Source: Eledone cirrhosa
Lineage: Eukaryota
NCBI GenBank assembly: GCA_964016885.1
Contig: OZ024764.1
Span: 62,001 to 126,000, forward strand
Reading direction: 5' to 3'
DNA length: 64,000 bases
Made by a program: the position numbers and the translations under genes. The notes below the pieces were generated by a model. It had not been told where the DNA came from, made no database searches, and was given only the letters and a program-made list of their open reading frames with translations. This document shows, piece after piece, positions 1 through 64,000 of the stretch. How positions within the stretch are numbered: position 1 is the first letter of the stretch; every line of letters starts with the position of its first letter.

Positions 1-1745
1 TCCTACATGACCTCTTTACAGTGTGGACTGGGAGCCTTTTTACTGTGTCTCCTACATGACCACTTTACAGTGTGGACTGGGAGCCTTTTTACTGTGTCTC
101 CTACACAACCACTTTACAGTGTGGACTGGGAGCCTTTTTACCGTGTCTCCTACACAACCACCTTACTGTGTGGAATGGGAGCCTTTTTACTGTGTCTCCT
201 ACATGACCACATTACAGTGTGGACTGGGAGCCTTTTTACTGTGTCTCCTACATGACCATTTTACAGTGTGGACTGGGAGCCTTTTTACTGTGTCTCCTAC
301 ATGACCACCTTACAGTGTGGACTGGGAGCCTTTTTACTGTGTCTCCTACATGACCACTTTACAGTGTGGACTGGGAGCCTTTTTACTGTGTCTCCTACAT
401 GACCACCTTACAGTGTGGACTGGGAGCCTTTTTACTGTGTCTCCTACATGACCACCTTACAGTGTGGACTGGGAGCCTTTTTACTGTGTCTCCTACATGA
501 CCTCTTTACAGTGTGGACTGGGAGCCTTTTTACTGTGTCTCCTACATGACCACTTTACAGTGTGGACTGGGAGCCTTTTTACTGTGTCTCCTACATGACC
601 ACCTTACAGTGTGGACTGGGAGCCTTTTTACTGTGTCTCCTACATGACCTCTTTACAGTGTGGACTGGGAGCCTTTTTACTGTGTCTCCTACATGACCTC
701 TTTACAGTGTGGACTGGGAGCCTTTTTACTGTGTCTCCTACATGACCACCTTACAGTGTGGACTGGGAGCCTTTTTACTGTGTCTCCTACATGACCACTT
801 TACAGTGTGGACTGGGAGCCTTTTTACTGTGTCTCCTACATGACCACTTTACAGTGTGGACTGGGAGCCTTTTTACTGTGTCTCCTACATGACCTCTTTA
901 CAGTGTGGACTGGGAGCCTTTTTACTGTGTCTCCTACACGACCACTTTACAGTGTGGACTGGGAGCCTTTTTACTGTGTCTCCTACATGACCTCTTTACA
1001 GTGTGGACTGGGAGCCTTTTTACTGTGTCTCCTACACGACCACTTTACAGTGTGGACTGGGAGCCTTTTTACTGTGTCTCCTACACGACCACTTTACAGT
1101 GTGGACTGGGAGCCTTTTTACTGTGTCTCCTACACGACCACTTTACAGTGTGGACTGGGAGCCTTTTTACTGTGTCTCCTACACGACCACTTTACAGTGT
1201 GGACTGGGAGCCTTTTTACTGTGTCTCCTACACGACCACTTTACAGTGTAGACTGGGAGCCTTTTTACTGTGTCTCCTACATGACCTCTTTACAGTGTGA
1301 ACTGGGAGCCTTTTTACCATGTCTCCTACACAACCACTTTACAGTGTGGACTGGGAGCCTTTTTACCGTGTCTCCTACATGACCACTTTACAGTGTGGAC
1401 TGGGAGCCTTTTTACTGTGTCTCCTACACGACCACTTTACAGTGTGGACTGGGAGCCTTTTTACTGTGTCTCCTACATGACCACTTTACAGTGTGGACTG
1501 GGAGCCTTTTTACTGTGTCTCCTACACGGCCACTTTACAGTGTGGACTGGGAGCCTTTTTACTGTGTCTCCTACACGGCCACTTTACAGTGTGGACTGGG
1601 AGCCTTTTTACCATGTCTCCTACACGACCACTTTACAGTGTGGACTGGGAGCCTTTTTACTGTGTCTCCTACATGACCACTTTACAGTGTGGACTGGGAG
1701 CCTTTTTACTGTGTCTCCTACACGACCACTTTACAGTGTGGACTG
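1..1745 (+). repeat. 49-bp tandem array (~35 units visible, runs off left edge), SINE-derived unit
   Basis: Period 49 (TCCTACATGA at 1, 50...). Unit TTTACAGTGTGGACTGGGAGCCTTTTTACTGTGTCTCCTACATGACCAC resembles the SINE segment at ~4990-5050. Confidence 0.97.
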
Positions 1746-1867
1746 TTGTGTTATCGACACAGCGGACGGAACGGGAGAGAGAGGGTGGGGTAGGGTGTGG
1801 GGGCGGGGTGTACATTGAGTCAAGAGTTGATCTATACGATAAATACACCCAGACTTATGCTGAAATG

Positions 1868-2578
1868 TAGTTATTGTTAAGAACGGCATCCAGCTATAGA
1901 AAGTTTGCGAAAAAAAGGTTTAGGAGCACCCTTCAGTTGTGTCAAGGACAGAGTAACCTCTCCTGTCTACTTGGAAGTACGTGAAACTGTATGTAAGCGA
2001 GACGATAGATTCCTGGCCAGTCTTGAAGATCAGTGGCCCCACTTCAGTACTGACCTGGTCTATATAGACCCTCCACACATTGGTGGCCCCACTTCAGTAC
2101 TGACCTGGTCTATATAGACCCTCCACACATTGGTGGCCCCACTTCAGTACTGACCTGGTCTATATAGACCCTCCACACATTGGTAGACCCTCCATACATT
2201 GGTGGCCCCACTTCAGTACTGACCTGGTCTATGTAGACCCTCCACACATTGGTAGACCCTCCACACATTGGTGGCCCCACTTCAGTACTGACCTGGTCTC
2301 TGTAGACCCTCCACACATTGGTGGCCCCACTTCAGTACCGACCTGGTCTATGTAGACCCTCCACACATTGGTGGCCCCACTTCAGTACTGACCTGGTCTA
2401 TGTAGACCCTCCACACATTGGTAGACCCTCCACACATTGGTGGCCCCACTTCAGTACTGACCTGGTCTATGTAGACCCTCCACACATTGGTGGCCCCACT
2501 TCAGTACTGACCTGGTCTATGTAGACCCTCTAAACCTTGCTAACAGGGGAAACAGGCATTAAAGCAATGATGATGATG
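1868..2578 (+). mobile_element. Degenerate SINE 3' part (family B) hosting the 50-bp array
   Basis: GTTAAGAACGGCATCCAGCTATAGAAA resembles GTTAGGAAGAGCATCCAGCTGTAGAAA of the SINE at 18184-18502; ends in a similar ...ATTAAAGCAATGATGATGAT tail. Confidence 0.55.
2033..2530 (+). repeat. 50-bp palindrome-rich tandem array with 19-bp sub-duplications
   Basis: Unit GTGGCCCCACTTCAGTACTGACCTGGTCTATATAGACCCTCCACACATTG, period 50 (2033, 2083); occasional extra GTAGACCCTCCACACATTG. Confidence 0.95.
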
Positions 2579-2592
2579 TGTGTGCACAAGTT

Positions 2593-2625
<33 letters not shown>

Positions 2626-2752
2626 ATGTGACTGTGTGTGTGTACGTGTGTATGTGTTTGTGTGTACGGAGTTATATGTTTAGGGCTGCTGGTTTTGTCT
2701 TAGAATCAGAGGCGGGTTTCACCCATAATGGGGATTGTTTCAAAAGGATTAA

Positions 2753-4247
2753 CCCTTTAGCATTTAAACCAGCCATATCTGGCCAGAATTCTTTCACATC
2801 TTTCAGTTGAAACCAGCTGTAACTGGCGACTCATAATGATGTTAAGGCAGTATTCTCAAAATAGATAATATCAAAATCTCAAATTTGAAATTATGTGAGA
2901 TATGTGAGGTGAAAATACAATAGTATATATAGAGTAATGTAAATGTTATGTGAGATATTATGTGAGGTAAAGCCTTTACTGTGAAAATACAATAGTATAT
3001 ATAGAGTAATGTAAATGTTATGTGAGGTATTATGTGAGGTAAAGACTTTACTGTGAAAATACAATAGTATATATAGAGTAATGTAAATGTTATGTGAGGT
3101 ATTATGTGAGGTAAAGCCTTTACTATGAAAATACAATAGTATATATAGAGTAATGTAAATGTTATGTGAGATATTATGTGAGGTAAAGCCTTTACTGTGA
3201 AAATACAATAGTTTATATAGAGTAATGTAAATGTTATGTGAGGTATTATGTGAGGTAAAGCCTTTACTGTGAAAATACAATAGTATATATAGAGTAATGT
3301 AAATGTTATGTGAGATATTATGTGAGGTAAAGCCTTTACTGTGAAAATACAATAGTATATATAGAGTAATGTAAATGTTATGTGAGATATTATGTGAGGT
3401 AAAGCCTTTACTGTGAAAATACAATAGTATATATAGAGTAATGTAAATGTTATGTGAGATATTATGTGAGGTAAAGCCTTTACTGTGAAAATACAATAGT
3501 TTATATAGAGTAATGTAAATGTTATGTGAGGTATTATGTGAGGTAAAGCCTTTACTGTGAAAATACAATAGTATATATAGAGTAATGTAAATGTTATGTG
3601 AGATATTATGTGAGGTAAAGCCTTTACTGTGAAAATACAATAGTATATATAGAGTAATGTAAATGTTATGTGAGATATTATGTGAGGTAAAGCCTTTACT
3701 GTGAAAATACAATAGTATATATAGAGTAATGTAAATGTTATGTGAGATATTATGTGAGGTAAAGCCTTTACTGTGAAAATACAATAGTATATATAGAGTA
3801 ATGTAAATGTTATGTGAGATATTATGTGAGGTAAAGCCTTTACTGTGACAATACAATAGTATATATAGAGTAATGTAGATGTTATGTGAGATATTATGTG
3901 AGGTAAAGCTTTTACTGTGAATATACAATAGTATATATAGAGTAATGTAAATGTTATGAGATATTATGTGAGGTAAAGCCTTTACTGTGAAAATACAATA
4001 GTATATATAGAGTAATGTAAATGTTATGTGAGATATTATGTGAGGTAAAGCCTTTACTGTGAAAATACAACAGTATATATAGAGTAATGTAAATGTTATG
4101 TGAGATATTATGTGAGGTAAAGCCTTTACTGTGAAAATACAACAGTATATATAGAGTAATGTAAATGTTATGTGAGATATTATGTGAGGTAAAGCCTTTA
4201 CTGTGAAAATACAATAGTATATAGAGAGTAATGTAAATGTTAAAGGG
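2753..4247 (+). mobile_element. Non-autonomous piggyBac-type MITE carrying a 72-bp tandem array
   Basis: TTAA at 2749-2752 and 4248-4251; TIRs CCCTTTAGCATTTA / TAAATGTTAAAGGG (13/14 match); left subterminal region resembles that of the transposase-bearing element at 16533. Confidence 0.85.
2890..4242 (+). repeat. 72-bp tandem array (~19 units)
   Basis: Period 72 (AGAGTAATGT at 2931, 3003...). Unit TGTGAGGTAAAGCCTTTACTGTGAAAATACAATAGTATATATAGAGTAATGTAAATGTTATGTGAGATATTA. Confidence 0.97.
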
Positions 4248-4282
4248 TTAATAATATCTCCTCTCTGTGACCCCTATTTCAG

Positions 4283-4397
4283 CGATATATTCAATGATAT
4301 CTACGTAAAGCCGTATGCAAGAATCGGGCCCTATTTGATAGGGATCCTCTATGGTTATCACCTCTACAATGGGACAGCAAAGAAATACTTGAATGGG
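4283..4397 (+). CDS. nrf-6: Internal exon A of NRF-6/OACYL-like acyltransferase-3 family gene
   Basis: tttcAG acceptor (4281-82), GTAAGT donor (4398); encodes DIFNDIYVKPYARIGPYLIGILYGYHLYNGTAKKYLNG with the family Y.KPY.R.GPY..G...GY motif; ends in phase 0, matching exon B. Symbol denotes family, not proven orthology. Confidence 0.88.
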
Positions 4398-4413
4398 GTA
4401 AGTGTTACATAAT

Positions 4414-4594
4414 TGTTTCTACTTTAGGCACAAGGCCAGCAATTATCCAGTGCATTACTGGTACTTTATTTTATCGACCCCGTAAGGATGAAAGGCAAAG
4501 TCAACCTCGGCGGGATTTGAACTCAGATCGTAAAGGGACGTAACTATGCTGGAAAGCATGGCGTCCGACCCTCTACCGATACTGCCAATCCACC
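4414..4594 (-). mobile_element. tRNA-derived SINE (family A, Octopus-type) with 19-bp TSD
   Basis: Minus strand: A-box-like TGGCAGTATCGG, B box GAGTTCAAATCC; TSD GGGGTAAGTGTTACATAAT at 4395-4413 and 4595-4613; more copies at 17578, 21255, 30898. Confidence 0.9.
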
Positions 4595-4753
4595 GGGGTA
4601 AGTGTTACATAATGACTTGTTATTGTAGAGGGAGAACTTTAAAATGTGTGTTTATATATATATATATATATATATAACGGAAGAAATCTGGTAAGGAACC
4701 AGGTGGACCATAACGCACCAAAGTACTCAATACTTAGGGTAGTAGAGCGGGTA

Positions 4754-4865
4754 ATAGGAACGAGTAGGACCCCGATGGCTGAGTTCAAGCCGTTTCGACG
4801 GCTAATTCCAGAATTAGCCGTCGAAACGGCTTGAGCTCAGCCGTCGGGGTCCTACTCGTTCCTAT
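4754..4865. repeat. Near-perfect inverted repeat (54-bp arms, 4-nt loop)
   Basis: 4754-4807 is the reverse complement of 4812-4865 with 2 differences, both G-U pairs in + strand RNA. Confidence 0.95.
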
Positions 4866-4878
4866 ATATATATATATA

Positions 4879-5164
4879 TCATTTCATTTTCATCATTTCA
4901 TTTTACGTCCGCTTTTCCCTGCTTGCAAGGGTGGGACGGGAATTGATTCTGGCTTGATTTCTACAGCTGGATGCCCTTCCTAACACCAACCTCATTTACA
5001 GTGAGTGCTGGGTGCTTTTTTGCCGTGGCACCTCCACGACCACTTTGCAGTGGAATGATAGGGACCCCAGTCCCTATCACCTCATTTCTACAGCTGAGTA
5101 AACTGGAGCAATGTGAAATAAAGTGTCTTGCTCAAGGAAACAACACATCACCCAGTCTGAGAAT
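4879..5164 (-). mobile_element. SINE family B, 5'-truncated
   Basis: Reverse-complement match to 18240-18502 (CTTGAGCAAGACACTTTATTTCAC ... GCATCCAGCTGTAGAAATCAAGCCAGAATC ... GGACGTAAAATGAAATGA). Confidence 0.88.
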
Positions 5165-5274
5165 ATATATATATATATAGTAATAATAATAAACGTGAAG
5201 ACTAAAATCCAAAGAGGGCTCGATAAGGATATTACATATATATAAATATATATTAAACCATAGAGCAAATATTT

Positions 5275-5348
5275 ATTAGAATAACTGAAGATCCCGTTAA
5301 GGGTGAAAGCAGTGATTCTTTGCTTAAACTTTAATCTGTTATTTTAAT
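5275..5348 (+). ncRNA. Degenerate type I hammerhead-like motif (probable Penelope LTR fragment)
   Basis: CTGAAGA (5285) - T CCC gttaa GGG T - GAAA (5305); stem I ATTAGAATAA/TTATTTTAAT; cleavage triplet would be CUG, which is non-canonical. Confidence 0.45.
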
Positions 5349-5440
5349 ATATATATATATATGAATATATATATAATTATATATATATGTATATATAATG
5401 ATGTGTTTATATATATATATATAATTAGATATATATGTGA

Positions 5441-5556
5441 AGGCGTGTGGCTGAGTGGTTAGAGAATTGGATTCGCAATCGTAAGGTTGTGAGTTCGATT
5501 CCTGGACCAGGCGATGCGTTATGTCCTTGAGCAAGACACTTTATTTCACGTTGCTC
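5441..5556 (+). mobile_element. SINE family B, 5' tRNA-like head
   Basis: A box TGGCTGAGTGG, B box GAGTTCGATTCC, followed by CCTTGAGCAAGACACTTTATTTCAC. Confidence 0.85.
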
Positions 5557-5677
5557 CTTCTACCTGGAGTTGCGACCGATAGATAGTATTAGCAATTGGA
5601 AAGACCAACGGAAACATTGTTCCCTCGGTCCGATTTGACGAAAGTCGATCGTTCCTATGTATATATAATGATGTGTT

Positions 5678-5716
<39 letters not shown>

Positions 5717-5800
5717 GTAGAAGGTAATATCCGTAGTGGTAGATCACTCAGTCCATGGGACGAGTTAGGTAGAAGTGGTTACACAACAGTTAGTTCACCA

Positions 5801-5846
5801 TATCGAGAACAATTGTTTCACCTTATGCGGATCTTCAGCTTGGACA
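5801..5846 (-). ncRNA. Minimal type I hammerhead ribozyme of the Penelope-like element
   Basis: Minus strand CTGAAGA-TCCgcataaGGT-GAAAC-AATT-GTT: short stem III with palindromic loop, GUU triplet, imperfect stem I; lies 3' of the GIY-YIG region. Confidence 0.6.
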
Positions 5847-6945
5847 GGTAATGGTTATACAGAACAGGAAGAACAACTGCAGAAACGGTCACTTAACCCA
5901 AGCGATAGAAGGCCACGGGCGAAAGGTGTCATGCGAAAGTCCGGAAAAGATGTTCGAGTTGACTAGAAAATTAATGTTATTGTTATTCAATCCGGAGCTT
6001 TGTAGTTATGCAAGACATGTGGACAACGTTGTCCACATGTGTTTCCAGACATGTGGACAACGGGAGAAGATTTCATTCCTTGATTTAGGCAATTGTTATT
6101 GTGTAATCTCCTTAGGATATTTATCCTTTCTTCAATACACAGTTCACAAGACGGATTGCTCCTTGTGTATGGCTTGGACTTAGTGATGGCTTTCCATTGA
6201 ATGGAGTAGTTTATACCTGAGTCCTTGAGAAACCATACGTGGCTCGCGAGTTTCATGGATGATCGTTTGTCCGGGTACCTAAAGGTCGACTGGTGGTTCA
6301 GGAAGCTGTGGTCACTTCCAACCGACCAAATCAACCACAGGAGGTCAAATCCTATGTAGATAAGATACCGTCACCATTATTAAACCTGTACGCGGGGGAT
6401 TTTTCTAGTAGGCTGCTGTTAATTCTATTACACGAACTAAGTTGGTGTGGGGATTCACCCTGGCCCACCACCCTTGTTGTTATAATGCTGGCCAGAGCTA
6501 GCCACATTACTAGTTCGACCTGTATATTTCCCGTTAGTAAGCCCACTGCCGCAGTGGTTATTGGTGCGACACGCTATTAGACTGGTCCTATGGGGAGGGG
6601 GGGGGGGGGGCTAGTAGAGCCTGTGTCCTGGATGTACGAAATCCTGCTGCGATAACCTGATTCGGCCAGTGCTTTGTTGTAGTAGTCGGCAGTTTGGTGG
6701 AAGAGGTCCTCGTTTGCCGATGGCCTCGAGATTCTATGTGAGATGCTGCTCACTATAGAGTTAAGTGTAGATTTGGGGTGATTAGATGCTTTGTTGATGT
6801 AAGACAGGACCTCACCTGGCTTGTGGTATGGTCTGTATAAGCCAGGACCTAATTCTAACATTACATCCAGGAAGTTAACTACTTTATGGTTGTGGTCTAT
6901 TGTAACTGAGAGGCCGTATGTTTTAAAGAACTTATACATGTATAT

Positions 6946-9307
6946 ACAGGCTTTTTGAATCTGACTGATAAAATGACAAGTCAGTCAATCATATTGGTGA
7001 CCACCCCTAGCCCCAGCAGGGAAAATGGAGAAGGCATTTCCCTGGAGGACGGCAAAGCCATTCCAACTCGGCAAGGCCATTACAACTCGCGGGGCTCACA
7101 CCTGCGGCTGGCCAGCTCAGCGCCTATGGTGGTGAGTAGGGAGGTAGCCCTAGGGCCAAGGACACCAGAAGTCTCCACTGCTACGGGGAGCCAGCTCAGT
7201 GCCTATGGTGGTGAGTAGGGAGGTAGCCCTAGAGTCAAGGACACCAGAAGTTTCCACTGCTACGGGGAGCCAGCTCAGTGCCTATGGTGGTGAGTAGGGA
7301 GGTAGCCCTAGAGTCAAGGACACCAGAAGTTTCCACTGCTACGGGGAGCCAGCTCAGTGCCTATGGTGGTGAGTAGGGAGGTAGCCCTAGAGTCAAGGAC
7401 ACCAGAAGTCTCCACTGCTACGGGGAGCCAGCTCAGTGCCTATGGTGGTGAGTAGGGAGGTAGCCCTAGAGTCAAGGACACCAGAAGTCTCCACTGCTAC
7501 GGGGAGCCAGCTCAGTGCCTATGGTGGTGAGTAGGGAGGTAGCCCTAGAGTCAAGGACACCAGAAGTCTCCACTGCTACGGGGAGCCAGCTCAGTGCCTA
7601 TGGTGGTGAGTAGGGAGGTAGCCCTAGGGCCAAGGACACCAGAAGTCTCCACTGCCAAGGGCACGACTGCGAACCTGTTGGAGAGCGACCGGTACTTGGA
7701 GAGTTTGGCCTCCTCAGCCCGACGTGCAGCAGAACCTGGGTTAGTCGCAGACTGCACCAGGTTGCGTCTGCAGAAGGTGCCAGTGCAAGTGGCATCCCAG
7801 ACGAGGGGTTTGCCATCTGACCTTTTGCCGTCCCCTCGATCCAACCCCACCGGCTCGAGCTTGGAAGGGAAGCCATGCTTTATGACCTCATTGAGGGCAG
7901 CATGGCGTGGAAGGTGGCCGGCACTGTGGAGACAGGAAAGCGGGTGGAGGCCGAAAGAGTCCACAGTGGATCCACAGCGACATTGATGTGGCTCGCAGAT
8001 CTGGAGTCCAAGCCTCAAGGAAACCTCGATGAGCAGGCTATTGTTATCCAACTGTGTGCCAGTGGAGAAGGAGGGCAGGGCATGGAGCCAGGCTCCACTG
8101 TGGGGTTTGGAGGCCGCACGGAAACAAGCAAGGTGGTGTTGGTCGAGCTGGCGCATGAGCCTGTCTGAGGCCAGGCTCCACTGGATGGCATCCCAAATGC
8201 TTTGGGGGGACTTGACGTCAACAGGGGGGAGAAGGAGGAGGGACGTCTACTTGGCTAAGTCCCAGCCGGTCCCACGTCTCACAGGCGGCCTCACGTTCTC
8301 TGAACACGGAGGGTTCTATTGTGTTTTGGAGAACTCTGCTGACGAGGACGCGGCATGAGGTTACCGACGAAAGAAACGCCAGCAAAGCCAACGAGATCAG
8401 GGACCGGAGGCCAAGGCCGCCATACTTGACAGGTAAAGTGGCCTGTTGCCATCCAATGTCATCAAAACTGACGTTGCATATCTCCTCGGCTGCTGCTCGG
8501 ATACAAGTATCAAGGTCAGCGAGGAGAGATGTGTGGGTGTAGCACAGAGCATTGCGAAGGGTTTAGAGGAGCTTAGGCATGGCCAAGCAGTTCCTCAACA
8601 GAAAGGGGGCTGGGTGGCCGTCGATCAAGCCCAGTCAGCTCGTGAGAGTCTGGAGTTGTTGAAGCCTGGACCTGATGGTGGAGCGGATCGCTGGAGGGTG
8701 GAGCGGATCGCTGGAGGGTGGATCGGTGTCCCCGAGGATGAGGACATCCTCTTTGGGTGGGTCAACTTAACCTGGTGGAGAATGGACCGCATGTCCGAGA
8801 CGGAGGCTGCAAAGCTCTCAGTATCGTGGCTGACATTCGTCACCTCCGACTTGGACGAGTTGACCTGGAGGCCGATTCCTGCCAGGGCAGGAACCACCGA
8901 TTGCAGGTCATGGCAGACAGTCTGTACGGGCCCGCCCAACATAGCATCGTCCAGATACCAAACGTTGAGAGGGGCCGTGATACTCCGGGCGATGTGGTCT
9001 ATACCAAGGGCAAACAGGAAGGAGTCCAAAGGGTCGCCCTGTTGGACCCCAGTGGCCGAAGGTATGACCGTATCAGTAGCAAGGAGCATGCCCGGAGCTC
9101 CATACAACAGGTGGGCCAACAGGTAGACAGAGGAGGCTCGGCCGAGGTTGGCTTCGAGCAGAGGGTCCCCGGCGTAAGCAGTTGAAGGCATTCCTTTCCT
9201 CTTGTTAAGCTTGACAATGGGGTGCCTGGAGTCCCTGGATGCCGGCTCTGGTGGGCAGCTGCTGAAGAACTGCCTGGCTGCATGTGTGGGCCCCGCACAG
9301 CCACCGG
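6946..9307 (-). mobile_element. 5'-truncated, decayed CRE-clade non-LTR retrotransposon (RT + restriction-like endonuclease)
   Basis: GVQQGDPL..FLFALGI, WYLDD, WQQATLPVKYGGLGLR, SGAWLHALP, CRCG..D.FGLH.LSC..RH..LN, WDATC..AEEAKLSKY, PLAVETSG, terminal AVLQGNA; 10-bp TSD ACATGTATAT at 6936-6945 and 9308-9317. Confidence 0.85.
7111..7655. repeat. 79-bp tandem array (~7 units) amplified from CRE coding sequence
   Basis: Period 79 (7141 vs 7220; 7191 vs 7270); unit = 71 bp encoding AVETSGVLGPRATSLLTTIGTELA plus 8-bp linker TACGGGGA. Confidence 0.93.
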
Positions 9308-9437
9308 ACATGTATATGCTTATTGAGGTTTTCTATCCTACGGGGGCTGTGATTCCTTACAGTAAATAGGGCGTCGTCCCTTTATACACCTCCTTATAGT
9401 ACAGGGATCTCATCCCTGATCTTGTGTAGGAGGTATT

Positions 9438-9654
9438 ATATATATATATATATAATACCTCCTACATATATATATGTATATATATACATATGTGTGTGTG
9501 TATATATATACATATGTATATATATATATATACATATGTATATATACATATATACATATGTATATATGTATATATACATATATACATATGTATATATGTA
9601 TATATATATATACATATATACATATGTATATATGTATATATATATATACATATG

Positions 9655-9686
<32 letters not shown>

Positions 9687-9724
9687 CACATATGTATACA
9701 TATATATATACATATGTATATATG

Positions 9725-9762
<38 letters not shown>

Positions 9763-9768
9763 CACATA
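9438..9768. repeat. (TA)n / TACATATG-type microsatellite
   Basis: Direct reading. Confidence 0.95.
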
Positions 9769-10191
9769 TTAATTAATTTCAAATAACCAGAATATACATA
9801 TATATATATATATATACTCATATTTATATATATACGCTTCTCACTCACACACAAGAAAAACAAAAAACAAAAATAAATCAAAAATAAATTAAAAAAAAAT
9901 ATATATATATTGAAATACTTAACTAAAACACACACACACGAACTTGTGAGTACATTTTCCTTTAACTACAAATTATTATTATATACTTTCGTCTTTTCAT
10001 TAACTTAATTAATTTCAAATAACCAGAATATACATATATATATATATATATACTCATATTTATATATATACGCTTCTCACTCACACACAAGAAAAACAAA
10101 AAACAAAAATAAATCAAAAATAAATTAAAAAAAAAAAAAATATATATATATTGAAATACTTAACTAAAACACACACACACTCAAAACTAGA

Positions 10192-11361
10192 ATGGCTAAC
10201 CAGCAAAAATCCAAACAGAACTGGTCTGATAATGAAATCGACATTCTAATAAACACATGGCATTGCCTTTCCCAAACAGAAAATATAGATGCTTCATCTC
10301 TGAACGACATTGCTAAACGTACAGTTCAATTTTTGAAAACTCGATCTGAACAACAGATTCAAAATAAATTAAAGCAAATCGAAATTGCTTTTAAATTAAT
10401 CAATAAACATTTGGATAAACTACGGTGTGTTTTCTCTTCGAATGCTGTCCAGCAGCAGCAACAACAACAACAGCAGCTACAACAGCAACAACAACAACAG
10501 CTACAACAACAACATCAACAACAGCTACAACAACAACATCAACAACAGCAACAACAACAACAACAGTGTGAACCACTCCTTGATTCATCAACAATGGCCG
10601 ATCTACTAAATGAAACTATTGACCCCCCAGTAGCCTCTGTCTCACAGCATGAAACGCCACATCCTTTCTCTGGCCCAGCAGTCCAATCATCACCACTGCC
10701 AACATCTCTGCCTACTACTACTACTACTACTACTACAACATTTTTGTCTACTGCTATGTCAAGGAATTTACCTTCTAATACCAGAACAAGAACTCTCCCT
10801 CCCACAGTCCACAAAGGTCGTCAAATCCTACCCAAACCATCATCTACACCTCTCACAACACCCACACCCACATACCCACCCACTCGAAACCCCATCATTT
10901 GCCGCTACTCTCTACGCTATAGAATATGTACGGATAGTGGCTGCAAATTCACCCATTTACCTAGGACAAAACGATCTATCCCCACAAACAGCCACCACCA
11001 TAATACATACTCTAATTTAACACCAACACAACCACCAATAACTCAAACAAGGAATCCACAAATCTGCCGTTTTTCCCTGCGAGACAGATTGTGTTTAGAC
11101 CGGGATTGTCCCTTTACCCATCTCCCGGGGACCCGTCGGATAAATGAAAATAAAATTAAAAATAAAAGCAAAAACAAAAACCATAACCTACATAAAAATA
11201 ACCACTACCACAGTCACCAACAGTCTTCTAAACAGGAAACTTCTTCCTCTTTTTTAGCCATAATGAATCTGGCAAAAGAACTGGAAAAAAACATTCGAGC
11301 TATCACCCAGCACCACCCTCCACTATCACCCCACTGCACAAACTCCCATTGCTGCCATTAA
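10192..11361 (+). CDS. LINE ORF1: Myb/SANT-like N-terminus, polyQ, P/T-rich linker, two CCCH zinc fingers
   Basis: NWSDNEIDILINTW...RSEQQIQNKLKQI; CRYSLRYRICTDSGCKFTH and CRFSLRDRLCLDRDCPFTH (C-x8-C-x4-C-x3-H). Confidence 0.85.
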   Translation: MANQQKSKQNWSDNEIDILINTWHCLSQTENIDASSLNDIAKRTVQFLKTRSEQQIQNKLKQIEIAFKLINKHLDKLRCVFSSNAVQQQQQQQQQLQQQQQQQLQQQHQQQLQQQHQQQQQQQQQCEPLLDSSTMADLLNETIDPPVASVSQHETPHPFSGPAVQSSPLPTSLPTTTTTTTTTFLSTAMSRNLPSNTRTRTLPPTVHKGRQILPKPSSTPLTTPTPTYPPTRNPIICRYSLRYRICTDSGCKFTHLPRTKRSIPTNSHHHNTYSNLTPTQPPITQTRNPQICRFSLRDRLCLDRDCPFTHLPGTRRINENKIKNKSKNKNHNLHKNNHYHSHQQSSKQETSSSFLAIMNLAKELEKNIRAITQHHPPLSPHCTNSHCCH

Positions 11362-14300
11362 CAAACAAACAAATTAACAACACACCAAAACAATTAAAAC
11401 CATCCACTCTCGCCTCTACATTTTTGCTTAACGCCCAAGGCATCAGCCCTTCCACCAATACTCAAAAATGGAAGATCAAATTCCTGGAGGACTGGATTGA
11501 TGTCCATCCAAACCACATCCCTTTCTTCGTCCTCACTGAAACCCATCTCAGTAACCTCCACTTGGAAGCCGAGGTGAAAGTGAAAAATTTCAAAGCCATC
11601 CGTGCTGATCGCGCTGGCAGAAGAAAGGGCGGAACTGCCATTTATGTCCATAATTCTTTCTCAACAGAGGCTATGAACATATTCACTAATGGATACTGTG
11701 AGGCAGTCACTGTATTCAGTCAAACCAACAACCTATTAGTAGTTGGGCTCTATAGGCCACCCCAAACGCCTGTACCATGCTTCAAGGAATGCCTCAACAG
11801 CATAAAGTGTTTCATCCAAGAGTGTCACCCTGACAACATCTTAATGATGGGGGACTTCAACCTCCCCGGAGTTGACTGGTCCACAAACACCCTGCCACCA
11901 GGTTCTTCTGCCTCAACCTCTGACAGGGAAGCTGTGGAATCGCTTCTTGACTTCATGGATGATTTCTTCCTATCCCAACTAGTGCTCGAACCAACGAGGT
12001 GCCACAAAAACGTCCTAGACTTAATTTTCAGCAATCACACTGACAATATCCACAATATTGCAGTGGAGAAAACTCTACTCTCTGATCATGACATGGTTCT
12101 CTGTGATCTGAGATTCCACCGTCCAATATACAAACCCAATGTCATTTCTCCTGTCCATCCGTTTGACGCTATGGATTTCCACAATGCAAACTGGGAAGCG
12201 ATCAGTCATGATCTTGCACATGTCGACTGGTCCTTCACGCACACTCATACACCCACTAACATCAAAAAGTCCTGGCAGACATTTGTGGACACTGTTACAA
12301 ACATATGTGCTAAACACACCCCATTAAGAACTATAAACAAATCTAAGAGCAGAATCCCTAGAAATAGAAAAACGCTCATCAGAAAAATTAAGAGAACGAA
12401 CAAAAAAATCAACAATCTGAAATACTGTCAGCAGCAACACATCAACTTGACTGCCATTTCATCACTAGAGATTAAAAAACATAACCTCCAAAACAACATA
12501 ATGTCCCTCATCAACAATCAGAGAAGAGCTGAAGAGGCCTGGGCCATTGAGAAGATCAAACTCAATCCCAAAGTGTTCTTTTCATTTGCAAAAAAACACA
12601 AAATCACTGGCTCTACTGTTGGCCCTCTAATTGATGAAAATGGCACTCTTCAAGACAATGCTAAAACCATGGGTGAGATACTGCAGAAACAATACTGCTC
12701 TGTTTTCAGCAATCCTGATATGGCCGATCTGGGCTGTATCGGCGATGTTACTCCCCATTACACCTTATCGGACATAACGTTTGGCGCCCCTGATGTCTTG
12801 GCGGCAATAAAGGAAATCAAGCATAATTCAGCAGTAGGTCCCGATAGATTCCCTGCTTGTGTCTTGAAGGCGTGTCAACACCAACTTGCTTCTCCTCTTG
12901 CCAATCTGTGGCGGAACTCACTGGATGCTGGATATGTGCCAGAAAACCTTCTATCCCAGTCTGTTGTCCCAGTTTTCAAAAAGGGAAACAAATCCCTTGC
13001 CGTGAATTACCGTCCAATCTCACTCACCTCTCATATCATTAAGGTATTTGAGCGAGTGGTGAGATCGCGAATGACCCACTTCCTTGAGAGTAACAATATG
13101 CTGAACTCCAACCAGCATGGATTCCGTAATGGAAGGGATTGCCTGACGCAACTACTGCATCACTTTGATGACATTTTGAGAGCCTTGGGAGAGGGTTCCA
13201 ACACTGATGTTATCTACCTTGATTTCAGCAAGGCCTTTGACAGGGTTGATCATAACATTCTACTGAGAAAGCTGTCCAATATTGGTGTCACTGGAAAGCT
13301 GCTGCAGTGGATCAAGAGCTTCCTGTCAAACAGAACCCAACATGTTGTAGTTGAGGGAGTCAAATCAAGCCCAGCCAAAGTCAGTAGTGGAGTCCCACAA
13401 GGCACTGTGTTGGGCCCACTTCTCTTCATCATCTATATTAATGACATCACTGACATCATCAAACACAGCAACATTAAAATTTTCGCTGATGATTCCAAGC
13501 TCCAAAAGGTCATCAATGGCGTGGATGACCGGATAAGCCTTCAGTCAGACCTACTGGCTGTTACCCAATGGGCAGAAAAGAACAACATGTTACTGAACGA
13601 AGACAAATTCGAACTGATCCACTTTGGAAAAGAGGATGCTCTGAAACTCCCGTACTCCCTTCCCTCCGGGGAAACTCTCGTGGCATCTAACAACATCAGA
13701 GACTTGGGAGTAACCGTGGACAGCAACATAAGCTGGACCACGCATATAAGCAGCAAAGTTGACATGGCCCGCAGAATGTGTTCCTGGATCCTCAGAACCT
13801 TCCAGTCGAGAGATTCCCGCACCATTATCCTTCTCTTCTCTACTTTCGCCCGACCACACCTTGAATACTGTTGTCCACTGTGGTCTCCCCACACGAAACA
13901 AAGTATCATGAAACTTGAAGCTCCTCAAAGGGCAATCACGAAAAAGATAGATGGCATGTCAGACCTTGACTACTGGGGTCGATTGGAAAACCTGAAACTT
14001 TACTCACTCCAACGTCGCCGTGAGCGTTATATTATCTGCATGATGTGGAAAATGTTCCATCATCACTGCCCAAATGATGTTGGCATCGCCTTCAAGATAC
14101 ACCCAAGGCTTGGACCCCGTGCTATCCGTCCCATTCAAAAATCTAAATCGCAACTCATAACAACAATACGGCACAATTATTTCACCTCAATCGGCCCTGC
14201 TCTCTTCAACATCACACCAGGACACGTCAAAACAGAAACTGACCACACAAAATTCAAGAAGTCTTTGGACAAATTCCTCCAAGTAATCCCGGACAAACCA

Positions 14301-14369
14301 CCCACACCCGGATATGTCTCCGCAAACAGTAATTCTCTTCTCGAATGGGCCATGGTGCCCAAATCCTGA
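11349..14369 (+). CDS. LINE ORF2: APE endonuclease + reverse transcriptase (CR1 clade); true start uncertain
   Basis: LNAQG, LTETHL, GLYRPP, MGDFNLP, LDLIFSN, SDH; [55 protein letters not shown]. Frame open from 11232; track start is TTG; first ATG is at 11673. Confidence 0.95.
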
Positions 14370-14444
14370 ATTGAAAGACTTCGCCAGGTGGTGCTATTAA
14401 GTTAGACATGGCCTGGGCCAATACTGGCCAAAACATTTCAAAGT

Positions 14445-14550
14445 TATATATATATACGTATATACATATATATATGTATATATATATGTATATATATATG
14501 TATATACATATATATATGTATATATATATGTATATATATATATGTATATA

Positions 14551-14617
<67 letters not shown>

Positions 14618-14760
14618 GTATATATATATGTATATATATATGTATATATATATGTATATATATATGTATATATATATGTATATATATATGTATATATATA
14701 TGTATATATATATGTATATATATATGTATGTATATATATATGTATATACATATGTGTATG
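14445..14760. repeat. (TA)n / TATATG microsatellite
   Basis: Direct reading. Confidence 0.95.
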
Positions 14761-14761
14761 T

Positions 14762-15369
14762 CAGGTCACCAGTTGGTGCTACTGGTAACATGTATTCCAG
14801 TACAACCTGTCCCATGGTCGGGTCGTTGGCGACTAAACTGGCAACCCCACCAAGGTTTCTTGGTGAGGAGGGTGACTTTGGACATCCTGCAGGACTAAAA
14901 ACAAAACCTGTCAAAAGGCAAAGGAGCTCTTAAGAGTCAATGGCCATCCAAAATCACCGGGAGAGATGACCCCTTAGCCTTTGTCAAGGCAGAATTCTAG
15001 GAGAAGGAAAACTCTGATATAACACCTGCAACCCTGATGGTATCCAATGATGTTGACTTGTTCTTCTTTTTGGTAAATATCATCTTGGTTAAGAGAGTGG
15101 GACTGGCTTTGTGCAGTGCCTTTGCTCACTATAAAAGCTTCACGGCACAGGCATTGCTTTATATCTGGAGATCTCTCTGCATTTGTCGTCACATGGTACC
15201 ATGGGCCCAGCACTATGTGTCAATAATTGTCACAAGTGTAGTGTTTGTACCAGAGCTTTCAAGTCGCTGGCTGGACTAAAAAGTCACACTCGTTCAGCGC
15301 ATCAGTAGGGGTTCTCCTACATGGATATAAAGTAGTGGCCGTACTCGAAAACGAGTTGGCAGCCACCAT
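14762..15369 (+). mobile_element. Probable internally deleted RTE-clade element (5' region joined to 3' end)
   Basis: TCTAGGAGAAGGAAAACTCTGA motif recalled from RTE 5' regions; 15231-15308 encodes [25 protein letters not shown] (terminal C2H2 finger); 3' hairpin ACTCG-AAAA-CGAGT before the microsatellite tail. Confidence 0.55.
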
Positions 15370-15390
15370 ATACATATGTATATACATATG

Positions 15391-15438
<48 letters not shown>

Positions 15439-15928
15439 CATATATATATGTATATATATATACATATATATATGTATATATATATACATATGTATGTATA
15501 TATACATATGTATGTATATATATACATATGTATATATATATATATACATATATACATATGTATATGTATATATACATATATACATATGTATATGTATATA
15601 TACATATGTATATATACATATATACATATGTATATATATATACATATACATATGTATATGTATATATACATATACATATGTATATATATATATACATATG
15701 TATATATGTATATATACATATACATATGTATATATATATATATATACATATGTATATATGTATATATACATATACATATGTATATATATATATATACATA
15801 TGTATATATATATATACATATGTATATATGTATATATACATATACATATGTATATATATATATATACATATGTATATATGTATATATATATATACATATG
15901 TATATATGTATATATATATACACATATA

Positions 15929-15961
<33 letters not shown>

Positions 15962-16208
15962 GCTTGTGCTTTTTATACCTCTTACACTTTCAACCAGTGC
16001 TGCCTGTAATGGTGTTTTTTCACACAATATATATATACATACACACAGTATATATATACACACACAATATATATATATATATACACACACAATATATATA
16101 TATATATACACACACAATATATATATATATATATACACACAGTATATATATACACACACAATATATATATATATACACACACAATATATATATATATATA
16201 CACACACA
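15370..16208. repeat. AT-rich microsatellite tracts (TA/TACATATG, poly-T, TACACACA variants)
   Basis: Direct reading; short unique spacer at ~15961-16020. Confidence 0.9.
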
Positions 16209-16280
16209 TCTACAAACAGTATACATGTCTATCAACCTCTCTCTCTATCTCACACCCTATCCTCCATTCTTACATTTCAG

Positions 16281-16467
16281 TATATATCTGCCGTGCTCTG
16301 GTCCCTGGCCACCATCAGTGCTGTGTCTGTTCTCTACGGCATCTACAATGTTCAAAACGGGGCTACAGTAACTGAAGGAGTCTCTATATTCTATAATGCA
16401 GTCAACCGTACCGTGTGGGGCCTCTGTGTTGGCTGGGTCATCCTCGCATGCACCACAGGATATGGAG
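16281..16467 (+). CDS. nrf-6: Internal exon B of NRF-6/OACYL-like gene
   Basis: tttcAG acceptor (16279-80), GTAGGT donor (16468); [22 protein letters not shown]...[26 protein letters not shown](G) with the family R..W.....W.I.AC..GYGG motif; phase 0 in, phase 1 out. Confidence 0.92.
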
Positions 16468-16793
16468 GTAGGTCTAATTCTTCTATCTCATCCTTTTGTC
16501 TTCCTATAGATATGTATTTGTTTATATATTAACCCTTTAGTGTACAAACCGCCTGAAATCGGCCAAAATTATTTCACCTTCATTTGTTCAAACCGCCCGA
16601 AATCGCCTGAAAACACCCACACTAAAAAATTGTTTTAAAAATAAACAAACCATCATCAAAATCTCGTCATTTCGAGACTGCTATGAGATTAGGCCCTTAC
16701 CGTGAAAATTAACACTTAATATAGTGGAACAACTTACAACAAAAAGTGTTTTTTTAACGTTGAAAGTGCAACAAATTTTTTGTGTGTATCAAC

Positions 16794-17400
16794 ATGGCTT
16801 GTGAAAGTAGCGATACCGACTTTGAAGGTTTTGCACACAACGACATTCAGAATAAACAAGAAACAAACGATTATTAGTGATTTATCTTCAAATGAATCTG
16901 ATGTTTACATTTCTGAAATTTCGTCCGACAGAGATTGTTTGGAAAGTGAAAACAAAGGAGACTCCAGGGCGACATTGAAAATATTACAGCAACGTGGTTG
17001 TAAAATACCACACTAATATATGTTCCCGATTTTATTCAAAATACTGGTCCACAACACACATTAGCTCCCGATGCTAAAGCACTGGATTATTCCATTTTGT
17101 TTTTACCACAAACTTTCTTCGAAGTTGTGGCAGAAGAGATTAATCGATATGCCCAACAACAGATTTCAAATCGAGGAAAACCCGATCTGTTTGGCGACCG
17201 ACAGATGCTGCGGAAATGCAAGCATTTTTACCGTAAATATTATGTTCGGTATAAAACAATTTCCAAGACTGTGGAATTACTGGAACACTGATATAAGGTT
17301 TAGTGATCCTTATATATCAAGTATTATGCCGAAAACAACGTATTTAAAATTAAACCAGTATTTGCACCTGGTTGATACTTCAAATGCCCCTATTAATTAA
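16794..17400 (+). pseudogene. piggyBac (PGBD-like) transposase N-terminal remnant
   Basis: Acidic N-terminus, then ALDYSILFLPQTFFEVVAEEINRYAQQ and, after a frameshift, IMFGIKQFPRLWNYWNTD...PYISSIMPK..YLKLNQYLHLVD; truncated before the catalytic DDD core. Confidence 0.85.
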
Positions 17401-17577
17401 TTTCACCTGCCCATAAAAGTTAAATTTGACCAAAAAAATCAGGTAAAATTATATAATTGTAAATTATTGATATTTAAACATCTACTGACAAAATGTCAAG
17501 CCTGTACATAGAAAATTAAGAAAATTACAAACAAATAAAATTGATAACCCTCTTGAGTACGATTAACTGAAAATAAT

Positions 17578-17751
17578 TGTTTCTACTTTTGGCACAAGGC
17601 CAGCAATTATCCAGTGTATTACTGGTACTTTATTTTATCGACCCCGTAAGGATGAAAGGCAAAGTTAACCTCGGCGGGATTTGAACTCAGAATGGCAAGG
17701 GCCGTAACTCTATGCATCAAAGCATGGCGTCCAACCTTCTACCGATACTGC
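17578..17751 (-). mobile_element. SINE family A inside the piggyBac
   Basis: Closely matches 4414-4594. Confidence 0.9.
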
Positions 17752-18183
17752 GCGAACAGATAAGCATGACGTTTGAAAATTAATGCGAATGCTAAAGGGT
17801 TAATAAAGCTGACAGCTGTATGTATCTATGTATGTAACAAACGGCTGGACCAAACAGCACCAAATTTGCGCTATAGATGTATCTTTTTCCAAGTAAGAAA
17901 GTGAGGGTATTTTTGTCTTCTAAATTTCGTTAAAAGATTAAAGATATTTAATCGTTTATTTAAATATTCACTTCTTTAAAATTTTCAAATGTCAACATTT
18001 CCGGTTATACGACATTCCTCTCTCTTTCTTAGTCTGTCTTTTTAGATAGATACATAGCTATACTGTCGCACCCTTATAATGTGTCTCTGTATGTCTGGCT
18101 GTTTGCATCTGTACATTGACTTCGCTATCTGTGTGTGTGTATATATGTATATATATATATATATATAATGTGTATATATATGG

Positions 18184-18502
18184 GGAGGCACATGGCTTAG
18201 TGGTTAGAGCATTGGCCTTGCAATCGAAAGGTTGTGAGTTCAATTCTCAGACCAGGTGATGTGTTGTTGCCTTGAGCAAGACACTTTATTTCACATTACT
18301 CCAGTTTACTCAGCTGTAGAAATGAGTCCCTATCAATCCACTGCAAAGTGGTCGTGGAGGTGCCACGGCAAAAAAGCACCTAGCACTCACTGTAAATGAG
18401 GTTGGTGTTAGGAAGAGCATCCAGCTGTAGAAATCAAGCCAGAATCAGTTCCCGTCCCACCCTTGCAAGCAGGGAAAAAGCGGACGTAAAATGAAAATGA
18501 AT
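18184..18502 (+). mobile_element. Full-length SINE family B
   Basis: A box TGGCTTAGTGG, B box GAGTTCAATTCT, central CCTTGAGCAAGACACTT, 3' GGTTGGTGTTAGGAAGAGCATCCAGCTGTAGAAA and AAATGAAAATGA tail. Confidence 0.9.
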
Positions 18503-18618
18503 ACAGTTCGACTGTACGAAAGCACAGACGGCTTGAGGGCGTGCGGTATCTTTGCACTGGAGTGAAAAGATAAAATGCCGGTATACCTAGCCAGGCGCCA
18601 GCCGGACGGGCCAGCTAG
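18503..18618 (+). mobile_element. Possible Helitron 3' terminal fragment
   Basis: GC hairpin CC(A)GGC-gcca-GCCGG about 9 nt upstream of CTAG followed by T. Confidence 0.4.
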
Positions 18619-18647
18619 TATATCTATATTTGTGTGTGTGTAATATA

Positions 18648-19212
18648 TGCAACAATGAATCACAGACTGGCAACTCAAGCTGGCTGTGAACAAGTGCACC
18701 ACCATGCATTTTGGGAGTAAAAACCCAGCGTCCACATACTCCCTCCACAACACTAATATCAAGAAGTCTTCTTGTATACGTGACCTGGGCATTACGGTCA
18801 GCAGTGATTTGCGTTGGACGAAGCACGTCTCTAAAATTGTCAAGAGGGCCGAGGGTGTCTTAGCATCACTCAGCAAGACCTTTGTCAGCCGCTCTCCAGA
18901 TATCTATTTAAGGCTGTATATAGCTATAGTGCGGCCACTTAGAATTTGCATCACCAGTCTGGAACCCCTATCTTGCTCAGAATATTGACCTCCTGGAAAC
19001 TATTCAGAGACGTGCAGCCAAGCAAATACCTTCCATCAGACACCTACCATACTCTGAACACCTTGCTTCCCTGGGTATGGATACATTGAAGCTCCGACGT
19101 CTGGCAACTGACTTGGTAAACACCCACAAAGTTATTAACCATCTTGCCAACAACAACCCTGAGCACTTTTTTGAATTCCATGTGTCTAACACACGTGGAC
19201 ATGCCTACAAAG
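18648..19212 (+). mobile_element. Truncated CR1-clade LINE fragment (RT C-terminal region, frameshifted)
   Basis: KCTTMHFG..IRDLGITVSSDLRW..HV..LY.AIVRP / LEFASPVWNPY..LETIQRRA..LKLRRL..TRGH.YK. Confidence 0.88.
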
Positions 19213-21036
19213 TATGATATATACATGTATGATATATATATCATATATGTATGAGATATATATATGATATATATATATGATATATGTATGATATATGTAT
19301 GATATATGTATAATATATGTATGATATATGTATGATATATGTATGATTTATATATGATATATGTATGATATATGTATGATATAAATATGATATATATATG
19401 ATATATATATGATATATGTAGGATATATATATGATATATATATGATATATATATGATATATATATGATATATGTATGATATATGTATGATATATGTATGA
19501 TATATGTATGATTTATATATGATATATGTATGATATATGTATGATATATGTATGATATGTATATGATATATATATGATATATATATGATATATATATGAT
19601 ATATGTATGATATATGTATGATATATGTATGATATATATATGATATATGTATGATATATGTATGATATATGTATGATATATGTATGATATATGTATGATA
19701 TATATATGATATATGTATGATATATGTATGATATATGTATGATATATGTATGATATATATATGATATATATATGATATATGTATGATATATGTATGATAT
19801 ATGTATGATATATGTATGATATATGTATGATATGTATATGATATATGTATGATATATATATGATATATGTATGATATATGTATGATATATGTATGATATA
19901 TATATGATATATGTATGATATATGTATGATATATACATGTATGATATATATATGATATATGTATGATATATGTATGATATATATATGATATATGTATGAT
20001 ATATGTATGATATATGTATGATATATACATGTATGATATATATATGATATATGTATGATATATGTATGATATATGTATGATATATATATGATATATGTAT
20101 GATATATATATGATATATGTATGATATATATATGATATATGTATGATATATATATGATATATGTATGATATATGTATGATATATGTATGATATATGTATG
20201 ATATATATATGATATATGTATGATATATATATGATATATGTATGATATATGTATGATATATATATGATATATATATGATATATGTATGATATATATATGA
20301 TATATGTATGGTATATGTATGATATATGTATGATATATGTATGATATATGTATGATATATATATGGTATATGTATGATATATATATGATGTATGCATGAT
20401 ATATGTATGATATATGTATGATATATGTATGATATATGTATGATATATGTATGATATATGTATGATATATATATGATATATATATATGATATATATATGA
20501 TATATATATGATATATGCATGATATATGTATGATATATGTATGATATATATATGATATATATATGATATATGTATGATATATGTATGATATATGCATGAT
20601 ATATGTATGATATATGTATGATATATGTATGATATATATATGATATATGTATGATATATGTATGATATATATATGATATGTGTATGATATATGTATGATA
20701 TATATATGATATATGTATGATATATATATGATATATGTATGATATATATATGATATATGTATGATATGTATATGATATATGTATGATATATATATGATAT
20801 ATGTATGATATATGTATGATATATATATGATATATGTATGATATATGTATGATATATATATGATATGTGTATGATATATGTATGATATATATATGATATA
20901 TGTATGATATATATATGATATATGTATGATATATATATGATATATGTATGATATGTATATGATATATGTATGATATATATATGATATATGTATGATATGT
21001 ATATGATATATGTATGATATAAGTATGATATATATA
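19213..21036. repeat. 11-bp minisatellite (GTATGATATAT)n, ~1.8 kb
   Basis: Direct reading; gives rise to spurious long I/Y/H/S ORFs. Confidence 0.95.
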
Positions 21037-21086
21037 AAGTAGCCATTCTGGAGCACTTGTTTCCAGTCGATTATTGGTTCTACAGA

Positions 21087-21637
21087 CAGTTGTCCCTGGT
21101 ATTTGCGGGGGCTACGTTCCCAGAACACCTGCGAATATTGAACGTGGTCCATAAAGATGTCTATAAACGTCAAAATATAACTTAAAATATAATAAAAAAA
21201 GAGGGAGAGTCTTATGTGAAGGGGCATCCAATAGGCCAGCAAATACCAGTATATTGTTTCTACTTTTGGCACAAGGCCAGCAATAACCCAGTACATTACT
21301 GGTACTTTATTTTATCGACCCCGTAAGGATGAAAGGCAAAGTTAACCTCGGCGGGATTTGAACTCAGATCATAAAGGGCCGTAACTCTATGCTTCAAAGC
21401 ATGGCGTCCGACTCTCTACCGATACTGCCAATCCACCGCAATCCACAATAATACCAGTATATTGTTGTTGATAAGTTAGTGTTAAATATATATATTGCCA
21501 TGAAAAAAGACATAAAATAATCACGGAATATATTTACAATCCCCAAAATATTTGGTGGTTTCTAAGAACAATTATTGGTTAGGTTCTTAGGAAAATGTAG
21601 TGAATAACTGGGACTGCGAATGTCCTGGGGTACACTG
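21087..21637 (+). mobile_element. Old Tigger/pogo-like (Tc1-mariner) MITE containing a SINE
   Basis: Starts CAGTTGTCCCTGGTATTTGCGGGGG..CCTGCGAATA, ends CTGCGAATGTCCTGGGGTACACTG; TIRs are degenerate and no clean TA duplication is seen. Confidence 0.5.
21255..21439 (-). mobile_element. SINE family A with TSD
   Basis: Matches 4414-4594; direct repeat AATACCAGTATATTGTT at 21242-21258 and 21450-21466. Confidence 0.9.
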
Positions 21638-21680
21638 GATATATATATATATAGAGACTTGATACTTGGGGTAGAAGAAG

Positions 21681-22206
21681 AAGTCTTTACCTCACATAAC
21701 ATTTACATTACTCTATATATACTATTGTATTTTCACAGTAAAGGCTTTACCTCACATAATATCTCACATAACATTTACATTACTCTATATATACTATTGT
21801 ATTTTCACAGTAAAGGCTTTACCTCACATAATATCTCACATAACATTTACATTACTCTATATATACTATTGTATTTTCACAGTAAAGGCTTTACCTCACA
21901 TAATATCTCTCATAACATTTACATTACTCTATATATACTATTGTATTTTCACAGTAAAGGCTATACCTCACATAATATCTCACATAACATTTACATTACA
22001 CTATATATACTATTGTATTGTCACAGTAAAGACTTTACCTCACATAATATCTCACATAACATTTACATTACTCTATATATACTATTGTATTGTCACAGTA
22101 AAGGCTTTACCTCACATAATATCTCACATAACATTTACATTACTCTATATATACTATTGTATTTTCACAGTAAAGGCTTTACCTCACATAATATCTAACA
22201 TAACAT
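21681..22206 (-). repeat. 72-bp array, inverted relative to 2890-4242 (left part, ~7 units)
   Basis: Reverse complement of the 72-bp unit; stops at the LINE 5' junction. Confidence 0.95.
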
Positions 22207-22378
22207 CTCGTATACGAGAGACGTGTGTTGACGTGTGTGAACAAGCTCGGCTACTGAGTCGGATTTACTTACTCAAAAAGTGAGTTTTGATTAATTTTTT
22301 TATACTGTAATATACGTTAACCCCTTGCCTTGGTCGTCAAACTTTGAGTTAAAAATTTATTACGGCAAACTAATAGAA

Positions 22379-23980
22379 ATGGACGGAATTTTCACATCTC
22401 ATCCTAACGTGAAAGCCACGCCCCCTAAGAAAGGTGATACAGAGAAGCTAGAAGCACAAGGCTCTAAGTCTTCCCTCCTGACTTCTGCAAAAGAAACATG
22501 GAACACGGAATTAAAAGAAAAATTTGTAAAAATGGGTGAAAACCCAGAAAGTCACATAAACGCAGACAAAAACAACAACGACAATAACAGCAATAGTCAC
22601 AACACCAACCAAGGAAAAAATAACGATAACACCAAACAAAGCGAACCCACTACTGGTACCTCCTTTGCACAGGCGGTCCGGAAAACACAAACCTGCAAGC
22701 AACTGGACATTACAACTCTGAGAGAAAAGATGAAGGAAGCGAAACAGTATGTAACTTTCAAAGAAGGAGGAGACTTCACAATCACCTCCCCACAAGAAAT
22801 CAAAAGAGACACGACGCTAAGAACGATATCTTTCAGAACAATTTCCAACATAACAAGGAAACCAACTCAATTATCCCAAAAAGAGATTGAGCTGGTCCTA
22901 AAAAATGTGTGGAGTGATATATCGTTCATACAAAAAGGGCCACTCTATGGGAATATAACGGTCCTAATGAAGGATCAATTGACGGCCAGGAAATACTCTG
23001 TGGCACCAATTGTTTCCAAGATATATACATTTTTCCCCACATATTTAGGGAAAAGAACGCAGAAGATAAGGGTCTCCGGAATCCGGCCAAATGCATGCAT
23101 TTCCTGGGTACTAACAGGATTTTTAGAAGACGAGGACGGAATCCTCTCAGTAGGAGAAGTCACCACAGACGTTTTCGGCGGTTTGAGCGTGGAGGTTCTG
23201 GTCCAAATGAGACCAGAACGAATAGCTAGAATACCACAGAGGGTGTCCCTCGATGGAGAAACATTTATATATATTTCAGCCGAGGGTAGGAGGCCCATAT
23301 GTTACTACTGTTCAAGCAGGGGTCATCTAAGGGCTGCTTGTCCTCAATTGACAAAAAAAAAGGCTCTTTTGCCTACACCCCACACACCACCACCGCCACC
23401 ACCACCACCACCACCACCTCCACCACTACCACCACAACAACAACAAAAACAACAGGGAAAAATAACACAAGACACGGCCCCACCCAAAACAACTCCCAAA
23501 ACACACACAAATACAACAAAACCCCAAAATACACCACTACCCGACAGCACGGACGAGGACCCAGCGGAAACGGCACCTAGTGACGAAGAGGGGGAACCCT
23601 TCCAACCTGTAAAAAGGAAAAAAAGAAAGCACCACTCGAACATAAACGAAACAAACACACAACCACCAACAAAAACAAAACAAACAGAACAAACAAAATC
23701 CGCCCCACCCCAAAACATAACACATACAACAAAACGTAAGCACACACAAGAACAACAAACAAACACAACACAAATAAAACAGTATACATACATTAACACA
23801 AATAACAAAGAACTAGTAAAAACAATACACAAAGACCCTTTGGTGGAAACTGAAGGGCAATTCTTTGCAAGCGCGGCCAACAAACCGCATTTAAAAATGA
23901 TAAGACTCCCAATGGACACCTATGCAAAACTAAGAGAGAACTTTCCTGAGGACGTGGGGAAAACGTACTCGACCCTATAA
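22379..23980 (+). CDS. Tx1-like ORF1 (gag-like, CCHC zinc knuckle)
   Basis: First ATG at 22379; SFAQAV motif, CYYCSSRGHLRAAC (C-x2-C-x4-H-x4-C), poly-Pro, FQPVKRKKRK basic patch. Confidence 0.88.
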   Translation: MDGIFTSHPNVKATPPKKGDTEKLEAQGSKSSLLTSAKETWNTELKEKFVKMGENPESHINADKNNNDNNSNSHNTNQGKNNDNTKQSEPTTGTSFAQAVRKTQTCKQLDITTLREKMKEAKQYVTFKEGGDFTITSPQEIKRDTTLRTISFRTISNITRKPTQLSQKEIELVLKNVWSDISFIQKGPLYGNITVLMKDQLTARKYSVAPIVSKIYTFFPTYLGKRTQKIRVSGIRPNACISWVLTGFLEDEDGILSVGEVTTDVFGGLSVEVLVQMRPERIARIPQRVSLDGETFIYISAEGRRPICYYCSSRGHLRAACPQLTKKKALLPTPHTPPPPPPPPPPPPPLPPQQQQKQQGKITQDTAPPKTTPKTHTNTTKPQNTPLPDSTDEDPAETAPSDEEGEPFQPVKRKKRKHHSNINETNTQPPTKTKQTEQTKSAPPQNITHTTKRKHTQEQQTNTTQIKQYTYINTNNKELVKTIHKDPLVETEGQFFASAANKPHLKMIRLPMDTYAKLRENFPEDVGKTYSTL

Positions 23981-24140
23981 CCGCGTCCTCTTGAAACGTT
24001 TCCCCACCCACACCTCACCAAACACCCCCACTCCACCACAGAACAACACCCCACCAAACAACCCCTCCAATACGCCCATGGATATTGTGCAACCTGCTCC
24101 TCAGGAGCCGAACAGGTAGGTCCTTCCTCTTTTAACCAAC

Positions 24141-27100
24141 ATGGCTGATATAAGAGTTGGGTGTCTGAATGTACGTGGCCTGGGACTGTCTTGGAAACAA
24201 GGCAAACTTTTAAACGATCTCAGGTCGCATAGAATGGATGTAATGGCTATTTGCGAGTCCAGGATCAGCAGCGAGCACCAACTGGCGCCCCTCTTCGACG
24301 ACTTTGAGATCTTCGCATCTCTCTGTCAACCGGGGGGTGGGGGTGGAGTTGTCGTTCTGCTGCGAAAACACCTGGGCCTCGCCATACAGAAGGTGCACCT
24401 GGACCCGGAGGGTCGACTGGTGGTTTTAGACGTCGGCAGTAGTGAAAGTGGAGCCCTTAGACTAATAGCTGTGTACGCCCCTTTTTGGGCAGCGCGGCCG
24501 GAATACTTCCAACGTCTGGAAACTTTTCTGGGAACGTCCCGCTCCTTGCTTTTAGTGGGGGACTGGAATGGTATCCTGGATGCACGTTGGGACTATGTAG
24601 GGGCATGTGCCAATAGAGGGGGGTGTAAAAGCCTCAAAAGGTTAATCGGCCGATTTGACCTGGCCGATAGATATCGACTAGATTTTCCGACTGTACCACT
24701 ATGGACGTGGACCAATCGCAGTGGAACATCTAGGTCGTACCTAGATAGGGTCCTAGTTAGAGAGAACGATAGGGACACATTTAGCTGTCCAAAAATGTTC
24801 ATGGTTGACTATTCGGATCACAAGTTAGTGACCTGCATAGCCAACCTTGATAGAACCCATAGACAGGGACCCGGTTACTGGAAGCTGAACTTGTCCTTAC
24901 CGAGAAGCAAAGCTTACAGTAAACGGATTAGCACGTTAGTTAAGCAGAGTTTGACAGGGGCAATTGTCAACAACAGGTGGTGGAGCTCTCTTAAGAGAGC
25001 AATTAGAATAGAATCGATAGGTTTTAGTCAGGAATTAGCAAGGGATAGGAACAAGACGGAAAGGGAATTAGTAGATAGAGTAGAAGAGGCGATTAGGAGT
25101 GGCAATGTAGCCGGCGTGCTGGCATCAAGAATGGCCTTAGACCAGTTCTTTGAGGTGAAGCATGAAGGCTGCGTTGTCAGGAGTAAAATACGTGCTCTGG
25201 GTAATGAGGGAGCCAAAGCTGTGAGCTGGGCCCGAGTGACAGAGGCAAAAAGTGGGAACAAGTCCACGATTCGGTCTTTGAAGGACCAGGATGGGCGTGT
25301 GATCCTTGAACCTGGGCAGATGTGTGCGGCCTTTCAGCGGCACTTTGCACGACTGTTCGAGAGGGGCGGCGCGCCGGGTGAGACTATGGATTTCAATCCA
25401 TACCTCGACGGTCTGCCGCGCCTCTCGGACGCGGAGGCGAAGTCCTGCGAAAGGACGATTTCAGCTGCTGAGATAGGGGCGGCGCTGAGCCAATGCGGCA
25501 AACGCAAATCCCCGGGTCTCGATGGTCTACCATACGAGCTATATGTAGCGATGCCGGACTTGTTCTCCGATATCCTCGAAGCGGTCTACTGCAACTGGCA
25601 GCAGAACGGGAGAATTCCCAGTTCTGTGACCAAGGGCGTAGTTACGCTGGTGAGGAAGGATGAGAACAAGGGGGATGACATAAGTAACTTCAGGCCCATA
25701 ACTCTGCTAAATACAGAGTTAAAGATTTTGGCCAAGGTGTTAGCGAAGAGGTTGGCGCTTGTCGTTGGAAACCTGGTGGGAGAAGCGCAGACATGCGCAA
25801 TCCCGTCCAGGTCCATTCACGACAATCTCCACCTTATGCGATACATCATAGAGAGGGTAGGGAATGAACCCGGCTTTGGTGGGGCCCTGATCAACTTGGA
25901 TCAATCTAAAGCTTTCGATAGGGTTGACCATCATTACCTGGATGCGGTGCTCGCGGCGGCAGGCTTCGGACCCGTTTTCAGGGGTTGGATTGCTGCGATG
26001 CACAGCAGCAACGTCTGCTCAAGGGTCAAGGTGAACGGCCACCTCTCGGAGCCGTTCCAAATCATGCGATCCATCCGACAGGGATGCCCTCTCTCCTCCC
26101 TACTGTATGTGCTGGCTCTTGAGCCACTACTGCGGAAGTTGGAGCGGTTGCAGGGCATCCCTTTGGAACCGGGATTGCAGAAAGCGGCGTCGGCCTACGC
26201 CGATGACGTGACAGTAATGGTGTCGAAAACCTCGCAAATCGGTGAGATCGGCACCTTACTGGAGGAATATGAAAGGTTTACAGGAGCCAAGCTGAACCGG
26301 GACAAGTCCGTCGGTTTGCAACTCGGAACATGGAGAGGCAAACCGATGCCCTCCAACGACGTCGTCGGACGCTGGACGGAGGGCCCGGTGAAGCTGCTTG
26401 GGGTCTGGTTCGGACCAGACCTCCAGGTGGAGAAAAACTGGAACGAGGTAACGGCCAGGGTGTTTGCACTCACCCAGAAGTGGGCCCAGTGCAAACTATC
26501 CCTGAAAGGTCGAGCGGAGGTGGCGAATACTTATATAGCATCCGTCATCTACTACCGCTTGACCGTCGTGCCTTGCCCAGTGAAAAGACTCGCCAAAATG
26601 GAGTGCGCGCTGTTCCAATTTCTTTGGAACAAGCGGACCCCTTTGGTGAGGAGATCCATCTGCTGTCAACACCCTTCGAAAGGAGGGCTGGGGATGCCGT
26701 GGCTACAGATGCGTAAACACGCATTAAGGCTACGGCACCTCCAGGTATTCCTCACCGGTCAACCGGTGTGGGCCCCGTTTGTGAGGCGAGCCTTTCCCAG
26801 ACTCGTCTCGCTCACCGAGCTGCAATCCTGGGTCAAGCAAAGACCGAGAAAAGTGGGCGACTGGCACATTGAATGTGCCCAGGCGCTCACGGCCCTCTGG
26901 AAAGCGGACCCGGCAATCAGTGGAGACTCCACCTCGACATTCTATAGAGGGTTGGTACGCAGCAGGTGCGACGATGCTCTCGGAGAAGCTCTAGGCATGG
27001 AGGAAGATGAACTGGCCAGTCTGTTCGGTAGGACGTTTGGCCCTGGACCGATGGACAACTTCCAAAAGTCCCTGGCTTGGCAGTGCTACCGAGGGGCTCT

Positions 27101-27578
27101 ACCCGTTCGAGACAAGCTCCACAGGCATGGGAGCCTGGGTAGAGATCCTTTGAATAAGATCTGTCCGAGATGCGTGCATGATGACGAAACCGTTGCGCAC
27201 GCATTCGTACACTGCCCAGGCATTGCTGACCTGTGGGGCTATGTGGAACGACTACTGTCGAGGGTGGGACCAATCCGGTTGACCACCGAGTCCATTGTCA
27301 CGATCAAACCGCCTCCCCCTTTCAAAAACGAAGGAGAGGCGGTTTTTCTCTGTGTGGTAGCCATGGCTAAAGAAGTTGTATGGTGGACGAGGCTGAAAGG
27401 GCTGAGGTCAGACACCTTTCTCTCCGGCCAACAACTGGTCCCCTTTTTCAAATACCATTTTAAAAGAAGGATCAGAATGGAGAGAGAGGTGCTCTACCCC
27501 AGCAAGTTTTATGAAAGGTGGGTGAAAGTAGGGAGAATGGCCAGAGTGAATGGGTCTTCTCTCTATATCAGCCTGTAG
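24141..27578 (+). CDS. Tx1-like ORF2: APE endonuclease + RT + C-terminal zinc finger
   Basis: LNVRGL, VYAP, GDWN, SYLDRV, SDH, GPGYWKLN; KSPGLDGLPYE, FRPITLLNTELKILAK, LDQSKAFDRV, RQGCPLS, YADD, GGLG, CPRC..ETVAHAFVHC. Confidence 0.96.
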   Translation: MADIRVGCLNVRGLGLSWKQGKLLNDLRSHRMDVMAICESRISSEHQLAPLFDDFEIFASLCQPGGGGGVVVLLRKHLGLAIQKVHLDPEGRLVVLDVGSSESGALRLIAVYAPFWAARPEYFQRLETFLGTSRSLLLVGDWNGILDARWDYVGACANRGGCKSLKRLIGRFDLADRYRLDFPTVPLWTWTNRSGTSRSYLDRVLVRENDRDTFSCPKMFMVDYSDHKLVTCIANLDRTHRQGPGYWKLNLSLPRSKAYSKRISTLVKQSLTGAIVNNRWWSSLKRAIRIESIGFSQELARDRNKTERELVDRVEEAIRSGNVAGVLASRMALDQFFEVKHEGCVVRSKIRALGNEGAKAVSWARVTEAKSGNKSTIRSLKDQDGRVILEPGQMCAAFQRHFARLFERGGAPGETMDFNPYLDGLPRLSDAEAKSCERTISAAEIGAALSQCGKRKSPGLDGLPYELYVAMPDLFSDILEAVYCNWQQNGRIPSSVTKGVVTLVRKDENKGDDISNFRPITLLNTELKILAKVLAKRLALVVGNLVGEAQTCAIPSRSIHDNLHLMRYIIERVGNEPGFGGALINLDQSKAFDRVDHHYLDAVLAAAGFGPVFRGWIAAMHSSNVCSRVKVNGHLSEPFQIMRSIRQGCPLSSLLYVLALEPLLRKLERLQGIPLEPGLQKAASAYADDVTVMVSKTSQIGEIGTLLEEYERFTGAKLNRDKSVGLQLGTWRGKPMPSNDVVGRWTEGPVKLLGVWFGPDLQVEKNWNEVTARVFALTQKWAQCKLSLKGRAEVANTYIASVIYYRLTVVPCPVKRLAKMECALFQFLWNKRTPLVRRSICCQHPSKGGLGMPWLQMRKHALRLRHLQVFLTGQPVWAPFVRRAFPRLVSLTELQSWVKQRPRKVGDWHIECAQALTALWKADPAISGDSTSTFYRGLVRSRCDDALGEALGMEEDELASLFGRTFGPGPMDNFQKSLAWQCYRGALPVRDKLHRHGSLGRDPLNKICPRCVHDDETVAHAFVHCPGIADLWGYVERLLSRVGPIRLTTESIVTIKPPPPFKNEGEAVFLCVVAMAKEVVWWTRLKGLRSDTFLSGQQLVPFFKYHFKRRIRMEREVLYPSKFYERWVKVGRMARVNGSSLYISL

Positions 27579-27815
27579 GTGAAAGAAGAGGAAAAAGAGG
27601 AGACGAGGGAAGCACCTACTCTTTGTGCTCCTGAGGAGAAGGGTTACACATTTTTTCCGGGGTGTGTGCGACCCATGTTAATGCCCCCTCCCTATTGAGG
27701 ACTTCGTTTGTTGTTGTTATTTCATTGTTATATTTTTGTACTCGTTAATTATATGTAAACTTCCCCCCTTGTATCTGTCCCTACCTTTTGTGCCCTAGTG
27801 GCAAATAAAGAAACC

Positions 27816-29153
27816 ACTCTATATATACTATTGTATTGTCACAGTGAAGGCTTTACCTCACATAATATCTCACATAACATTTACATTACTCTATATATAC
27901 TATTGTATTGTCACAGTAAAGGCTTTACCTCACATATCTCACATAACATTTACATTACTCTATATATACTATTGTATTGTCACAGTAAAGGCTTTACCTC
28001 ACATAATATCTCACATAACATTTACATTACTCTATATATACTATTGTATTTTCACAGTAAAGGCTTTACCTCACATAATATCTCACATAACATTTACATT
28101 ACTCTATATATACTATTGTATTGTCACAGTAAAGTCTTTACCTCACATAATATCTCACATAACATTTACATTACTCTATATATACTATTGTATTTTCACA
28201 GTAAAGGCTTTACCTCACATAATACCTCACATAACATTTACATTACTCTATATATACTATTGTATTTTCACAGTAAAGGCTTTACCTCACATAATACCTC
28301 ACATAACATTTACATTACTCTATATATACTATTGTATTTTCACAGTAAAGGCTTTACCTCACATAATATCTCACATAACATTTACATTACTCTATATATA
28401 CTATTGTATTTTCACAGTAAAGGCTTTACCTCACATAATACCTCACATAACATTTACATTACTCTATATATACTATTGTATTTTCACAGTAAAGGCTTTA
28501 CCTCACATAATATCTCACATAACATTTACATTACTCTATATATACTATTGTATTTTCACAGTAAAGGCTTTACCTCACATAATACCTCACATAACATTTA
28601 CATTACTCTATATATACTATTGTATTTTCACAGTAAAGGCTTTACCTCACATAATACCTCACATAACATTTACATTACTCTATATATACTATTGTATTTT
28701 CACAGTAAAGGCTTTACCTCACATAATATCTCACATAACATTTACATTACTCTATATATACTATTGTATTTTCACAGTAAAGGCTTTACCTCACATAATA
28801 TCTCACATAACATTTACATTACTCTATATATACTATTGTATTTTCACAGTAAAGGCTTTACCTCACATAATATCTCACATAACATTTACATTACTCTATA
28901 TATACTATTGTATTGTCACAGTAAAGGCTTTACCTCACATATCTCACATAACATTTACATTACTCTATATATACTATTGTATTGTCACAGTAAAGGCTTT
29001 ACCTCACATAATATCTCACATAACATTTACATTACTCTATATATACTATTGTATTGTCACAGTAAAGGCTTTACCTCACATATCTCACATAACATTTACA
29101 TTACTCTATATATACTATTGTATTTTCACAGTAAAGGCTTTACCTCACATAAT
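27816..29153 (-). repeat. 72-bp array, right part (~18 units, some 69-bp)
   Basis: Same unit as 21681-22206. Confidence 0.96.
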
Positions 29154-29216
29154 AGCTGGTTCGAACAGAAAGAGATGAGAGAAATCAGGCCTGATATGGC
29201 TGGTTTAAATATAAAA
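29154..29216 (-). mobile_element. Diverged left end of the same piggyBac-type MITE as 2753-4247
   Basis: Reverse complement ATTTAAACCAGCCATATCAGGCCTGATTTCTCTCATCTCTTTCTGTTCGAACCAGCT aligns with 2762-2818 ATTTAAACCAGCCATATCTGGCCAGAATTCTTTCACATCTTTCAGTTGAAACCAGCT; terminal CCC/TTAA is lost. Confidence 0.8.
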
Positions 29217-29309
29217 TAGAGTGTGTGTGTGGTGGGAGGTGATCGGCTTATATTAGGGTATATATGATGGGTGTTAAATAATTGTTATATATGTTTATCT
29301 TCCCGCCAG

Positions 29310-29452
29310 GTGTGGTAAACAAGATTCTATCTATGAAGGTGATTGTTCCCATCAGCCGGCTGACATATTGTGCCTATCTGGTTCATCCTCTTATTATCTT
29401 TTATTACAACCTTACACAGCTTCATCCACTAACAGCCTCACACATCAACGCA
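29310..29452 (+). CDS. nrf-6: Internal exon C of NRF-6/OACYL-like gene
   Basis: ccAG acceptor (29308-09), GTAAGT donor (29453); (G)VVNKILSMKVIVPISRLTYCAYLVHPLIIFYY... with the hallmark P.SRLTYCAYLVHP; phase 1 entry matches exon B. Confidence 0.93.
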
Positions 29453-29511
29453 GTAAGTATACAGGCCATGATTATGTCACATATTTGCCTCCACCCATGA
29501 CATTGCACTCC

Positions 29512-30733
29512 AGTACCCAGTCCACCCTGTAAACTGGTCATGTAGGTGTCACAACAAACAACATCCAGTCCACACTGTAAAGTGGTCATGTAGGTGTCAC
29601 AACAAAAAGTACCCAGTCCACACTGTAAAGTGGTCATGTACGTGTCACAACAAAAAGTACCCAGTCGACACTGTAAAGTGGTCATGTAGGTGTCACAACA
29701 AAAAGTACCCAGTCCACACTGTAAAGTGGTCATGTAGGTGTCACAACAAAAAGTACCCAGTCCACACTGTAGAGTGGTCATGTAGGTGTCACAACAAAAA
29801 GTACCCAGTCCACACTGTAAAGTGGTCATGTAGGTGTCACAACAAAAAGTACCCAGTCCACACTGTAAAGTGGTCATGTAGGTGTCACAACAAAAAGTAC
29901 CCAGTCCACACTGTAAAGTGGTCATGTAGGTGTCACAACAAAAAGTACCCAGTCCACACTGTAAAGTGGTCATGTAGGTGTCACAACAAAAAGTACCAAG
30001 CCCACACTGTAAAGTGGTCATGTAGGTGTCACAACAAAAAGTACCCAGTCCACACTGTAAAGTGGTCATGTACGTGTCACAACAAAAAGTACCCAGTCGA
30101 CACTGTAAAGTGGTCATGTAGGTGTCACAACAAAAAGTACCCAGTCCACACTGTAGAGTGGTCATGTAGGTGTCACAACAAAAAGTACCCAGTCCACACT
30201 GTAAAGTGGTCATGTAGGTGTCACAACAAAAAGTACCCAGTCCACACTGTAAAGTGGTCATGTAGGTGTCACAACAAAAAGTACCCAGTCCACACTGTAA
30301 AGTGGTCATGTAGGTGTCACAACAAAAAGTACCCAGTCCACACTGTAAAGTGGTCATGTAGGTGTCACAACAAAAAGTACCCAGTCCACACTGTAAAGTG
30401 GTCATGTAGGTGTCACAACAAAAAGTACCCAGTCCACACTGTAAAGTGGTCATGTAGGTGTCACAACAAAAAGTACCCAGTCCACACTGTAAAGTGGTCA
30501 TGTAGGTGTCACAACAAAAAGTACCCAGTCCACCCTGTAAAGTGGTCATGTAGGTGTCACAACAAAAAGTACCCAGTCCACACTGTAAAGTGGTCATGTA
30601 GGTGTCACAACAAAAAGTACCCAGTCCACACTGTAAAGTGGTCATGTAGGTGTCACAACAAATAGTACCCAGTCCACACTGTAAAGTGGTCATGTAGGTG
30701 TCACAACAAATAGTACCCAGTCCACACTGTAAA
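29512..30733 (-). repeat. 48-bp tandem array (~25 units), inverted relative of the 49-bp array
   Basis: Period 48; reverse complement TTTACAGTGTGGACTGGGTACTTTTTGTTGTGACACCTACATGACCAC. Confidence 0.96.
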
Positions 30734-30893
30734 TGTGGTTGGTGTTAAGAAGAGCATCCAGCTGTAGAAATCAAGCCAAAATCAGTTCTGTATGAGCAAG
30801 GCATGGTCAACAAATCTGACCTACTTCAAATGGGACAACTCGTCTAACCCATGCTAGCATGGATAAATGGATGTTAGTGATGATGATGATGAT
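30734..30893 (+). mobile_element. SINE family B 3' part, contiguous with the 48-bp array
   Basis: GGTTGGTGTTAAGAAGAGCATCCAGCTGTAGAAATCAAGCC ... CCATGCTAGCATGG ... (GAT)n tail. Confidence 0.85.
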
Positions 30894-30897
30894 TTAG

Positions 30898-31020
30898 CGA
30901 CCCTGTAATGATAAAGGCAAAGGCAACCTTGGCGAGATTTAAACTCAGACTCTAGAGGGCTGTAACTGTATGCCACAAATCATGATGTTCGACGCTCTAC
31001 CAATTACTGCCAATCCACCA
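30898..31020 (-). mobile_element. SINE family A, partial and diverged
   Basis: AAAGGCAAAGGCAACCTTGGCGAGATTTAAACTCAGA...TACTGCCAATCCACC matches 4490-4594. Confidence 0.8.
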
Positions 31021-31034
31021 CCCTTGGTTTAGTA

Positions 31035-31168
31035 CAGGGGTGTACAACAGGCGGCCCGCGGGCCACAATCCAGCCCACCAGACCAGTCAGAGTGGCCCGT
31101 GATGACAGTTTTTAATTTTTACCTTGTAGGCTTATTTAGAATCTTTTTCGTAACCGTAATACTTCTGT
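31035..31168 (+). mobile_element. Left end of a hAT (Charlie/MER58-like) non-autonomous transposon
   Basis: CAGGGGTGTACAACAGGCGGCCCGCGGGCCACAATCCAGCCCACC..TGGCCCG resembles the CAGGGGT..CAA..CGGCCCGCGGGCCA.ATCCGGCCC terminus; right end is not in the window. Confidence 0.65.
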
Positions 31169-34100
31169 CAGTTGACCTATACTAAAGGGCTTCACTGATA
31201 GGGTTATATGTTATAATTCCCCAGTTGACCTATACTAAAGGGCTTCACTGATAGGGTTATATGTTATAATTCCCCAGTTGACCTATACTAAAGGGCTTCA
31301 CTGATAGGGTTATATGTTATAATTCCCCAGTTGACCTATACTAAAGGGCTTCACTGATAGGGTTATATGTTATAATTCCCCAGTTGACCTATACTAAAGG
31401 GCTTCACTGATAGGGTTATATGTTATAATTCCCCAGTTGACCTATACTAAAGGGCTTCACTGATAGGGTTATATGTTATAATTCCCCAGTTGACCTATAC
31501 TAAAGGGCTTCACTGATAGGGTTATATGTTATAATTCCCCAGTTGACCTATACTAAGGGGCTTCACTGATAGGGTTATATGTTATAATTCCCCAGTTGAC
31601 CTATACTAAAGGGCTTCACTGATAGGGTTATATGTTATAATTCCCCAGTTGACCTATACTAAGGGGCTTCACTGATAGGGTTATATGTTATAATTCCCCA
31701 GTTGACCTATACTAAGGGGCTTCACTGATAGGGTTATACGTTATAATTCCCCAGTTGACCTATACTAAAGGGCTTCACTGATAGGGTTATACGTTATAAT
31801 TCCCCAGTTGACCTATACTAAAGGGCTTCACTGATAGGGTTATATGTTATAATACCCCAGTTGACCTATACTAAAGGGCTTCACTGATAGGGTTATACGT
31901 TATAATTCCCCAGTTGACCTATACTAAAGGGCTTCACTGATAGGGTTATATGTTATAATTCCCCAGTTGACCTATACTAAAGGGCTTCACTGATAGGGTT
32001 ATATGTTATAATTTCCCAGTTGGCCTATACTAAAGGGCTTCACTGATAGGGTTATATGTTATAATTCCCCAGTTGACCTATACTAAAGGGGTTCACTGAT
32101 AGGGTTATATGTTATAATTCCCCAGTTGACCTATACTAAAGGGCTTCACTGATAGGGTTATATGTTATAATTTCCCAGTTGACCTATACTAAAGGGCTTC
32201 ACTGATAGGTTTATATGTTATAATTTCCCAGTTGACCTATACTAAAGGGCTTCACTGATAGGGTTATGTGTTATAATTTCCCAGTTGACCTATACTAAAG
32301 GGCTTCACTGATAGGGTTATATGTTATAATTCCCCAGTTGACCTATACTAAAGGGCTTCACTGATAGGGTTATATGTGTTATAATTCCCCAGTTGACCTA
32401 TACTAAGGGGCTTCACTGATAGGGTTATATGTTATAATTCCCCAGTTGACCTATACTAAGGGGCTTCACTGATAGGGTTATATGTTATAATTCCCCAGTT
32501 GACCTATACTAAGGGGCTTCACTGATAGGGTTATATGTTATAATTCCCCAGTTGACCTATACTAAAGGGGCTTCACTGATAGGGTTATATGTTATAATTC
32601 CCCAGTTGACCTATACTAAAGGGGCTTCACTGATAGGGCTATATGTTATAATTCCCCAGTTGACCTATACTAAGGGGCTTCACTGATAGGGTTATATGTT
32701 ATAATTCCCCAGTTGACCTATACTAAAGGGGCTTCACTGATAGGGTTATATGTTATAATTCCCCAGTTGACCTATACTAAGGGGCTTCACTGATAGGGTT
32801 ATATGTTATAATTCCCCAGTTGACCTATACTAAAGGGCTTCACTGATAGGGTTATATGTTATAATTCCCCAGTTGACCTATACTAAAGGGTTTCACTGAT
32901 AGGGTTATATGTTATAATTCCCCAGTTGACCTATACTAAGGGGCTTCACTGATAGGGTTATATGTTATAATTCCCCAGTTGACCTATACTAAAGGGCTTC
33001 ACTGATAGGGCTATATGTTATAATTCCCCAGTTGACCTATACTAAAGGGCTTCACTGATAGGGCTATATGTTATAATTCCCCAGTTGACCTATACTAAAG
33101 GGCTTCACTGATAGGGCTATATGTTATAATTCCCCAGTTGACCTATACTAAAGGGCTTCACTGATAGGGTTATATGTTATAATTCCCCAGTTGACCTATA
33201 CTAAAGGACTTCACTGATAGGGCTATATGTTATAATTCCCCAGTTGACCTATACTAAAGGGGCTTCACTGATAGGGTTATATGTTATAATTCCCCAGTTG
33301 ACCTATACTAAAGGGGCTTCACTGATAGGGTTATATGTTATAATTCCCCAGTTGACCTATACTAAAGGGGCTTCACTGATAGGGTTATATGTTATAATTC
33401 CCCAGTTGACCTATACTAAAGGACTTCACTGATAGGGCTATATGTTATAATTCCCCAGTTGACCTATACTAAAGGGCTTCACTGATAGGGTTATATGTTA
33501 TAATTCCCCAGTTGACCTATACTAAAGGGCTTCACTGATAGGGTTATATGTTATAATTCCCCAGTTGACCTATACTAAAGGGCTTCACTGATAGGGTTAT
33601 ATGTTATAATTCCCCAGTTGACCTATACTAAAGGGCTTCACTGATAGGGTTATATGTTATAATTCCCCAGTTGACCTATACTAAAGGGCTTCACTGATAG
33701 GGCTATATGTTATAATTCCCCAGTTGACCTATACTAAAGGGCTTCACTGATAGGGTTATATGTTATAATTTCCCAGTTGACCTATACTAAAGGGCTTCAC
33801 TGATAGGGTTATATGTGTTATAATTCCCCAGTTGACCTATACTAAAGGGCTTCACTGATAGGGTTATATGTTATAATTCCCCAGTTGACCTATACTAAAG
33901 GGGCTTCACTGATAGGGTTATATGTTATAATTCCCCAGTTGACCTATACTAAAGGACTTCACTGATAGGGTTATATGTTATAATTCCCCAGTTGACCTAT
34001 ACTAAAGGGCTTCACTGATAGGGTTACATGTGTTATAATTCCCCAGTTGACCTATACTAAAGGGCTTCATTGATAGGGTTATATGTTATAATTCCCCAGT

Positions 34101-37100
34101 TGACCTATACTAAAGGGCTTCACTGATAGGGTTATATGTTATAATTCCCCAGTTGACCTATACTAAGGGGCTTCACTGATAGGGTTACATGTGTTATAAT
34201 TCCCCAGTTGACCTATACTAAAGGACTTCACTGATAGGGTTATATGTTATAATTCCCCAGTTGGCCTATACTAAGGGGCTTCACTGATAGGGTTACATGT
34301 GTTATAATTCCCCAGTTGACCTATACTAAGGGGCTTCACTGATAGGGTTATGTGTTATAATTCCCCAGTTGACCTATACTAAATGGCTTCACTGATAGGG
34401 TTATATGTTATAATTTCCCAGTTGACCTATACTAAAGGGCTTCACTGATAGGGTTATGTGTTATAATTCCCCAGTTGACCTATACTAAGGGGCTTCACTG
34501 ATAGGGTTACATGTGTTATAATTCCCCAGTTGACCTATACTAAGGGGCTTCACTGATAGGGTTATATGTTATAATTCCCCAGTTGACCTATACTAAATGG
34601 CTTCACTGATAGGGTTATATGTTATAATTTCCCAGTTGACCTATACTAAAGGGCTTCACTGATAGGGTTATGTGTTATAATTCCCCAGTTGACCTATACT
34701 AAAGGACTTCACTGATAGGGTTATATGTTATAATTCCCCAGTTGACCTATACTAAAGGGCTTCACTGATAGGGTTATATGTTATAATTCCCCAGTTGACC
34801 TATACTAAAGGACTTCACTGATAGGGTTATATGTTATAATTCCCCAGTTGACCTATACTAAAGGACTTCACTGATAGGGTTATATGTTATAATTCCCCAG
34901 TTGACCTATACTAAAGGGCTTCACTGATAGGGTTATATGTTATAATTCCCCAGTTGACCTATACTAAAGGACTTCACTGATAGGGTTATATGTTATAATT
35001 CCCCAGTTGACCTATACTAAAGGGCTTCACTGATAGGGTTATATGTTATAATTCCCCAGTTGACCTATACTAAAGGGCTTCACTGATAGGGTTATATGTT
35101 ATAATTCCCCAGTTGACCTATACTAAAGGGCTTCACTGATAGGGTTATATGTTATAATTCCCCAGTTGACCTATACTAAAGGGCTTCACTGATAGGGTTA
35201 TATGTTATAATTTCCCAGTTGACCTATACTAAAGGGCTTCACTGATAGGGTTATATGTTATAATTCCCCAGTTGACCTATACTAAAGGGCTTCACTGATA
35301 GGGTTATATGTTATAATTTCCCAGTTGACCTATACTAAAGGGCTTCACTGATAGGGTTATATGTTATAATTCCCCAGTTGACCTATACTAAAGGGCTTCA
35401 CTGATAGGGTTATATGTTATAATTCCCCAGTTGACCTATACTAAAGGGCTTCACTGATAGGGTTATATGTTATAATTCCCCAGTTGACCTATACTAAAGG
35501 GCTTCACTGATAGGGTTATATGTTATAATTTCCCAGTTGACCTATACTAAAGGGCTTCACTGATAGGGTTATATGTTATAATTCCCCAGTTGACCTATAC
35601 TAAAGGGCTTCACTGATAGGGTTATATGTTATAATTCCCCAGTTGACCTATACTAAAGGGCTTCACTGATAGGGTTATATGTTATAATTCCCCAGTTGAC
35701 CTATACTAAAGGGCTTCACTGATAAGGTTATATGTTATAATTCCCCAGTTGACCTATACTAAAGGGCTTCACTGATAGGGTTATATGTTATAATTCCCCA
35801 GTTGACCTATACTAAAGGGCTTCACTGATAGGGTTATATGTTATAATTCCCCAGTTGACCTATACTAAAGGGCTTCACTGATAGGGTTATATGTTATAAT
35901 TTCCCAGTTGACCTATACTAAAGGGCTTCACTGATAGGGTTATATGTTATAATTCCCCAGTTGACCTATACTAAAGGGCTTCACTGATAGGGTTATATGT
36001 TATAATTTCCCAGTTGACCTATACTAAAGGGCTTCACTGATAGGGTTATATGTTATAATTCCCCAGTTGACCTATACTAAAGGGCTTCACTGATAGGGTT
36101 ATATGTTATAATTCCCCAGTTGACCTATACTAAAGGGCTTCACTGATAGGGTTATATGTTATAATTCCCCAGTTGACCTATACTAAAGGGCTTCACTGAT
36201 AGGGTTATATGTTATAATTCCCCAGTTGACCTATACTAAGGGGCTTCACTGATAGGGTTATATGTTATAATTCCCCAGTTGACCTATACTAAGGGGCTTC
36301 ACTGATAGGGTTATACGTTATAATTCCCCAGTTGACCTATACTAAAGGGCTTCACTGATAGGGTTATACGTTATAATTCCCCAGTTGACCTATACTAAAG
36401 GGCTTCACTGATAGGGTTATATGTTATAATACCCCAGTTGACCTATACTAAAGGGCTTCACTGATAGGGTTATACGTTATAATTCCCCAGTTGACCTATA
36501 CTAAAGGGCTTCACTGATAGGGTTATATGTTATAATTCCCCAGTTGACCTATACTAAAGGGCTTCACTGATAGGGTTATATGTTATAATTTCCCAGTTGG
36601 CCTATACTAAAGGGCTTCACTGATAGGGTTATATGTTATAATTCCCCAGTTGACCTATACTAAAGGGGTTCACTGATAGGGTTATATGTTATAATTCCCC
36701 AGTTGACCTATACTAAAGGGCTTCACTGATAGGGTTATATGTTATAATTTCCCAGTTGACCTATACTAAAGGGCTTCACTGATAGGTTTATATGTTATAA
36801 TTTCCCAGTTGACCTATACTAAAGGGCTTCACTGATAGGGTTATGTGTTATAATTTCCCAGTTGACCTATACTAAAGGGCTTCACTGATAGGGTTATATG
36901 TTATAATTCCCCAGTTGACCTATACTAAAGGGCTTCACTGATAGGGTTATATGTGTTATAATTCCCCAGTTGACCTATACTAAGGGGCTTCACTGATAGG
37001 GTTATATGTTATAATTCCCCAGTTGACCTATACTAAGGGGCTTCACTGATAGGGTTATATGTTATAATTCCCCAGTTGACCTATACTAAGGGGCTTCACT

Positions 37101-40100
37101 GATAGGGTTATATGTTATAATTCCCCAGTTGACCTATACTAAAGGGGCTTCACTGATAGGGTTATATGTTATAATTCCCCAGTTGACCTATACTAAAGGG
37201 GCTTCACTGATAGGGCTATATGTTATAATTCCCCAGTTGACCTATACTAAGGGGCTTCACTGATAGGGTTATATGTTATAATTCCCCAGTTGACCTATAC
37301 TAAAGGGGCTTCACTGATAGGGTTATATGTTATAATTCCCCAGTTGACCTATACTAAGGGGCTTCACTGATAGGGTTATATGTTATAATTCCCCAGTTGA
37401 CCTATACTAAAGGGCTTCACTGATAGGGTTATATGTTATAATTCCCCAGTTGACCTATACTAAAGGGTTTCACTGATAGGGTTATATGTTATAATTCCCC
37501 AGTTGACCTATACTAAGGGGCTTCACTGATAGGGTTATATGTTATAATTCCCCAGTTGACCTATACTAAAGGGCTTCACTGATAGGGCTATATGTTATAA
37601 TTCCCCAGTTGACCTATACTAAAGGGCTTCACTGATAGGGCTATATGTTATAATTCCCCAGTTGACCTATACTAAAGGGCTTCACTGATAGGGCTATATG
37701 TTATAATTCCCCAGTTGACCTATACTAAAGGGCTTCACTGATAGGGTTATATGTTATAATTCCCCAGTTGACCTATACTAAAGGACTTCACTGATAGGGC
37801 TATATGTTATAATTCCCCAGTTGACCTATACTAAAGGGGCTTCACTGATAGGGTTATATGTTATAATTCCCCAGTTGACCTATACTAAAGGGGCTTCACT
37901 GATAGGGTTATATGTTATAATTCCCCAGTTGACCTATACTAAAGGGGCTTCACTGATAGGGTTATATGTTATAATTCCCCAGTTGACCTATACTAAAGGA
38001 CTTCACTGATAGGGCTATATGTTATAATTCCCCAGTTGACCTATACTAAAGGGCTTCACTGATAGGGTTATATGTTATAATTCCCCAGTTGACCTATACT
38101 AAAGGGCTTCACTGATAGGGTTATATGTTATAATTCCCCAGTTGACCTATACTAAAGGGCTTCACTGATAGGGTTATATGTTATAATTCCCCAGTTGACC
38201 TATACTAAAGGGCTTCACTGATAGGGTTATATGTTATAATTCCCCAGTTGACCTATACTAAAGGGCTTCACTGATAGGGCTATATGTTATAATTCCCCAG
38301 TTGACCTATACTAAAGGGCTTCACTGATAGGGTTATATGTTATAATTTCCCAGTTGACCTATACTAAAGGGCTTCACTGATAGGGTTATATGTGTTATAA
38401 TTCCCCAGTTGACCTATACTAAAGGGCTTCACTGATAGGGTTATATGTTATAATTCCCCAGTTGACCTATACTAAAGGGGCTTCACTGATAGGGTTATAT
38501 GTTATAATTCCCCAGTTGACCTATACTAAAGGACTTCACTGATAGGGTTATATGTTATAATTCCCCAGTTGACCTATACTAAAGGGCTTCACTGATAGGG
38601 TTACATGTGTTATAATTCCCCAGTTGACCTATACTAAAGGGCTTCATTGATAGGGTTATATGTTATAATTCCCCAGTTGACCTATACTAAAGGGCTTCAC
38701 TGATAGGGTTATATGTTATAATTCCCCAGTTGACCTATACTAAGGGGCTTCACTGATAGGGTTACATGTGTTATAATTCCCCAGTTGACCTATACTAAAG
38801 GACTTCACTGATAGGGTTATATGTTATAATTCCCCAGTTGGCCTATACTAAGGGGCTTCACTGATAGGGTTACATGTGTTATAATTCCCCAGTTGACCTA
38901 TACTAAGGGGCTTCACTGATAGGGTTATGTGTTATAATTCCCCAGTTGACCTATACTAAATGGCTTCACTGATAGGGTTATATGTTATAATTTCCCAGTT
39001 GACCTATACTAAAGGGCTTCACTGATAGGGTTATGTGTTATAATTCCCCAGTTGACCTATACTAAGGGGCTTCACTGATAGGGTTACATGTGTTATAATT
39101 CCCCAGTTGACCTATACTAAGGGGCTTCACTGATAGGGTTATATGTTATAATTCCCCAGTTGACCTATACTAAATGGCTTCACTGATAGGGTTATATGTT
39201 ATAATTTCCCAGTTGACCTATACTAAAGGGCTTCACTGATAGGGTTATGTGTTATAATTCCCCAGTTGACCTATACTAAAGGACTTCACTGATAGGGTTA
39301 TATGTTATAATTCCCCAGTTGACCTATACTAAAGGGCTTCACTGATAGGGTTATATGTTATAATTCCCCAGTTGACCTATACTAAAGGACTTCACTGATA
39401 GGGTTATATGTTATAATTCCCCAGTTGACCTATACTAAAGGACTTCACTGATAGGGTTATATGTTATAATTCCCCAGTTGACCTATACTAAAGGGCTTCA
39501 CTGATAGGGTTATATGTTATAATTCCCCAGTTGACCTATACTAAAGGACTTCACTGATAGGGTTATATGTTATAATTCCCCAGTTGACCTATACTAAAGG
39601 GCTTCACTGATAGGGTTATATGTTATAATTCCCCAGTTGACCTATACTAAAGGGCTTCACTGATAGGGTTATATGTTATAATTCCCCAGTTGACCTATAC
39701 TAAAGGGCTTCACTGATAGGGTTATATGTTATAATTCCCCAGTTGACCTATACTAAAGGGCTTCACTGATAGGGTTATATGTTATAATTTCCCAGTTGAC
39801 CTATACTAAAGGGCTTCACTGATAGGGTTATATGTTATAATTCCCCAGTTGACCTATACTAAAGGGCTTCACTGATAGGGTTATATGTTATAATTTCCCA
39901 GTTGACCTATACTAAAGGGCTTCACTGATAGGGTTATATGTTATAATTCCCCAGTTGACCTATACTAAAGGGCTTCACTGATAGGGTTATATGTTATAAT
40001 TCCCCAGTTGACCTATACTAAAGGGCTTCACTGATAGGGTTATATGTTATAATTCCCCAGTTGACCTATACTAAAGGGCTTCACTGATAGGGTTATATGT

Positions 40101-43100
40101 TATAATTTCCCAGTTGACCTATACTAAAGGGCTTCACTGATAGGGTTATATGTTATAATTCCCCAGTTGACCTATACTAAAGGGCTTCACTGATAGGGTT
40201 ATATGTTATAATTCCCCAGTTGACCTATACTAAAGGGCTTCACTGATAGGGTTATATGTTATAATTCCCCAGTTGACCTATACTAAAGGGCTTCACTGAT
40301 AAGGTTATATGTTATAATTCCCCAGTTGACCTATACTAAAGGGCTTCACTGATAGGGTTATATGTTATAATTCCCCAGTTGACCTATACTAAAGGGCTTC
40401 ACTGATAGGGTTATATGTTATAATTCCCCAGTTGACCTATACTAAAGGGCTTCACTGATAGGGTTATATGTTATAATTTCCCAGTTGACCTATACTAAAG
40501 GGCTTCACTGATAGGGTTATATGTTATAATTCCCCAGTTGACCTATACTAAAGGGCTTCACTGATAGGGTTATATGTTATAATTTCCCAGTTGACCTATA
40601 CTAAAGGGCTTCACTGATAGGGTTATATGTTATAATTCCCCAGTTGACCTATACTAAAGGGCTTCACTGATAGGGTTATATGTTATAATTCCCCAGTTGA
40701 CCTATACTAAAGGGCTTCACTGATAGGGTTATATGTTATAATTCCCCAGTTGACCTATACTAAAGGGCTTCACTGATAGGGTTATATGTTATAATTTCCC
40801 AGTTGACCTATACTAAAGGGCTTCACTGATAGGGTTATATGTTATAATTCCCCAGTTGACCTATACTAAAGGGCTTCACTGATAGGGTTATATGTTATAA
40901 TTCCCCAGTTGACCTATACTAAAGGGCTTCACTGATAGGGTTATATGTTATAATTCCCCAGTTGACCTATACTAAAGGGCTTCACTGATAGGGTTATATG
41001 TTATAATATCCCAGTTGACCTATACTAAAGGGCTTCACTGATAGGGTTATATGTTATAATTCCCCAGTTGACCTATACTAAAGGGCTTCACTGATAGGGT
41101 TATATGTTATAATTCCCCAGTTGACCTATACTAAAGGGCTTCACTGATAGGGTTATATGTTATAATTCCCCAGTTGACCTATACTAAAGGGCTTCACTGA
41201 TAGGGTTATATGTTATAATTTCCCAGTTGACCTATACTAAAGGGCTTCACTGATAGGGTTATATGTTATAATTCCCCAGTTGACCTATACTTAAGGGCTT
41301 CACTGATAGGGTTATATGTTATAATTTCCCAGTTGACCTATACTAAAGGGCTTCACTGATAGGGTTATATGTTATAATTCCCCAGTTGACCTATACTAAA
41401 GGGCTTCACTGATAGGGTTATATGTTATAATTCCCCAGTTGACCTATACTAAAGGGCTTCACTGATAGGGTTATATGTTATAATTCCCCAGTTGACCTAT
41501 ACTAAAGGGCTTCACTGATAGGGTTATATGTTATAATTTCCCAGTTGACCTATACTAAAGGGCTTCACTGATAGGGTTATATGTTATAATTCCCCAGTTG
41601 ACCTATACTAAAGGGCTTCACTGATAGGGTTATATGTTATAATTCCCCAGTTGACCTATACTAAAGGGCTTCACTGATAGGGTTATATGTTATAATTTCC
41701 CAGTTGACCTATACTAAAGGGCTTCACTGATAGGGTTATATGTTATAATTCCCCAGTTGACCTATACTAAAGGGCTTCACTGATAGGGTTATATGTTATA
41801 ATTCCCCAGTTGACCTATACTAAAGGGCTTCACTGATAGGGTTATATGTTATAATTCCCCAGTTGACCTATACTAAAGGGCTTCACTGATAGGGTTATAT
41901 GTTATAATTCCCCAGTTGACCTATACTAAAGGGCTTCACTGATAGGGTTATATGTTATAATTCCCCAGTTGACCTATACTAAAGGGCTTCACTGATAGGG
42001 TTATATGTTATAATTCCCCAGTTGACCTATACTAAAGGGCTTCACTGATAGGGATATATGTTATAATTTCCCAGTTGACCTATACTAAAGGGCTTCACTG
42101 ATAGGGTTATTTGTTATAATTCCCCAGTTGACCTATACTAAAGGGCTTCACTGATAGGGATATGTGTGTTATAATTCCCCAGTTGACCTATACTAAAGGG
42201 CTTCACTGATAGGGTTATATGTGTTATAATTCCCCAGTTGACCTATACTAAAGGGCTTCACTGATAGGGTTATATGTTATAATTTCCCAGTTGACCTATA
42301 CTAAAGGACTTCACTGATAGGGATATATGTTATAATTTCCCAGTTGACCTATACTAAAGGACTTCACTGATAGGGATATATGTTATAATTTCCCAGTTGA
42401 CCTATACTAAAGGTCTTCACTGATAGGGATATATGTTATAATTTCCCAGTTGACCTATACTAAAGGGCTTCACTGATAGGGTTATATGTTATAATTTCCC
42501 AGTTGACCTATACTAAAGGGCTTCACTGATAGGGTTATATGTTATAATTTCCCAGTTGACCTATACTAAAGGGCTTCACTGATAGGGATATATGTGTTAT
42601 AATTCCCCAGTTGACCTATACTAAAGGACTTCACTGATAGGGTTATATGTTATAATTCCCCAGTTGACCTATACTAAAGGTCTTCACTGATAGGGTTATA
42701 TGTTATAATTCCCCAGTTGACCTATACTAAAGGGCTTCACTGATAGGGTTATATGTTACAATTCCCCAGTTGACCTATACTAAAGGGTTTCACTGATAGG
42801 GTTATATGTTATAATTCCCCAGTTGACCTATACTAAAGGGCTTCACTGATAGGGTTATATGTTATAATTCCCTAGTTGACCTATACTAAAGGGCTTCACT
42901 GATAGGGTTATATGTTACAATTCCCCAGTTGACCTATACTAAAGGGTTTCACTGATAGGGTTATATGTTATAATTCCCCAGTTGACCTATACTAAAGGGC
43001 TTCACTGATAGGGTTATATGTTATAATTCCCCAGTTGACCTATACTAAAGGGCTTCACTGATAGGGTTATATGTTATAATTTCCCAGTTGACCTATACTA

Positions 43101-46100
43101 AAGGTCTTCACTGATAGGGTTATATGTTATAATTCCCCAGTTGACCTATACTAAAGGGCTTCACTGATAGGGTTATGTGTTATAATTTCCCAGTTGACCT
43201 ATACTAAAGGACTTCACTGATAGGGATATATGTTATAATTTCCCAGTTGACCTATACTAAAGGTCTTCACTGATAGGGATATATGTTATAATTTCCCAGT
43301 TGACCTATACTAAAGGGCTTCACTGATAGGGTTATATGTTATAATTTCCCAGTTGACCTATACTAAAGGTCTTCACTGATAGGGTTATATGTTATAATTC
43401 CCCAGTTGACCTATACTAAAGGGCTTCACTGATAGGGTTATTTGTTATAATTCCCCAGTTGACCTATACTAAAGGGCTTCACTGATAGGGTTATATGTTA
43501 TAATTCCCAGTTGACCTATACTAAAGGTCTTCACTGATAGGGTTATATGTTATAATTCCCTAGTTGACCTATACTAAAGGGCTTCACTGATAGGGTTATA
43601 TGTTATAATTCCCCAGTTGACCTATACTAAAGGGCTTCACTGATAGGGTTATATGTTATAATTTCCCAGTTGACCTATACTAAAGGTCTTCACTGATAGG
43701 GTTATATGTTATAATTCCCCAGTTGACCTATACTAAAGGGCTTCACTGATAGGGTTATGTGTTATAATTTCCCAGTTGACCTATACTAAAGGGCTTCACT
43801 GATAGGGTTATATGTTATAATTCCCCAGTTGACCTATACTAAAGGGCTTCACTGATAGGGTTATGTGTTATAATTCCCCAGTTGACCTATACTAAAGGGC
43901 TTCACTGATAGGGTTATGTGTTATAATTCCCCAGTTGACCTATACTAAAGGGCTTCACTGATAGGGTTACATGTTATAATTTCCCTATTGACCTATACTA
44001 AAGGGCTTCACTGATAGGGTTATATGTGTTATAATTCCCCAGTTGACCTATACTAAAGGGCTTCACTGATAGGGTTATATGTTATAATTCCCCAGTTGAC
44101 CTATACTAAAGGGCTTCACTGATAGGGTTATATGTTATAATTTCCCAGTTGACCTATACTAAAGGGCTTCACTGATAGGGTTATATGTGTTATAATTCCC
44201 CAGTTGACCTATACTAAAGGGCTTCACTGATAGGGTTATATGTGTTATAATTCCCTAGTTGACCTATACTAAAGGGCTTCACTGATAGGGTTATATGTGT
44301 TATAATTCCCCAGTTGACCTATACTAAAGGGCTTCACTGATAGGGTTATATGTTATAATTTCCCAGTTGACCTATACTAAAGGGCTTCACTGATAGGGTT
44401 ATATGTGTTATAATTTCCCAGTTGACCTATACTAAAGGGCTTCGCTGATAGGGTTATATGTGTTATAATTCCCCAGTTGACCTATACTAAAGGGCTTCAC
44501 TGATAGGGTTATATGTGTTATAATTCCCCAGTTGACCTATACTAAAGGGCTTCACTGATAGGGTTATATGTTATAATTTCCCAGTTGACCTATACTAAAG
44601 GGCTTCACTGATAGGGTTATATGTTATAATTCCCCAGTTGACCTATACTAAAGGGCTTCACTGATAGGGTTATATGTTATAATTCCCCAGTTGACCTATA
44701 CTAAAGGGCTTCACTGATAGGGTTATATGTTATAATTTCCCAGTTGACCTATACTAAAGGGCTTCACTGATAGGGTTATATGTTATAATTCCCCAGTTGA
44801 CCTATACTAAAGGGCTTCACTGATAGGGTTATATGTTATAATTTCCCCAGTTGACCTATACTAAAGGGCTTCACTGATAGGGTTATATGTTATAATTCCC
44901 CAGTTGACCTATACTAAAGGGCTTCACTGATAGGGTTATATGTTATAATTCCCCAGTTGACCTATACTAAAGGGCTTCACTGATAGGGTTATATGTTATA
45001 ATTCCCCAGTTGACCTATACTAAAGGGCTTCACTGATAGGGTTATATGTTATAATTTCCCAGTTGACCTATACTAAAGGGCTTCACTGATAGGGTTATAT
45101 GTTATAATTCCCCAGTTGACCTATACTAAAGGGCTTCACTGATAGGGTTATATGTTATAATTCCCCAGTTGACCTATACTAAAGGGCTTCACTGATAGGG
45201 TTATATGTTATAATTCCCCAGTTGACCTATACTAAAGGGCTTCACTGATAAGGTTATATGTTATAATTCCCCAGTTGACCTATACTAAAGGGCTTCACTG
45301 ATAGGGTTATATGTTATAATTCCCCAGTTGACCTATACTAAAGGGCTTCACTGATAGGGTTATATGTTATAATTCCCCAGTTGACCTATACTAAAGGGCT
45401 TCACTGATAGGGTTATATGTTATAATTTCCCAGTTGACCTATACTAAAGGGCTTCACTGATAGGGTTATATGTTATAATTCCCCAGTTGACCTATACTAA
45501 AGGGCTTCACTGATAGGGTTATATGTTATAATTTCCCAGTTGACCTATACTAAAGGGCTTCACTGATAGGGTTATATGTTATAATTCCCCAGTTGACCTA
45601 TACTAAAGGGCTTCACTGATAGGGTTATATGTTATAATTCCCCAGTTGACCTATACTAAAGGGCTTCACTGATAGGGTTATATGTTATAATTCCCCAGTT
45701 GACCTATACTAAAGGGCTTCACTGATAGGGTTATATGTTATAATTTCCCAGTTGACCTATACTAAAGGGCTTCACTGATAGGGTTATATGTTATAATTCC
45801 CCAGTTGACCTATACTAAAGGGCTTCACTGATAGGGTTATATGTTATAATTCCCCAGTTGACCTATACTAAAGGGCTTCACTGATAGGGTTATATGTTAT
45901 AATTCCCCAGTTGACCTATACTAAAGGGCTTCACTGATAGGGTTATATGTTATAATATCCCAGTTGACCTATACTAAAGGGCTTCACTGATAGGGTTATA
46001 TGTTATAATTCCCCAGTTGACCTATACTAAAGGGCTTCACTGATAGGGTTATATGTTATAATTCCCCAGTTGACCTATACTAAAGGGCTTCACTGATAGG

Positions 46101-49100
46101 GTTATATGTTATAATTCCCCAGTTGACCTATACTAAAGGGCTTCACTGATAGGGTTATATGTTATAATTTCCCAGTTGACCTATACTAAAGGGCTTCACT
46201 GATAGGGTTATATGTTATAATTCCCCAGTTGACCTATACTTAAGGGCTTCACTGATAGGGTTATATGTTATAATTTCCCAGTTGACCTATACTAAAGGGC
46301 TTCACTGATAGGGTTATATGTTATAATTCCCCAGTTGACCTATACTAAAGGGCTTCACTGATAGGGTTATATGTTATAATTCCCCAGTTGACCTATACTA
46401 AAGGGCTTCACTGATAGGGTTATATGTTATAATTCCCCAGTTGACCTATACTAAAGGGCTTCACTGATAGGGTTATATGTTATAATTTCCCAGTTGACCT
46501 ATACTAAAGGGCTTCACTGATAGGGTTATATGTTATAATTCCCCAGTTGACCTATACTAAAGGGCTTCACTGATAGGGTTATATGTTATAATTCCCCAGT
46601 TGACCTATACTAAAGGGCTTCACTGATAGGGTTATATGTTATAATTTCCCAGTTGACCTATACTAAAGGGCTTCACTGATAGGGTTATATGTTATAATTC
46701 CCCAGTTGACCTATACTAAAGGGCTTCACTGATAGGGTTATATGTTATAATTCCCCAGTTGACCTATACTAAAGGGCTTCACTGATAGGGTTATATGTTA
46801 TAATTCCCCAGTTGACCTATACTAAAGGGCTTCACTGATAGGGTTATATGTTATAATTCCCCAGTTGACCTATACTAAAGGGCTTCACTGATAGGGTTAT
46901 ATGTTATAATTCCCCAGTTGACCTATACTAAAGGGCTTCACTGATAGGGTTATATGTTATAATTCCCCAGTTGACCTATACTAAAGGGCTTCACTGATAG
47001 GGATATATGTTATAATTTCCCAGTTGACCTATACTAAAGGGCTTCACTGATAGGGTTATTTGTTATAATTCCCCAGTTGACCTATACTAAAGGGCTTCAC
47101 TGATAGGGATATGTGTGTTATAATTCCCCAGTTGACCTATACTAAAGGGCTTCACTGATAGGGTTATATGTGTTATAATTCCCCAGTTGACCTATACTAA
47201 AGGGCTTCACTGATAGGGTTATATGTTATAATTTCCCAGTTGACCTATACTAAAGGACTTCACTGATAGGGATATATGTTATAATTTCCCAGTTGACCTA
47301 TACTAAAGGACTTCACTGATAGGGATATATGTTATAATTTCCCAGTTGACCTATACTAAAGGTCTTCACTGATAGGGATATATGTTATAATTTCCCAGTT
47401 GACCTATACTAAAGGGCTTCACTGATAGGGTTATATGTTATAATTTCCCAGTTGACCTATACTAAAGGGCTTCACTGATAGGGTTATATGTTATAATTTC
47501 CCAGTTGACCTATACTAAAGGGCTTCACTGATAGGGATATATGTGTTATAATTCCCCAGTTGACCTATACTAAAGGACTTCACTGATAGGGTTATATGTT
47601 ATAATTCCCCAGTTGACCTATACTAAAGGTCTTCACTGATAGGGTTATATGTTATAATTCCCCAGTTGACCTATACTAAAGGGCTTCACTGATAGGGTTA
47701 TATGTTACAATTCCCCAGTTGACCTATACTAAAGGGTTTCACTGATAGGGTTATATGTTATAATTCCCCAGTTGACCTATACTAAAGGGCTTCACTGATA
47801 GGGTTATATGTTATAATTCCCTAGTTGACCTATACTAAAGGGCTTCACTGATAGGGTTATATGTTACAATTCCCCAGTTGACCTATACTAAAGGGTTTCA
47901 CTGATAGGGTTATATGTTATAATTCCCCAGTTGACCTATACTAAAGGGCTTCACTGATAGGGTTATATGTTATAATTCCCCAGTTGACCTATACTAAAGG
48001 GCTTCACTGATAGGGTTATATGTTATAATTTCCCAGTTGACCTATACTAAAGGTCTTCACTGATAGGGTTATATGTTATAATTCCCCAGTTGACCTATAC
48101 TAAAGGGCTTCACTGATAGGGTTATGTGTTATAATTTCCCAGTTGACCTATACTAAAGGACTTCACTGATAGGGATATATGTTATAATTTCCCAGTTGAC
48201 CTATACTAAAGGTCTTCACTGATAGGGATATATGTTATAATTTCCCAGTTGACCTATACTAAAGGGCTTCACTGATAGGGTTATATGTTATAATTTCCCA
48301 GTTGACCTATACTAAAGGTCTTCACTGATAGGGTTATATGTTATAATTCCCCAGTTGACCTATACTAAAGGGCTTCACTGATAGGGTTATTTGTTATAAT
48401 TCCCCAGTTGACCTATACTAAAGGGCTTCACTGATAGGGTTATATGTTATAATTCCCCAGTTGACCTATACTAAAGGTCTTCACTGATAGGGTTATATGT
48501 TATAATTCCCTAGTTGACCTATACTAAAGGGCTTCACTGATAGGGTTATATGTTATAATTCCCCAGTTGACCTATACTAAAGGGCTTCACTGATAGGGTT
48601 ATATGTTATAATTTCCCAGTTGACCTATACTAAAGGTCTTCACTGATAGGGTTATATGTTATAATTCCCCAGTTGACCTATACTAAAGGGCTTCACTGAT
48701 AGGGTTATGTGTTATAATTTCCCAGTTGACCTATACTAAAGGGCTTCACTGATAGGGTTATATGTTATAATTCCCCAGTTGACCTATACTAAAGGGCTTC
48801 ACTGATAGGGTTATGTGTTATAATTCCCCAGTTGACCTATACTAAAGGGCTTCACTGATAGGGTTATGTGTTATAATTCCCCAGTTGACCTATACTAAAG
48901 GGCTTCACTGATAGGGTTACATGTTATAATTTCCCTATTGACCTATACTAAAGGGCTTCACTGATAGGGTTATATGTGTTATAATTCCCCAGTTGACCTA
49001 TACTAAAGGGCTTCACTGATAGGGTTATATGTTATAATTCCCCAGTTGACCTATACTAAAGGGCTTCACTGATAGGGTTATATGTTATAATTTCCCAGTT

Positions 49101-52100
49101 GACCTATACTAAAGGGCTTCACTGATAGGGTTATATGTGTTATAATTCCCCAGTTGACCTATACTAAAGGGCTTCACTGATAGGGTTATATGTGTTATAA
49201 TTCCCCAGTTGACCTATACTAAAGGGCTTCACTGATAGGGTTATATGTGTTATAATTCCCCAGTTGACCTATACTAAAGGGCTTCACTGATAGGGTTATA
49301 TGTTATAATTTCCCAGTTGACCTATACTAAAGGGCTTCACTGATAGGGTTATATGTGTTATAATTTCCCAGTTGACCTATACTAAAGGGCTTCGCTGATA
49401 GGGTTATATGTGTTATAATTCCCCAGTTGACCTATACTAAAGGGCTTCACTGATAGGGTTATATGTGTTATAATTCCCCAGTTGACCTATACTAAAGGGC
49501 TTCACTGATAGGGTTATATGTTATAATTTCCCAGTTGACCTATACTAAAGGGCTTCACTGATAGGGTTATATGTGTTATAATTTCCCAGTTGACCTATAC
49601 TAAAGGGCTTCACTGATAGGGTTATATGTGTTATAATTCCCCAGTTGACCTATACTAAAGGGCTTCACTGATAGGGTTATATGTGTTATAATTTCCCAGT
49701 TGACCTATACTAAAGGGCTTCACTGATAGGGTTATATGTGTTATAATTTCCCAGTTGACCTATACTAAAGGGCTTCACTGATAGGGTTATATGTGTTATA
49801 ATTCCCCAGTTGACCTATACTAAAGGGCTTCACTGATAGGGTTATATGTTATAATTCCCCAGTTGACCTATACTAAAGGGCTTCACTGATAGGGTTATAT
49901 GTTATAATTCCCCAGTTGACCTAAACTAAAGGGCTTCACTGATAGGGTTATATGTTATAATTCCCCAGTTGACCTATACTAAAGGACTTCACTGATAGGG
50001 TTATATGTTATAATTCCCCAGTTGACCTATACTAAAGGGCTTCACTGATAGGGTTATATGTTATAATTCCCCAGTTGACCTATACTAAAGGGCTTCACTG
50101 ATAGGGCTATATGTTATAATTCCCCAGTTGACCTATACTAAAGGGCTTCACTGATAGGGTTATATGTTATAATTCCCCAGTTGACCTATACTAAAGGACT
50201 TCACTGATAGGGTTATGTGTTATAATTCCCCAGTTGACCTATACTAAAGGGCTTCACTGATAGGGTTATATGTTATAATTCCCCAGTTGACCTATACTAA
50301 AGGGCTTCACTGATAGGGTTATATGTTATAATTTCCCAATTGACCTATACTAAAGGGCTTCACTGATAGGGTTATATGTTATAATTCCCCAGTTGACCTA
50401 TACTAAAGGACTTCACTGATAGGGTTATGTGTTATAATTCCCCAGTTGACCTATACTAAAGGGCTTCACTGATAGGGTTATATGTTATAATTCCCCAGTT
50501 GACCTATACTAAAGGGCTTCACTGATAGGGTTATGTGTTATAATTCCCCAGTTGACCTATACTAAAGGGCTTCACTGATAGGGTTATATGTTATAATTCC
50601 CCAGTTGACCTATACTAAAGGGCTTCACTGATAGGGTTATATGTTATAATTTCCCAGTTGACCTATACTAAAGGGCTTCACTGATAGGGTTACATGTGTT
50701 ATAATTCCCCAGTTGACCTATACTAAGGGGCTTCACTGATAGGGTTATATGTTATAATTCCCCAGTTGACCTATACTAAAGGACTTCACTGATAGGGTTA
50801 TATGTTATAATTCCCCAGTTGACCTATACTAAAGGGCTTCACTGATAGGGTTATATGTTATAATTCCCCAGTTGACCTATACTAAAGGGTTTCACTGATA
50901 GGGTTATATGTTATAATTCCCCAGTTGGCCTATACTAAAGGGCTTCACTGATAGGGTTATATGTTATAATTCCCCAGTTGACCTATACTAAAGGGCTTCA
51001 CTGATAGGGTTATATGTTATAATTTCCCAGTTGACCTATACTAAAGGGCTTCACTGATAGGGTTATATGTTATAATTCCCCAGTTGACCTATACTAAAGG
51101 GCTTCACTGTTAGGGTTATATGTTATAATTCCCCAGTTGACCTATACTAAAGGGCTTCACTGATAGGGTTATATGTTATAATACCCCAGTTGACCTATAC
51201 TAAAGGGCTTCACTGATAGGGTTATATGTTATAATTTCCCAGTTGACCTATACTAAAGGGCTTCACTGATAGGGTTATATGTTATAATTTCCCAGTTGAC
51301 CTATACTAAAGGGCTTCACTGATAGGGTTATATGTTATAATTTCCCCAGTTGACCTATACTAAAGGGCTTCACTGATAGGGTTATATGTTATAATTTCCC
51401 AGTTGACCTATACTAAAGGGCTTCACTGATAGGGTTATATGTTATAATTCCCCAGTTGACCTATATTAAAGGGCTTCACTGATAGGGTTGTGTGTGTTAT
51501 AATTTCCCAGTTGACCTGTACTAAAGGGCTTCACTGATAGGGTTATATGTTATAATTCCCCAGTTGACCTATACTAAAGGACTTCACTGATAGGGTTATA
51601 TGTTATAATTCCCCAGTTGACCTATACTAAAGGGCTTCACTGATAGGGTTATATGTTATAATTTCCCAGTTGACCTATACTAACGGGCTTCACTGATAGG
51701 GTTATATGTTATAATTTCCCAGTTGACCTATACTAAAGGGCTTCACTGATAGGGTTATATTTTATAATTTCCCCAGTTGACCTATACTAAAGGGCTTCAC
51801 TGATAGGGTTATATGTTATAATTTCCCAGTTGACCTATACTAAAGGGCTTCACTGATAGGGTTATATGTTATAATTCCCCAGTTGACCTATACTAAAGGG
51901 TTTCACTGATAGGGTTATATGTTATAATTTCCCAGTTGACCTATACTAAAGGGCTTCACTGATAGGGTTATATGTTATAATTCCCCAGTTGACCTATACT
52001 AAAGGGCTTCACTGATAGGGTTATATGTTATAATTCCCCAGTTGACCTATACTAAAGGGTTTCACTGATAGGGTTATATGTTATAATTCCCCAGTTGGCC

Positions 52101-55100
52101 TATACTAAAGGGCCTCACTGATAGGGTTATATGTTATAATTCCCCAGTTGACCTATACTAAAGGGCTTCACTGATAGGATTATGTGTTATAATTCCCCAG
52201 TTGACCTATACTAAAGGGCTTCACTGGTAGGGTTATATGTTATAATTCCCTAGTTGACCTATACTAAAGGGCTTCACTGATAGGGTTATATGTTATAATT
52301 CCCCAGTTGACCTATACTAAAGGACTTCACTGATAGGGTTATATGTTATAATTCCCCAGTTGACCTATACTAAAGGGCTTCACTGATAGGGTTATATGTT
52401 ATAATTCCCCAGTTGACCTATACTAAAGGGCTTCACTGATAGGATTATGTGTTATAATTCCCCAGTTGACCTATACTAAAGGGCTTCACTGATAGGGTTA
52501 TATGTTATAATTCCCTAGTTGACCTATACTAAAGGGCTTCACTGATAGGGTTATATGTTATAATTCCCCAGTTGACCTATACTAAAGGACTTCACTGATA
52601 GGGTTATATGTTATAATTCCCCAGTTGACCTATACTAAAGGGCTTCACTGATAGGGTTATATGTTATAATTCCCCAGTTGACCTATACTAAAGGGCTTCA
52701 CTGATAGGGTTATGTGTTATAATTCCCCAGTTGACCTATACTAAGGGGCTTCACTGATAGGGTTATATGTTATAATTCCCCAGTTGACCTATACTAAAGG
52801 ACTTCACTGATAGGGTTATATGTTATAATTCCCCAGTTGACCTATACTAAAGGGCTTCACTGATAGGGTTATATGTTATAATTCCCCAGTTGACCTATAC
52901 TAAAGGACTTCACTGATAGGGTTATATGTTATAATTCCCCAGTTGACCTATACTAAAGGGCTTCACTGATAGGGTTATATGTTATAATTCCCCAGTTGAC
53001 CTATACTAAAGGGCTTCACTGATAGGGTTATATGTTATAATTTCCCAGTTGACCTATACTAAAGGGCTTCACTGATAGGGTTATATGTGTTATAATTCCC
53101 CAGTTGACCTATACTAAAGGGCTTCACTGATAGGGTTATATGTGTTATAATTCCCCAGTTGACCTATACTAAAGGGCTTCACTGATAGGGTTATATGTGT
53201 TATAATTCCCCAGTTGACCTATACTAAAGGGCTTCACTGATAGGGTTATATGTTATAATTTCCCAGTTGACCTATACTAAAGGGCTTCACTGATAGGGTT
53301 ATATGTGTTATAATTTCCCAGTTGACCTATACTAAAGGGCTTCGCTGATAGGGTTATATGTGTTATAATTCCCCAGTTGACCTATACTAAAGGGCTTCAC
53401 TGATAGGGTTATATGTGTTATAATTCCCCAGTTGACCTATACTAAAGGGCTTCACTGATAGGGTTATATGTTATAATTTCCCAGTTGACCTATACTAAAG
53501 GGCTTCACTGATAGGGTTATATGTGTTATAATTTCCCAGTTGACCTATACTAAAGGGCTTCACTGATAGGGTTATATGTGTTATAATTCCCCAGTTGACC
53601 TATACTAAAGGGCTTCACTGATAGGGTTATATGTGTTATAATTTCCCAGTTGACCTATACTAAAGGGCTTCACTGATAGGGTTATATGTGTTATAATTTC
53701 CCAGTTGACCTATACTAAAGGGCTTCACTGATAGGGTTATATGTGTTATAATTCCCCAGTTGACCTATACTAAAGGGCTTCACTGATAGGGTTATATGTT
53801 ATAATTCCCCAGTTGACCTATACTAAAGGGCTTCACTGATAGGGTTATATGTTATAATTCCCCAGTTGACCTAAACTAAAGGGCTTCACTGATAGGGTTA
53901 TATGTTATAATTCCCCAGTTGACCTATACTAAAGGACTTCACTGATAGGGTTATATGTTATAATTCCCCAGTTGACCTATACTAAAGGGCTTCACTGATA
54001 GGGTTATATGTTATAATTCCCCAGTTGACCTATACTAAAGGGCTTCACTGATAGGGCTATATGTTATAATTCCCCAGTTGACCTATACTAAAGGGCTTCA
54101 CTGATAGGGTTATATGTTATAATTCCCCAGTTGACCTATACTAAAGGACTTCATTGATAGGGTTATGTGTTATAATTCCCCAGTTGACCTATACTAAAGG
54201 GCTTCACTGATAGGGTTATATGTTATAATTCCCCAGTTGACCTATACTAAAGGGCTTCACTGATAGGGTTATATGTTATAATTTCCCAATTGACCTATAC
54301 TAAAGGGCTTCACTGATAGGGTTATATGTTATAATTCCCCAGTTGACCTATACTAAAGGACTTCACTGATAGGGTTATGTGTTATAATTCCCCAGTTGAC
54401 CTATACTAAAGGGCTTCACTGATAGGGTTATATGTTATAATTCCCCAGTTGACCTATACTAAAGGGCTTCACTGATAGGGTTATGTGTTATAATTCCCCA
54501 GTTGACCTATACTAAAGGGCTTCACTGATAGGGTTATATGTTATAATTCCCCAGTTGACCTATACTAAAGGGCTTCACTGATAGGGTTATATGTTATAAT
54601 TTCCCAGTTGACCTATACTAAAGGGCTTCACTGATAGGGTTACATGTGTTATAATTCCTCAGTTGACCTATACTAAGGGGCTTCACTGATAGGGTTATAT
54701 GTTATAATTCCCCAGTTGACCTATACTAAAGGACTTCACTGATAGGGTTATATGTTATAATTCCCCAGTTGACCTATACTAAAGGGCTTCACTGATAGGG
54801 TTATATGTTATAATTCCCCAGTTGACCTATACTAAAGGGTTTCACTGATAGGGTTATATGTTATAATTCCCCAGTTGGCCTATACTAAAGGGCTTCACTG
54901 ATAGGGTTATATGTTATAATTCCCCAGTTGACCTATACTAAAGGGCTTCACTGATAGGGTTATATGTTATAATTTCCCAGTTGACCTATACTAAAGGGCT
55001 TCACTGATAGGGTTATATGTTATAATTCCCCAGTTGACCTATACTAAAGGGCTTCACTGTTAGGGTTATATGTTATAATTCCCCAGTTGACCTATACTAA

Positions 55101-58100
55101 AGGGCTTCACTGATAGGGTTATATGTTATAATACCCCAGTTGACCTATACTAAAGGGCTTCACTGATAGGGTTATATGTTATAATTTCCCAGTTGACCTA
55201 TACTAAAGGGCTTCACTGATAGGGTTATATGTTATAATTTCCCAGTTGACCTATACTAAAGGGCTTCACTGATAGGGTTATATGTTATAATTTCCCCAGT
55301 TGACCTATACTAAAGGGCTTCACTGATAGGGTTATATGTTATAATTTCCCAGTTGACCTATACTAAAGGGCTTCACTGATAGGGTTATATGTTATAATTC
55401 CCCAGTTGACCTATATTAAAGGGCTTCACTGATAGGGTTGTGTGTGTTATAATTTCCCAGTTGACCTGTACTAAAGGGCTTCACTGATAGGGTTATATGT
55501 TATAATTCCCCAGTTGACCTATACTAAAGGACTTCACTGATAGGGTTATATGTTATAATTCCCCAGTTGACCTATACTAAAGGACTTCACTGATAGGGTT
55601 ATATGTTATAATTCCCCAGTTGACCTATACTAAAGGGCTTCACTGATAGGGTTATATGTTATAATTTCCCAGTTGACCTATACTAACGGGCTTCACTGAT
55701 AGGGTTATATGTTATAATTTCCCAGTTGACCTATACTAAAGGGCTTCACTGATAGGGTTATATGTTATAATTTCCCCAGTTGACCTATACTAAAGGGCTT
55801 CACTGATAGGGTTATATGTTATAATTTCCCAGTTGACCTATACTAAAGGGCTTCACTGATAGGGTTATATGTTATAATTCCCCAGTTGACCTATACTAAA
55901 GGGTTTCACTGATAGGGTTATATGTTATAATTTCCCAGTTGACCTATACTAAAGGGCTTCACTGATAGGGTTATATGTTATAATTCCCCAGTTGACCTAT
56001 ACTAAAGGGCTTCACTGATAGGGTTATATGTTATAATTCCCCAGTTGACCTATACTAAAGGGTTTCACTGATAGGGTTATATGTTATAATTCCCCAGTTG
56101 GCCTATACTAAAGGGCCTCACTGATAGGGTTATATGTTATAATTCCCCAGTTGACCTATACTAAAGGGCTTCACTGATAGGATTATGTGTTATAATTCCC
56201 CAGTTGACCTATACTAAAGGGCTTCACTGGTAGGGTTATATGTTATAATTCCCTAGTTGACCTATACTAAAGGCTTCACTGATAGGGTTATATGTTATAA
56301 TTCCCCAGTTGACCTATACTAAAGGACTTCACTGATAGGGTTATATGTTATAATTCCCCAGTTGACCTATACTAAAGGGCTTCACTGATAGGGTTATATG
56401 TTATAATTCCCCAGTTGACCTATACTAAAGGGCTTCACTGATAGGATTATGTGATATAATTCCCCAGTTGACCTATACTAAAGGGCTTCACTGATAGGGT
56501 TATATGTTATAATTCCCTAGTTGACCTATACTAAAGGGCTTCACTGATAGGGTTATATGTTATAATTCCCCAGTTGACCTATACTAAAGGACTTCACTGG
56601 TAGGGTTATATGTTATAATTCCCCAGTTGACCTATACTAAAGGGCTTCACTGATAGGGTTATATGTTATAATTCCCCAGTTGACCTATACTAAAGGGCTT
56701 CACTGATAGGGTTATGTGTTATAATTCCCCAGTTGACCTATACTAAGGGGCTTCACTGATAGGGTTATATGTTATAATTCCCCAGTTGACCTATACTAAA
56801 GGACTTCACTGATAGGGTTATATGTTATAATTCCCCAGTTGACCTATACTAAAGGGCTTCACTAATAGGGTTATATGTTATAATTCCCCAGTTGACCTAT
56901 ACTAAAGGACTTCACTGATAGGGTTATATGTTATAATTCCCCAGTTGACCTATACTAAAGGGCTTCACTGATAGGGTTATATGTTATAATTTCCCAATTG
57001 ACCTATACTAAAGGGCTTCACTGATAGGGTTATATGTTATAATTCCCCAGTTGACCTATACTAAAGGACTTCACTGATAGGGTTATGTGTTATAATTCCC
57101 CAGTTGACCTATACTAAAGGGCTTCACTGATAGGGTTATATGTTATAATTCCCCAGTTGACCTATACTAAAGGGCTTCACTGATAGGGTTATGTGTTATA
57201 ATTCCCCAGTTGACCTATACTAAAGGGCTTCACTGATAGGGTTATATGTTATAATTCCCCAGTTGACCTATACTAAAGGGCTTCACTGATAGGGTTATAT
57301 GTTATAATTTCCCAGTTGACCTATACTAAAGGGCTTCACTGATAGGGTTACATGTGTTATAATTCCTCAGTTGACCTATACTAAGGGGCTTCACTGATAG
57401 GGTTATATGTTATAATTCCCCAGTTGACCTATACTAAAGGACTTCACTGATAGGGTTATATGTTATAATTCCCCAGTTGACCTATACTAAAGGGCTTCAC
57501 TGATAGGGTTATATGTTATAATTCCCCAGTTGACCTATACTAAAGGGTTTCACTGATAGGGTTATATGTTATAATTCCCCAGTTGGCCTATACTAAAGGG
57601 CTTCACTGATAGGGTTATATGTTATAATTCCCCAGTTGACCTATACTAAAGGGCTTCACTGATAGGGTTATATGTTATAATTTCCCAGTTGACCTATACT
57701 AAAGGGCTTCACTGATAGGGTTATATGTTATAATTCCCCAGTTGACCTATACTAAAGGGCTTCACTGTTAGGGTTATATGTTATAATTCCCCAGTTGACC
57801 TATACTAAAGGGCTTCACTGATAGGGTTATATGTTATAATACCCCAGTTGACCTATACTAAAGGGCTTCACTGATAGGGTTATATGTTATAATTTCCCAG
57901 TTGACCTATACTAAAGGGCTTCACTGATAGGGTTATATGTTATAATTTCCCAGTTGACCTATACTAAAGGGCTTCACTGATAGGGTTATATGTTATAATT
58001 TCCCCAGTTGACCTATACTAAAGGGCTTCACTGATAGGGTTATATGTTATAATTTCCCAGTTGACCTATACTAAAGGGCTTCACTGATAGGGTTATATGT

Positions 58101-61100
58101 TATAATTCCCCAGTTGACCTATATTAAAGGGCTTCACTGATAGGGTTGTGTGTGTTATAATTTCCCAGTTGACCTGTACTAAAGGGCTTCACTGATAGGG
58201 TTATATGTTATAATTCCCCAGTTGACCTATACTAAAGGACTTCACTGATAGGGTTATATGTTATAATTCCCCAGTTGACCTATACTAAAGGACTTCACTG
58301 ATAGGGTTATATGTTATAATTCCCCAGTTGACCTATACTAAAGGGCTTCACTGATAGGGTTATATGTTATAATTTCCCAGTTGACCTATACTAACGGGCT
58401 TCACTGATAGGGTTATATGTTATAATTTCCCAGTTGACCTATACTAAAGGGCTTCACTGATAGGGTTATATGTTATAATTTCCCCAGTTGACCTATACTA
58501 AAGGGCTTCACTGATAGGGTTATATGTTATAATTTCCCAGTTGACCTATACTAAAGGGCTTCACTGATAGGGTTATATGTTATAATTCCCCAGTTGACCT
58601 ATACTAAAGGGTTTCACTGATAGGGTTATATGTTATAATTTCCCAGTTGACCTATACTAAAGGGCTTCACTGATAGGGTTATATGTTATAATTCCCCAGT
58701 TGACCTATACTAAAGGGCTTCACTGATAGGGTTATATGTTATAATTCCCCAGTTGACCTATACTAAAGGGTTTCACTGATAGGGTTATATGTTATAATTC
58801 CCCAGTTGGCCTATACTAAAGGGCCTCACTGATAGGGTTATATGTTATAATTCCCCAGTTGACCTATACTAAAGGGCTTCACTGATAGGATTATGTGTTA
58901 TAATTCCCCAGTTGACCTATACTAAAGGGCTTCACTGGTAGGGTTATATGTTATAATTCCCTAGTTGACCTATACTAAAGGCTTCACTGATAGGGTTATA
59001 TGTTATAATTCCCCAGTTGACCTATACTAAAGGACTTCACTGATAGGGTTATATGTTATAATTCCCCAGTTGACCTATACTAAAGGGCTTCACTGATAGG
59101 GTTATATGTTATAATTCCCCAGTTGACCTATACTAAAGGGCTTCACTGATAGGATTATGTGATATAATTCCCCAGTTGACCTATACTAAAGGGCTTCACT
59201 GATAGGGTTATATGTTATAATTCCCTAGTTGACCTATACTAAAGGGCTTCACTGATAGGGTTATATGTTATAATTCCCCAGTTGACCTATACTAAAGGAC
59301 TTCACTGGTAGGGTTATATGTTATAATTCCCCAGTTGACCTATACTAAAGGGCTTCACTGATAGGGTTATATGTTATAATTCCCCAGTTGACCTATACTA
59401 AAGGGCTTCACTGATAGGGTTATGTGTTATAATTCCCCAGTTGACCTATACTAAGGGGCTTCACTGATAGGGTTATATGTTATAATTCCCCAGTTGACCT
59501 ATACTAAAGGACTTCACTGATAGGGTTATATGTTATAATTCCCCAGTTGACCTATACTAAAGGGCTTCACTAATAGGGTTATATGTTATAATTCCCCAGT
59601 TGACCTATACTAAAGGACTTCACTGATAGGGTTATATGTTATAATTCCCCAGTTGACCTATACTAAAGGGCTTCACTGATAGGGTTATATGTTATAATTC
59701 CCCAGTTGACCTATACTAAAGGGCTTCACTGATAGGGTTATATGTTATAATTTCCCAGTTGACCTATACTAAAGGGCTTCACTGATAGGGTTATATGTTA
59801 TAATTTCCCAGTTGACCTATACTAAAGGACTTCACTGATAGGGTTATATGTTATAATTCCCCAGTTGACCTATACTAAAGGGCTTCACTGATAGGGTTAT
59901 ATGTTATAATTCCCCAGTTGACCTATACTAAAGGACTTCACTGATAGGGTTATATGTTATAATTCCCCAGTTGACCTATACTAAAGGGCTTCACTGATAG
60001 GGTTATATGTTATAATTCCCCAGTTGACCTATACTAAAGGGCTTCACTGATAGGGTTATATGTTATAATATCCCAGTTGACCTATACTAAAGGGCTTCAC
60101 TGATAGGGTTATATGTTATAATTCCCCAGTTGACCTATACTAAAGGGCTTCACTGATAGGGTTATATGTTATAATTCCCCAGTTGACCTATACTAAAGGG
60201 CTTCACTGATAGGGTTATATGTTATAATTCCCCAGTTGACCTATACTAAAGGGCTTCACTGATAGGGTTATATGTTATAATTTCCCAGTTGACCTATACT
60301 AAAGGGCTTCACTGATAGGGTTATATGTTATAATTCCCCAGTTGACCTATACTAAAGGGCTTCACTGATAGGGTTATATGTTATAATTTCCCAGTTGACC
60401 TATACTAAAGGGCTTCACTGATAGGGTTATATGTTATAATTCCCCAGTTGACCTATACTAAAGGGCTTCACTGATAGGGTTATATGTTATAATTCCCCAG
60501 TTGACCTATACTAAAGGGCTTCACTGATAGGGTTATATGTTATAATTCCCCAGTTGACCTATACTAAAGGGCTTCACTGATAGGGTTATATGTTATAATT
60601 TCCCAGTTGACCTATACTAAAGGGCTTCACTGATAGGGTTATATGTTATAATTCCCCAGTTGACCTATACTAAAGGGCTTCACTGATAGGGTTATATGTT
60701 ATAATTCCCCAGTTGACCTATACTAAAGGGCTTCACTGATAGGGTTATATGTTATAATTTCCCAGTTGACCTATACTAAAGGGCTTCACTGATAGGGTTA
60801 TATGTTATAATTCCCCAGTTGACCTATACTAAAGGGCTTCACTGATAGGGTTATATGTTATAATTCCCCAGTTGACCTATACTAAAGGGCTTCACTGATA
60901 GGGTTATATGTTATAATTCCCCAGTTGACCTATACTAAAGGGCTTCACTGATAGGGTTATATGTTATAATTCCCCAGTTGACCTATACTAAAGGGCTTCA
61001 CTGATAGGGTTATATGTTATAATTCCCCAGTTGACCTATACTAAAGGGCTTCACTGATAGGGTTATATGTTATAATTCCCCAGTTGACCTATACTAAAGG

Positions 61101-64000
61101 GCTTCACTGATAGGGATATATGTTATAATTTCCCAGTTGACCTATACTAAAGGGCTTCACTGATAGGGATATGTGTGTTATAATTCCCCAGTTGACCTAT
61201 ACTAAAGGGCTTCACTGATAGGGTTATTTGTTATAATTCCCCAGTTGACCTATACTAAAGGGCTTCACTGATAGGGATATGTGTGTTATAATTCCCCAGT
61301 TGACCTATACTAAAGGGCTTCACTGATAGGGTTATATGTGTTATAATTCCCCAGTTGACCTATACTAAAGGGCTTCACTGATAGGGTTATATGTTATAAT
61401 TTCCCAGTTGACCTATACTAAAGGGCTTCACTGATAGGGTTATATGTTATAATTTCCCAGTTGACCTATACTAAAGGACTTCACTGATAGGGATATATGT
61501 TATAATTTCCCAGTTGACCTATACTAAAGGACTTCACTGATAGGGATATATGTTATAATTTCCCAGTTGACCTATACTAAAGGACTTCACTGATAGGGAT
61601 ATATGTTATAATTTCCCAGTTGACCTATACTTAAGGGCTTCACTGATAGGGTTATATGTTATAATTTCCCAGTTGGCCTATACTAAAGGGCTTCACTGAT
61701 AGGGTTATATGTTATAATTCCCCAGTTGACCTATACTAAAGGACTTCACTGATAGGGATATATGTTATAATTTCCCAGTTGACCTATACTAAAGGTCTTC
61801 ACTGATAGGGATATATGTTATAATTTCCCAGTTGACCTATACTAAAGGTCTTCACTGATAGGGTTATATGTTATAATTCCCTAGTTGACCTATACTAAAG
61901 GGCTTCACTGATAGGGTTATATGTTATAATTTCCCAGTTGACCTATACTAAAGGTCTTCACTGATAGGGTTATATGTTATAATTCCCCAGTTGACCTATA
62001 CTAAAGGGCTTCACTGATAGGGTTATGTGTTATAATTTCCCAGTTGACCTATACTAAAGGGCTTCACTGATAGGGTTATATGTTATAATTCCCCAGTTGA
62101 CCTATACTAAAGGGCTTCACTGATAGGGTTATGTGTTATAATTCCCCAGTTGACCTATACTAAAGGGCTTCACTGATAGGGTTATGTGTTATAATTCCCC
62201 AGTTGACCTATACTAAAGGGCTTCACTGATAGGGTTACATGTTATAATTTCCCTATTGACCTATACTAAAGGGCTTCACTGATAGGGTTATATGTGTTAT
62301 AATTCCCCAGTTGACCTATACTAAAGGGCTTCACTGATAGGGTTATATGTTATAATTCCCCAGTTGACCTATACTAAAGGGCTTCACTGATAGGGTTATA
62401 TGTTATAATTTCCCAGTTGACCTATACTAAAGGGCTTCACTGATAGGGTTATATGTGTTATAATTCCCCAGTTGACCTATACTAAAGGGCTTCACTGATA
62501 GGGTTATATGTGTTATAATTCCCCAGTTGACCTATACTAAAGGGCTTCACTGATAGGGTTATATGTGTTATAATTCCCCAGTTGACCTATACTAAAGGGC
62601 TTCACTGATAGGGTTATATGTTATAATTTCCCAGTTGACCTATACTAAAGGGCTTCACTGATAGGGTTATATGTGTTATAATTTCCCAGTTGACCTATAC
62701 TAAAGGGCTTCGCTGATAGGGTTATATGTGTTATAATTCCCCAGTTGACCTATACTAAAGGGCTTCACTGATAGGGTTATATGTGTTATAATTCCCCAGT
62801 TGACCTATACTAAAGGGCTTCACTGATAGGGTTATATGTTATAATTTCCCAGTTGACCTATACTAAAGGGCTTCACTGATAGGGTTATATGTGTTATAAT
62901 TTCCCAGTTGACCTATACTAAAGGGCTTCACTGATAGGGTTATATGTGTTATAATTCCCCAGTTGACCTATACTAAAGGGCTTCACTGATAGGGTTATAT
63001 GTGTTATAATTTCCCAGTTGACCTATACTAAAGGGCTTCACTGATAGGGTTATATGTGTTATAATTTCCCAGTTGACCTATACTAAAGGGCTTCACTGAT
63101 AGGGTTATATGTGTTATAATTCCCCAGTTGACCTATACTAAAGGGCTTCACTGATAGGGTTATATGTTATAATTCCCCAGTTGACCTATACTAAAGGGCT
63201 TCACTGATAGGGTTATATGTTATAATTCCCCAGTTGACCTAAACTAAAGGGCTTCACTGATAGGGTTATATGTTATAATTCCCCAGTTGACCTATACTAA
63301 AGGACTTCACTGATAGGGTTATATGTTATAATTCCCCAGTTGACCTATACTAAAGGGCTTCACTGATAGGGTTATATGTTATAATTCCCCAGTTGACCTA
63401 TACTAAAGGGCTTCACTGATAGGGCTATATGTTATAATTCCCCAGTTGACCTATACTAAAGGGCTTCACTGATAGGGTTATATGTTATAATTCCCCAGTT
63501 GACCTATACTAAAGGACTTCACTGATAGGGTTATGTGTTATAATTCCCCAGTTGACCTATACTAAAGGGCTTCACTGATAGGGTTATATGTTATAATTCC
63601 CCAGTTGACCTATACTAAAGGGCTTCACTGATAGGGTTATATGTTATAATTTCCCAATTGACCTATACTAAAGGGCTTCACTGATAGGGTTATATGTTAT
63701 AATTCCCCAGTTGACCTATACTAAAGGACTTCACTGATAGGGTTATGTGTTATAATTCCCCAGTTGACCTATACTAAAGGGCTTCACTGATAGGGTTATA
63801 TGTTATAATTCCCCAGTTGACCTATACTAAAGGGCTTCACTGATAGGGTTATGTGTTATAATTCCCCAGTTGACCTATACTAAAGGGCTTCACTGATAGG
63901 GTTATATGTTATAATTCCCCAGTTGACCTATACTAAAGGGCTTCACTGATAGGGTTATATGTTATAATTTCCCAGTTGACCTATACTAAAGGGCTTCACT
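31169..64000 (+). repeat. 53-bp satellite (~620 units, continues beyond window) with higher-order block duplications
   Basis: Unit CAGTTGACCTATACTAAAGGGCTTCACTGATAGGGTTATATGTTATAATTCCC, period 53 (31201, 31254); rare variants recur at fixed offsets of 4577, 4949, 3950, 2708 and 13318 bp. Confidence 0.98.

Follow-up and report, generated by a model that had tools for sequence, protein, structure and literature searches.

In a young, intact LINE of Eledone cirrhosa, ORF2, which carries the endonuclease and the reverse transcriptase, is probably translated by a -1 ribosomal frameshift at U_UUU_UUA(G), positions 11250-11257 of the window, as an ORF1-ORF2 fusion with a predicted length of ~1,392 aa. 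The window is the whole stretch of 64,000 nucleotides that was analysed (assembly GCA_964016885.1, contig OZ024764.1, positions 62,001 to 126,000 of the forward strand). The junction is real and conserved, and support for the frameshift is comparative and strong. A fusion made by -1 frameshifting had already been proposed in a preliminary description of this DNA; comparison of related elements gives that proposal strong support at the first of its two slippery heptamers, downstream of which the -1 frame runs uninterrupted to the endonuclease, but has upheld neither a second site nor a stimulator.

A young LINE with overlapping reading frames

The element spans approximately positions 9769-14446 on the forward strand, with TA microsatellites on both sides (Table 1). 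It has the features of an APE-type non-LTR retrotransposon, namely an APE endonuclease and a reverse transcriptase in ORF2, no LTR, and dispersed 5'-truncated copies. The same ~240-nt monomers are found in the 5' UTR of other copies, and a GTGAGT donor-like motif lies inside the complete monomer. From its N-terminus, ORF1 encodes a Myb/SANT-like region (weak in the profile search: PF13837, E=0.0024, below the curated cut-off), a poly-Gln stretch, a Pro/Thr tract, two CCCH-type fingers and, starting at Phe-Leu, a C-terminal helix-like stretch. Fingers and helix were assigned by eye from the translation; the fingers of the studied copy had no match in a Pfam search, and a finger of the related family B (see below) matched PF00642 weakly (E=0.013).

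In LINEs of the CR1 group (CR1/L2/Rex1) the 3' UTR is short, contains a stem-loop and ends in a simple repeat instead of poly(A). The studied LINE has such a 3' UTR, and its arrangement of TGGCCT followed by a hairpin is common to families B, C and L091. By this 3' end, and by motifs that we take to be those of the CR1 group, the element is here called CR1-group-like; in trees of unlabelled relatives (see below) it falls into a well-supported clade.

Table 1. Parts of the studied LINE, in positions of the window.
Feature	Positions	Strand	Remarks
5' UTR	9769..10191	+	tandem monomers of ~236-241 nt, ~1.8 units in the studied copy; repeat spacing 236 and 241
ORF1, 389 aa	10192..11361	+	ATG 10192, TAA 11359-61
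Two Cys3His (CCCH-type) motifs of ORF1	10900-10959, 11065-11124	+	translation read by eye
Octamer TTTTTTAG	11250..11257	+	U_UUU_UUA plus G, predicted to be slippery (-1); resembles a 3' splice site
Second in-phase heptamer A AAA AAC	11286..11292	+	kept in several older family A copies
-1-frame linker, site to endonuclease	11257..11426	+	stop-free, no in-frame ATG
ORF2 APE-type endonuclease domain	11427..12098	+	PF14529 E=6.6e-14, PF03372 E=2.3e-7
ORF2 reverse transcriptase domain	12984..13715	+	PF00078 E=4.2e-31; ORF2 stop 14367-69
Short 3' UTR	14370..14446	+	TGGCCT, then small hairpin; TA microsatellite at element end

ORF2 lies in the -1 frame relative to ORF1 and is open from 11232 to 14369, after a TAA at 11229-31, which gives an overlap of 130 nt with ORF1. 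The endonuclease motifs LNAQG and LTETH start at 11427 and 11532, respectively, and an ORF2 AUG near the ORF1 stop, ahead of the endonuclease Asn of LNAQG, is absent; the first in-frame ATG, at 11673, is downstream of both motifs. The overlap contains T TTT TTA and A AAA AAC, both in the phase of ORF1 and the sole canonical heptamers in all of ORF1, so that the layout of a programmed -1 frameshift, an in-phase X XXY YYZ heptamer with the downstream ORF in -1, is present. Coordinates, frame, overlap, position of the first ATG and the two phased heptamers had all been given in the preliminary description and were confirmed on recheck. For the studied copy alone, the chance of two in-phase heptamers in the overlap is P ~0.008-0.009, that of at least one is 0.11-0.47, and that of T TTT TTA specifically is ~0.01.

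The junction is shared by copies in the host genome

The host genome of 3.0 Gb contains 1477 candidate copies, of which 40 were scored, and all 40 were 100% identical over positions 11100-11750; 620 copies match a 30-letter pattern of the junction. The family of the studied LINE (family A) is young. Given that the 40 scored copies are identical at the junction, the missing AUG belongs to the active master, and decay of a single copy, by loss of an AUG or by an indel, is ruled out. The lack of an AUG ahead of the endonuclease, reported earlier for one copy, is thus common to all those scored. In an older subfamily the linker differs by -12 and +3 nt and the frame is kept. Among older A-type copies, counted from an alignment with the query copy left out and three identical copies counted once, the octamer is exact in 11 of 20 unique copies and the rest differ at scattered places; several older copies of the family retain A AAA AAC. 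A genome search with the pattern of a diverged contig from our contig runs gave no match.

Six family A copies have seven T at the site. These copies are what would be expected if RNA polymerase or reverse transcriptase slipped on the T run and added one T, whereby a minority of RNAs would carry a single fused ORF, and HIV reverse transcriptase does make indels at U6A, according to the accessible text of PMC5737442. They amount, however, to ~1% of ~620, sit on different SNP backgrounds and form no lineage, while seven-T copies should be common if slippage were the sole source of the enzyme. As it moreover leaves the fixed A and G behind the T run unexplained, we regard polymerase slippage as very improbable.

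The octamer is conserved among related families

Relatives were searched with endonuclease or ORF1 queries, which are blind to the junction. The same genome holds two more families, B and C. A scan of metagenomes gave 45 loci, 39 of which were read (the six left out have their match at the 5' end of the contig), and the closest two, L091 and L092, fall into the clade of family A. A scan of prokaryote assemblies gave a family that is apparently host-derived (L166/L167), and a follow-up scan gave 8 further loci, L253 among them. In quick trees A, B, C, L091, L092 and L166 form one clade (support 98 and 100), whereas L253 is placed elsewhere, on a long branch. Clade members share 35-46% of ORF2 residues in pairwise comparison; identity at four-fold sites is 23-46%, and synonymous sites are near saturation. 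The viral contigs searched contained no relative with a junction, and 100 prokaryote genomes related to a contaminated assembly yielded no new family. Longer, fused ORF1 proteins were also looked for and not found, a result that carries little weight. In five other LINE loci (L113, L118, L128, L132 and L133), 380-570 residues precede the endonuclease within one ORF, indicating that an N-terminal extension is tolerated.

The octamer TTTTTTAG, phased as T TTT TTA G in ORF1 and with ORF2 in -1, is present in families A, B, C, L091 and L092, that is in five of the six clade families with a visible junction, and in L253. Over 36 aligned columns of these six octamer families, the eight positions of the octamer alone are invariant and the flanks vary. 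The residue ahead of Phe-Leu is S, N, S, S, P or A, and its codon always ends in T. Given the amino acids and the codon use of each element, the probability of T TTT TTA is 0.005-0.021 per family, and 1.7e-8 jointly for B, C, L091 and L092 (same amino acids, own codon use); the match in L253 (P ~0.055) counts for less because L253 is AT-rich. None of 18 Phe-Leu pairs in the ORF2 bodies uses the codons of T TTT TTA. The site is conserved at the nucleotide level beyond what the amino acids need, in a small sample of six families whose phase is inherited and hence not independent evidence. Within families, the octamer is kept in 28/28 unique C copies and in 27/39 unique B copies with the junction. 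A sub-lineage of family B with CAG for TAG was considered and rejected: T-to-C at -3 was found in 3 of 39 unique copies and A-to-G at -2 in 3, and these copies have no private changes in common, which reads as decay.

The second heptamer fared differently. B, C, L091, L092 and L253, the other octamer families, all lack A AAA AAC; it was on this ground rejected as a frameshift site and is likely incidental. The earlier picture of two slippery sites is thereby not supported: conservation across related families bears out the first heptamer and not the second. The sixth clade family, L166/L167, is ambiguous, as it has no octamer; an in-phase A AAA AAC lies 21 nt after the start of its open frame, and there is an in-frame Met as well. 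Outside the clade, L104 has T TTT TTG without AG and without a Met; in L114 T TTT TTA precedes a stop, and a Met is present; L094, L100 and L115, which have neither Met nor heptamer, show a -1 overlap, and in L095 the overlap is +1.

Part of the same conservation would be predicted if the octamer were a 3' splice site, with an intron running from a phase-2 donor in ORF1 to 11257 and joining the start of ORF1 to ORF2, and with the Phe-Leu codons kept for ORF1p. An invariant AG closes the octamer and marks where the open ORF2 frame starts. The final G, invariant in 6/6 families though G starts only ~22% of codons, is predicted by an acceptor and not by a plain heptamer; here the acceptor fits better than the frameshift. 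The site is also the most pyrimidine-rich AG of family A (rank 1 of 186) and of L092 (1 of 183), but its rank is middling in B (172 of 332) and C (150 of 259), and a competing AG, missing from A and L092, lies no more than 15 nt upstream of the site in B, C, L091 and L253. Phase-2 donors can be found in ORF1 of A, B and C, but they are weak (scores 2.8, 2.8 and 4.6), and a run of exactly six T in every one of the six families is more than an acceptor would require. Processed copies were not found: non-T at both -6 and -4 gave 0 matches versus 620 with T at both, and only 2 copies differ at -3, both of them unspliced T-to-C point variants. Splicing from the best donor of ORF1 or from that of the 5' UTR is covered by the patterns used, and the argument assumes that spliced RNA is copied back like unspliced RNA. 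Four runs of positions 10780-12300 against contigs revealed no joint at 11257 among those listed (15 of 33), which is weak evidence with contigs of unspecified kind. Weighing both sides of this evidence, we consider splicing unlikely, though it is the strongest of the rivals to the frameshift. The likeness of the octamer to a splice acceptor had been missed in the preliminary description.

An uninterrupted -1 frame ahead of the endonuclease

In the octamer families the -1 frame is open from the site through to the endonuclease. Over all six, it contains 0/330 stop codons downstream of the site versus 20/330 upstream (P=1.4e-6), and the third frame contains 26 stops downstream of the site. In the clade, 60-76 codons separate the site from the endonuclease Asn. 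An in-frame Met ahead of this Asn is absent in 5/6 octamer families, the exception being L091, with a Met 14 codons ahead of it.

ORF2 could also be made as a separate protein through termination-reinitiation, with a non-AUG codon close to the ORF1 stop as its start; the octamer would then be kept for another reason. Near-cognate codons do lie 7-10 nt ahead of the ORF1 stop in the studied copy (e.g. CTG 11352 and TTG 11349), none of them common to the families. The ORF1 stop is 1-24 codons ahead of the endonuclease Asn in the five clade families with the octamer, and this closeness of the end of ORF1 to the start of the endonuclease, in all five, also suits reinitiation and in this respect may speak against the frameshift. 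Reinitiation is furthermore the accepted route for L1 and SART1 (accessible text of PMC2881922), and L1 ORF2 is reported to tolerate any sense codon in place of its AUG (in the parts consulted of PMC1965478 and PMC5009743). It leaves unexplained, however, the nucleotide-level conservation of T TTT TTA, and also why the -1 frame is free of stops from as far as 36-72 codons ahead of the end of ORF1 (combined P 1.2e-4 by synonymous resampling). On balance reinitiation appears quite unlikely for this LINE.

No stimulatory RNA structure is apparent

The weak GCCA..TGGC hairpin of the preliminary description is present, but it starts without a spacer after the first heptamer and does no better than shuffled sequences (z -0.76 to +0.46). 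Comparison with shuffles likewise revealed no local stimulator in family A or family B. No stem-loop or pseudoknot was found 5-9 nt downstream of the site, in folding that did not explicitly model pseudoknots, nor any stimulatory structure common to the families. When pairing of the site region with the 3' tail was evaluated in 20 window-by-family tests, only two windows, both of family B, fell under 5% of the null; this was not repeated in the other four families, and no long-range helix with the 3' tail was found to be shared among families. The missing stimulator is not fatal to a frameshift, because U6A without an added stimulator gave 4-6% of -1 product in reticulocyte lysate (accessible text of PMC3458567).

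A model for the synthesis of ORF2

According to the frameshift model, ribosomes would start at the ORF1 AUG (10192) and most would complete the 389-aa ORF1p, while a few percent would slip back one base when decoding Phe-Leu. The slipped ribosomes would read the 57-codon linker and then the endonuclease and the reverse transcriptase, and the predicted fusion would carry the junction SSSF(L/F)SHNESGK and lack the C-terminal helix of ORF1p. The site would probably operate without a 3' RNA structure, by the inherent slipperiness of U6A, and a low rate of slippage would match a need for far less enzyme than ORF1p. With the G that follows the heptamer, a stop arises in the -2 frame; that this might be the function of the G is only a guess.

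The closest known parallel is the -1 site of HIV-1 gag-pol, a U_UUU_UUA decoded as Phe-Leu and followed by the stem-loop SL1 (accessible text of PMC6547452). Both systems have the same heptamer in the same Phe-Leu phase, followed by a G (in a GGG codon in HIV-1), and a polymerase in -1 after a structural gene. They differ in that the studied element is a non-LTR retrotransposon without a stem-loop at the distance of a stimulator, that its frameshift is predicted from sequence, and that no protease was found in its ORF2. The element likely works like a retroviral frameshift that departs from the type in one feature, the 3' structure.

Among LINEs, Dictyostelium TRE5-A and TRE3-A are said to require a -1 frameshift for ORF2 (accessible part of the review PMC5911963). 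They too are two-ORF APE-type LINEs, but they are amoebal and target tRNA genes, and the statement as cited names neither a slippery site nor an experiment. CR1-group LINEs with a PHD-containing ORF1 (PMC4120745 and PMC13343379, in their accessible text) resemble the studied LINE in having an ORF2 with APE and reverse transcriptase, a stem-loop in a short 3' UTR, and no poly(A); a weak PHD-like domain is present in ORF1 of family C and of P0008. The words 'CCCH', 'frameshift' and 'overlap' do not occur in the main texts of these two surveys, nor 'frameshift' in the accessible text of a survey of bivalves (PMC10294476). In the literature searched we found no description of a slippery site in CR1-group LINEs; older papers on chicken and turtle CR1, which may have proposed frameshifting, were beyond its reach.

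In mammalian L1 and silkworm SART1 the AUG of ORF2 lies at or after the ORF1 stop, whereas the studied LINE has no such codon and its ORF2 frame is open far upstream of that stop. What they have in common is a bicistronic RNA and an ORF2 whose translation depends on that of ORF1 (for L1 and SART1, accessible text of PMC2881922). How ORF2 is translated in two-ORF LINEs has been tested in few elements, and the answer accepted in the accessible text of PMC2881922 and PMC5009743, and named as the ORF2 route in reviews of LINE translation (PMC2881922), is reinitiation. With a conserved eight-letter site and hundreds of near-identical copies in a young family, a single reporter could address the question directly.

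If the frameshift is true, a lineage of animal LINEs would use a retroviral strategy, its enzyme would carry the zinc fingers of ORF1 in cis, and it would offer a natural case of -1 frameshifting without an RNA stimulator. More tentatively, we consider it possible that a wide lineage of invertebrate LINEs makes its enzyme as a Gag-Pol-like ORF1-ORF2 fusion through a structure-free U6AG octamer, which would travel with a PHD/CCCH ORF1 module even between LINE clades, as L253 might exemplify. Under the frameshift, the database entries P0001, P0002 and P0005, ORF2 proteins with an internal Met as their start, would probably be truncated annotations.

Junctions within and outside the clade

At the octamer site of family A, the young CR1-group-like LINE of the window (predicted slippery site T TTT TTA G in ORF1 phase, window 11250-11257), six family-A copies (L254-L259, genome G000) carry seven T, which places ORF1 and ORF2 in one frame. 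These seven-T variants occur on different SNP backgrounds of the family. Around the same site, contig depth in run X1, which consists of contigs and whose kind is not on record, was approximately 11,000 at window 11035-11300 vs 250-400 on both sides, a measure that cannot rank regions.

The Phe-Leu-Gly/TTTTTTAG junction seen within the clade was also found in L253 (G002:C249), a LINE outside the clade whose ORF1 encodes PHD-like and CCCH domains. Judged from this pairing of ORF1 domains and junction, there is a hint that ORF1 and the slip site move between LINE clades as one module. L253 is, together with L166, L167 and L246-L252, one of the animal-type LINEs found within prokaryote genome assemblies, where their presence is probably due to host contamination. 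Another LINE group (L094, L100 and L115) displays a -1 overlap of 136-244 nt, and the junctions read in these three loci contained neither a Met ahead of the endonuclease nor a canonical heptamer. L104, with ORF2 likewise in the -1 frame, has T TTT TTG at the end of ORF1 (L104:1092-1130; encoding Pro-Phe-Leu-Glu-stop); at this junction, no Met precedes the endonuclease and no AG follows the T run.

Ends of the family-A element and other features of the window

The 5' UTR monomers, which we take to resemble mouse L1 monomer promoters, each contain, where complete, a GTGAGT donor-like motif. Comparison of 3' tails (window 14400-14446; 3' ends of L235, L236 and L091) revealed TGGCCT followed by a small hairpin as common to families A, B and C and the metagenome locus L091, a sequence arrangement that is likely an RT recognition signal.

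Features of the window
Feature	Position	Strand	Details
5' UTR of family A	9769-10191		tandem monomers, ~240 nt
Second LINE	22295-27578		apparently intact; frames of 561 aa and 1152 aa
Satellite	31169-64000		53 bp; ~616 copies, 96% match
Arrays	elsewhere in window		48-49 bp and 72 bp
Reverse-transcriptase remnant	7551-9332	minus	broken; PF00078, E=1.7e-4
Tandem array	7111-7655		79 bp; adjoins the reverse-transcriptase remnant
Acyltransferase-like stretch	~16300-16530	plus

The second LINE, presumably Tx1-like, has an own Met in its ORF2. Given that the translation of the acyltransferase-like stretch resembles, in our estimation, a membrane acyltransferase exon, the family-A copy of the window and its neighbouring elements may sit in an intron.

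What the first reader, a model, noticed from the sequence alone, without database searches (positions are those of the whole stretch)
21681..29216. Tx1-clade LINE inside the tandem repeats of a TTAA DNA transposon: candidate transposon-on-transposon targeting system
Seen: an intact 5.6-kb Tx1/L1-type LINE sits within the 72-bp array belonging to a piggyBac-type MITE; an uninterrupted TTAA-flanked copy (2753-4247) and a related transposase remnant (16533) are in the same window. Established: Tx1-clade LINEs are frequently sequence-specific, and Xenopus Tx1L/Tx2L insert specifically into internal tandem repeats of the TTAA-flanked DNA elements Tx1D/Tx2D, forming composites. Inference: this may be an independent mollusc equivalent, with transposase spreading the MITE, the array multiplying safe target sites and the LINE exploiting them. 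A single insertion cannot show specificity.
Basis: partly seen in the sequence, partly recalled or inferred. Interest (0 to 1): 0.75.

Follow-up and report, generated by a model that had tools for sequence, protein, structure and literature searches.

The report
Retrotransposon targeting another transposon's repeat
About 300 young copies of a jumping gene in a probable octopus genome sit at one exact base of a 72-letter repeat inside an older DNA transposon, and they likely land so cleanly by carrying a short copy of the landing site on their RNA; transposon-targeting of this kind is already known from frogs and crocodiles.

Summary
Specificity is confirmed genome-wide. Of 260 exact LINE 3' ends, 251 continue into the same base of the 72-bp unit; the 5 exceptions fetched (of 9) lie at that base in variant units. 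Of 302 5' ends, 294 share one junction, with 7 bp of target missing. Copies are young (median 1.1% apart) and hosts old (17.9%), and the two are uncorrelated. Truncated and inverted copies end at the same base, so these are independent insertions, not hitch-hiking composites. About 25 nt upstream of full-length copies look overwritten by consensus, which suggests an RNA-borne copy of the target, as in R2; this is untested without RNA. Corrections: this copy's ORF1 is frameshifted, its host has lost both TTAA ends, and no moved composite was found. The host is piggyBac-type: about 10,000 copies, with 12-bp ends shared with intact transposase elements. Tx1-clade membership was not tested by a tree. 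It is a new member of a known kind (Xenopus Tx1L/Tx1D, crocodilian Tx1-Mar). This scan already reported it twice on other pieces of this genome.

The parts
22207..27815 (+). Site-specific non-LTR retrotransposon (L1/Tx1 type), 5,609 bp, no poly(A) tail
   Evidence: 260 exact 3' ends and 302 exact 5' ends genome-wide
22379..23980 (+). ORF1, 533 aa here, shortened by a 2-bp deletion at 23964 (about 580 aa in most copies); weak CCHC knuckle at aa 307-323
24141..27578 (+). ORF2, 1145 aa: APE endonuclease, reverse transcriptase (YADD), C-terminal zinc-binding domain; open
27804..27815 (+). 3' end: AATAAA plus six bases, joined directly to the target. The last two bases vary TT/TC/CC among copies, so they are element-encoded
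22182..22206 (+). Predicted target-derived 5' leader (about 25 nt, boundary between -25 and -30), inferred to be carried on the LINE RNA
   Evidence: other loci; inference
22206..22219 (.). Perfect 14-bp palindrome across the 5' junction; function unknown
   Evidence: sequence
21688..22206 (+). Left part of the host 72-bp array (7.2 units); left terminal repeat and TTAA missing
27816..29154 (+). Right part of the host array (18.7 units), starting at the constant insertion base
29154..29210 (+). Remnant of the host's unique end (84% to the empty copy); terminal bases and TTAA missing
2753..4247 (-). Empty host MITE: TTAA on both sides, 14-bp terminal repeats, 18.6 units, about 155-bp unique end. 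The insertion site overlaps a repeated copy of the inner terminal-repeat motif
16533..17799 (+). Internally deleted, broken piggyBac element with TTAA-CCCTTTAG ends and a SINE-like insertion

Best explanation
This is a young family of about 300 mostly full-length L1/Tx1-type LINEs that sit at one base of the 72-bp unit of an old piggyBac-type MITE, likely because its endonuclease nicks that site and its RNA likely carries short copies of the target that make both junctions exact. SHOWN: constant site and orientation; insertion into many unrelated old hosts and at many unit positions; truncated and inverted copies at the same 3' base; shared 12-bp ends between the MITE and intact piggyBac elements. 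INFERRED: (1) piggyBac transposase spread about 10,000 MITEs, and array growth left more than 33,000 targets. (2) The endonuclease nicks the bottom strand at or within about 5 nt of 5'-TAGAGT/AATG-3'. (3) The RNA is cleaved downstream of the AATAAA, inside target sequence, and pairs with the primer, so no poly(A) is copied. (4) The RNA starts about 25-29 nt upstream in the array; the finished cDNA anneals to the upstream target, overwrites it and reproduces the inherited 7-bp gap. (5) Incomplete cDNAs lack this leader and are end-joined with variable duplications.
For: SITE: 251 of 260 3' ends and 294 of 302 5' ends. All 121 distinct 3' junctions in fetched loci enter the unit at the same base: 114 exact, 7 with a variant 9-mer. 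INDEPENDENCE: for 43 loci, 903 pairs, host unique ends differ by a median 17.9% (minimum 5.8%) and LINEs by 1.1%; Mantel rho 0.01, p 0.45. Position is 1-21 units from the left terminus in 50 copies. Six 5'-truncated copies (43-1,777 bp; L074, L080, L106-L109) and one inverted copy (L038) end at the same base; six of these seven show a target duplication of 1 to about 16 bp. FULL LENGTH: 63 of the 67 3' ends listed for C1-C10 have a 5' end (my matching). LEADER: variants fixed in the local array are absent from the junction unit within 29 nt of the 5' junction (0 of 5 local), but present beyond it (25 of 31) and within 29 nt of the 3' junction (20 of 22). Substitutions at -1..-30 number 9 in 66 junction units, against a mean of 39 in five neighbouring units; at -31..-65 they number 74 against 69. 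L128 and L129 are arrays of short (about 60-bp) units only (33 and 41 units parsed), yet the junction unit has the 72-bp-type end while keeping a local variant further upstream. PRECEDENT: R2 RNAs with 13-28 nt of upstream rRNA form precise junctions by cDNA annealing (PMC11331408, abstract and passages).
Against: No RNA data and no cleavage assay. The fixed-variant test rests on 5 sites in 3 loci; L128 and L129 are 24 kb apart and may not be independent. Preference of the endonuclease for consensus units would also lower variation at -1..-10. L106 is 5'-truncated, yet has the same 7-bp gap as full-length copies, which suits a fixed staggered cut (or a later internal deletion). L054 and L100 have a short junction unit among mostly long units, and L047 keeps a variant at -13, so overwriting is not universal. 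In one search positions +41..+65 downstream also fell below the whole-array expectation; only the neighbour-matched test removes this. Many loci were chosen by their 5' end, so full-length shares among fetched loci are inflated.
Confidence: 0.72

Rival explanations
1. Site-specific insertion by protein alone: the endonuclease cuts both strands 7 nt apart and prefers consensus units, and the RNA carries no target sequence.
For: The 7-bp gap is constant (116 of 118 5' junctions end in CATAACAT). L106 shows the gap without a 5' end. A top-strand cut upstream of the bottom-strand cut is a published explanation for target deletions (PMC4640811, passage).
Against: Six of seven truncated or inverted copies show duplications, not the gap. 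Junction units are consensus where 26 of 26 or 8 of 8 local units are variant, and long where all local units are short. The effect is one-sided.
Confidence: 0.18
2. DNA-level copying: the LINE spreads between arrays by gene conversion or unequal exchange, taking its junctions and short flanks along.
For: It explains full-length copies with identical junctions. 17 of 118 5' junctions follow another copy in the same array, and L060-L062 are identical in ORF2 and 3'UTR.
Against: Flank overwriting is on the 5' side only. Truncated and inverted copies with different duplications need reverse transcription. Many copies keep both ORFs open (at least 31 of 111). It probably does account for some tandem stacks.
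Confidence: 0.07
3. One or a few old insertions were multiplied as a LINE-MITE composite by piggyBac transposase.
For: Intact 561-aa transposases with matching 12-bp ends exist. At least 7 of 113 LINE-bearing loci show both TTAA ends within the fetched span.
Against: Hosts are about 16 times more divergent than their LINEs and uncorrelated with them; no near-identical host pair among 43. Unit position varies from 1 to 21.
Confidence: 0.03

Closest known systems
Xenopus laevis Tx1L in Tx1D (PMC4494074 and PMC1950540, passages; the primary paper PMC85248 was not held)
   Same: APE-type LINE inserted at a specific sequence inside a non-autonomous piggyBac family; the Tx1L endonuclease nicks almost only its target.
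   Different: Mollusc host and an unrelated 72-bp target. No moved composites were found here.
Crocodilian Tx1-Mar (Mariner-N4_AMi), Tx1-9_AMi (Harbinger), Tx1-8_Crp and Tx1-4_AMi (LTR elements) (PMC4494074, abstract, section 15 and passages)
   Same: Tx1 families that target other transposons; that paper also used truncated copies to test hitch-hiking.
   Different: Those are described as preferences (a family counts as specific above 20% of flanks). This family is at least 96.5% at a single base, young and mostly full length.
R2 elements with upstream rRNA on the transcript (PMC11331408, abstract and passages)
   Same: Precise 5' junctions by annealing of cDNA to the upstream target, and heterogeneous end-joined junctions without it.
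   Different: R2 has one ORF, a restriction-like endonuclease, a 5' ribozyme and an rDNA target. Here there are two ORFs and an APE endonuclease; what sets the RNA 5' end is unknown.
Human L1 ORF2p (PDB 8uw3 and others)
   Same: Best solved-structure match (E 5e-53, residues 4-857); same domain order; the inferred nick is at a T/A step.
   Different: L1 is promiscuous, polyadenylated and mostly 5'-truncated (established knowledge).

Membership tests
L1/Tx1 group of non-LTR retrotransposons | ORF2 with N-terminal APE endonuclease, RT and C-terminal zinc-binding domain, preceded by an ORF1 | tested here: met
   catalytic motifs align to L1 endonuclease; L1 ORF2p scores far above R2
Tx1 clade (as against L1 clade) | RT phylogeny groups with named Tx1 families (Tx1L, Keno, Kibi, Koshi) | not testable with these tools
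   No homolog was labelled Tx1, so no reference tree could be built
Sequence-specific Tx1-type families | More than 20% of copies flanked by one target (criterion in PMC4494074) | tested here: met
   251 of 260 and 294 of 302
Sequence-specific Tx1-type families | Endonuclease nicks the target in vitro | not testable with these tools
   needs a bench assay
Tx1L/Tx1D-like composite system | Target is a non-autonomous piggyBac-type element with TTAA ends and internal tandem repeats | tested here: met
Tx1L/Tx1D-like composite system | LINE-bearing composite transposes as a unit | tested here: not met
   no matching host pair among 43 loci, Mantel p 0.45; a sample, so rare cases are not excluded
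piggyBac non-autonomous element (host) | TTAA duplication, CCC...GGG ends, terminal repeats shared with an autonomous element | tested here: met
   CCCTTTAGCATT is shared with the right end of the 2.57-kb, 561-aa elements L111-L116; no other similarity to them was found
piggyBac non-autonomous element (host) | Mobilised by that transposase | not testable with these tools
   inferred from shared ends only
R2-like annealed 5' junction | Transcript carries upstream target sequence | tested here: inconclusive
   genomic footprint supports it; no RNA run was available

The most novel reading that the evidence does not exclude
An APE-endonuclease LINE has independently evolved R2-like seamless, full-length integration. 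It borrows about 25 nt of its host transposon's repeat as an RNA leader and a few nt of downstream repeat as a primer-pairing tail, which also steers full-length copies away from the host's terminal repeat (0 of 50 at the terminal site). That would make it a compact, recently active and partly RNA-guided site-specific integrator outside the R2 lineage.
Probability: 0.4. Interest if true: 0.68.

Novelty: new member of a known kind. Interest (0 to 1): 0.45.

Why it matters
Transposon-targeting LINEs are known, but this is an unusually clean, young and countable case: about 300 near-identical copies, more than 33,000 empty sites and naturally variant arrays. How non-R2 LINEs complete the 5' junction is poorly understood. 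The variant arrays act as natural markers and point to RNA-templated overwriting, which 5' RACE or a reporter can test directly. If confirmed, it adds an APE-type enzyme to the short list of candidates for precise, full-length gene insertion. As a survival strategy it is not new.

Tried and rejected
RNA: no RNA holder was listed; this says nothing about expression. Laying contigs of runs X1, X2 and X5 gave no usable junction evidence for a second species. A 65-bp target duplication instead of a 7-bp loss was rejected: upstream and downstream 65-mers differ as much as neighbouring units (mean 3.8 against 4.0 mismatches; identical in 7 of 69). The 39-bp 5'UTR deletion is not a GT-AG intron; it lies between 4-bp direct repeats around a hairpin. 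A second LINE family at the same site: among the first 100 of 268 matches listed, 96 were this family's 3' end variants and 4 were other sequences that I did not follow. The first host-divergence run wrongly included LINE 5' ends and was redone. A protein search for diverged subfamilies returned only 99-100% copies (150 scored of 37,080 candidates), so older relatives and their targets were not examined. The ESM Atlas gave no clade name. Literature: seven answered searches and term look-ups in two cephalopod repeat papers (PMC13282606, PMC8967140; passages only) showed no description of this target. Repbase, most subscription journals and all supplements were not seen, and a family entry could exist there.

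Full report
WHAT IS IN THE WINDOW. A 5,609-bp LINE (22207-27815) splits a 72-bp array. ORF2 is open, with endonuclease, RT and zinc-binding domains, and is closest among solved structures to human L1 ORF2p. The closest named homolog is from Argonauta hians (64% over 59% of the length), so the 3.0-Gb genome is probably an octopod's. ORF1 is frameshifted in this copy and the 5'UTR lacks 39 bp. The host array has lost both termini here. An empty, complete host lies at 2753-4247, and a broken piggyBac at 16533-17799.

SPECIFICITY. The genome holds 260 exact copies of the last 23 nt; 251 continue with the same 9 target bases. I fetched the 5 exceptions visible in the listing, of 9; all are at the same base in units with a variant. 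There are 302 exact 5' ends, 294 with the same upstream 9 bases. In all fetched loci, 121 of 121 distinct 3' junctions enter the unit at that base in the same orientation. The exact empty site occurs 33,209 times and the host's left end 9,940 times, so roughly 1% of sites are filled, and chance predicts about 0.001 hits. These counts use exact patterns and miss diverged copies.

INDEPENDENT INSERTION. The first 39 full-length copies differ by 0.41% on average. In 43 loci with a readable host end, out of 70 full-length copies then in hand, hosts differ by a median 17.9% and LINEs by 1.1%, without correlation. Insertions lie 1-21 units from the left terminus (50 of 118 junctions where it was reached). 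Truncated copies of 43, 50, 51, 688, 952 and 1,777 bp and one inverted copy share the 3' base; all but the 1,777-bp copy carry duplications of 1 to about 16 bp. An eighth copy (L149) is cut by unrelated sequence. Composite transposition is therefore not the main route. Tandem stacks (17 of 118) may partly be duplications.

THE HOST. The MITE shares its terminal 12 bp with a 2.57-kb piggyBac family encoding 561-aa transposases (L111-L116, 96.6-97.7% identical to L111), of which the window remnant is a relative. Mobilisation by this enzyme is inferred. The insertion site overlaps the repeated inner part of the terminal repeat. The terminal site has the same bases around the insertion point, yet 0 of 50 full-length copies, and at most 8 of 302 genome-wide, use it; one 43-bp stub does (L107). 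By exact-pattern counts, terminal sites are about 23% of sites.

HOW THE JUNCTIONS FORM (inferred). 3' end: no copy examined has a poly(A) tail. The AATAAA lies 6 nt from the junction, so normal cleavage would fall inside the downstream unit (established knowledge). The last two bases are TT, as in the target, or TC mostly in older copies and CC in the young clade, so they travel with the element. Local variants appear from +4 onward, which places priming within about 5 nt of the junction. 5' end: 63 of 67 copies on C1-C10 keep the 5' end, and 116 of 118 junctions end in the same 8 bases. Array-specific variants are overwritten within about 25 nt upstream (0 of 5 local), but not further upstream (25 of 31 local) or downstream (20 of 22 local). 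Substitutions there are 9 against 39 in neighbouring units. Two arrays made only of short units have a long-type junction unit. The simplest reading is an RNA leader copied from the target and annealed during integration, as shown for R2 (PMC11331408, passages). The counter-examples and small numbers are listed in the Against line; protein-only staggered cutting is the main rival.

COMPARISON AND NOVELTY. Tx1L inserts into the non-autonomous piggyBac Tx1D, and crocodilian Tx1 families target Mariner, Harbinger and LTR elements (PMC4494074; abstract, section 15, passages). The Tx1L endonuclease is sequence-specific (PMC1950540, passages). The system works like Tx1L/Tx1D; membership of the Tx1 clade is likely but was not tested by a tree. 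My searches found no description of this family or target, with the limits stated under Tried and rejected. Two earlier notes of this scan describe the same family elsewhere in this genome. My specificity and leader tests came before I read them, and extended them afterwards.

VERDICT. A real, sharply site-specific family; a new member of a known kind; interest 0.45, higher if the RNA leader is confirmed.

Noticed in passing
window 4284-4397, 16281-16466, 29312-29452 (+): Three exon-like stretches of a probable acyltransferase-3 gene (PF01757, E 0.0025 on the last, below cut-off; the label NRF-6-like is recalled). The LINE, the remnant and a second LINE would lie in its introns, with the LINE in sense orientation.
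   Followed up: partly
window 10168-14369 (+): A second, different LINE with an open 1,045-aa endonuclease-RT frame and an upstream frame with two CCCH-like repeats, followed by AT-rich microsatellite.
   Followed up: partly
window 31169-64000; 1-1745; 29512-30739: A 53-bp satellite of 616 units fills half the window; related 49-bp and 48-bp arrays lie in opposite orientations.
   Followed up: no
L040:370-524 and L056 right end: Two host ends differ at 1 of 131 bases with different flanks: a young MITE subfamily, so the host may have moved recently.
   Followed up: partly
L131 5' junction: Only 23 nt of target precede the LINE, after unrelated sequence: either a leader joined without homology, or a later insertion or deletion.
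   Followed up: partly
L093:1561-1709: A 150-bp 5' fragment of the LINE at the standard junction, followed by other sequence and then a full copy 776 bp further on.
   Followed up: no
G000 C1:4.22-4.26 Mb; C10:40.72-40.75 Mb and 41.38-41.43 Mb: Stacks of several LINE copies close together, some separated by a single unit.
   Followed up: partly
lists: On the largest contigs (C1-C3) the listed copies lie near the ends, and small contigs carry many copies, while host ends are listed well into C1: possible chromatin or recombination bias.
   Followed up: no
L036:8182-9657: A second tandem array (44-bp unit) has grown from the host's unique end.
   Followed up: no
window 4412-4600, 17571-17751, 21251-21450: Three copies of the same SINE-like element, one of them inside the piggyBac remnant.
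   Followed up: no
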